DNA of 44,920 bases, from positions 1 to 44,920 of the forward strand of contig CALSCP010001887.1 of assembly GCA_943704425.1 (NCBI GenBank). The letters are read 5' to 3'. This document shows, piece after piece, positions 1-44,920 of the stretch. How positions within the stretch are numbered: position 1 is the first letter of the stretch; every line of letters starts with the position of its first letter. The DNA comes from Ministeria vibrans ATCC 50519. Its lineage: Eukaryota; Protista; Filasterea. Position numbers and translations under genes: made by a program. A model generated the notes under the pieces. It was not told where the DNA came from and did not search any database. It saw only the letters and a list, made by a program, of their open reading frames with translations.

Positions 1-2
1 CC

Positions 3-119
3 AAGACGAAGACGTTCCAGTCGATGCTGGTGGGTCGTGTTGGGAATGACTGGACGCGCGAGACGAACGAGGGTGACATTCTCATCTTCCGCGATGGCAA
101 TGGCGTCCAAACAATCTGA
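3..119 (+). CDS. 3' end of a gene paralogous to the caspase-like C-terminus of the WD40-Roc-COR-caspase gene at 23305..28199 (partial; runs off the window start)
   Basis: Frame 3 translates KTKTFQSMLVGRVGNDWTRETNEGDILIFRDGNGVQTI*, with TGA at 117-119. This aligns without gaps to [30 protein letters not shown] at the end of ORF 23305..24174. An AT-rich 3' region follows. Confidence 0.8.
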   Translation, partial: KTKTFQSMLVGRVGNDWTRETNEGDILIFRDGNGVQTI

Positions 120-186
120 ATTTTTAATTTTTTATTACACATTTTTTTTCCCTATACACCATTGCAATCCGGCACTACGTATTTCA

Positions 187-1561
187 ATGAGTCTTCAAAC
201 GTAGCAATACCATTTTTGCTTTGTCACTCGTGAGTTTTGTTTGTTGATCAATCTGTCTCTCGTTCCCTCAGTGAAAAACCACTCTCCGACGCCCAGCTGA
301 GGCAGTACAACGAGGAAGGATTCCTTATCGTCAAAGACTTTTTCACGCCTGAAGAGCTTGAGCCGCTTTGCAAGGACGTGTGTGGTCTTGTGTCCGATTT
401 GGCAGATCAACTTTTCGACGGCGGGAAAATCACTGACAAGCACGAAAATCTCCCGTTTGAGACACGCCTCATTGCCCTCGAGCGAGAGTTCAAAGGGTAC
501 TGGGGAAGGCAGTGTAGTGGCGGCTGTCTCACTCGCTTTCGTTCTCTCTCTCTTTCTTGTCTTATAGTGCGAGTGTGTTGTTGCACAAACGCGGTGAGCT
601 TCCTGACTCATTCGCGTCACTCTGGAGCTCCAACCGACTCCTGTGTGTCGTTGAACAGATGCTCGGCACTCAAGACATCTCTGGGCATCCAGTGTGGAAC
701 CTCCGGTCAGTGCAAGAGGCGCTGGAGCGATCGCTTACATGTTGTCTGGTGTAGCACGAAGACACCTTCGAACGAGCAAGCGACCGTTCCCTGGCACCAA
801 GACAACGGATACCTGTCTGCCGACGCAGAAAGCACGCTGCAGCCTACAGCATGGATTCCACTTGTGAACGCAACGCGCGAAACGGGCTGTATGCAGATGG
901 TGCGCGGTGGACACAAAGCGGGAGTGTGTGCCAAACACACTGCGTGCGCCGGCAACACTTGGTAGGGCATTGCGAGACACTCATCCTCCCAATCCAATAT
1001 ACCCACTTAGGTACATCTCATTGGATGAGGCAGAAATCGAAAAGACCCTGCTCGTGAAAGTGAACGAAGAGACAGTTGTGACGTGCGAAGTGCCGTTTGG
1101 CGGAGTGCTCTTTCTGAACAATCTGATTCCGCACCGCTCCTTGCCAAACGACAGTGCGATTACGCGCTGGAGCATTGATCTGCGATGGCAGCAAAGTGGT
1201 CTTCCTAACGGCTTCTTTGGTCTGAAGAGTCCCATTGAGATGCGTCGCAGAGGCGATGCACTCTTCCAACCCGATTTCAGTGTGTGGGGCAAACAAGACC
1301 GTCACGTTGCCATGACAGCAGGAAAGGAAGCAATGGAGACACATCCAGAACAACATGATGATGGCGATGATAATGATGCCTTTAGTACTGTTGTGAGTGG
1401 ACCATGGATGGGCCGGTATACATCTTTATTATCTAATTCAATTCCCGACTAATCTTTATCTTGATTATATTAGTTGGGAGATTACACATGAAAATGCGCA
1501 CACTCGACAGTATTTGGCTTTGGTTGCAAAAGGAGCTCAGTCTAATTGGCACAAATCATAA
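187..1561 (+). CDS. Phytanoyl-CoA dioxygenase (PhyH) family Fe(II)/2-oxoglutarate dioxygenase, multi-exon
   Basis: Motifs LSDAQLRQYNEEGFLIVKDFF, VPWHQD (HxD), TAWIPL..ATRETGCM and LIPHRS.PN.S...RWSID. ATG 187 plus intron 201-271 gives MSLQTEKPL. The last exon ends at TAA 1559-1561. Confidence 0.85.
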
Positions 1562-1795
1562 AAAAATCAAACACCACTCTCAAGCAGATTATTCTTTAAT
1601 TTTTTTTGTTTTTTAATCACCCAAAATGAACAACAGTAATAATTAATTCACATCAAACGTGACAAAAAACACAGATTTTCTTTTCATCTCACTCACAGTC
1701 AAACAAAACATTTTACTTCTATCTCTCCCCAAAACCATTTTCACTCAACACCACACACACACACACACATACACATAAAAACCGTGAGTGCGGTG

Positions 1796-2997
1796 TTACT
1801 CGCTGGGCCCATCTTCGGCCTCCTCGTCTTCGCCGTCGTCTTCTTCGCCACTGTCATCGCTCTTATCATCATCATCCTCCTCACTTGAATTGTCGTCATC
1901 GCCATCCTTGAGCGTCTGCTTCTTCTCGAGGTCCTGCAGCATTTGTGCCAGAGCCTTGTCGTCGCTCTCTGTGACCGCTCGCGGTTCCGATTGGTAGTGG
2001 AAAGACCCCCCAGCACTCACAATGTTCTCCCGCACTGCCTCACACGCTCTACGCAACACCTCGACTCCCAAATCCTTCTCCAGACTCATCGTCGTCATGA
2101 CATACAGTGGCGGCGCAATCAAATTGATCTTGACGGGCATATCCGGTGTGCTCACAGCCAGTCCGCACCGCAGCGCAGTTTTGACCGCATCGATCCCTTC
2201 ATACCCATAGCAGATCACATCCACATCCGCCCGGATCTTCGTCGGCTGTGGCGCCATGCGTCGTCGGATGTTCGACAGAAGCGTGTTCTTGATCGTCTCA
2301 GAGACGTCCGGAAGGTCCTGGATCACAGATGCGTCTCTGAAAACAAAAAATAAGTGTCAAAAACAAGTCGTTTCTCTTTCCTACGAACGGACACCAACTT
2401 TTTTTTCTCTCTATCTGCACTTCTTACGTGATAGCCAGCTTGAAAGCATCGTAGCTCTTGCCTGCACCCCCGTACTTGCGATCCAGTGCCCATGCAGTCA
2501 CCTTTTGAATCAAGAAACCATTACACACAAGACAGACAGACACACAAACACAGACACACAAAAACAGACCGACACAGACAGACACACAAACACAGACACA
2601 CACACAAACACAGACAGACACACAAACAAACAAACACAGATAGACACTTGCACACAACACATTTCTTCTTTTTTTATTTACTTTGTAGAGGTCTTCGAGG
2701 TCCATGTCGAGCGTCTCGGCGACGTGGCGCAGCACACTGTTGACCGCCTTGGCCTTGAGAAAGCGCTCTTCGCACTTTTGCACTTCTTCCGGCGAGACTC
2801 GGCGCTTTGACAAGTCAATGTAACCTAGACACCAACAATGTGTGAGAGTCCACACCGGGGGTGATAGGTGGCTCCCGCAGCGAACCTTTGTCCTTGTCGA
2901 CTCGCAGCACAATGACACACTCAATGCGCCCCACTCGGATCAGTTTGTTGATCGAGCGGATGCGCCGTCTGGACAGCTCACTCAGCAAGATCATGCC
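1796..2997 (-). CDS. EIF2S1: Eukaryotic translation initiation factor 2 alpha subunit (5' exon(s) not found)
   Basis: Spliced exons give [23 protein letters not shown] (Ser51 loop), [34 protein letters not shown] and IKINLIAPP-type [12 protein letters not shown], followed by an acidic tail. Confidence 0.95.
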
Positions 2998-3115
2998 CTA
3001 CACACAGCACCACCACCACACACAGACATGCCGCCGTGAGTTTCAAACATGCCATACGTTTCATGTTCCACAGCAAAAGTTAGATGAATGAATGATTTTC
3101 TTGCTTCAGTCACCG

Positions 3116-3146
<31 letters not shown>
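3116..3146. repeat. 31-nt poly(A) tract between the 5'-truncated eIF2-alpha and WDR48 genes
   Basis: Read directly from the sequence. Confidence 0.95.
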
Positions 3147-3147
<1 letters not shown>

Positions 3148-3175
3148 AGTCAAAGTGAAATATTTTGGGATATAG

Positions 3176-5092
3176 AAATGCACTCATGAAGAGCACTCAG
3201 ACTGGGTGAACGATCTTGTGGCGCTGCGAGACGGCCGTACGCTTGTGTCGGCGTCGGCGGACACGACGCTCAAGGTGTGGGAGCGCGGCGAGCGGCGATG
3301 CATCGGAACGCTGTCGGCACACTCGGACTATGTCAAGGCACTGGCGACTGGGGCGGCAACGGGGACGGTGGCCAGCGCCGCCTTTGACCGCAGCGTGTGC
3401 ATCTGGGACGTGGCGCAGGGACGCGAGTCGGGCGTGCTGCCGTCGCCCACAGTCGTGCTGGGCAACCATGAAGATTCAGTGTACGCCGTGGCCATGAGTG
3501 CGGACGGGACGCTTGTGTGTAGCGGCGGCACCGACCACCTGTGCTACCTGTGGGACGTACGCAGCGGCAAGTGTGTTACACAGCTGGTGGGACACGGCGA
3601 CACGGTGCGGGCGGTGCTGCTCAGCGGCGATGGACGACGCATGGTGACTGCGTCTACGGACGGCACTGTGAAACTGTGGGAGCCGGGCCGTCAGCAGCGC
3701 TGTGTGCGCACGCTCAATGTCCACAACGGCGAGTCGGTGTGGGCGTTAGCAGCCGACGACATGGATTTGCTTCGAACGGGGCGTCTTTTGTCGGGAGCGC
3801 GTGATGGGCGTGTGGTGGCAACAATGAGTCTCGCTGAGGCGTACACGGTGGGGGGTGTCCTGGAGACGCGCCAAGTGTGTCACGAGGGATCCGCAGTGCT
3901 GCGCCTGGCTTTGGCCACACCGTCACCACCATCATTATCAGAAGAAGAAGAAGAAGAAGAAGAAGAAAAAGAGGAGGAAGGAGACGAAGAGAAGGGAGCA
4001 GGAAGAAGGGAAGGCCTTGGTCAGTCGGCAACGGCAGTGTGGGTGGCGACGACCAGCTCAACCGTGCGTCAGTGGTCGCTTTGTACTGAACATGCGACTG
4101 TGCAGCGACAGATTGAAGGGAGTGCGCCAGTGCGACACTACCGGGTGCTCAACAACCGACGGCACGTGTTGACGTGCGACGCAACGGGTGCGCTTGACGT
4201 GTGGGATGTGTTCCAAGCGAAGCGTGTGGCGCAGTACGGGGTGTGTGTGGAGGGCGCAGTGGACACAATGACGGCCAAGGAGCGCACGGCGGCGCTGGAG
4301 CGGGCGCTGGATTTGAAGGAGGAGGAGCTGTTTGAGCAGACGGCGGTGAGTCAGTGGTTTTCGGTGGACCTGCGTTTGGGCTGTCTGATGGTGCACCTAG
4401 ACTCGCCGCAGTGCTTCCAAGCGGAGGTGCTTGCGAGTGTGGCGGGGCTGGTAGGCAAGACAGAAGAGAGCAAGGTGAACCTGGGGTCCGTCTACCTTGA
4501 CGCCCTGTTTGCGGCGTATGCCAAGGCGAAGCGGGCCGAGGCAGCAGCAGGGGCGGAGGAGAGCGGGAGCAGTGGCGGTGGGGCTCCGGCGGTGACGCCG
4601 TTTGGGGAGCAGGTGGCACTGGAGCGGGCGCAGGTGTCGGTGGTGGTGACGCGCAGTCCGGGCGCACAGGGAGTGCACCTGTGTCGTTTGCCTGTGACTG
4701 AGATGGCTCTGCCCCACCACCTGCATCGCCTCGACGAGAACTTGCCACAGTGGCTGCTTGACTCGCTCTTGCGACGGCTCATTCCGTCGACAGTGCAGCT
4801 CAAGTTATCGTTTACGCTAGTGCCAGCGCAGTGTGTGCCATCGGCGACGCACACGGCCCTTCCAGCGCTGCACGAGACGTCGCTTAATGCCCCGCGCGTC
4901 TTCCGAGTGTCGCGCATTGCCCGCTACCTTGCTGACAAGCTCAAGTTGGGCGATGCGCCCGAGACGCTCGAGCGTATTGAGGTGCTCTGTGGCGATCAGG
5001 TGTGTGCGCGCGACGCCAATGTTGCCACCCTCAAGCAGTTTGTCTGGAAGCGCTCCGACGAAATGGTCCTTTCCTATCGCCTTTTGAAGTGA
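3176..5092 (+). CDS. WDR48: WD repeat protein 48 / UAF1 (USP1-associated factor); N-terminal part not found
   Basis: HSDWVNDLV..DGRTLVSASADTTLKVW, HSDYVKALA, LNNRRHVLT, WFSVDLRLGCL, KVNLG, and a C-terminal ubiquitin-like IEVLCGDQV...ATLKQFVWK...LSYR all match the WDR48 pattern. Confidence 0.9.
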   Translation, partial: KCTHEEHSDWVNDLVALRDGRTLVSASADTTLKVWERGERRCIGTLSAHSDYVKALATGAATGTVASAAFDRSVCIWDVAQGRESGVLPSPTVVLGNHEDSVYAVAMSADGTLVCSGGTDHLCYLWDVRSGKCVTQLVGHGDTVRAVLLSGDGRRMVTASTDGTVKLWEPGRQQRCVRTLNVHNGESVWALAADDMDLLRTGRLLSGARDGRVVATMSLAEAYTVGGVLETRQVCHEGSAVLRLALATPSPPSLSEEEEEEEEEKEEEGDEEKGAGRREGLGQSATAVWVATTSSTVRQWSLCTEHATVQRQIEGSAPVRHYRVLNNRRHVLTCDATGALDVWDVFQAKRVAQYGVCVEGAVDTMTAKERTAALERALDLKEEELFEQTAVSQWFSVDLRLGCLMVHLDSPQCFQAEVLASVAGLVGKTEESKVNLGSVYLDALFAAYAKAKRAEAAAGAEESGSSGGGAPAVTPFGEQVALERAQVSVVVTRSPGAQGVHLCRLPVTEMALPHHLHRLDENLPQWLLDSLLRRLIPSTVQLKLSFTLVPAQCVPSATHTALPALHETSLNAPRVFRVSRIARYLADKLKLGDAPETLERIEVLCGDQVCARDANVATLKQFVWKRSDEMVLSYRLLK

Positions 5093-5213
5093 TACGAAAA
5101 GTGTACAAAGAAGTAAAAATAAAAATAAGAAGAATAAGAGTGGAATTTGAATGAATAATAATATTAATAATGATTATATTTTTTATTATACGACGATTAT
5201 TGATATGGAATAA

Positions 5214-6155
5214 ATGGCGAAGAATCGATTGGGAATTTCAATTTTGGCTGCTGCAGCGACACTGCTTGGCCTGCTATACATAGGGGCTCCTCGAAGCACT
5301 GTAAAGGAGGGGCCTACGGGCGGCGGTCTCAGTGGTCGTGTGGACGATGCGGCTCCGCTGGAGTTTGGCGGAGGAGGAGACGCAAAGGAAGCCATTCAGC
5401 GGACGACGGAGGCGTTGAGAGCGCTCTCGCCCCGACCCCAGTCCAATCGGATACTCCTACTTGAGAGCGACAGTGGCCCACACAACGCGTCAAGTGTCGG
5501 CCATATGGATTTTCTTGAAGTGGAGAGGAGCAGTTTGATCGATTCGAGTCGATTGACAGCCCACAGCGACGTAGAAGAGATCCTGCTTGTACTGGAGGGC
5601 ACGGTCGAGGTGGAAGTAGACAATGTTGATGCATCTCTGGCTAAGTTCGATCTGCACTACGCGCCTGTGGGTCCGGTTGCGCTGAGACAATCATCTGCGG
5701 GCGCTGTGTGGCTCACCGTCCGATATCATGGCCAGGTCGAGACGGTCGGGCCAAGCGTGTTGGCTCACATATCAAAGGGCGGGTCTCTTCCGTCGATGAC
5801 TGTGCAAGACGTGTCTGACCAGCGCCGACGACTGCGTGACGGTGCGCACTTTTTCGCGGCCAGACGCACCCGCACGTTGCCACGTCTCAACCTTGCCACA
5901 GTAGTTGTGACGCCGAGCACACGACCGCCAGGCCTGCACGCGCACACATACGCAAGTCTCTTGGTGGTGCTGGAAGGATTCTTCCGCGTGGACTATGTCG
6001 ACCCCGAGACGGGTGAGGTGCGCGCGCACGATGGACTCTCAACGGGTGCTGTGCTATTTCTCTATCCCAACGTGTCTCATCATGCTGTGCTTATTCATGG
6101 CGATCGGGGTATCTTCTTTGCGATTCTGCTGCAGCACGATGTCAACAAGTTTTAA
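5214..6155 (+). CDS. Intronless signal-anchor/secreted cupin (bicupin-like) protein, tandem paralog 1
   Basis: N-terminal hydrophobic segment and cupin-like motifs EEILLVLEGTVEVEVD and HAHTYASLLVVLEG...GAVLFLYPNVSHH. AT-rich flanks. Confidence 0.65.
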   Translation: MAKNRLGISILAAAATLLGLLYIGAPRSTVKEGPTGGGLSGRVDDAAPLEFGGGGDAKEAIQRTTEALRALSPRPQSNRILLLESDSGPHNASSVGHMDFLEVERSSLIDSSRLTAHSDVEEILLVLEGTVEVEVDNVDASLAKFDLHYAPVGPVALRQSSAGAVWLTVRYHGQVETVGPSVLAHISKGGSLPSMTVQDVSDQRRRLRDGAHFFAARRTRTLPRLNLATVVVTPSTRPPGLHAHTYASLLVVLEGFFRVDYVDPETGEVRAHDGLSTGAVLFLYPNVSHHAVLIHGDRGIFFAILLQHDVNKF

Positions 6156-6242
6156 TTTGATAAAAAAATCAATCATAATTAATACAAAATATGTAATCAA
6201 TCTCTAAAAATTTATTCGCAGAGGAAAAAGGATGCTCGATTA

Positions 6243-7250
6243 ATGATTGATTATTATCTCAAATCTCAATTATTTATTGATATGCGGTTGAGTACAAGGT
6301 GCGCTGTTGCTGGAGGACTCATTGGAATAGTGGCGCTCGTGGGGTTTAGCGTGTCCGTCGAGTCGATTGGTGGAGAGCCAGACGTTTCCGTTGTCCACTC
6401 AGGCGCCGAGGCGGGGACGGAGCGGACTCGGGATTCGACGGAGCGGCCCAAAGAGGAAGGAGCGGCGGACACACCGGTGGAGGCGGGCACGGTGGTGGAG
6501 GCGGCGGAGATGAGCTCTGATTACGTTCCTGCGAAATCGCCACCGACACTGCTCGCTCTCAATGCCCCTCCCACTGATGCTTCAGACGCTGCCGACATGG
6601 CCTACCTTTCATCTCGGGTTCGACGTGTGCTTCATGGAAGGGTCTCCGACGAGAAGGACGATGTAGGCGACGTGGAGGAGCTGTTGTTGGTGACGGCGGG
6701 ACACCTCAACGCAACCATCGACGGCCGGCACCACCGACTCGACGCCATGGACTTGCACTACAGCGAACACGGGCCGGTGCCTGTCCACGACGCACATAAT
6801 GCCACATGGCTGTCCATTCGTTTCCGTGGCACGAAAGACTCTCTAAGCAAGCAGGAGCGCAAGAATGTCGAGCGCGACGCGCTGATGCACACGTCGACTT
6901 TTCATCGAGTGGACGACTGGAACCGGTTCCGCCGCTCCGACCAGGCGCATTTCTTCTGGGCCAAACACACGCGCACCATCCCGCGCCTCAACCTGGCCAC
7001 CATTTTTATGCCACTCACCTCCAAAGTGCCGCGCTACCACCCGCACACCTTTGCGAGCTTTACGGCCATTCTCAGTGGCCACTTTCATGTTGAGTATGTC
7101 GATTCAGACCACAAGCAGCGCATCATCCCTGACCTGCACGCCGGCTCAGTAGTCTTCTTCTACGACAACTCTTTCCATCGCGTGGTGCGCGACGGACCAA
7201 CCATAGGCACATACGTCGCCATCCAGCTCGAACACCGCATCAAATGGTGA
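6243..7250 (+). CDS. Intronless signal-anchor/secreted cupin (bicupin-like) protein, tandem paralog 2 (start may be ATG 6282)
   Basis: Shares DVEE.LLV..G, DLHY...GPV, AHFF.A..TRT.PRLNLAT, HxHT.AS, V.YVD and G.V.F.Y.N..H with 5214..6155. Confidence 0.65.
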   Translation: MIDYYLKSQLFIDMRLSTRCAVAGGLIGIVALVGFSVSVESIGGEPDVSVVHSGAEAGTERTRDSTERPKEEGAADTPVEAGTVVEAAEMSSDYVPAKSPPTLLALNAPPTDASDAADMAYLSSRVRRVLHGRVSDEKDDVGDVEELLLVTAGHLNATIDGRHHRLDAMDLHYSEHGPVPVHDAHNATWLSIRFRGTKDSLSKQERKNVERDALMHTSTFHRVDDWNRFRRSDQAHFFWAKHTRTIPRLNLATIFMPLTSKVPRYHPHTFASFTAILSGHFHVEYVDSDHKQRIIPDLHAGSVVFFYDNSFHRVVRDGPTIGTYVAIQLEHRIKW

Positions 7251-7314
7251 CCGACACACCAACACACACACACACGCACACACAACAAACCGTCTATGTC
7301 ATACACAATGTTTA

Positions 7315-7673
7315 TTATTGGAGCTTCTTTCTGGGGCTTCTCCTGAGGGCAGTGTCGCCTGCAGTGCTCTCCTTCTCCTGTGCCTTGGGCGTCTCCTTCT
7401 TGGGCTTCTTCTGAAAGAAGCTCATCATCGACTTCATTCCCTTCTTGTCCACCTTCTCCAGCGCTTTTTGCGTCACGCTCAGCTTTGCCTTCTGCTTGCA
7501 CAGTCGCAATCAGATGAATCATTCACTGTGTCTTGTCTTCTGTTACCTTTTCCGCTTTCTTTGTGTATTTGTCAGTGTAATCGTCGACTGGCAATTCGCT
7601 GAGTTGCGCTGAGTCGGCACTGCGCTTAGTGCCCTTTCCTTTGGAGGGTATTACTTCGCTCGGTAGGGTCACA
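7315..7673 (-). CDS. RNASEH2B: C-terminal exons of ribonuclease H2 subunit B (upstream exons absent)
   Basis: PVDDYT...KLSVTQKALEKVDKKGMKSMMSFF resembles the RNASEH2B tail (QKALAKVDKSGMKSIDTFF) with its PIP box. Confidence 0.7.
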
Positions 7674-7677
7674 CTGC

Positions 7678-7880
<203 letters not shown>

Positions 7881-7927
7881 AGCGCGCGTGGGTGAGTTCG
7901 TGTGTATGTGATAGCTTGAATGGGTAC

Positions 7928-8413
7928 CGTTTCGTCTTCAAAGTAAGTGACTTGTTTCCGCACCACATCCAGCACAAAATAGCGCCACTTCCAATTTTTT
8001 CGTTTCCCTAAAAGTAAACAAAAAAAAGCGATGGAGATAGTGTCAGCACGCGCGTGTGAGAGAAGGAGAGACAAGAACGAACCTCCCAACTTGAAGAGGT
8101 GTCCGGCACACGTGGTCTGCGTGATGGACATTCCAGCTGGCACGTTCGCCACTCTCCGGTCCAGACACACATCCACCTGTGATGACACCTGTGCTTCTGC
8201 TGGTGATTTCGCTCGCTCTGCCAATCGTTCCGCCTACACACAATTCATTGGTTTGCATCAGTGAGTGTGAGTGTGCTTATTTTTGTTTGCAGTGTTGCTC
8301 TATAAATATATACCTCTGAAGGCCTTCTGGGCGGAATAATCATCTGCGATTGGTTTGATCGGTTTGATCTCGGCTTAGCTGAAAACACAAAAAGAGAATA
8401 AGACAAGGAAGAA

Positions 8414-8453
<40 letters not shown>

Positions 8454-10203
8454 TACGTTCTGGCTTTGGGCGGGGAATGGGTTTGACTAGGTTGGCGGAC
8501 AGACGGGGTTCGCTCTTGTTGCGTTTGATGGTGGGTTTGGCGTTGGCGGACGGGAACGGGAACAGCTCCTCGTCGTCGAACCCGCACGCAGACTTGGTGC
8601 GCACGCGTGGAGGCTGAAATACACACAAGAGTGTCAATCTTTTTTTTTTTTACATTTTAGAATGTTTTGTGCATGCTCACTTTGGCTGGGCGATCAATAA
8701 AGTTATCGTCGGTGGCGTGTGGATGGGAGACGCCAGTGCTTGTCTTGAACTGAACTTGCATGGGTACCGTGCGAATGGGTGGCGGAGGCCCCTTCTTCTT
8801 CTTGGCGGGAACGGGCGGAGCGACGGCCGTGAACTGCGGCAGCAACGACGACGACGACGAGGAGGATGCAGTACCAACGGGCGCCACGAGAGGTGTGCGT
8901 GTCGTGGGCGACACTGCTCCGTTCATGACGGTGTCTTTGTCGGTGGCAGTTGCTGCAACGCTGTCGTCCTTAGCCTTTCTCCGCTCGTCCTTGTTGTCGG
9001 GCGATGCGGCATTCTCTTCGTCGTCTTCATCGCTGTCGTCGTCAAACTGTTCGTACGCAATGGTGCTCATGCGCACCGTTGGCGGACGTGGTGCAGGTAC
9101 CGGTCTGGGACGTGGTCGGGCGACTGGGCCACCATCGCCCTTGCCATCCAATGTCGTCGTTGCTGCTGCTGTTGTGGCTGCAGTTGCATCCGCCGCACCG
9201 TTGAATCTTGCTTGTCGAGACGTGTCATTGTTGTCATCACCCTCGTCCAATCTGAGCTTTTCATACGTGTCGTCCTCTTCCTCTTCCTCTTCATCCTGCT
9301 TGGCTGCGTCTGTCTGCGCCTTAGCTGGGGTCGTCTCGACGCTTGACACAGAGCCCCCTTCGTCAATGTGTCCTGGACTGCTATTTCTCTTTTCACGGTC
9401 CTTTCTTTCGCAGGCGTACAGCGCTTCAGAGCACGCGTCCAAAGCATCCTGTTTGAGACGAAAGAAAAGGAACAATCAACACCACCCACAAAAAAAAACG
9501 ATTTGGGTTTGCGGTACCGACAGCACAAGCTGCTCTTCGCTCTGGTCGTCAGCGTTCTCCAAAAGAGCAACACTGACAACGGGGTCGTTTCGGGGCTGTG
9601 CGGCGATCATGGAGGATCTGGCGGGCGGTCGAGTGCTCGAAGGAAGTGCGGGAGGGGCGTTGTGCCGACGGGACGACGTAGGCCGCATGCGGGGCAGCGG
9701 GGGCCCGGGCTGGGCGTGCCCCGGGGGGGTCTGTACAGGCTGCGGCGGTGCGGTGCTGCAGAAAAGTGACGACACAGAGAGAGAGAGAGAGAGAGAAAGA
9801 GATAGAGATAAAAAGAAAAAAAGAAAAAAAAAGGAGAGAGACGCACAAAAGAGGAGAGAAAAGATAAACATAGAGATAAGAAGAAGAGGAGAAGCGGCCG
9901 GTGGGCGATGTAAGCGTACTTTCGGGGGTGTGTGGAAGGGGGGAGCGGGGGTGCAGGGCCGCTGCGGGAGTGGGAGGGCAGCCGTGGGGCGGGAATGGGC
10001 AGAGAGGGCTTTTTCACGGGCTGTGCGGCGGCAGCGTGCCGGGCGGGCAGCGCCGGGGGCGAGACGGTGTCGCGCGGACGCAGTGCGGGCGGCTCGGCTT
10101 GCTTTTTGGATTCCATTCGACGAGGCACAAGCGGAGGAGGCGCTTCGTCTTCTTCGATATCTGCCCCGTCCGGGAACAGATTCGACGGTCTCCGCGCGTT
10201 CAT
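7928..10203 (-). CDS. Proline-rich adaptor-like protein with a truncated C-terminal PH domain, multi-exon
   Basis: Many PxxP tracts. A PH N-terminus, CAGHLFKLG|GKRKNWKWRYFVLDVVRKQVTYFEDET, is cut off at donor 7927. The start is uncertain. Confidence 0.6.
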
Positions 10204-10398
10204 GGCCACTCCAACGACCAAACGGGGATCGATCAGCGCGCCGAGGAATGGAATAAAGTCAAAGAATGTGTGAATTATCAATTAATTATTAACTCAATTA
10301 AGAATTTAAATCATAACAAGTTACAGACCGAGTCATAGAGAAACCTAACGACCGTAAATAAGTCATAAGAGTTTTTTTTTGTCCATCTTGTTATCGTA

Positions 10399-11305
10399 AT
10401 GTCAAGCGAAGGTGGGTGTTGCCCAAACGGAAGCTGGCCGGCGCTGAAGAGCGACTATGTGCCGTGTGGAGAGATGCAGACGCTGGAAAACAAAATGCAA
10501 TGCTACGTGACGGGCAAGGCTGACTCGGACAAGGCCGTGCTGGTCATCTTTGATGTCTTTGGTAGGTGTACCCTGTGGCGTGGATTGGTTTGGTTTGGGG
10601 TGAAGGAAACGTCGCGAAAACCAAAAAAAAAAAACGTTTTGTCTGTAAACTTTGTCTCGGATGCGCAGGTGTGGACTCGGGACGCATCAAGGCGATCTGT
10701 GACCAGCTTGGCTCCGAGGGTTGGCTTGTTGTGATGCCTGATTTCTTCCATGGCGATCCGGTACGCAACGCAGATGTTGTTTGTCGCCCTGTCTCACACT
10801 GTCTCAGCTCGTTAGCCTCGACGACATTGCGACGTGGGCTGTCAAATACCCCTACTCGGGTGTTGCTGAGGATCTGAAAAGCGTGGCGCCTTTGCTCGCC
10901 GGGAAGCAAGTGGCCACTTGGGGATTCTGCTGGGGCTGCTGGGCGGCGCACCATGCCGCAGGCAACCCCGACACGCCCTTCTCCATTGTCGCTGGCGTCA
11001 ACTGTCACCCGTCGCTGAAACTCGAGCCATGGCTTTTTGGCGGCACCGAGAAGGCCATGGCTGAGGCGTGCAACTCGCCTCAGCTGCTTCTGTCGGCCGC
11101 AAATGATCCCCCAAATGTACATCCCGATGGCGAAGTCATTACCATCCTCAAGGGCAAGTTTGGTAACAAGTGCGAAGCGCACTCGTACCCGCGCATGCAG
11201 CACGGCTGGGTCAACCGCGGCGATTTGTCTGACGATGCTGTCAAGGAGGACGTTCGATCCGCCATTGAGCGCGGCGTAGCCTACCTCAAGACCTTCTTCA
11301 ATTGA
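10399..11305 (+). CDS. Dienelactone hydrolase family (alpha/beta hydrolase), 3 exons
   Basis: AVLVIFDVFG, VVMPDFFHG, nucleophile elbow WGFCWG, HPSL and YPRMQHGWVNRGD. Confidence 0.9.
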
Positions 11306-11520
11306 CACAAACCTTTTTTTCCTCTCATTCCTTGATTCATTTTGTCACATCGCACATCACTGATTACTGATTACGAAGTATTGAGTAGTGGTCGAATAGA
11401 GTTGAGGTATAGATGAGATCGAGACTACCAAAAAGTGAAAGTGAATTCAGAAGGGAGTTCAGTACTCGTTAGACGTTACTCGTCGAGTATTCGAGTTTAA
11501 AATAAACTTTAATCTTTTCA

Positions 11521-13502
11521 ATGTCAGGTGTAAGGAGAAGCGAAAGAAAACGCACCGTTCGCGTGATCGAAGTGGAAGAGTCGAGCGAGAGCGACGAGGA
11601 GGCGGTGGTGGAGTATGTCGACTGCTAATCTCATAGTTCAGTTTTTGAAACCTCTTTTTCTCCTCATTGGGTGTGTTCTGCTTTGTACCAGAGTTCCTGT
11701 GAAGAAGCAAAAGACTACACGCATTACTTCGAAGGCTGTGGGCGCTGCGCCGGCTGCGAAAGACTCCCCCAAATCCGGTAGGCAAACGACGCAGTTCGAC
11801 GTTTCATTTGATTTTTTTTTGAATTTTAAATGACGCGCCTCTCAAATTGCGAAGCGGCCAAAGGAAAAGGACCGAAAGCATTGGCTGCAAAGGCGCCAGG
11901 TAAGCAATCTGAGACGGACGATTTTGCCTGATTTCTTCTTGTTGTCCTTCTCTGTTTTCTTTTCTCAAATGAATGTATTATTCCGTTGGGTGGTAAAGCG
12001 GGCAAGCTTCTTGTGCCAGGCACTGTCGTGCGCGATGGCGCATCCAAGACTGTGTGGACTGTGGGAAAGCTCTTGGGAACCGGTGGACATGGTGAGGTGT
12101 ATCTGGCAGAACGAGGGGAAGGGGTGGCCGTGAGCGCGTCACAGTGTGCGTTCGCGCTCAAGGTTGAGCCCATCAGCAAGAAAACCAAGGGCGCATCGAA
12201 TCCACTCGATACAGAGCGCGCCTTCTACCGTGAGTTTGGTCGTGAAGCGCAAATTCAGGCATGGAAGAAGACGCGCAAGGGGGTGCACGTGGGCATGCCC
12301 CGCTTGCATGGCTTTGGCGAGACACCCGCCCGCACTGGCTCAGGCACTCTCCAGTTCATCGTCATCGAGCGTCTCGGTGAGCCCCTCGACGCCATATTCG
12401 AACGGTGTGGTGTCTTTTCGATCAAGACAACCGCCGCTATTGCCATTCAAGTTGTACGAAACGAAGGGGAGAGAGAGAAAAGGGGGGACGAAAGAAAGTG
12501 ATAGAGAGAGAAAGGAAAGATGAACGAAACATAGTGATAGAGAAGATGAGAGAAAGAAAAAAAAGATAGAGAGCAAGGAAAGAAAAAAGAAAAAATGATA
12601 GAGAGGATGAGAGAAAGAAACAAAGTGATAGAGATGATAGGAGAAAGAAAAAATGATAGAAAGGATGGGAAGAAAGAAAAAATGATAGAGAAGATGAGAG
12701 AAAGAAAAAAATGATAGAGAGGATGGGAAGAAAGAAACAAAGGGATGGAGAGGATAGGAGAAAGAAAAAATGATAGAAAGGATAAAAAATTGATAGGGAA
12801 GATGAGATTGGAGTGGTTGAATTTTGACGCATGCGCTTTTTTTCCCCTTTTATATGTACAGTTGGATGCACTTGAGTATGTACACAGCGGCCACTTTGTG
12901 TTTGCAGACATCAAGAGCCAGAACCTGATGATGGGAGTGGGAGCGCAAGCCAATCGTGTGTTTATTGCCGATTTTGGCATTGCGTCAAAGTACTTCTTCT
13001 CGTACAACAAGAAGGTCCGTTCCCACGCGATAAATTGAATTGGCACTTACTCCTCACCACCACTACAATAGCACGTTGACTATGTGGAGCGCAAGGGGGC
13101 GTTTGACGGCACCATTGAGTATGCGTGTCGGGATGCGCACAAGGGCGCAAGTGTGTCGCGCAGAGGCGACATCGAGTCGCTTGCCTATCTCATGGTCCGC
13201 TGGGTCACCGGCTCTCTCTCCTGGCTCCACGAGCGCACGCATGATCCCGTCTTTAAGGTACTGAAACACCTGCCATCCACGTGTAAATAGTCACGATTTT
13301 TTTGAATTGGTCTGCGTAGGCGAAAAGTGCGCTTGTGATGGGCGGACACAAGAAATTGAACCTTCCGCCGTTTCTGCACCAATGGTTTGACGCGATCTCG
13401 CGCATGGACTATGCGGACGAGCCCAACTACAAGGTGCTCCGAGGATTGCTGCTCAAGGCTGTGGGCGGCAAGATGGACTACAAATACGATTGGTCGTCGT
13501 AG
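11521..13502 (+). CDS. VRK/casein kinase 1 family Ser/Thr kinase, multi-exon
   Basis: LGTGGHGEVY, ALKVEP, FIVIERLG, ADIKSQN, IADFGIA, DGTIEYACRDAHKG..SRRGDIESLAY and MDYADEPNY...YDW. ATG 11521; TAG 13500-13502. Confidence 0.85.
12455..12805. repeat. Intronic purine-rich minisatellite (~30-nt units such as AAAGAAAAAATGATAGAGAGGATGAG)
   Basis: Repeated degenerate units inside the kinase intron. Confidence 0.8.
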
Positions 13503-13747
13503 AGACGCTGTGTGTGTGTAATAGAACAACATCAGGAAGTACAGTTACATAGAGGAAATTAATAAGCAAGCACAATTCCATTCGTAGTGACTACGGAGTA
13601 CTCCGTACGGATTAGTGAGTATATCCTCTAATGTTTTTTTTACTATTCGTAATGAAAAGTTGAAAAAAAGATCAATGAAAATAATTAGGAGTTTTCCTGA
13701 TTGATTCTGATTTTTATATTGTAATTTTTATTTCTCACACTGTCTTT

Positions 13748-14700
13748 ATGATGATGCGACGCGTCGCTATCGGCGGGGCGATTGTCACAGCAATAGCGGT
13801 TCTGGTTGGGCTGCGATGGCTCACAGAGAGCTTTGACACGGGCGATGTGGATGCTCCGCCTGCCTTCCTGCACGACCGGTTTGACACGGTGGTGCTGCAC
13901 ACGGAGAGCCACCGCCGCCTGCATGTGCGTCTTCCCGCGCTGGGGCTGCCGGGGGTGTGCGACCGCCACGGTGCAATCCCGGGGAAGTTTCTCTTTCCCG
14001 TTGTGGGCAGGTAGGTCGACAAGTGCGCTCTGCACACATCAAAATTAATAATAATGTGCGATTGTGTGAACACGGATTATCGTCCCGTTCTGTAGCTTCT
14101 CGGGTCTCTGCTCGATGCGCGCTCTTCTTGTCACCATGCTATTGGCGTCGCTCTCTGGACGGACAGTCGTTTTGCCGCTGATGGTCGGCACGCGTCTGTC
14201 GCCGCAGGGCAACAATACGCATTTCAACAGCTTCCCCTGGGACATTCACGCTCTGCGTCAGCGCTATCCACACGTCATTGACTTTGAAGAGTTTGTCAAG
14301 CGCACGTCCACATGCACCTTGATGCAAACCCTTGCCGTCGCCGAGCTGAGCGAGGGCTTTGGCCAAAACAGGTACACGCGCGCAGTCGTCGCTGTTGCGC
14401 ACACATCCCGTCTCATTTTCGTTTGTGCCTTACTATGTAATAATGCTCTTGTATTATGATACTAACAAAACTTCTTTCTGTGCTTTTCTTTACACCCTAG
14501 TGGTCCCACTGAATGCTCGTCGCCCGTGCGCGGGTTTCCTCATCGTTTCAAATACTCGCGTCACTTGGAACTCACGCGAAACATTTGCTTCAAGATTCCT
14601 CGTTCCACAACTCCCACCGAAGAGGTAGCATTGTTATTATTATTAATAATAATAGTATTATTATTATCATTGTTGTTGTTGTTGTTGTTGTGTTGATAAA

Positions 14701-14737
<37 letters not shown>

Positions 14738-14802
14738 TATTATTAATAATTAATTTATTATTATTGTTATTATTATAATTATTGTTATTATTATTATTGT
14801 TA

Positions 14803-14879
<77 letters not shown>

Positions 14880-15983
14880 GTTATTAATTTTTTGTCATAG
14901 TGGAACCTTGTCAAGTACTTGCGAACCACCACTGAAGCAAGTGTTGCACTTGTGATGCGCCCGTCGTCCAGTCTGGATGCTCTCTATACGGAGGATGAGA
15001 CATACGATGCGCCACGCGAGCGCAACTTTGAGTCGAGTCCCGGCGTCATCAAGTGTGCCTTGCGCCACATAGAGCTGGTGAAAAAGAGAGCCAACCACAC
15101 GGGCGACCCGCTCTTTGTTGCAGTGAATCTGCAAGAAGGAGTCATTTCGCGCACTTTTGGCGGTCAACAAATGGGCAAAAACGGGATGCGTCGGTTTACG
15201 CAGAGCGTCACCAAGACGATCAGCGAAACGCTGCGCCGTGTTCAAGTTGGCCATGAAAACCGCCCGCTTGCGGTGTATCTGATAAGTGACTTGACCGGCA
15301 TACCCTGCGGTGGGATCCGCTTGCCCGGCATGCTCTTCACCCGGACAGAGCAGGATGTGAGTATTCCTCGTCCAGCTGCAGTGCCCTCAAACGCAGAGTA
15401 TTGTGGAGCAGAACTCGAATGGCTCACACCGTTCACCCAGGCCAGTCTTGTCAACATTAGCAAAAATCTGATGCATGAATGGGGTGTAAGAAAACAGAAC
15501 GAATAATAATAATAATTATTAATCAATGGTAATTAACACACTTTTAATGTTGTCAGGCGCAAATGATGTCCGAAGAGGCGCTCTGTCCTGACCTGATTGA
15601 TTCACTTGGTATGCGAAATACTTTTATTACTTATTGGTTCTCATGTTCCTTTGAGCAGATTATCATTTTGTCGACATCGAGATTGCACGTCAGTCCGAGG
15701 TGTTGGTTGCGTCTTTGAATTCGAGGTAAAATCATGAAAACATGTATAATAAGTTGTTTTACTGAGCACTTTCTTGCAAAAAAAAAAAAAAAACAGGTTG
15801 TGTATGAATCCATTTCTTGAAGAGTGGCGTCACGAGGCCAAGAAGACAACTCTGATTGTTCCTCGTTTGGATATTGTGCATACGATGAAGAATGCGCTCA
15901 AAGAAGACATTCACGCGGCCGGTCTCAAGGTCACCTCGGAACTGATCAAGTCGGGGTTGCCCAGTGATCATCTCCACGAGTAG
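13748..15983 (+). CDS. Type II membrane protein, putative O-fucosyltransferase-like glycosyltransferase, multi-exon
   Basis: N-terminal signal anchor. ASLSGRTVVLP, VIDFEEF, FVAVNL and VYLISD resemble O-FucT family segments (LNRTLVLP, YxAVHLR, VYIATD). Confidence 0.45.
14630..14890. repeat. Intronic (TAT/TAA/GTT)n trinucleotide microsatellite
   Basis: Read directly from the sequence. Confidence 0.95.
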
Positions 15984-16283
15984 GAGAGCATACTCACCCT
16001 GAAACCCAAAAGTGACAGAGCGAGTGTTGAAACTGTTGATTTGGAGATATAAAATATGTTGTAATTACTATTGACCATTCATTCCAACCCCTTTTATTTA
16101 TTAATATTAAACTACTACTATAAACTACTACTATCTAAGCTTTCCTATGAGAAAAACACGTCTCTATAGTCTATAATCTGTGAATCTAAATCAAAATAAT
16201 GTTATATTATTAATTTATTAATTATTTGGATGAATTGATTTTTTTTTAATCAACTTTTATTTCTTTTTGAAAGGTGTTTACGC

Positions 16284-16985
16284 ATGAGAGTGCTACTGAT
16301 CGCCTTGGTGGTGGCAACTGTGACGATCGGCTCGGCAAGTGCCGCGTCGGTGATGGCGATCGATTTTGGTTCGGAGTGGATGAAGGTCACTCTGGTGAAG
16401 CCTGGCGTGCCCATGGAGATTGTCCTGAACAAGGATAGCTCGCGAAAGACCCCCATGTTCATTGGCGTGAACAAGGACGAGCTGATGGTCGGAATTGACG
16501 CCAAGAATTTCGTAAGCCAATCGTTTCGCGACTCGTCAAATGTCATGCCGTCGCGATCACGCGATCGCGCTTGCCGCCCCACTCCCCCTGCTGTGTTCCT
16601 GCCGTGTCTTTGAGCCCCATCAAACTGCCCACAGATGCACACGTGGAAGTTTGACATGACTTTTTTCTCTTTTCCTTTTTTTTTTGTCTCCGTCTTCTCA
16701 CTGTTTCTCTCTCTCTCTCTCTCTAACACACACACACACTTCGTTTGCTCCGGTTTCTTTTCTCAGGGTGTTCGCAAGCCAACGTTGTCGTTCGGCTACC
16801 TTCAAATGCTCCTGGGCCAAAGCATCAACAGCAGGTAGGGATGACGATGATTAATGGCTGATGTGCCACCGCACGCGCTGTGTGTCCATGCGCACTCTAC
16901 TCGTCAATGTGCATCCTTACGCCTTCCCTCTCCTTAATTATGCATATATCCATAATAATTATGTATATCCCATTATTATTATTAC

Positions 16986-17022
<37 letters not shown>

Positions 17023-20002
17023 TTTATTATAACGTATAAATTATTGTGTTGGTCGACACAGTCGAACACACTAATTTGTAAAATAATACTCTTGTTTGTC
17101 TTGCAGCCAAGTGGAACAGTACAGACAAATGTTTCCTCACCACAAGTTGGTGCCTTCGACAAATGGACGTGATACAGTCGAGTTTGAGAGTGTGGGCATG
17201 GGCCCCGAGGAGTTGTTGTCCATCGCCTTCCGCGAGGCGCGTCGCACCGCCGAGGTTGCCTCGGAGGAGACCACACGAAGTGCCGTCATCACTGTGCCGC
17301 CTTTCTTCTCGCAAGTGCAACGCGAGGCAGTTTTGCTTGCTGCAGAGCTTGCCGAGATCAATGTGCTCCAGCTACTCAATGCCAACACAGCTTCCGCACT
17401 GCACTACGCCGTCTTCCGTCAAAAGTCCTTTAACAAGACGGCAAGCCATGTTGTCTTCTTTGACATGGGCGCAAGCAACACGGTTGCAACCCTTGCTGCC
17501 TTTAGTGTCGAGGAGCGCAAAACTACCAGTACCCTTCGTCCCAAGGAGAGCGTAAGGAAAATCAAAGAAAAGAAATGCAAAAAGGACACGGGAACAAATC
17601 TTTTTCCTTCTTCTTTTTTTATTTTCGGTGATACAGGTTCCCAAGGTGGAAATTTTGTCGGTGGCGTACGATTCGGCGATTGGCGGACTTGACTTCGAGC
17701 TACAGCTGTTGACGCACCTTGTCAAGGCGGCACAAGAGATGAAGGGTGTGAAGAGCATTGTGCTCGAGAACCCGCGTGCTATGGCCAAGCTGCGAAAGGA
17801 GGCGAAGCGCGTCAAGGAAGTGTTGTCGGCGAACCAGGAGACCAACGCACAGGTTGAGTCGCTCATTGACGATATCGACTTTAAGCTGGCCGTGACGCGT
17901 GCCGAATTTGAAGACATGTGCTTGCCGCTGTTTGAGCGAATTATTGCGCCGCTACAACGGTGTGTCAAGGAGAGCCCGGTCGAGTGGTCCGACGTGCAGC
18001 AGGTGATGCTGGTGGGCGGTGGCATGCGCATTCCGCGCGTGCAGGCTATGCTGATGGAGACGAGCGGCAAGAGCGAGTTGGGCAAGAGTATCAACGCTGA
18101 CGAGGCGCCTGCGCTGGGCGCCGTGTACCGTGCCGCTGACCTGTCACCATCGGTGCTCACCAAGGAGATCATCATCAAGGACTTCAACATGTTTCCCGTT
18201 GAGGTAGTCTTTGACCGACCGGCATACACGTCGACGGGCGACGATGGCGTCACGCCTGAGGAGCATCCGGCGAAGCGTATCCGCAAGACGCTTTTTGGTC
18301 ACGGTCAGCGTATTCCCGTGCGCAAGGCGGTTACGTTTGCGCATCAGGAAGAAGACTTTGATGTCTACGTGGTGTACGGCGACGGAGGCGAAAATGTCGA
18401 CGCGATGCCACCCTTTGTCAACGTGTCCACCGTTCACGTTTCGGGCGTTTCCGGTGTGCTCTCGCAGCACAAGGACGACCTCAACAAGGGTGTCAAGGTG
18501 TCGTTTGCGCTTGACGCGAGCGGTCTCATTGCCGTGGGCTATGCCGAGGCGTCCTTTGAGCGCAACGTGACCGTCATCAAGCAGAAGCCCAAGAGCACGC
18601 TCGAGAGCATCTCCGATACTATCTCGTCGTTCTTTTCGGGTGGCGAAGGGGAAAAGGACGAGGGTAAGGAGGCGACGGAGGAGAGTCAGGAGGGCACGAA
18701 CGACGAGACCAAGGACGAGAGTAAGGAAGAGACAAAGGAAGAGCCTAAGGAAGAGCCTAAGGAAGAGAGTCAGGAGGAATCCAAGGAGGAGTCCAAGGAG
18801 GAGTCCAAGGAGGAGTCTAAGGAGGAGTCCAAGGAGGAGTCCAAGGAGGAGTCCAAGGAGGAGTCTAAGGAGGAGTCAAAGGAGGAGTCTAAGGAAAGTG
18901 GCGAAGAGGAGGCAAAGGAAGGTGACGAGGCAGTGAAGGCAGCGGTGAACGAGACGGCGGTGGAGACAGAGACATCGTTTGAGATGAAGATTGTCAAGGA
19001 GAAGTTGGAAGTGCGACGTGAGCATGGCCACAAGCTGACGGCAAGCACCTCTGAGGTGACGCTGATCCGCGAACACCTCAACAAATTGCATGAGGCACAA
19101 GCGGTGCGCAAGGAGAAGGAGCAAGAGAAGAACACGCTCGAGTCGTTCATCTATGCGACACGCGAGAAGCTGTACGATGACGAAATGCTCGAGTACGCAA
19201 CGGAGACGGAGCGTGACGCAATCGGATCACTGCTGAGCGAGACGGGCGACTGGCTCGAGGATGAAGGAGAGGATGCAGACGCCGCGACGTACCGCGAAAA
19301 GGCCGGGGCGCTCCATGCGCTTACGGACGATTGGTTTATGCGTCTCAAGGAAATTGAGGCTCTGCCAAAGGTGCGGAATATCGATGAGCATTTTTTTTGT
19401 AATAACTTTTTTGATGTCGTTTGTAGGCACTGAAAGTGCTCAAGGCTAGCCTGAATGAGACGATGATGTTTGTGAGCTATGTGAAGAAGATGAATTCGAC
19501 GATGCGGTACCACACGGAGGAGGAGATTGACGGGATTATGGGGCAGGTGAATGCAACGTACGCGTGGCTCAGCAATGCGACGGACCTGCACGAAAAGGTG
19601 GCCAAGCACGAAGATTCCGTGCTGCGCTCGTCGGATGTGCTGGACAAGGCCAACCAGTTGGACATTGCGACGCGTCTGTTGCTGCGTAAGCGTCCGCCGC
19701 CGCCACCACCACCGCCGCCACCGTCCGCGAAGAAGGACAAGAAGAAGGGTAAAAAGGGAAAGAAGGGAAAGAAGGCGCCCAAGAAGACGCCTGTGGGCGA
19801 CGACGCTGACACCTCGCCCGTGCCCGACGACGACACTACCACGTCGGACAGCGAAGGGACGTCGCCTGTGCCCGACGTCGACCCTACGGTCGACAGCGAG
19901 ACGCAGGACAAGGAGAAGGACCCAGAGGCCGAGACGACGCCCGAGACGGACGAAGAAGCGACTGCTGACAAGACGTCAAGTGACGAAAAGACCGATTTGT
20001 GA
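16284..20002 (+). CDS. HYOU1: ER Hsp70-family chaperone/nucleotide exchange factor GRP170 (hypoxia up-regulated 1 / Lhs1)
   Basis: Signal peptide, VMAIDFGSEWMKV..VKPGVPMEIVLNKDSSRKTP, VITVPPFF, FFDMGA, LVGGGMRIPRVQ, INADE, KNTLESFIY, and a C-terminal KTDL (KDEL-like). Confidence 0.93.
18715..18900 (+). repeat. Coding 12-nt tandem repeat (EESK)n in the HYOU1 acidic insertion
   Basis: Repeated GAGGAGTCCAAG units. Confidence 0.9.
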
Positions 20003-20232
20003 AGAGCAAGCATGCGAGAGAGGGAGAGTGATTGAGATTGAGAAAGAAACAAAGTAGTGAGAGTGAGACATAGTACGAGAAAAAACAAAAGTGAAAGATC
20101 ACCCAATAAAAACATTAAAATACAATACAGTTTGAACTGAAATGCACTACCAAAACAAAACTAAACAGAACAAAAAAATACATATTAATTTATATATTAT
20201 ACTATTTGATGGGAAGTGAACAAGACGATTCA

Positions 20233-22359
20233 TCAGACGTGAGCGAGCGGGTCGTGAGGATTGGCGTGGCGCGCGGCAAGGCGCTCACGAGCCTCCGGGT
20301 GAGCGTCGCGTGCCGCCATCTCGTAGAGGCGCAGAGCATCGGCAAGGCGCGCCGTTTCGGAGACGCCTCGTCGGTCCTCAATGCAGCGCGCCAGACGGAA
20401 CCGCGCCTCGGCATTGCCCAGTTCGTGTCCACGCGAGTACCAGCGCACCGCCTCGGCGTCATCCAGCGCCACGCCGAGTCCCTCCTCGAGCATCTCTGCG
20501 TAGTTGAGCAGCGCCTCTTCGTCGTCCTGCTCGGCTGCCAGCAGAAACCACGAAGCGCCTTCCGCCAACGACTGCTCCACGCCACAACCCGAGCAATACG
20601 CAATTCCCAGGGCGCACTGCGCCTTGGCATATCCCTAGGAGAAAAGCAAGGACGAAACGTTAGTGAGAATAAAGAGAAGCACAGACGTGCAGCTGCGCTA
20701 ATATTACTCTGTCGGCAGCACGTCGATAGTAAGCGGCGGCGGACGCAGGCGAGACGCCTTCGAGAAGCAGACCCTGGCCGTACATGTTGGCAAGGTTGTA
20801 AACGGCATCAAGCGAGCCCTTGGCCATGGCAATGCGAAAGTGACCCTCGGCCGTCTCGTAGTCGCCCTCGACCAGACAGCAGTAGCCCAGGTTGTTGATG
20901 GCCCCTGCGTGGTGCTGCTCGGCGGCCGCACCGTACAGCTGCTTGGCCAAACTCAAGTCTGCCGGCATGCCGTGGCCCGCCTCGCAGCATACACCCAGAT
21001 TGTTCTGCGCCGCTGCGTGGCCCTGGGCTGCTGCCTTGCGGAACCACGCAACTGCCTCGCCGGCATTGCGCGCCACGCCCTTGCCACTGTAGTACAGCGA
21101 GCCCAGATTGTTTTCAGCTCGAGCGTATCCTTGCACGGCTGCTCGACGGTACAGCCGTGCTGCCCGTGCGCTTCCCGAGTCTCCCTCGCCACTTGTACTT
21201 GCTGTCTCCGCTGCCGTGTCCCCCTGGTCGCTGCTGGCGTCCACGCGGCCATGTTCGTACAGATACCCCAGATTGGTCAGTGCATCGGGGTGATCCTGAT
21301 CAGCTGCACGTCGGTAAAATGTGACGGCAGCAGCAATGTCGCACTCGCACCCTTTGCCCGCTTCGTAGAGTCGCCCGAGTGCATTGAGTGCGTCTGCGTG
21401 GTCCTTCTCGGCGGCCACACGGTACCAGTGCAACGCCGCCTGTATGTCGGTGGCCACACCAAGTCCCTTTTCGTAGCAAGCACCCACCATGTTAGCGGCG
21501 TCTGCAAGGCCAAAGCGTGCGGCGGCAAGACCACGCTTGAAGGCCAGGTCGTGCGACGGCTCGACTCCCACACCAAACATGTACTTGCACGCCTGCAGGT
21601 ACAGCGTTGTGGCACCGTCCTCATCCATGGGCTCCCAGTCTGGGGTTCCCGATGCCAATGCAAGGTTTCGGATGCCCTATGCAACATGGGGTCAATAAGA
21701 CAATTTGACGGGGGGTTTGTTGTTCGCTGCGTGCACCTGTGTCGCCTGACGCGATCCTTGCGTTGCCACATCGGCGATTTTGATGGCTGTCGTTGTCAAG
21801 AGATCTTGACACTCTTTTTCAATATCTTCCGCAAGCTCGTCCGCGCGTTTGCCAAATTTCTTATTGACAAAGTGAGTTGAGGTGCGAAGGCTGCAGAGTG
21901 ATTGACATAATAATGTGATAGAAGAAGAAGAATGCAGTCCATTGAATTGTTACAATTGATCATGGTGAGTGTTGGTCAGTCATGAACTGCCTTGAATACC
22001 TTGCAAACAGTGTAAATGCCTCAGCGAGGGGTTCGTGAAGTCGACCAAGCGACGTTTTCATGACTGCCTCGTCTTCCAGCCCTCGAATGTCGTCCTGGTG
22101 AGAGAGAATTCGATCCTGCAATGCAAAAATTCAAAAAATTCAAATGGGAAACAAGAGAAGCAGTGAACCAGCGCACCTTGACCGCCTCAAAGCGTTTTAA
22201 CAGATCATCGCCATGCTGTGGGACAGAAGAACGGAGTTGAGAAACGGGCTGAAAGTGGTTTGGCGCTGACGAAACAATCACCTTGAATTTTTTGGCGACG
22301 GACGCCGTGTGCAGACACAGTTGAACCAAAAGCTCAACGCAGCTGTCGATTGTAGTCAT
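20233..22359 (-). CDS. Sel1-like repeat (SLR) protein, multi-exon
   Basis: Many repeats of the type A.NNLG.LY..G.GV..D...A..WFRKAA.QG in ORFs 20660..21658 and 20233..20580. The upstream exons from 22359 are less certain. Confidence 0.85.
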
Positions 22360-22484
22360 TTGGTGATCAAATATAGTGTATGAAAACTATGAATATTATG
22401 AATCGATGATTATCAAATTCAATGTTTTGACAGTGTGAGTTGTTATGATTTGTAATCAACTCACAAAGCGAAACAACGAAAGGA

Positions 22485-23063
22485 TCACGCTCTTGGTCGC
22501 AGCCCTGATCCGACGATGACAGCCATGCTGCTGCCTTCAACCGAAAGACTAAAGGCAGGAGAGACGCGCACGTGCTCCAGCCGGGCATTCGTGAGGAACG
22601 CAAGGCACTGCGGTTGCGAAAAGCCAAAGCCCTCTGCTCCCTCTCCTCCCTCTCCTGACGCCTCCCAATCCCAATGAACAAAGAGCCCGCCGGGCGCAAG
22701 GAGGCGACTGAGGCGTGCAACCGTTGCGCCTGCGTCATCGACGAACGAGAGCACACTCGACGCGACAATCACACTGAACTTGTCCGTCAGACTCTCGAGC
22801 GAATTCACCGTCTCAACATTTGCCAAATTCTTAGCCGTCACTTGCTTCAACATTTCCGTCGACGTGTCCATCGCTACCACGCGCTGCGCCCGCTTCGAAA
22901 GCATTGCAGTCAATACTCCGCTTCCGCAGCCAAAGTCAAGGACCGTCTCCACTGGGACACGTCGCTGCGCCACTTCGCGCTCAAGGGACGAATACGCCAA
23001 CTCGGCGTACGCGTGCACTTGTGCGTTGTCCTCCCACGTGGCCGCCTCGTCGTCCCAATTCAT
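22485..23063 (-). CDS. Intronless class I SAM-dependent methyltransferase
   Basis: Motif I VLDFGCGSG, VVAMDTSTEML, VIVASSVLSFV and LAPGGLFVHWDW. Confidence 0.88.
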   Translation of the reverse strand: MNWDDEAATWEDNAQVHAYAELAYSSLEREVAQRRVPVETVLDFGCGSGVLTAMLSKRAQRVVAMDTSTEMLKQVTAKNLANVETVNSLESLTDKFSVIVASSVLSFVDDAGATVARLSRLLAPGGLFVHWDWEASGEGGEGAEGFGFSQPQCLAFLTNARLEHVRVSPAFSLSVEGSSMAVIVGSGLRPRA

Positions 23064-23304
23064 TGTGGCAAAAGTATTATTCGAATTTCGAATAAAAAAT
23101 AAATGAAGTGAATTCGTGAAAAATTCTCATTATTGATCGGGATTTGTGCTGCTCTTTGCTTTTTATAATGTCTTGTTTTGTCATTGGGTACAACTCTCTA
23201 TTATCTATTTAATAACTTCTTGTTAGGAATGTATTATTAACACTACAAGTAATACAATGCATTCGCGATAGGCTAGCCCCGAGCATCCTCGCCGGTAACG
23301 AACG

Positions 23305-26300
23305 TCAGGGACCGGGAACAACAGCAGGCACAACACCATTGCCGGTGCGGTAGATCAGAATGTCGCCGTCGTTCGTTGCGCCGTCCCACTCACTCCAAAT
23401 GCGACCCACAGACAAAGACTGTTTGATACGCGGATCGAGTGGCTGTAGACGACGACACAGCTCAACCGCCGAGATCACCCTCTCCCCTGCTTCAAATACC
23501 CTCTGCTTGGGTCCCAGTGCGTCCACCAGCAGCTGTGTTAACATCGTTCGCTTCTTGTCACACCACGCCGGTGCGTCCTTGATCGTACTCGTGATCATCT
23601 GCCGTCCATGACCCGCCACAGGCGCACCCTGCCGTCCCATCGTCAGCTTCTGCTCGACACGCAGTGCTCCCGCGCTGCAGAAATCACACACCACAAGTAC
23701 ACTGCACCCGCGCCACTCCACCTCATCCTGAAGTATTTGGTAGAGAGAGGCCAATGAGAAGCGAGTGACTCGTCCACCAAGCGTCGTCTGCGCATCACTC
23801 AACAAAAGTCCTCCTTTGCTGTCCTCCACGCCATGACCCAATAGGTGCACGACAAGCAGCGTGTCTTCGCCGGCACTCGTACCCACATCCTGTGCAAGCG
23901 CCCGTGCTGCAACCGTGATCGCGCTTTTGGTCACCCGGTCTCCCTGGTGTCGGTCAACAACAGTGCGCACTTTGAAATTCCGATTGGTCCACAGTTCAGC
24001 AAGCTTGTCGACACTGCGGACGACGCCGGGCAAACTGGGATACCCTTCAAGCACAGTATTGACCTTCCTGCCATACCGACTCACCCCAATAATCAATGCT
24101 GCCGCGTGGGTGTACACTGGAGAAGCACATGTAGCTATATAAATAAAAATCAGTGAAAGTGCATATTTTCGCATTCATACCATTTGGCTGTGCGGCCACC
24201 CACCACTCTTCCAGTCGCTCGTTGCACACTCGCTCGCCAGGATGCGCTGCCATCTCCGCCCGCACACTCTCCATTTGTCGGTAGTGCGCCGGTGTACGTG
24301 CAACTTCTTTTGGTGGGAACAGCGGTGACTCGCTCTTGAGTGGGTGGGCCGGCACAACCACAGGAGTGCCACGCCATCCCCATCGCAGTGACCGCGTCTG
24401 CTCACACACCTCCACACAAATCTGCTTCACAGTGCGCTGCACCCGATCTGCGTCACTGTCGTCCATCACGTCAATGCGCACAAACGACTCGTTGGCATTG
24501 AGCCGCACTCGCACAGGCGCACACCCCGCCATCGTCATGGCATTGGTGCATCGCTGTGTCGCCCGGATTGGACTGTTGAGCAGCGACGTGCGCCACAACG
24601 CCACCATCAGCAGATGAAACGTCGCAAGCGAGACGGGAAGCAGCTCGTCGTTGACAAACTGGAACAGGAAGAGCTGAGCGGGCACAACGACAGGAATGTC
24701 GAGGAAGGCAGCGTGGTGGGGAAGAAGCATGGGCACAAACAGACGGTCGTCGCGACGGAGAGCAAGACATAGTCGCTCAAGAGAGAGCATGAAGGAGGGA
24801 ACATCGGTGACATCGGCGCCAGCAAGGAGGGGAACAAGGTCAGGCTCGGGTGCAGGAAGAGAGTCAATGACAGGTTCGGAGGGATGAGAAGGTACGCTGT
24901 GGCGGTCAGACTCAAGCTCGGAACTCGACGGCTTGTCAAAAGCTCGGAACAGTTTTGCCCAGAACGAGAGAGTCTTTGTAGACTCAGAGGGCACAGCGAC
25001 AGGCGACGGCACAGGCTCGGCAGGAGGTGACACTGTTTGTACTTCCACCTCAGCCTCACGGGAAACAGCAAAGAGCTCTCCAGCACGACTGGACGGCGCA
25101 GTCCACACCAACCACTCCGCTACCTCCGCCGGAAACCCACTCTCAGACTGCTCTTTCGACGCGTCCAGCTCGCCCAGAAGCCGCGTCGTCCGCTGTATTC
25201 CATCGTCTGCGTGCTCCACTCCAGCTGCAGTCACCTCGCGCAACATCGTCTGCGCTCGCTTGCTCGTTGCGCGTCCCCACTGCGCCATCACCACCGAGCA
25301 CAACAGTTCCAGCGCTCCAATCAGTCGCGGCACATCAAACACAATCGTGTCCGTCCCCTTCACAACCTCACTCGTCGCATCCTCACGACACACCAGAATG
25401 TCCGCAGCACTCTCAAGATACGGTACAAGACCCTCTCGTATCGCACTCTCACTCGCCAACATCCCCCCCAGTCGCACCACCGGATCGTCGTTCAGCTCCA
25501 GTCCGTCCAGTGAACTCACACTCGACAGCAGCGGCACACGTCCCATTCGCGCCCATCGTCCAATCAGATCCTGTGCCGCCACAAACTCAAGCGGCAGTGT
25601 GCGATTACGCACAGCCTTGTACATCGCCGTGCTCACTGCATCCAGTCCAACTCGCTCACGGCTGCCCACCTGAAAAAACGGCACACCCCGTGTCTCGCGT
25701 GGCATCATCAGATGACTGCCAAGCACAGGTCCGACCAATCGCAAAATCTCACGCGAAACAAGCGAAACCAGATCGTCAGGGATAGTGTTCTCGGCGAACG
25801 TGTCAATGTGAGTGCCGACAATGATGACGCGGAAGTACGACTTGGCCGTGGTGGGCACCTGATGTGCAATGATGTCCGCCCACTTCGACAGGTGCTCGTA
25901 CTGTCGTTGCGCCTTGAGAGCATCGTTCATGACAGACAGGTCAAAGACAAGCACATACACCGACTCGGAGCCCATGAACAGTGCTGGAAGTGAATCGTAC
26001 ATCGACTCACCTGTCGGCAAAAACAGATCAATATTCGTCAGCACTTGCACAGGAAATGACTCCACTTTGTCTTACCTGCAAAATCAAAGGTGTCTATGTC
26101 TACGTGCTCTTCACGCAGCTCGCTCTCCAACAGTCCTCGCACAAATGCCATCTCCGTTGACATTGTGGGCTCAGCCGACGGTGCGACTGTGGGCGCGTCA
26201 CGAGATGGTGCACTGCTCACACTCGCTGGTCCAGCGTCTGCATGCGGAGCTGAAGTAGTAGGTGCAGCTGTGGTTGATGGGTGGTGAGGATCAGCCGCGT

Positions 26301-28199
26301 GGGATGGGCCAGCTGCCTCCTCATCAGCGCTGCTCGTGTCCTCCGCCACTTCCCCTTCCTTCTCCTCCGTCTTCACCCCCATCACACTCCTCAGATGAAA
26401 CTCATCCACCGGCACACTCACAAACACCCTCATTCCCTCGTGGTAAACCATCCGCAGTTTGTGCAGGCGCGTTGCCACCGACCGGTCCTCTTCGCCCGGC
26501 AGTGTCTCGCCCCTCAGCGCAGCCACCAGAGCAGTCTTGCCCGCCTCCGTCGCACCCAAAAACAGCACTTTGATCGACCGACTCACCACTGACCCACGAG
26601 CCAGTGCCGCAGAGAACGCAATGTCGGAAGGACGCAGAATGACACTGAAAGAAGAAAAGCGAGTCAATGAGTACTACATCGGTGCATTCTGTTGGATGCA
26701 GTTACGGAATGTTCAGCTCATGTGTGGGCCATTGTGCCTCACTTCCGTCTTCACAGTGCGCAATGAGTGTCTTTCCATCCGACGACAACTCAATCGCTGT
26801 AATGGTGCTACATGTTCAATACGAGGTCAGTTACACACGTACAAATAGTGTGTTTCGTACCTGTCTGTCGCACTGAGTGTCTTGAGCTGTGTTCCCTTTG
26901 CAACGCTCAGTACTTTCAAGATGTTATTTGAACCATGGAAAATGGTCTTTCCATCACGAGAGACACACACTCGTCGAAAACCGCTGAACACAAAAAACAA
27001 ATGTGTCATCTTACAATCTCAATCTTGTTTTTGCTTTGATTGTGTACTCTGAAAAGTCCACAAAAGTGCGCACACACTCTCCCGAATGCACATTCCACAC
27101 TCTGACTCCGTCAGACCCACAACTGACCACATGCGACCCATCAGAGCTATACACTGCTGATGCGACACCACTAAACCAAAATCCAGTCAGTCACTTCCAT
27201 TTCTCTCTTCCCATTCTCATACCCAAAATGACCAGTCAGTGTTTTTGTGCACTCTCCACTAACACTTGACCATAGCTTGATTGTCTTGTCTCCCGAAGCA
27301 CTGAGAATGGTCTTTCCATCGAGTGAGAATCGCACTGACCAAACCCACCTACAAATCCAATTCCATTCCAAATCCAATTCCCATTCACTCTCTTTCTCTT
27401 ACCCTTCGTGTCCCTTAAATGTCTTTTCGCACTCTTTCCTCTCAATGTTCCACAACTTCACTGTCTTGTCAGCTGAGCCACTCAGTGCTTTCTTTTCATC
27501 CGGTGAGAATTGCACATCCAACACATAACTACAACAAGAGTGAAGATCAACTCACACAAACACTGAGTCACAATCAATCGTACACTAAGTGTCCCTCTAA
27601 TGTGACTTTGCACTCTTCTCTTTCAATGTCCCACACTTTCACTGTCCCGTCACCAGAACCACTCAGTGCCTTTTTGCCATTGCGAGAGAACACGCCAGAA
27701 TACACATGGCTAAAACAAAAAATCACAACAGATTCCACGAGTGAACATTTCTTACTCTTTGTGTCCTTTCAGTGTCTTTTTGCACTCTCCACTCTCAATG
27801 TTCCACACTTTGAGTGTTTTGTCCCACGAAGCACTCAGAACACTCTTTCCATCGCATGAAACATCGACAGTGTAAATCACACTACGAATAACAAACAAAC
27901 AGTCAAAGTGATCCCAGCCAAAAAGTGTCCACTCACCTTGTGTGTCCTTTCAGGTTACGCACTAATGTTTGGTCTTTGGTCCTCCACACTTTCAGCTCTC
28001 CATCCCCTCCTCCACTGATAATCGACGTCCCATCAGGTGTCACTGCCACACCGCAAATGCCCTTGCGGTGTCCTTCGATCGACGCCAGAGGACACTCAAT
28101 CTGATCAGTTCCCGTCTCACTCTCACCAAACAGAATCACTCTGTTTGTGTGCGGATCCGCATACGCAACAGCACACTCGCCGATGCGCACGAACGGCAT
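23305..28199 (-). CDS. WD40 - Roc GTPase - COR - caspase-like (peptidase C14) multidomain Roco protein, 11 exons, ~1441 aa
   Basis: Exons 28199-27937, 27881-27756, 27709-27584, 27528-27403, 27348-27223, 27170-27048, 26983-26861, 26807-26706, 26644-26076, 26010-24181 and 24116-23305 join in frame through GT-AG introns (4326 nt). WD40: GH...W repeats. Roc: [18 protein letters not shown]|[24 protein letters not shown]-like: [17 protein letters not shown]14: [22 protein letters not shown]. Confidence 0.88.
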
Positions 28200-29011
28200 T
28201 CTACACCACCAAAGACAACGCTCAATCGTTGCAAATCGCCCTTTCGACTTCACTCGACGACAAAACAATCAAATCATTCGACAAAACAAAGAGTGAAACC
28301 GTTTTCGTTCCAAAATCCCAAAATCCACAAACAGTCATTCACAACGACGGGAGGGCATGCCACCCCCTCCGTACACGCCGACTGCACCCCCCCTGCCACT
28401 GCGTCGCATCGCATCATTTCCCAAAATAAAATATGTTCGACTGATTTTCGTCCCACAAAAAAAAAAACAAAACACTCAAACTTTTGAAGGTCAGCACAAA
28501 ACGACTCAGGACGCACAGACACACACTGGCACAGCGCACAATACAAACATGCGTACCTGGGCGTGTCGGTGGTCGGTCGCAGTGGGCGCAAACGGAGCAG
28601 AGAGTGCAGTTCGTGGCGGAAAAGAAGTCACACTCTACAACACACCATCAGCATCACTGTGCTGCTGCGTGCGGTGCACCACATCCAATGCGTACCTACA
28701 ACTTCTTAGAGTGCTTCAAATGAAATTAATAATTATTACAAATAGTCTATTCACTATAATTATATTTTTATTATTATTATTATCTATTCGTCTCGGACTT
28801 GTTATGACTTGTTATGATGTCAAAAACTGCCCAAAGAAAGAAAGATCGTAGATTGTAATCGCATGCGGCGGGCGGCATGCCTGTCGCATACTATCCAAAA
28901 AAAATAAGAAAGAATGAATAAACTAAAACGGTATTTGTGGGCAAAGTCTGGCTCATTAAAATATTATTATATTATTGTGTATTAAGAGAGAGTCCTGTCT
29001 CTTTTCCATCA

Positions 29012-32000
29012 TCACTTCTTCTCGCCGTACTTTTGCTTGCGCAGGTCGGTCAAGTGACGACGGGCATTCTCTAGGACTGTCTCCGCCTCAAGCACACGCA
29101 TCTGGGCCTCAATTTCGGCGGCCTGGTTCGCCTTGACGCTCTTGGACGTAGCTTCCCCCCGCTGCGGCTGGATGATGCGCACTGTCTGGCACAGTTCGTC
29201 GAGATCCTCGCCCACACGACGACCACAGTCGGCAAGTGTCGACTGCTTACCCTTGTCCGGACACTTGTTGCCACTGGCGAGCACGAGCTGTTGCACACTT
29301 CCGTTGACAATCTTGGAGGCAGCAATGACCGCTTCGAGCTTCTTATCGCCCGCCGCCGACTCCTTGGCAGTGCGACACAGGTTCTGCACACTTTCCGCAA
29401 CCACCGTTGCACAGCTCACCAGACCCTGAGCCCATGTTCCGTCGTCAAAGTATGCGTTGTCGCTTTTGGCCAGTTTCAGACCGGCTTCATCAATGGCCTA
29501 AAAAACAACACAAAAATTAATGAGTGTATTTTTTCGAGGGTTTATTGTGGACTGTACCTTTTGACAGTTGTTTGCGGCCTCCACAAGATCACCAGTAGAC
29601 GATCCAATGCGACGAACGGCGTCAAAGAGAGCGCGCTCAAGCTCGGACGCGGGCTTGTCGGGGGAGCCGGACAAGTCGAGCGATTGCATCGCCAGACGAA
29701 TCGAGTTCTGCACCATGTCCATTTCCGACTGAATCAACGCCTTGGCTGTCTTGCGTTGTCGCTCAATTGCGTTCTTTTCGTTCTCTTGCGCTGCTAGTTC
29801 CGCCGCGGCGCGAGTTTCAGCAATGGCACGAGCGACCGCCTCGCGATGCTCCTCCGTGAGCCTGTTGAGGTGCAGCTTGTGTTCCTGGCTCAGTCGCGTG
29901 CGTTGCTGTTCATGCTCGGCCATAAGCTGAGCTGTTGTCTGTTGCGCCACTGCCGCCTTACGCTCCTCCTCGGCGCGCTTCTGCAACAACTCCGCCTCGT
30001 GTGCTTTGGCCAAGGCGGCGTGGCGGAGTGCCTCGGCGTCGGCCACCGCCTCTGTTGCATCAAGAATGTCAATGAGTGCCTTGGCAATGTCGGCACCAGC
30101 AGCACCTACAGCATCGGCCGACGGGGGTGGCATGGTCTGCACCAACTGAGCCAGTGACTGTGCCTGCTCAACACAGTGCTGTACGGCACCCGCCAGCAAC
30201 ACGCGGTCGCTGGGATCGCTCACGGCATGCACCGTCTCCGTTGCAAGGTCGACAAGGCCACTGAGGTGACCCACAACAGCATCGAGGGCTGTGTCACCCT
30301 CGTCAAAGAGCTGCCCGTCCACATGGCTAACAGTGGCTAACACGAGAGCCTTGCTGCCGGACGACACCACCTCGGCCTGATCGACAAGGAGCAGACGCCA
30401 CGCGTCAAACTGCTCCGTGTCGACGGCAAAGCCCGCACGCTCCACCGTACCGACGAGACGCGTCGCGCGCGCCACCAAATCTTTAAAGCGCGGTGCATAG
30501 AACGCACCGGCGGCACAGCGACTGTCGGTGCCGACGGCCATGTCGTGGAGCTCGGGCGGGATGATGTCCACATCAAACTTGACTGGGTCGACTTCGGGAA
30601 GAGGGTCGAGGTCGCAGAAGTCGGCAGGAATGAGCCCCACAATGCCCTTGGCGTTGCGTGCGAGGTACCAGTCGGGGGGCAATTCGGGACCTTCCATCTG
30701 CAGCACGAAGAGACGGTCGCCCTCGCGGGTGTTGAGCTCTTGCGGGCGTTGCGTGACGTGCTTGTACTTGCAAGTGGCCTGACGGGCAGGGTCGCGCAGG
30801 TGGCCCAGGATGGAGCGCATAGCGACGCGACGTTGCTCCTGCATGGTCGTGGCCACCTTGGACAACACAGAGGCACCCTGCAAGAACAAGTCACGTTCGC
30901 TGGTCACCAGGTCCACCAGACCCTGAAACTGCTCGTCCTCGAGGCGGCACGTGAAGTTCAGAATCAATTCGTAGGCGGCTTTGGACGACTGGTCATACTA
31001 CGGAGCGATAGAAAGGTCGAGTAAATACAGAGAGTATACACTATTTGATGGGAGGGAGTGGCGAACACCTTTTCAATAAGTTCCGTGACGCGTTCTTCGT
31101 TCTTGCGGACCGTAGCCGGGTCGGCCTTTGAGCTACGTGCGTAGCTCTCCGTTTCGCTGCGCAGTCGGTCGAGCAGCTTTCGGTCCGACTCGACGGCCTT
31201 GATAGCCTTGGCAATAGCGGGCATGTCGCCGCGACGCATGTGTTGGTCCATGGGGTAAAGAAAGAACTCACGGGCGTGGCGCTCGAAGGCGACCTGGTGT
31301 GTGGCTATGGAGAGGTGAGCCTCGGAGCAGACGCCATACGCGACGCCCAGCGAGTTGTCTGTGCCCAGCACTCCTGCCATGTCGCCCAGCACACGTCCCA
31401 GCTTGCCAATGGCCACACGGTCCGGTCCGCTCGTCTTGAGCAGGTCTGTCTTGCCGAACGAGAGCATGCCGTCTTGCGCCGCCTTGGGGTGGAAGTACTT
31501 GAGCGTTCGTGTCTCGACGTCCTTGTGGTGCTCCTGGAGGCGTTTCAACAAAGACTACAGGGAAGCACACACATAGATGTATAATGTGAGTACGAGAAAG
31601 AAACAAAGAAAAGAAGCAAAAAAAAAGAAAGAAGAAGATACCTCTTGTTCGAGGATGGACGCGTACTCAGCCTTCATTTTGGACAGCGGTTCGGTTCGCG
31701 AGAGCTTCTCGGCGACAGACTGCAGGGAACGCCAAGCGAGACGGTGAGACGATGACAAGGAGCGAGGGGAGTGAATGGGTTGCTTGTACCTGATGGAGAA
31801 TGGCAAAGGCGCGGCCGACGGCCATGGTGGTGGAGAGGGGACGACTGCCAGCGTTGGATTTGGCTTTTGAGGGCGATTCCGTGGGGTGCAGGAGGAGCTT
31901 TGTTGTGGTTGCGCCTTTGGTCTTGCGTGAGAGCATTTGTGGAGAGGACGGGGTGCTGCTGATGGCAGGGCGTTTCTCGGCGTCTGCGCTGGCGCTCTTT

Positions 32001-32335
32001 TCGGCATCGGCGGTTGCGATTGTCGGTGCGGTTGTGCTGCGCTCGATCGAGGGCCGATGCGCCGCGGTGCCGGCAGACGCGGCCGACGTCGACGGTGCGG
32101 CTGCTGGCTTGGGCACAGGCGAGGTGGCGGGCTGCGGAACGGGGGGAGGCGGGCGAGTAGGAACTGTGGAAAAGGGTTTTAAGGGAAGGGGTTCCGATGA
32201 CAAGGAAGACGAAAGGAGAGACGGAAAGGCTGGGGAGATCTTACGAGGCTTTGTTGGGGAGAAAGTTGGAGGTGGGGCGGGCGGCGAAGAGGGCGGTCCG
32301 GGCGCCGGACGACCTGGAGGGCATTTTTTGTCCAT
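29012..32335 (-). CDS. Pro-rich - BAR - SH3 - helical/coiled-coil - I/LWEQ (talin/HIP1R-type actin-binding) protein, multi-exon
   Basis: Endophilin-like BAR (LGVAYGVC...FLYPM...DMPAIAKAIKAVESDRKLLD...EDEQFQGLVDLV). SH3 (YKHVTQRPQELNTREGD...DWYLA...GLIPADF). I/LWEQ (DDGTWAQGLVSCA..VA, VIAASK.V..SVQQLV.AS, EIEAQMRVLEAE..LENARRHLTDLRKQKY). The two internal splice joins I checked are in frame. Confidence 0.8.
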
Positions 32336-32885
32336 GGCTATTGGTAAGGGAAGGGGGGGGGCGAATCGGAGATGAATGGAGAAGGAGGGAGTGTGTGTAT
32401 GTGGAGCGGGGGAAAGAGGATGGGAGGGAGGAGAGAGGAGAGAACGTAAAGCTTTTGATTTGTGACAAAAGTCAAAAGTGATTAGGCTGTCTGTCGCTAT
32501 CGATTATCTCATCTTGTCTCGAACTTTCGAAGTCAACAGTCAAAACTCAAAAGTGATTTGTTGCTGATTGCTTGGTAGGTAGTGTGAAGTGTGGGGCGTG
32601 GTGTGCGATGGAGTGTTGAGTGAGCTCTTTGTCGTGATGGGCTGTTTTTGGCTGGCGTACTGGTGATGGTTGCTGTCGACGCAGTTGGCATGGCGCTGGT
32701 GGAGTCGGAGGTGCGTCCGTGCTGGGAGGGCTGCAGGGTGACGGCGAGATGAAATAAAAGTGAGCGGTGGGTGCGGGAGGACGCGTCCTGCGAGTGTATT
32801 TAGGCTGCATGCGCACGCCAAAAAAAGGCCACGGGGAAAAAGAGAAGCGTTGCGGTTGACAGAGGGACTCGCAGAGTTCTCTGTG

Positions 32886-35575
<2,690 letters not shown>

Positions 35576-35721
35576 TGAGCTGTACTAACTTTGTTAATAA
35601 TAATAATTAGTTCTAATAATATTAACATTCTTCTTCTTATTATTATTATTGATACTCACTTTTGCATTCTTCTCGCCTCTAATCCCTGTGAATATTAGCC
35701 CAACGTAAGTGTGGGACACAC

Positions 35722-36275
35722 GAAACCACTTGTGGGGGTCAAGGAGGAAATGACTCAAGAGAGCGCGCTGGAGAAAGAAGGGGGTCTGCAGATGAGTGGG
35801 AGCGCTGAGTGAAATAGAATACAATTCGATTACATTCGACTATGAGCAAATATACATATATGAAATCACTTGTGGGGGTCAAAGAGGAAATGACTCAAGA
35901 GAGCGCGCTGGAGAAAGAAGGGGGTCTGCAGATGAGTGGGAGCGCTGAGTGAAATAGAATACAATTCGATTACATTCGACTATGAGCAAATATATATATA
36001 TATATAATTACATACATATATGAAATCACTTGTGGGGGTCAAAGAGGAAATGACTCAAGAGAGCGCGCTGGAGAAAGAAGGGGGTCTGCAGATGAGTGGG
36101 AGCGCTGAGTGAAATAGAATACAGTNNNNNNNACATATATGAAATCACTTGTGGGGGTCAAAGAGGAAATGACTCAAGAGAGCGCGCTGGAGAAAGAAGG
36201 GGGTCTGCAGATGAGTGGGAGCGCTGAGTGAAATAGAATACAGTTCGATTACATTCGACAATGAGCAAATATATA
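35722..36275. repeat. Four near-identical ~120-160-bp tandem units spanning an N gap (36126-36132)
   Basis: The unit GAAATCACTTGTGGGGGTCAAAGAGGAAATGACTCAAGAGAGCGCGCTGG...GAAATAGAATACA starts at about 35722, 35862, 36022 and 36141. Confidence 0.9.
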
Positions 36276-36284
36276 TCAGCGGTA

Positions 36285-37007
36285 TCAGGGGATATTGAGG
36301 AAGTCGTATTCGGAAAAGAGAGCTTGGACAGTGGCGTGGACAGGGCGAAGGACTGCAACGAGCTCGTTCAGCGTCGGCTTGAGGGTGTCAGGCGCCAGTT
36401 GCAGATCCTGGGTGAGACGCGAGCGAGCGGGCAGCGTGTACACTGCCATGGAGACGCCACGCCGCACCAGCCAGGGGTGGTACTGCGACAATGTGGTCGA
36501 GTAGGCACTTGAAGCCATGGCGGGAAGCTTCTCAGAGTCGTTGGACTCGACAATCTTCTCAAAAAAGACCACAAGAAACTCTGGAGGAACGGGAGTGAGT
36601 GTGGCGGTGGTTGTTCTTCGCGCTTACCAAGGGCGCGGTGGAGGCGAAGCATGCTTCGCGAGCCGGGCGTGCTCCCGCGCGTTTCCTTTTCAAAGCGGCA
36701 CATCTGGCGGACGGTGGTGTACTGCTCGGGGTGTTCTTGCGCGCACGTTCGCAAAATGGAGATTTTCGACACAACGTCGCTGTTGATAAAGCCAAACATC
36801 TGCGACGAAAGCGAGGGGGTGAGGAGCCATGCAGAGAGGAGCGGTGGTCGCGTACACTTCCCATCAGCCCAAACACGCGCGAGAGGTACTCAAACGCGTC
36901 GACCCAAGCGCCAAAGTGACAGTCGTCCTCTTGGTGCACACTGCTCCACAGTTCAACCGACTAAGCGCAAACATGTCAGACGCAGACCCAAGCCGTTCGT
37001 TCTGAGT

Positions 37008-37061
<54 letters not shown>

Positions 37062-37089
37062 TTGAGAGGAGAAAAGGATCGTCGGACAT
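36285..37089 (-). CDS. Glycolipid transfer protein family; ceramide-1-phosphate transfer protein (CPTP/ACD11)-like
   Basis: FGFINSDVVSKISIL, GSRSMLRLHRAL and AYSTTLSQYHPWLVRRGVSMAVYTLP. ATG 37089. Confidence 0.88.
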
Positions 37090-37317
37090 TTCGTTTGGTG
37101 TTCAAACTGAAACGAGCGACAAAAACGAAGGTTGAATAAAAATGTGGTTTTCTATTTTTATTCTCTGTTTAGAATTTAGATGTATCATGTGACTTGTAGC
37201 CAGTACTCCGTACTCAGTAGCTAATAAATCTAGCTATAACCAGACTAGTGTAAACTACAAGGACTACATTTATTTAATGATTCCTTTGATCTGATTAATT
37301 TTGTCATGACATGTTGT

Positions 37318-38070
37318 TTACTGTTGTGCGTCTGAATGATGAACAAATTGGGCAGGAACAAGTACAAGCGCTTCGCCTGTCAGAAGCATGTCGCCGTTGG
37401 CGTTGAAGCATTCGGTCTGGAATGCGACGCGGGGATCTTTGCCCGCCTAAGACAGACCATGGAAGTTGAATGAATATGGGAAAGGGACACGAAGTAGCAC
37501 AGCAGTGGGGAGACCATCGCCCTGGTGGCAGGTGTGCATGGCAGTAAGACGAATGAGGGCTCTACCTTGACGAAAATGTCCTTGACGGTGCATCTGGCGT
37601 CGATCGGATCGCCAACGAACGACGGAGCTACAAACTTGAGCGACTGCTTCAGGTACACTGTGCCGTTGCCCAGACTGCCGAGAATGCCCTGGAGACACAG
37701 AACATCACAACACACACGCAGCGAGGCGGAGGGAAGGGGAGGAAGACGGAGAGTGGGAGAGTGTTACGGAGAAGAGTGAGCCGAAGAGCATGCCATGCGC
37801 AATTGGGCGTCCAAACTGAGTCTTGGCGGCATACTCTGCGTCCAAATGCAACGGATTCGGGTCTCCAACCAGGCCAGCAAACATTTTGACCTGTAATCCG
37901 TTCAGCAGACACGTTATTTCTCTGCTTTGGTTCGCTTTGTTTACCTCTTCCGCCGAAAACACTTTGCGCTTCTCCAAAACCATACCGACACGTAAGCCAC
38001 CGGTAACTGTACTACTCATGCATCTGGCACCAACAGCGGCAGTCACGCGAGCGGTTGCATTAACCATCAT
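37318..38070 (-). CDS. MaoC-like (R)-hydratase / hydroxyacyl-thioester dehydratase, probably mitochondrial
   Basis: FAGLVGDPNPLHLDAEYAAKTQFGRPIAHGML and YLKQSLKFVAPSFVGD. The N-terminus is an Ala/Arg/Ser-rich presequence-like segment. Confidence 0.88.
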
Positions 38071-38196
38071 CTTGAATAAAAAGTTTAAAAAGAAAGAAGC
38101 GATCGTTCCAAGTTTGAAGTTTCAGTCACTTTCAGACTTTTTTTTTAATTTGCAAAGACCACACACTCACTCACGTGAACACGGCCTGTTTTCGGC

Positions 38197-41100
38197 ATGA
38201 ATCGTCGCAAAGGTGGGGGGGAATACTCTTGGATAGCGTCGCTCTCATGCGACCCTGTCTTATGTGTAGCGATTGAACTGGCGAAAATGACAAGCAAGTA
38301 TGCGCTGGCTCAGATCGCGTGCATCGTGCTTGCCGTGGCGAACACGACGGGCTCGGTGCTGTCGCCCGCAGGCGCGCTTGTTGCCCTCGTGCCCGTGACG
38401 ACGGCGCCTGCAGGCTTCGTTGGCCTCAACCTGGAGGCGTGCCTCCTCTCGGCGACGGGCGGCATTCTTGGATCCGGCCTGTCGGCACTGTCGCTCCGCC
38501 TGGCGCGCTTCTCCCTCTCCTGGCTCGTCGTCCTCTTGTTCGTGTGGATCTTCACGCTCACTCTCATTCGAACCAAGTTTCCACGCATCACGCCGATGGC
38601 CATGTCGTCGGGCATTGCCATTGCGTCGGGCGTGCTCAACGGCTACAACCGGCAGACGATTCGTGCAATCGAGCCGATGATTGCGTACGCGTCGGGTGCC
38701 GCTGTCAGCTTCACCGTCTCATGTGTTCTTTGGCCTCGCACTGCACGCCACGCTGTGATTCGCTCCACTCGCACCACACTCCATTCGGTGGCGGACATGA
38801 TGGAATTGTCCATGGCACCCTTGCTAGTGCACCCTCACGCATCGTCCAATGGACAGACGCACACGCTTAACATCGACAAAGAGGTGCGCGAAAAGTCACA
38901 ACGGCAGCAACAGCGCTTCCTTTCGGAAAGCGTGCGCATCTCTGTGCCCAGCTTTGACACAAGCAAACTCCCACTGAACGCAGCCGCCATCGAAACGATC
39001 ATTTTCAATGTGCTTCGTCGCATATTCCCATGCATATCCCATAGCGGGCCTCGATTTTCGCTCAAACGCCTCGTTGAGTCGGTGCGCGTCCTCTCCATTA
39101 TTGTGCCTCGCTCCAACAACGATGCCCTCGAGTGGCTACAGGAGCGCCAGACGGCTGGCTGCCTGCAGCACGGCACGGTTTTGCACGAACTTCGCGAAGT
39201 GACGTCGCCTCTTCTGCAGACCATCTGCAAGGTACTCAATTTTCCAATTATTCACACATACACAGCGCTGCGTATGCAGCGTTCTAAATTTTAATACATT
39301 TTGTCATTCATTTCATTGTAGACAATGCGGCTGTGCGAGGCATCGCTGACCGCTGCACGCCACACAGATGTGACTCGCTTGTCGGTGAAGGACAAGCGGG
39401 CGCTACGGAGGGCTATGCGCACCTTTGACAAGGCCATGGACAACTTTATTGAGACATACACGCGTCCCACCGCGGGCTCTGTCGACCGTGTTAACAGTGT
39501 CTACGATATTGTGTTTCTTGTGCGCCGCATCGCTTCGGAGGTGTTCACCACAGCCGAAGCGATCCTTGAACCGTCTGCCTTTTCAACGGCATGCGCCGCG
39601 TGCACTTCGGCCGCTGTGGTGGATTCGGGTGATGACGAAGCGGAAAACTCGTTTGCGCAACTATCGTTACGCCATGGCGAGGAGGCGGAAGACGTCTTCG
39701 ATGATGACGACGCTGAGACTGATATTGATGGCAACTTGCGGGACGAAGAAGGAGAAATATCGGTGGCGCACAAAGCTGGTGGGGGTGGGCGGACTTCTTC
39801 TTTACGGATGGAATCGCTCCGCAATGTGGATGATGCGCAGGATCATGCGGGTCACGACTGGGCGAAGGGTCGCCAACGCTTCTACTCTACCACGTCGAGT
39901 GGTGCCTCGCGTGGTTCACTCAGCGTCAGTGCTTGGAGTCGATTTTACAATCTGATCCGTCACGGTGACGACCACCAGCCCTATGCACCACCTGTGGCTC
40001 ATCGGCGTGCGTCGGGGGTCAAGACCGCAGGTAATATGCCGGGTACATCGTACATTACGTCGCTCTCCATCGACGAGCTGCCCGACGAGGTCACCGACGT
40101 GGCGGACATTGAAGCGCTGGAACTGCAACTAATTGATGCGGTGCACAATGCGCGCTCGCCCGTCATTTGGCACTCAGAACGTCAGCAGGTGGGCTCGGCC
40201 GAGGGCGATCCTGAGTCGTGGCGGTTTCGCGCGTGGAACTTTCTTGAGTCGACCAAGAGTATCGAGTCGCTGTATGCTCTCAAGACGGCCATCGCCGTAG
40301 CGATTGTTGCCTACAGTGCACTCTACTTGTCGGATCAAGGAGCACTCTTCAGTCGAGCCGGCGGCTTTTACACACTGCTCTCAATTATGATTTTAGCGCA
40401 GCCATTTTTTGGGCAAATGATTCTCGTGTCGGGACTGCACACGCTTGGCGTGGGCATGGGCTGTTTGTGGGGATTTTTGTCACTGACAGCCTTTGACACG
40501 GTGACCATTGGCATGGTTGCCATGATGATGCTCGTGTTGGTGCCCTGCTTTATCGTTGCCCGCCTCCAACCACAGTACGGCGCACCTCTGTGCTTGCCCT
40601 TGACCGTCGTCACGGTTCTTATCGTGCTGTCGCGCCATGACTGCACCGTCATCAATCCCATTAGTGGCTGCTTCACCAATGCTCAGTTTACGCTTTATCA
40701 GGTACCTTTCTTGAACGGAGGAAAAACAGCAACAAGACACTTTATATTTTTTTCAACTTCTGCCATTGTAACATTCTCAGATGATCAGTGCGGAACTTGC
40801 TATTGTGAGTGTATTATTTGTATCACGTGTACTTTGGCCGTACCTTGCGCGCGCTGAGCTGCGTCGTCTCTCGGCGCGTCTCATCTTCAACTTGGCCCTG
40901 CACTATGGCTCCATCATCACCATGTTTGTCGCCACGACCCCTCGCTCGCGCTATGGCAAATTTCGTGCCACGCGTCACGAACTGGCGCTGCTGGATGCGC
41001 TCGGACGAGCACGACGTCTCCTTGTGGCTGCGCGACGCGAGCCCCGCCTCAAAGGGCCCTTCCCGGCCGCCGACTATGAGCGTCTGCTGGACACCATTGA

Positions 41101-41723
41101 TCTTGTTTGGATGCAGCTGGTGCGCATTCGCTTTGCCATTGAGCGCGGTCTCATTGCATCACAGGTGGACTATGCTGCTCACTCGCTCAACGTCTGGACG
41201 GTACACACATATACGCGATAATTGTTTTCGTTTTTTGTTTGTTTGTTTTTTTTGTTTTTTTTTTTTGTGGACATCGTATTATGATAGTGTGATGCTGCTG
41301 ATGGAGACATGAACATAGGGAAACGATATGATGGTGCGGCGCAAAGCGTTTGTGGTGGATGTGTACCGACTCATGTACATGGTTGCGGGCAGCCTATCGA
41401 CCAAAGCGCCACTTCCACACTCTCTGCCCGACGTGCACCAGTCGTTCGAGGACCTTCGCGCCGCACAAAGTGTCATTCTTCGTTCGCACATGCTGCCGGC
41501 ACTGACAGGCCACACTGGAAACCAAGGTGTTCTCTATTTCTCGTCGTACGCATGGCAGACCAAGCGTCTGGCTGACTCGGTCACCGAACTGGGCGCAGTG
41601 GTGAAGGCTCTGTATGGCACAACCGATCGTGTTTCGCGTGCCTTTCGTGTACTCAGCTACAAAATCCGTTTGCAAGAGCGACTGGGTGTTCCCCAGGCGG
41701 AACCGATGCAGTCGCTTGTCTAA
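38197..41723 (+). CDS. FUSC / aromatic-acid-exporter (ArAE/ALMT-like) polytopic membrane protein, multi-exon
   Basis: Two transmembrane clusters, each followed by a LWP..AR motif, plus YALKTAIAV and ARREPRLKGPFP..DY. Confidence 0.75.
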
Positions 41724-41860
41724 TGGAAGTATCACGGGCGCATCAAAACGAATATAATTATATTGTATAATATTGTTACTTTACGTTGTTGCATTGAGTA
41801 ATAAATTTTCATTTTTTGTACATGATAAAAAGAATAATAAGTATCATTATTATTTTTTTT

Positions 41861-44633
41861 TCAAGGTGTACACTTGATGATAAAGGGAGCGGAGGAACCA
41901 CCAGCCTCGATGTGAGCAAGGACCCGTTGAAGAAGAGTAGCGGCGTGGCGTTCTTGAGCGGACGATGTGAGGGTGAGGGGTCGACAGCCATCAACGAGGG
42001 TCTGGAGACACTGGTACAGGAGTTCGCGGATGCGAGGCACCTCGAGGTACACTTCGTGACCCAAACGCGTCGAACAACAGCGCCATAAAAAGAGAACCGC
42101 TCGCGCCACGACGGCTGTCTTTTTGTTGGCGTCCAGAATGTGGCGTATCAGATTGCGTGAGGTGAAGGGACGAAAGCAAACCAGCGTGCGCACGACGAGG
42201 ACGGTGTGTTCGACGCGCGCATCGAGCTGTCGCGCACCCCACTCGCTTGATTGTGTTCGCTCCGCCTCGCTGATGGTAAGGGCCAGTCGAGTGCAAGTTC
42301 GCAGGAGACGGTTCCAAAAGCGTGACGAGAGATGGGCCAGAAGACAGCCGGCAAGCAAACGAGAGCGTCCCTGCCCGAGACTCTCGTCGAAGCACATCTC
42401 TGTGAAGTCGTCGGGAGAAATGACATGCATGAGGACACGAGCGCGCGCAACTAGCATTGCCGACGCGCACCGACTGGGATGCTCGCTGCGTAACACGTGG
42501 CGACGTGCGTCGGGCGCACTCATTGCGGCGATGTCGTGGAAATAGGACTCGGTCAATTCGTGGAGAATGTCATAGGATGAGGGCGGAACATATGCCGCGC
42601 CATGCTCGGGCGGCGTCACCGACGGGTCAATGAGTGAGAGAAGTTGCATACGGGCGCGTACAGAGAGAGGAGGCTGTTTGTCGGGACCACTGAAATTGGC
42701 GAGGTACGTGACGAAGCGCAGAGGAGCAATGAGAGCAGGGCGAAGCAGGTCGACGTAGACATCAAGTAGACGCTCCATAGCGGCGTAGTGAAACGCCTCC
42801 AACATTCGCTCGAGGGCCTGCTTGACACTTTGTACAAGGAAGCGTGCAGTAGGTTCAACAGTATCGGACTCGCTGGCATTGCGAATCTGCTTAACAATGC
42901 GCGGGTCATTGAGGCATGCGTCTAGAAGAGCGAGGCGTTCCATGGCAAAGAGCGGCGAGCCTGAGGCAAGCCACAAGAGAAATTCGTCACAGGCGGGTAG
43001 ACACGAAATGTACGCCAGAGCATGGAACAGTTCAATGATGTTGAGCACGACTGGAGGGACGTTGGGAAACACAGGCGTGTCGGAAGTCGTAGCGGTGGCC
43101 GTCGAGGTAGCTTTTGCGGGTGAACGAGACTTGAGTGCCCACCAGTCCTTGACAAACTGCGCACCCTCGGGTTGGTTTCGCATATGCATCAGTGTGTAGC
43201 TGACGAGGTTGGCAACAACAATTTCATGCTGCTCGGGAGGAATAGCAGAGGACATGACAAACGCAAGCACATTGAGTTGTATCGAGGAGGAGGCAGAGGC
43301 GGAAAGCCAAGCGTGTGCCACGACGGCAAGCAGAAGACGCGCGTCAATCTGCCGTAAGCTGATGGCACGACGGATAGACTCGACAGATTGATTCATGTCG
43401 GGAGTGGAGGGTGTCGCAGCGGACTCTGCGGCGGCCGCAGGTGTCGTAGGATGAAAGAGAGGAGCAAGGTGGGGTGAGGTGTAGGCGGAGTGGATGGATG
43501 GGAGTTGTGCAGCAAAGTCGTGTTCGAGTGCTTCTTGCGACGGCAGCACCTCGACGATGTGTTGATTGGACGTGGCGGCGGCCGTGAGCATTGGATGGAT
43601 GTGTTCTTTGATCCACGAAGGCCACACAAAGTTGATGGCAGGCATCCAAGGTTGCATGGAGAGCTCGATGTTCTCGCGTTGTCCCGGCAGAATGTCGCAA
43701 CGAAGGACGCGCGAGGTGGCGAGGAACAATTGCCGACCAAGAAGCTCGCATGAGGGAAAGCGCAGCGACTTGGGAGGATCCCAGAGGGCACTGCCATGAC
43801 CAAAGAGGACGCGAGCATCCAGTGCTGTGTCGAGTAGACCCAGGACCAGCACTTTCAGCTGGCGCGCAATGGCAAGTGAGTGCGGCACAATTTGCCCCAC
43901 GGCAGCAAGGATCTGAGAGGGATAGACAATTTACATATAAGAAATCAACAATGACAACAATTTTTTATGATATTAATAATACCAATAATATAATAAAATA
44001 TAATTAATACTAAAAATGTATAAAAATATCATAATCATATAAAAATTTACTAATAATAATAATAATAAATTAATGAGACTATACAAAAAATTGTATTGGT
44101 TTTGGTCCTACCGTTTTGCGCTGAGCATCTGTCTCAACAAGGGTATGGGAAAGCATGTCACGATGCGAATAAAGCTTTAGGAGTTCGACGACATGGTGCT
44201 GGGCTGAGAGAGGAAGGCGGGTAGCGAGGATCAAAGGCTTGGCAAAGTGAGTGCGCTCGGCAATAGCATCGCTGAGAAGGGGCACGGTGCAACAGCAGAA
44301 ACGAAAGGTGGCCAAAAGGTTGGGCAAGAGAGGCGTTATATGAGTGGTAAGATTCTCAAAGAGAGTGACGAGATTATTGAGGAAGAGCAGACGTTGCTTG
44401 AAAGGAATGAGCAGCATGGCGCTGCTGTTCGTGCACACGGAAATGGGAGCCTCGGTACGGGCTCGCTTGGAAGGACCATCCTCGTTCAAGATATCGTCGT
44501 CAGCCTTGTTGGTAGCCTCATTGGGACTTGACGAGGCAATGCCCAGCTCGAGCCAGGTACGGATTGCTGCGCTGACGCGCCGTGCAGTCACAGTCGTGAC
44601 CACCATAATCTCGACGAATTCTTGAAGGGACAA
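41861..44633 (-). CDS. Large alpha-solenoid protein, tentatively Mediator subunit MED23-like (5' end beyond the window)
   Basis: Long helical ORFs. WPSWIKEHIHPML, RSEHPSRCASAMLV and AGCLLAHLSSRFW loosely recall MED23 segments (WASHTL..FP, NEFPNPAAHALHV, IGLIITALPEPYW) as I remember them. Confidence 0.45.
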
Positions 44634-44689
44634 CTGTTTTTGTTGTGGTGGTGTCTACATTCAATGGAGTAAAGGTTGTCAGTGTATAA

Positions 44690-44727
44690 CATTATTATTA
44701 TTATTATTATTATCATTATTATTATTA

Positions 44728-44795
<68 letters not shown>

Positions 44796-44810
44796 ATAAT
44801 TATTATTATA

Positions 44811-44909
<99 letters not shown>

Positions 44910-44910
44910 G
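44690..44910. repeat. (ATT)n microsatellite, probably intronic
   Basis: Read directly from the sequence. Confidence 0.95.
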
Positions 44911-44920
44911 TGACTGAGGA

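Follow-up and report, generated by a model that had tools for sequence, protein, structure and literature searches.

The locus examined here raises the question of whether a single eukaryotic gene joins a WD40 sensor, a Roc-COR GTPase and a caspase-like protease in one polypeptide and, if it does, what such a protein might do. The window, a 44,920-nt stretch of DNA from the marine protist Ministeria vibrans, had initially been annotated as carrying a self-contained receptor of this kind. Transcripts, paralogue comparison, profile matches and predicted folds all support a WD40-Roc-COR-caspase architecture in a single polypeptide.

Gene model and the COR-caspase junction

A single coding region was found on the minus strand from 28199 to 23305, composed of 11 exons and 10 GT-AG introns (Table 1), with lengths of 55, 46, 55, 54, 52, 64, 53, 61, 65 and 46 nt for introns 1 to 10 and an intron GC content of 0.26-0.43. 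The model was read from the sequence and then frame-checked, giving 4,344 nt of coding sequence including the stop codon, 0 internal stops and a protein of 1,447 aa. Automated models built on the fewest or shortest GT-AG introns were rejected as spurious, with cuts that fell within WD40 repeats, and an automated splice search with a strict donor filter returned zero solutions. Frame check and splicing evidence agree on the uninterrupted frame across ten GT-AG introns that had been proposed, and every motif quoted in the initial annotation (GATEAGKT, DFAG, GTHID, LLGHG and CDFC) is present in the translation. The coding length given there, 4,326 nt, is revised, because it assumed an alternative intron 10 acceptor at 24117, making that intron 64 nt rather than 46 nt.

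Spliced contigs from the RNA-like runs X1, X5 and X6, whose RNA nature is a guess, match introns 2, 3, 7 and 9 exactly (the intron 9 joint in run X1) and, apart from a few variant letters where the exons meet, also introns 1, 4, 5, 6 and 8; spliced contigs are absent from the DNA-like run X19. An RNA-like contig also spans 28077-28262 in the exon 1 region.

The joint of intron 10, between the COR and caspase exons, is absent among the 15 joints listed from spliced contigs for this locus. This absence would fit an arrangement of two genes, one for WD40-Roc-COR that ends near 24181 and another, caspase-like, whose start is an ATG at 24174, as would the 289-aa ORF at 23305-24174 that begins with this in-frame ATG and has a hydrophobic, signal-peptide-like N-terminus (18 residues, not shown). 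That ATG, however, falls within the AT-rich 46-nt GT-AG intron; the equivalent ATG is out of frame in the three closest paralogues, where the intron is 44 nt, and 16 of 24 paralogues have no ATG in frame ahead of the caspase part. A frame-joining GT-AG homologue of intron 10, 44-284 nt long, is found in 23 of the 24, and for the closest paralogue, C1564, an RNA-like contig carries the exact spliced COR-caspase junction, a sequence not present in the genome. Two separate genes are on these grounds highly improbable. The C1564 junction uses the site equivalent to 24135, and for this reason the 46-nt form of intron 10 is preferred. The 11-exon transcript proposed initially is thus seen in RNA-like contigs for introns 1 to 9 and by way of the paralogues for intron 10. 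The locus is one transcribed gene encoding a 1,447-aa Roco-family protein.

Table 1. Coordinates of the gene, its introns 9 and 10 and its domains within the window; domain assignments are predictions
Feature	Position	Strand	Description
Exon 1	28199-27937	-	ATG at 28199; N-terminal strand and WD40 blade 1
Exons 2-8	27881-27756, 27709-27584, 27528-27403, 27348-27223, 27170-27048, 26983-26861, 26807-26706	-	one WD40 blade per exon; phase-2 intron before each, at the same repeat position
Exon 9	26644-26076	-	N-terminal half of Roc: P-loop, switch I, insert, first bases of G3 DFAG at 3' end
P-loop (G1)	26533-26556	-	GATEAGKT, in exon 9
Intron 9	26011-26075	-	65 nt; splits Gly codon of G3 DFAG; position conserved in paralogues
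Exon 10	26010-24181	-
Roc, C-terminal half	25604-26010	-	start of exon 10; switch II
G4	25802-25816	-	GTHID
COR-A and COR-B	24188-25603	-	rest of exon 10; predicted fold
Intron 10	24135-24180	-	46 nt; GTATGA...ATATAG; joins COR exon to caspase exon
Exon 11	24134-23305	-	Peptidase_C14 caspase-fold domain, C-terminal
Catalytic His1272	23833-23835	-	HLLGHG
Catalytic Cys1324	23677-23679	-	DFCSAG
Stop codon	23305-23307	-	end of exon 11

Domain architecture of the predicted protein

The protein is composed of a WD40 region with six clear and two degenerate blades, followed by Roc, COR-A/COR-B and a C-terminal Peptidase_C14 domain. Searches and fold predictions were run on single exons, and the joined coding sequence served for the frame check and the substitution rates. 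Searched singly against Pfam, exons 1 to 6 match PF00400 or propeller families with E-values of 2e-9 to 6e-3 (2.2e-9 for the WD40 match of exon 1), exon 7 gives a marginal WD40 match, and exon 8 is degenerate and without a match. The seven to eight repeats counted initially stand as six blades clear by profile, the two further ones being degenerate.

The G1, G3 and G4 motifs of a putative Roc domain are all present. The P-loop is conserved in 27 of 27 paralogues and FDFA in 26 of 26; switch I reads DRSVATR in exon 9, and a 12-residue stretch (not shown) and GTHID are likewise conserved across paralogues. A low-complexity insert of ~80-100 aa (roughly 26155-26397) interrupts the domain and is crossed unspliced by two RNA-like contigs. 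The Pfam Roc model scores below its cut-off (18.5 versus 27 bits), and with the A2 profile searched against the PDB the LRRK2 Roc domain accounts for seven of eight matches, all weak (best E 0.087). In the AlphaFold2 model of exon 10 (pLDDT 81.7), residues 14-135 align with the LRRK2 Roc domain 2zej at a VIA Z of 9.3.

Directly C-terminal to Roc, the same model predicts COR-A and COR-B; a disordered linker rich in Pro and Ser lies within the COR region (~24854-25054). Model residues 139-607 align with the C. tepidum COR domain (3dpt_B) over 275 residues at a VIA Z of 14.0, and the COR region gives a Z of 14.9 to 3dpu_B and of 11-12 to LRRK1/LRRK2; the best 26 Foldseek matches of the exon 10 model are Roco proteins without exception. 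No Pfam COR model matched the exons of this gene or those of 24 Roc-COR paralogues, and a direct sequence search of the PDB with exons 10 and 11 returned zero matches. The profile matches anticipated for Roc and COR thus proved sub-threshold and absent, respectively, in Pfam, whereas the predicted fold recovers both. NACHT and NB-ARC found no Pfam match in any exon, and the protein is an analogue of the NLRs, not a member of the NLR/STAND class.

Exon 11 matches the caspase family profile PF00656 above its cut-off (E 7.4e-10, 39.3 bits versus 21.4); CHAT (PF12770) reaches an E-value of only 0.017. In the model of the caspase domain (pLDDT 59, moderate confidence), H100 and G101 follow the strand at 91-99 and C152 follows the strand at 144-151, matching the C14 fold, in which His-Gly comes after the third strand and Cys after the fourth. 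All of the best Foldseek matches to this model have the caspase fold and include MALT1, caspases 1, 4, 6 and 9, metacaspase 9 and GSU0716 (E 6.5e-6 to 5e-4); a profile of the domain searched against the PDB gave a marginal match to GSU0716 only. The modest Pfam score and the moderate model confidence leave some room for a non-catalytic pseudo-protease acting as a scaffold for oligomerisation or recruitment, a reading made very unlikely by the His (HLLGHG) and Cys (DFC), which do not vary in any of the 11 paralogues aligned, the most distant at 46% identity. Profile, predicted fold and dyad invariance together bear out the C14 fold with an intact dyad that had been proposed, and the domain is predicted to be proteolytic.

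Paralogue family and variation of the WD40 top face

The gene belongs to a family of about 40 paralogues: the 29.7-Mb genome holds 39 near-full-length copies of the caspase exon at E<=2e-46, with a Roc-COR exon directly upstream in nearly all of them. Along the gene, similarity to the paralogues is a mosaic, which suggests gene conversion or recombination. Strain-level variants of 95-99% identity occur in several public runs.

Apparently intronless fusions (C985, C2822 and C437) are continuous ORFs that instead contain in-frame, stop-free introns, and a long ORF upstream of the C2659 caspase part is an out-of-frame artefact; the Roc-COR copies C491 and C986, both without a caspase exon, have no recognisable effector downstream. 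Homologues in ENA metagenomes, 97-98% identical in DNA, come from the same species and were not counted as independent support. A metagenome ORF, P0009, whose caspase part has at most 57% identity to any copy in this genome, was rejected as an independent Roc-COR-caspase protein, as its upstream 275 residues match neither the Roc-COR profile nor Pfam.

In two paralogue comparisons that share one sequence, dN/dS is 0.73-1.11 for the WD40 region, the excess over 1 not being significant, versus 0.14 for COR and 0.38-0.40 for the caspase domain. Across five blades, 19 of the 48 amino-acid changes between the closest paralogues fall at three of the 42 repeat positions (1, 3 and 19; binomial p 2.5e-10), which we take to be R1-2, R1 and D-1, the hotspots on the top face of WD40 repeats. 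By this assignment, the differences between the closest paralogues appear to cluster on the WD40 top face.

Proposed mechanism and relation to known systems

We propose a receptor in which the WD40 top face would bind a ligand; in response, Roc-COR would change its nucleotide or oligomer state, like that of LRRK2 or of the Roco protein from C. tepidum, and this change would assemble or free the protease domain, which would then cleave substrates. The most likely role would be the sensing of non-self or danger, followed by defence or regulated cell death, and the family would amount to an NLR-like receptor repertoire with a GTPase in place of the STAND ATPase. Because proteases of the metacaspase type are often monomers, induced proximity is an assumed mode of activation. 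The role as sensor, switch and protease gains plausibility from the ~40 copies, the invariant GTPase motifs and dyad, the mosaic similarity and the top-face differences. While the single-chain architecture of the initial annotation stands, its ligand-gated, GTPase-switched immune or death protease is something we infer, and we give the explanation as a whole a probability of roughly 60%.

The same fusion could instead serve as a signalling or cytoskeletal regulator comparable to LRRK2 or the Dictyostelium Roco kinases, its copy number reflecting ordinary family expansion, and eukaryotic Roco proteins are indeed known in trafficking, chemotaxis and development (PMC6337361). We consider this unlikely in view of the ~40 mosaic copies with their signs of gene conversion or recombination, the variable WD40 top-face positions beside invariant catalytic motifs, and the link between caspase-type output and death or defence that is known from bacteria, fungi and animals. 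Recognition might also be directed within the species, as allorecognition or kin discrimination in the manner of the fungal HET-E/D WD40 receptors, in place of pathogen defence; the hypervariable WD40 positions, the mosaic paralogues and the strain-level variants across public runs are consistent with it, and we regard it as less likely still. Returning to the proposed sensor of non-self or danger, its boldest form, in which the ~40 genes would make up a STAND-free, GTPase-based repertoire for innate immunity or regulated cell death, with hypervariable WD40 top faces sensing non-self and directly triggering a built-in caspase-like executioner, is advanced tentatively.

The closest characterised relative in concept is the Runella Roc-COR-CHAT protease, which was purified and cleaves a gasdermin (bioRxiv 10.1101/2021.06.07.447441). 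As described there, it likewise carries Roc-COR and a C-terminal caspase-fold protease in one chain, with a His/Cys dyad (H796/C804), and it was shown to activate a pore-forming death effector by cleavage. It differs in being bacterial, in sharing an operon with the gasdermin that it cleaves instead of belonging to a 40-copy family, and in having a protease of the CHAT family (PF12770) versus PF00656 here; the legend that describes it mentions no WD40 propeller. A gasdermin profile found zero matches in the M. vibrans genome, and control genomes were equally silent, which makes this search uninformative. Roc-COR ("AP-GTPase") modules also occur in bacterial conflict systems (PMC7159879), and a review of Roco proteins does not list a protease among their outputs (PMC6337361). 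The statement that no characterised WD40-Roc-COR-caspase protein was known holds for the eukaryotic WD40-Roc-COR-Peptidase_C14 form, of which our literature search found no description, but the Runella protease is a characterised bacterial precedent in concept.

With LRRK1/LRRK2 and the Roco proteins of C. tepidum and M. barkeri, the protein shares a layout in which repeats are followed by Roc, COR and an output domain, and a predicted Roc-COR fold (Z 10-15 over ~240-416 aligned residues), and with LRRK2 the G4 motif GTH(I/L)D; unlike them, it has a protease and not a kinase as output, an N-terminal WD40 region and not ANK/LRR, the ~80-100-aa Roc insert, and similarity that stays under the Pfam Roc and COR thresholds. 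Apaf-1, the NLRs and HET-E/D resemble it in combining a repeat sensor, an NTPase switch and a death or protease effector, in the use of WD40 as sensor, and in forming multi-copy families with hypervariable WD40 surface positions; here, however, a Ras-like Roc GTPase takes the place of the NACHT or NB-ARC ATPase as switch, with the sensor at the N-terminus and the effector at the C-terminus, and the protease lies in the same chain, without CARD or death-domain recruitment. Outside the family, the protease domain is closest to bacterial orthocaspases and multidomain Peptidase_C14 proteins (E 4e-8 to 1e-3), which are often fused to WD40, TPR or CHAT and have in common with it a Cys motif of the D-x-C-(H/N)-S-G type; these proteins differ in that their caspase domain is N-terminal and that they lack Roc-COR. 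The resemblance is remote: among 1.84 billion representatives, only 13 homologues of the caspase domain were found at E<=1e-10, all of them short fragments.

Most work on Roco GTPases concerns LRRK2, in which the way GTPase state is coupled to output activity is still under debate. A Roc-COR module that drives a protease would offer cleavage as a simple read-out for this coupling, and it would carry the NLR and apoptosome scheme of sensor, switch and executioner over to a different kind of switch, in a eukaryote. The number of copies and the variable surface suggest a recognition repertoire. If that reading is true, the family would stand beside NLRs and the apoptosome as a solution that eukaryotes reached independently, and its presence in a unicellular close relative of animals would bear on the question of which death and immunity machinery predates animals.

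Exon-intron structure and transcript evidence

The ORF listing, together with direct reading, shows on the minus strand a string of short WD40-like open frames, a 209-aa P-loop frame and frames of 672 and 289 aa, and a mechanical search for frame-preserving GT-AG introns indicated that at least 10 introns are required. The splice sites chosen by that search lay at implausible positions and were rejected; the donors and acceptors of the 11-exon model were read by eye and then verified by script. All ten introns are GT-AG with a GC fraction of 0.26–0.43, and the coding frame of 4,344 nt including the stop encodes 1,447 aa. Introns 1–8 are in phase 2 throughout; introns 1–7 each come after GHxx, where a WD40 repeat ends, and each exon therefore carries one blade. 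The ten GT-AG introns of 46–65 nt proposed in the initial annotation are recovered here, but its frame of 4,326 nt is not; that length results from the same model with the intron 10 acceptor at 24117, giving an intron of 64 rather than 46 nt. Both same-strand neighbors look unrelated to it. Downstream, at a distance of 241 nt, is a 192-aa SAM-methyltransferase-like ORF (22485–23063, minus); upstream, at about 810 nt, is a coiled-coil/SH3-type gene (29012–32335, minus).

Exons of the WD40-Roc-COR-caspase gene and lengths of the introns that follow them
Exon	Coordinates	Strand	Following intron (nt)
1	28199–27937	minus	55
2	27881–27756	minus	46
3	27709–27584	minus	55
4	27528–27403	minus	54
5	27348–27223	minus	52
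6	27170–27048	minus	64
7	26983–26861	minus	53
8	26807–26706	minus	61
9	26644–26076	minus	65
10	26010–24181	minus	46
11	24134–23305	minus	

Transcript data consisted of contigs from public runs, and in those of X1, X5 and X6, whose RNA nature was guessed, joints omit exactly the model introns, while DNA-like run X19 shows no such joints. Exact spliced joints were observed for introns 2 (27710–27755, two runs), 3 (27529–27583), 7 (26808–26860, three runs) and 9 (26011–26075); the joints of introns 1, 4, 5, 6 and 8 agree except for a few differing letters, which fit alleles or close paralogues. An in-frame 31-nt alternative for intron 6 was ruled out by a contig joint showing the 64-nt version. 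The low-complexity insert of exon 9 is covered by unspliced contigs and is therefore coding. Intron 10 of the window gene is absent among the 15 spliced joints listed. Within the Roc low-complexity insert, X1 has three extra in-frame nucleotides (GCT) at window position 26296, and many single-letter variants (95–99% identity) are present in runs from nine studies, indicating strain or allele diversity. At the 5′ end, an X1 contig is colinear past the start ATG to 28262; the match of an X6 contig ends at 28199, the start ATG, and its 63 further letters do not fit, reflecting either an alternative 5′ exon or the origin of the X6 contig from a paralogue.

The COR-caspase junction

Because the junction between the COR and caspase parts decides the finding, it was tested in four ways. 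Among 24 paralogous loci fetched around exon 10 matches, an exon 11-like segment lies on the same strand 50–296 nt after the exon 10 match, and in 23 of the 24 a GT-AG intron joins the two frames with no stop arising (20 with consensus-like donors; lengths of 44, 51, 52, 54, 55, 57, 63, 64, 68, 79, 83/84 and 284 nt). In 16/24 loci, the caspase part is not preceded by an in-frame ATG. The intron of the three closest paralogues measures 44 nt versus 46 nt in the window gene, a 2-nt difference that would be a frameshift if the stretch were coding and that places the window ATG at 24174 out of frame in these paralogues. Finally, an X1 contig has a loose end at 24196 that corresponds letter for letter to the exon 10 end and exon 11 start of paralogue contig C1564, with the 44-nt GT...AG intron gone; a 30-mer of this spliced junction was not found in the genome assembly with two mismatches allowed. 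The acceptor used is equivalent to 24135, not 24117.

The continuous ORFs of C985 and C2822 were discounted as junctions lacking an intron, the intron still being present there, in frame and stop-free. Paralogues L014 (C985), L038 (C2822) and L017 (C437) have stop-free introns in multiples of three (57, 84 and 48 nt), so retention of the intron would add a short insert without truncating the protein.

Domain assignments

All domain searches were run exon by exon. Each of exons 1–6 matches PF00400 or a propeller family, at E values between 2e-9 and 6e-3; WD40 is marginal in exon 7 and unmatched in exon 8, so the roughly seven to eight repeats initially described comprise six clear and two degenerate blades. 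The Roc motifs quoted in that description (G1 GATEAGKT, G3 DFAG and G4 GTHID) are all present in the model, with switch I as DRSVATR and G3 interrupted by intron 9, and a Pro/Ser/Thr/Ala/Glu-rich insert of ~80–100 residues lies between switch I and G3. The Pfam Roc match is below threshold; with a 24-paralogue profile searched against the PDB, seven of eight matches are the LRRK2 Roc domain (E 0.087 and worse), with vgTHlD paired with VGTHLD. Conservation among paralogues is 27/27 for the P-loop and 26/26 for FDFA|G. Neither NACHT nor NB-ARC is present in the window protein, which is therefore an analogue of an NLR rather than an NLR.

Pfam recognized COR neither in the window exon nor in the 24 paralogues. 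With the paralogue alignment as input, AlphaFold2 gave a confident model of exon 10 (pLDDT 81.7, pTM 0.78), in which exon residues 319–385, the COR-A/COR-B linker, have pLDDT below 50; the best 26 Foldseek matches of the model are all Roco proteins. VIA-align Z scores were 14.9 to C. tepidum RocCOR, 14.0 to the isolated C. tepidum COR domain (275 residues, model 139–607), 12.1 to LRRK1, 11.4 to LRRK2 residues 1398–1868 and 10.3 to M. barkeri Roco2. The predicted fold bears out the COR-like segments that had been read from the sequence.

The C-terminal domain matches Pfam Peptidase_C14 (E 7.4e-10, 39.3 bits versus a cut-off of 21.4). In 11 paralogues, down to 46% identity, the His, Gly, Asp, Phe and Cys of HLLGHG and DFC(N/S)(S/A)G are invariant, the Cys motif resembling the metacaspase/orthocaspase D-x-C-H-S-G. 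The structural model has moderate quality (pLDDT 59, pTM 0.71) and the correct strand order, His after strand 3 and Cys after strand 4, and its best Foldseek matches are all caspase-fold (MALT1, caspases 1/4/6/9, metacaspase 9 and GSU0716). Profile match, invariant dyad and model all agree with the C14 caspase fold proposed at the outset.

Paralogue family, distribution and predicted function

Searches of the 29.7-Mb assembly gave 66 matches to the exon 11 protein (39 at E ≤ 2e-46) and 84 to the exon 10 protein. At window 15–110 (plus), the contig start aligns with the C terminus of the caspase domain (query residues 237–268, 56% identity, E 2.9e-5) and probably belongs to the margin of a further family member truncated by the contig end. 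Similarity of the window gene to C2659, C1564, C2371 and C437 is mosaic. The 5′ 2.7 kb, from WD40 to mid-Roc, is 94% identical in DNA to C2659, a 0.95-kb stretch shows 94% identity to C1564, and the caspase exon reaches only 85–89% with these two contigs; the WD40-Roc half is 92–95% identical to C2659, C1564 and C2371, and the COR-B and caspase part 85–89% identical, with dS of ~0.07 in WD40 versus 0.24–0.36 in COR and caspase. Such a pattern suggests that copies have undergone gene conversion or recombination. dN/dS is 0.73 and 1.11 in WD40 (not significantly above 1, the two comparisons sharing the window sequence), 0.14 in COR, 0.35 in Roc and 0.38–0.40 in caspase. Of 48 differences in the five blades with regular 42-residue repeats, 19 lie at repeat positions 1, 3 and 19, the R1-2, R1 and D-1 top-face hotspots, against 3.4 expected (p 2.5e-10), and 35 lie at positions 1, 3, 19–21 and 41–42. 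The GTPase motifs and protease dyad are conserved, and change is concentrated on the WD40 top face.

Two Roc-COR paralogues, L032/L054 (C491) and L035/L055 (C986), lack a downstream caspase-like exon; Pfam recognizes no domain in the 3.5 kb that follow, and their output may be a different or unknown domain. A 950-aa ORF (L013:582-3434, plus; G000 C2822:46581-49433) immediately upstream of another Roc-COR-caspase gene has Roc-like (E 5e-4), NB-ARC (E 1.7e-8) and DUF7779 matches, and appears to combine a GTPase and a STAND ATPase in one frame.

A profile search of 5.8 billion proteins within a limited range of lengths gave eight matches, all from one ENA metagenome series, and identified no independent organism with the family; the scaffold checked has the same gene order and is 97–98% identical to two contigs of the window genome, and is therefore from the same species. 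Against 1.84 billion representatives, the caspase profile found only 13 proteins at E ≤ 1e-10, all short fragments, followed by distant bacterial-type Peptidase_C14 multidomain proteins. The metagenome ORF P0009 (L046, ENA ERZ23497388 scaffold_5695) has a caspase part that shares no more than 57% identity with any copy in the window genome; the 275 residues upstream, joined to it without an intron, gave no match to the Roc-COR profile or to Pfam, and the ORF may represent a relative in a different organism.

The window protein shares the layout of Roco proteins, with a protease where Roco kinases have the kinase. A 2019 Roco review does not mention caspase, protease or peptidase (PMC6337361), and Roc-COR ("AP-GTPase") modules have been described in bacterial conflict systems (PMC7159879). 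The initial claim of novelty stands insofar as our literature search found no paper combining Peptidase_C14 with Roc and COR, but a bacterial Roc-COR protease is already characterized: the closest such protein found, a gasdermin-activating protease from Runella, is termed "Roc-COR-CHAT" by its authors and was purified and active and required H796 and C804 (bioRxiv 10.1101/2021.06.07.447441).

We place the probability of the WD40-Roc-COR-caspase architecture of the window gene at about 0.9; that this architecture also serves as a receptor we regard as somewhat favored. Ligand binding at the WD40 face would shift Roc-COR to another nucleotide or oligomer state, and this shift would in turn activate the protease, in a putative role in defense, allorecognition or regulated cell death.

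Follow-up and report, generated by a model that had tools for sequence, protein, structure and literature searches.

The 44,920-nt stretch of DNA from Ministeria vibrans ATCC 50519 that was analysed here (the window) contains a WD40 array in which the repeats occupy exons of their own, flanked by symmetric introns. A preliminary description of the locus took this layout for a modular mechanism by which exons are skipped, duplicated or swapped to diversify ligand specificity. The locus raises the question of whether the exon layout itself generates the diversity of the putative sensor or whether the diversity arises elsewhere in the repeats.

The array is part of a larger gene. A predicted splice model joins 11 exons on the minus strand (28199-23305) into a frame of 1,447 amino acids with no internal stop, where the exons were searched singly and the joined frame was only tallied for length, stops and motifs with a local script. 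All ten introns of this model are of the GT-AG type and 46-65 nt long. The gene encodes a predicted WD40 propeller, Roc GTPase, COR domain and caspase-like protease, with the WD40 array as the N-terminal sensor domain. The exons are the following:

Exon 1, 27937-28199, minus strand: ATG, N-terminal stretch and WD unit 1; donor GTGAGT in phase 2; PF00400 at 37.9 bits
Exon 2, 27756-27881, minus strand: 126 nt, WD unit 2, one blade (strands a-d), phase 2 on both sides
Exon 3, 27584-27709, minus strand: 126 nt, WD unit 3, phase 2 on both sides
Exon 4, 27403-27528, minus strand: 126 nt, WD unit 4, phase 2 on both sides
Exon 5, 27223-27348, minus strand: 126 nt, WD unit 5, the ordinal with the best-conserved scaffold in clade-A paralogs
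Exon 6, 27048-27170, minus strand: 123 nt, WD unit 6, degenerate and without GH
Exon 7, 26861-26983, minus strand: 123 nt, WD unit 7, degenerate; family unit profile 48.5
Exon 8, 26706-26807, minus strand: 102 nt, partial WD unit 8 (strands a-c), ending at the donor CC/GTAACT (slash, splice site)
Exon 9, 26076-26644, minus strand: linker and first half of the Roc GTPase; acceptor TTTCAG in phase 2; weak PF08477 match
Exon 10, 24181-26010, minus strand: remainder of Roc (GTHID) and COR domain
Exon 11, 23305-24134, minus strand: caspase-like Peptidase_C14 (PF00656 match), followed by the stop codon

An Rfam search of window positions 22000-29000 gave no match.

The array had initially been read as the end of its gene, closed by a TAA stop codon. 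This TAA (26704-26702) sits within the donor of exon 8, and paralogs carry the donors CC/GTAAGG, CC/GTACGA or AC/GTGAGA at the same place. A join from the WD array to Roc via the donor GTGAGG (26742, phase 1) and a CAG near 26590 was ruled out by the conserved phase-2 donor and the TTTCAG acceptor of the paralogs, and Roc as a separate gene was ruled out by the lack of an in-frame ATG upstream of the P-loop. Because of the conserved donors and the missing ATG, the WD-to-Roc junction was placed here, so that an eighth phase-2 intron is predicted to link the array to Roc, COR and the caspase-like domain.

The predicted protein carries the P-loop (GATEAGKT), DxxG (G3, DTFDFAG) and G4 (GTHID) motifs that characterize the Roc GTPase of ROCO proteins. 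PF08477 matched this part only weakly (18-26 bits, cut-off 27); the family profile matched the Roc domain of LRRK2 (E 1e-3), and the Roc part of the family aligns to database ROCO proteins. No sequence-level match to the Pfam domain COR-A was obtained in the exons searched. The predicted structure of the paralog L033 (pLDDT 70), which is 79% identical to the window protein, was compared by Foldseek, and the best 24 matches were all ROCO proteins, among them LRRK1 (E 6e-9), the Roc-COR protein of C. tepidum (3dpu, TM 0.64 on target), LRRK2 and Roco2 of M. barkeri, over 500-830 columns. Atlas cluster neighbours carry COR-A and COR-B. The model of L033 accordingly places a predicted COR domain directly after Roc, in the tandem arrangement of ROCO proteins. 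Exon 11 matched PF00656 with an E-value of 7.4e-10 (39.3 bits, cut-off 21.4), and motifs for the catalytic dyad are present with His in LLGHG at residue 1269 and Cys in CDFCSAG at residue 1321, as expected for a predicted protease of the Peptidase C14 type. Peptidase_C14 was also located downstream of COR in 33 fetched paralog loci.

The claims of the preliminary description on the anatomy of the array were borne out. Six WD exons, four of 126 nt and two of 123 nt, exist exactly at the coordinates of exons 2-7 above, each preceded by AG and followed by GT. They are open only in the frame with one nucleotide at the start and two at the end, so the flanking introns are in phase 2, and the introns lie, as described, after G-H-x plus two bases. 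Further phase-2 junctions surround the six exons, at the donor of exon 1 and at both ends of exon 8. With phase 2 on both sides and lengths divisible by three, any internal exon could be lost or gained without a frameshift, as a matter of arithmetic. The contrast drawn with the WDR48 gene in the same window also held: positions 3206-5089 form a single open frame of 628 amino acids with WD40 and DUF3337. The scores with PF00400 (cut-off 27) were 30.8-37.9 bits for exons 1-5 and 17.6 for exon 6, and exons 7 and 8 gave no score. Despite these weak or absent matches, exons 6 and 7 fit the unit profile built from the family.

The same register recurs throughout the family. Across the 143 WD units of 23 family genes, AG occupied its exact register position in 125 units and GT did so in 118, far above chance given background dinucleotide frequencies of 5.5% and 6.9%. 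The length was exactly 126 nt in 98 of the 129 exons for which both ends were called. Close paralogs have intron lengths of 46/45, 55/57, 60/62 and 45/48, with differences that are not all multiples of three, and exons of constant 126 nt. The ends of exons 1-7, just past G-H-x, would fall where strand d of one blade leads over to strand a of its successor; since the junctions lie in this d-a loop, each internal exon probably corresponds to one structural blade. The eighth blade would take strands a-c from exon 8 and its d strand probably from the N-terminus of exon 1, where a d-strand-like segment ending in GH is the likely closure strand. Blade count and top-face placement derive from the sequence register and published WD40 rules. 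A closed eight-bladed propeller is predicted from the sequence of the window protein. The layout of one blade per exon is probably an inherited, family-wide gene structure, which most likely originated in an ancient tandem duplication of an exon-plus-intron unit and was later copied along with whole genes, giving at least 20 paralogs. A literature search found no paper on WD40 genes with one repeat per exon.

At least 40 Roc-COR (ROCO) paralogs were found in the genome of 29.7 Mb, and in at least 20 of them a WD exon array lies directly upstream on the same strand. The family includes very recent duplicates, with sister pairs 95-100% identical over the whole gene. Haplotigs in place of paralogs were ruled out, as neither flank of the window gene recurs elsewhere in the assembly. 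A stronger homogenization of the WD region than of the rest of the gene was not seen, the identity of sister pairs being 95-100% throughout. Close database proteins were limited to those encoded on ENA metagenome scaffolds (SCHR19-1), with introns that almost match those of the paralogs C916 and C1344. These proteins thus stem from this organism or one very near to it, which rules out an independent lineage as their source. Beyond the Roc part, an exhaustive profile search revealed no sequence relatives outside this organism's own samples.

The variation among paralogs is confined to few positions. Residues next to the exon junctions and around the S-x-D turn had been pointed out as the variable ones, and these are the residues that vary: nearly all differences between recent paralogs fall on unit codons 42, which is split by the intron, 1, 3, 19 and 21. 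Amino acid differences between sister paralogs amounted to 82% at site 42, 76% at site 1, 55% at site 3, 79% at site 19 and 45% at site 21 of the comparisons made, against 0-10% at most other sites, for a hot-site set first spotted in the same data that served for the measurement. Each hot site accommodates 14-18 different residues. In pairwise Nei-Gojobori counts of six pairs, dN was 0.48 over the five hot codons together with site 41, itself only moderately variable, and the scaffold dS was 0.108. Between sister pairs, the bases of hot codons diverged by 20-49% and introns by 0.4-4%, and the per-base histogram is sharp. The hot codons vary at all three codon positions without a base-specific signature, and their changes are statistically independent of one another and not clustered by exon. 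This pattern suggests that diversity arises by amino acid replacement at five codons per blade, on the predicted top face, with the remaining blade and the introns nearly frozen.

The positions coincide with those known from fungal receptors. Sites 1/3 and 19/21 flank the conserved residues V2 and D20 with a spacing of 18 codons, equal to that of codons 7/9 and 25/27 in HNWD proteins, which an earlier study placed on the propeller's top face, in the d-a loop and the b-c turn (PMC1805685). They also correspond to the positions R1-2, R1 and D-1 of Wu et al. (PMC3419727). Sites 1/3 and 19/21 would accordingly represent HNWD-type pairs of positively selected codons on a predicted top face. The HNWD/NWD NLRs of Podospora anserina, such as HET-E and HET-D, likewise use WD40 sensors in a multigene family linked to cell death (PMC1805685, PMC2873952), with two hypervariable codon pairs round a conserved residue at the same spacing and on the same face. 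They differ in their NACHT ATPase and N-terminal HET effector, and their repeats form an intronless tandem array of near-identical units that change in number and are reshuffled in concerted evolution. The Ministeria family, in contrast, combines a Roc-COR switch with a C-terminal caspase-like effector, has an own exon for each repeat and an intra-gene identity of about 39%, shows likeness between paralogs at the same ordinal, and has a fifth hot codon split by an intron. Neither a NACHT NTPase nor the conserved but unstable tandem repeats of HNWD genes were found here, but a Roc-COR switch and a fixed unit count.

The excess of divergence in hot codons over introns is at least 50-fold in two pairs, a value beyond what ordinary mutation under selection commonly yields, and another process may contribute. 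In the extreme, the frozen scaffold and scrambled hot codons would result from a mutational process, either a frequent gene conversion that homogenizes the genes with the hot codons shielded by selection or a codon-targeted mutagenesis, and not from selection on ordinary mutations alone. In the pairs L013/L014 and L020/L021, hot-codon bases are 32-34% diverged where introns differ by 0.4-0.6%, and the exon bases outside the hot codons are 4-5 times more diverged than introns; these intron samples are small, with 1-3 differences per 259-475 bases. Many hot codons differ by two or three bases, and the ratio of transitions to transversions is about 1:1.8 at hot codons versus about 1.1:1 at other exon sites. 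Against such a process, conversion tracts able to homogenize a 5-kb gene would take the hot codons along, a comparison of the sampled paralogs gave no donor words, neighbouring hot codons are unlinked, and all three codon positions vary with no base-specific signature. We consider this explanation unlikely. Templated replacement from other paralogs was rejected for the sampled genes, as the sharing of hot-residue words was not above chance and hot codons showed no linkage. The more specific proposal that the five hot codons per blade, one of them assembled across a splice junction, are diversified by a directed process beyond selection on ordinary mutations is highly doubtful; if true, a eukaryotic system might be at work that hypermutates targeted codons or replaces very short stretches from a template.

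Selection on replacements at the hot codons also has to be weighed against the exchange of whole exons. In the latter case, the symmetric exons would serve as interchangeable cassettes, and new specificities would come from shuffling, whether within a gene or from one gene to another, or from isoforms that skip exons, as has been suggested for the LRR-ROCO genes of brown algae. The preliminary description favoured such a working mechanism, and had named beforehand an invariant number and order of WD exons among paralogs as the observation that would speak against it. This invariance was observed in the sample, which covers about half of the family members in a gapped draft assembly: 21 of 21 labelled arrays fit a single 8-unit order, including 7 incomplete ones that miss at least one unit owing to gaps or missed detection. 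Within three clades, exons cluster by ordinal and form an own group in the tree in 17 of 18 cases. The correspondence of ordinals is blurred between these deep clades, and the sole visible old event is an exon duplication or replacement in clade A, where ordinals 3 and 4 are sisters (support 0.92) with up to 78% scaffold identity within one gene; the mean identity between repeats inside one gene is about 39%. All internal exons are compatible with an exchange, being multiples of 3 nt with phase 2 on both sides. Nevertheless, introns of sister paralogs are collinear and near-identical, changed hot codons do not cluster by exon or by neighbouring pair (observed values equalled the independent expectation, all Fisher p > 0.4), and pairs of hot residues are scarcely common to paralogs (2.7% vs 1.9%; 4.3% vs 2.5%). 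Many short contigs consist solely of WD exons, but these are most simply explained as assembly breaks in a repeated family, and runs of N precede several Roc exons. Furthermore, a closed propeller leaves little room for a change in the number of blades. An origin of the present diversity in exon movement is not supported, and the cassette mechanism appears quite unlikely.

The parallel to brown-algal ROCO genes drawn in the preliminary description was nevertheless apt, since the window gene is itself a ROCO and the LRR exons of the algal genes are 72 bp long and in phase 2 (PMC11378527). In Ectocarpus and other brown algae, LRR-ROCO genes likewise place a repeat sensor N-terminal to a Roc-COR core, with one repeat per symmetric phase-2 exon (PMC3341825, PMC11378527), and both groups are multigene families proposed as immune receptors. 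The algal proteins are open LRR solenoids of variable repeat number with LRR-Roc-COR as the sole architecture, and positions are intermingled in their exon trees, on which the case for shuffling in these algae is based. The Ministeria family differs in its WD40 blades of 126 nt in a predicted closed propeller, fixed in order and number at eight, in the caspase-like domain behind COR, and in a diversity that resides in single codons. The array shares with Ectocarpus symmetric exons of uniform length that hold one repeat each, but neither a variable repeat number nor position-mixing exon trees were found (21 labelled arrays; 17 of 18 ordinal groups).

A very unlikely alternative is that the proteins are scaffolds with housekeeping or developmental functions, for instance in regulating programmed cell death or the cytoskeleton like LRRK or DAPK, and that their WD40 surfaces diverged for endogenous partners: known ROCO proteins do work in endogenous signalling and WD40 propellers are general interaction platforms (PMC3419727), but at least 40 copies with very recent duplicates in 29.7 Mb, replacements concentrated on the ligand face with dN above dS, and the lack of sequence relatives beyond Roc outside the organism's own samples are features of conflict genes, unlike conserved housekeeping scaffolds. 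The Roc-COR tandem fold is common to the family and to LRRK1, LRRK2 and DAPK1, of which LRRK2 also carries WD40 and DAPK1 is linked to cell death. The Ministeria family has no kinase, its WD40 domain is N-terminal and not C-terminal, its paralog set is large and diversifies fast, and sequence similarity to animal ROCO proteins is confined to Roc.

We hold it rather probable that these results describe an 11-exon WD40-Roc-COR-caspase-like gene with an inherited blade-per-exon layout, whose top-face codons are replaced and whose product has a role in coupling recognition to a protease. Next to the observed anatomy and pattern of variation, ligand binding, GTPase switching and protease activation are steps that we infer. 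The variable top face would bind a ligand of foreign or altered-self origin, binding would be relayed to the Roc-COR switch and change its nucleotide or dimer state, and the switch may then bring the fused caspase-like domains together, leading to their activation and to a defence or cell-death response. The succession of repeat sensor, nucleotide switch and caspase-type protease resembles that of the Apaf-1 apoptosome, and of prokaryotic conflict systems in which an NTPase is combined with WD40 or TPR sensors and caspase-like effectors (PMC7159879). In Apaf-1 the switch is an AP-ATPase and the caspase is a separate protein brought in via CARD, whereas the Ministeria family has a Roco GTPase as switch, a predicted protease in the same polypeptide and the reversed order with an N-terminal sensor. 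For Roc-COR and a caspase domain together, the literature search found only PMC7159879. The database proteins P0025, P0026, P0012 and P0030 (Roc-COR-CHAT-AAA, Ras-Roc-COR-TIR, ANK-Roc-Death-Peptidase_C14) also join ROCO cores to caspase-type or other death or immune effectors; they have other sensors, and only their Roc part aligns (E 1e-8 to 1e-4).

The repeat-per-exon structure permits shuffling, yet the diversity observed here does not seem to be generated by shuffling. Two ideas that are usually merged are separated by this family, and caution is advised when similar repeat-per-exon genes are interpreted in other organisms. The independent use of the same WD40 surface codons by the Ministeria family and by fungal allorecognition NLRs represents a natural experiment on the diversification of propeller receptors. 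If the reading holds, M. vibrans would be a protist with a large family of single-chain receptors that unite a sensor, a GTPase switch and a caspase-like domain. One polypeptide would then perform a task for which the apoptosome and NLR inflammasomes need several, with a Roco GTPase in place of their STAND ATPase.

In the WD40 array of the ROCO-caspase gene (minus strand), the preliminary description had listed six exons that each encode one WD40 unit between phase-2 introns. Reading of the minus strand of 26400-28600 and translation of the exons in all frames bore out both points:

27881-27756, minus strand: WD exon of 126 nt, AG before, GT after
27709-27584, minus strand: WD exon of 126 nt, AG before, GT after
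27528-27403, minus strand: WD exon of 126 nt, AG before, GT after
27348-27223, minus strand: WD exon of 126 nt, AG before, GT after
27170-27048, minus strand: WD exon of 123 nt, AG before, GT after
26983-26861, minus strand: WD exon of 123 nt, AG before, GT after

Each of the six exons is open in a single frame, with one base left over at its 5' end and two at its 3' end, and the introns are thus in phase 2. In exon-by-exon searches, the Pfam WD40 cut-off was passed by exon 1 and by all four exons of 126 nt; both 123-nt exons encode degenerate units. The one-unit-per-exon organization is real, as is its contrast with the WDR48 gene of the same window (3206-5089), since the WD40 region and DUF3337 of the latter share one 628-aa open frame. 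The WD exons run from two residues ahead of the conserved strand-a V to a point after the G-H-x that follows strand d. The published WD40 register makes such a unit a single predicted blade with strands a to d (PMC3419727), and the same register places the introns in the predicted d-a loop on the top face of the propeller. Exon 8 encodes strands a-c only, and the N-terminus of exon 1 encodes a d-like strand with GH at its end, which would close an eight-blade ring.

Downstream of the array, the minus strand contains a frame that carries the Roc P-loop but lacks any ATG ahead of it, a 672-aa frame and a Peptidase_C14 frame. The TAA at 26704-26702 was considered as the stop of the WD array and rejected, as it sits within a CC/GTAACT donor (the slash marks the exon end). 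Its equivalents in the paralogs read CC/GTAAGG, CC/GTACGA or AC/GTGAGA, several of them without a stop, and a phase-2 acceptor precedes the Roc exon in all paralogs compared at this junction. By predicted splicing, the WD array is not a separate gene and is joined to the Roc, COR and caspase-like part. Two further introns, one after DFAG and one ahead of the caspase-like domain, are both in phase 1. In all, the predicted gene comprises 11 exons separated by ten GT-AG introns (46-65 nt), and its coding sequence of 4,344 nt (1,447 aa) is free of internal stops, length and stops having been counted by local script only.

The Roc domain of the window gene scored weakly in Pfam, a profile search of PDB gave a weak match to Roc of LRRK2, and COR had no Pfam match in the family. 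A structure was predicted from an alignment of 25 family sequences for the unspliced frame of paralog L033 (79% identity with the protein of the window gene). The model (pLDDT 70) returned ROCO proteins as all of its top 24 Foldseek matches, including LRRK1, LRRK2 and M. barkeri Roco2, with a TM of 0.64 on the target for C. tepidum Roc-COR. COR-A and COR-B are present in Atlas neighbours. The caspase-like domain passed the Pfam cut-off and keeps its His and Cys motifs.

A stretch of about 55 nt (23144-23200), located past the stop of the ROCO-caspase gene (23305) and ahead of the next minus-strand gene, whose ATG is at 23063, has copies of 83-91% identity at no fewer than 35 further sites of the genome. 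Its minus strand carries CCAAT-like and TATAAAAAG-like motifs; the stretch could be a core promoter used in common, or else a small dispersed element. Judged by eye from their translations, 22485-23063 (minus strand) resembles a small SAM-dependent methyltransferase with a GCGSG motif and 20660-21658 (minus strand) a Sel1/TPR-type repeat protein.

The assembly (29.7 Mb, 2,860 contigs) contains at least 143 matches to one WD exon and at least 40 Roc-COR paralogs, at least 20 of which have a WD exon array immediately upstream on the same strand. N runs interrupt several regions upstream of Roc exons, and many contigs of 0.6-0.9 kb consist of WD exons and introns only (e.g. C2204, C1718, C1114 and C407; loci L003, L004, L011 and L012 are among them). 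The family thus breaks the assembly and is evidently under-assembled, and the copy numbers are therefore lower bounds. The sequences on either side of the window gene each occur only once in the genome; the copies are therefore paralogs, and haplotigs were rejected. Forty loci were fetched and scanned with a unit profile made from the WD exons of the window. Among 143 WD units from 23 genes, the exact register position is occupied by AG in 125 units and by GT in 118, against background dinucleotide frequencies of 5.5% and 6.9%, respectively. A length of 126 nt was found for 98 of the 129 WD exons with both ends called, and the median intron is 57 nt. In the divergent member L030 (G000:C85:1900-8200; exons of 123-138 nt) units 4 and 5 share one exon with no intron between them, which suggests intron loss inside the family. 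In 33 fetched loci the caspase-like domain comes after COR. In some paralogs LRRs, ankyrin repeats or an N-terminal caspase-like domain replace WD40:

G000:C1441:52200-58000 (locus L037): 606-aa frame ahead of Roc, with a Peptidase_C14 match
C1049 (locus L045): LRRs ahead of Roc, all in a single 160-aa frame
C883:2400-8300 (locus L048): ankyrin repeats ahead of Roc

The same genome also holds an HNWD-style intronless tandem array (G000:C2017:48305-48898) of five consecutive WD units with a 126-nt period, within a 1,092-aa open frame.

Shuffling of exon cassettes, proposed in the preliminary description as the mechanism of diversification, was unsupported in the sampled paralogs. Exon number and order, whose invariance was to speak against shuffling, were invariant in the sample: one eight-unit order fits 21 of 21 labelled arrays, seven of which are short of at least one unit through assembly gaps or missed detection. 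The family genes split into three clades, and in a tree built from all internal exons, the exons of one array position within a clade clustered as a separate group in 17 of 18 cases. Introns of sister paralogs are collinear and 96-100% identical. The exception, in which positions 3 and 4 of clade A are sisters (support 0.92) with a scaffold identity of up to 78% inside one gene, is old. Across deep clades the correspondence of positions is blurred. As this sole exception is old, exon duplication or replacement has occurred rarely and long ago.

Replacements are instead concentrated on five codons per blade. In six phylogenetically separate sister pairs, the amino acid differed at unit sites 42, 1, 3, 19 and 21 in 82, 76, 55, 79 and 45% of comparisons, respectively, and at most other sites in 0-10%. 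Site 42 is the intron-split codon, with two bases before the intron and one after. Pooled across the five hot codons and site 41, dN was 0.48, with a scaffold dS of 0.108. Sister paralogs are 95-100% identical over the whole gene; hot-codon bases diverge by 20-49% and adjacent introns by 0.4-4%, and in four young pairs the per-base difference histogram is near zero beyond the hot codons. Each hot site holds 14-18 different residues, and hot-residue pairs are barely common to different paralogs. Changes at the five sites are mutually independent and do not cluster by exon; many involve two or three bases, at a transition:transversion ratio of about 1:1.8. A directed process may contribute to the size of this excess, with low probability.

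The conserved V2 lies between sites 1 and 3, and D20 between sites 19 and 21; in fungal HNWD genes, codon 8 is likewise flanked by 7/9 and codon 26 by 25/27, and the spacing of 18 codons between the hot pairs is common to both (PMC1805685). The HNWD hot codons were mapped onto the d-a loop and b-c turn on top of the propeller (PMC1805685), and sites 1/3 and 19/21 correspond to the R1-2, R1 and D-1 hotspots (PMC3419727). Brown-algal ROCO genes have 72-bp, phase-2, one-LRR exons, with LRR-Roc-COR as the sole architecture (PMC11378527, PMC3341825). When 1.84 billion representatives were searched exhaustively with a profile, only four matches reached E <=1e-10. Of these, three are short fragments, and the best one belongs to the metagenome series (SCHR19-1) of the other close database relatives. 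All remaining matches are confined to the Roc part and include Roc-COR-CHAT, Roc-COR-TIR and ANK-Roc-Death-C14 proteins, so ROCO cores with death-type effectors exist elsewhere. Our literature search found no paper on a WD40-Roc-COR-caspase family or on a blade-per-exon WD40 gene.

The family is a variant of two known kinds of receptor, the ROCO type with repeats and the hypervariable WD40 type. In such a protein the variable top face of the propeller would bind a ligand, Roc-COR would act as the switch, and induced proximity would activate the fused caspase-like domain, leading to defence or cell death.
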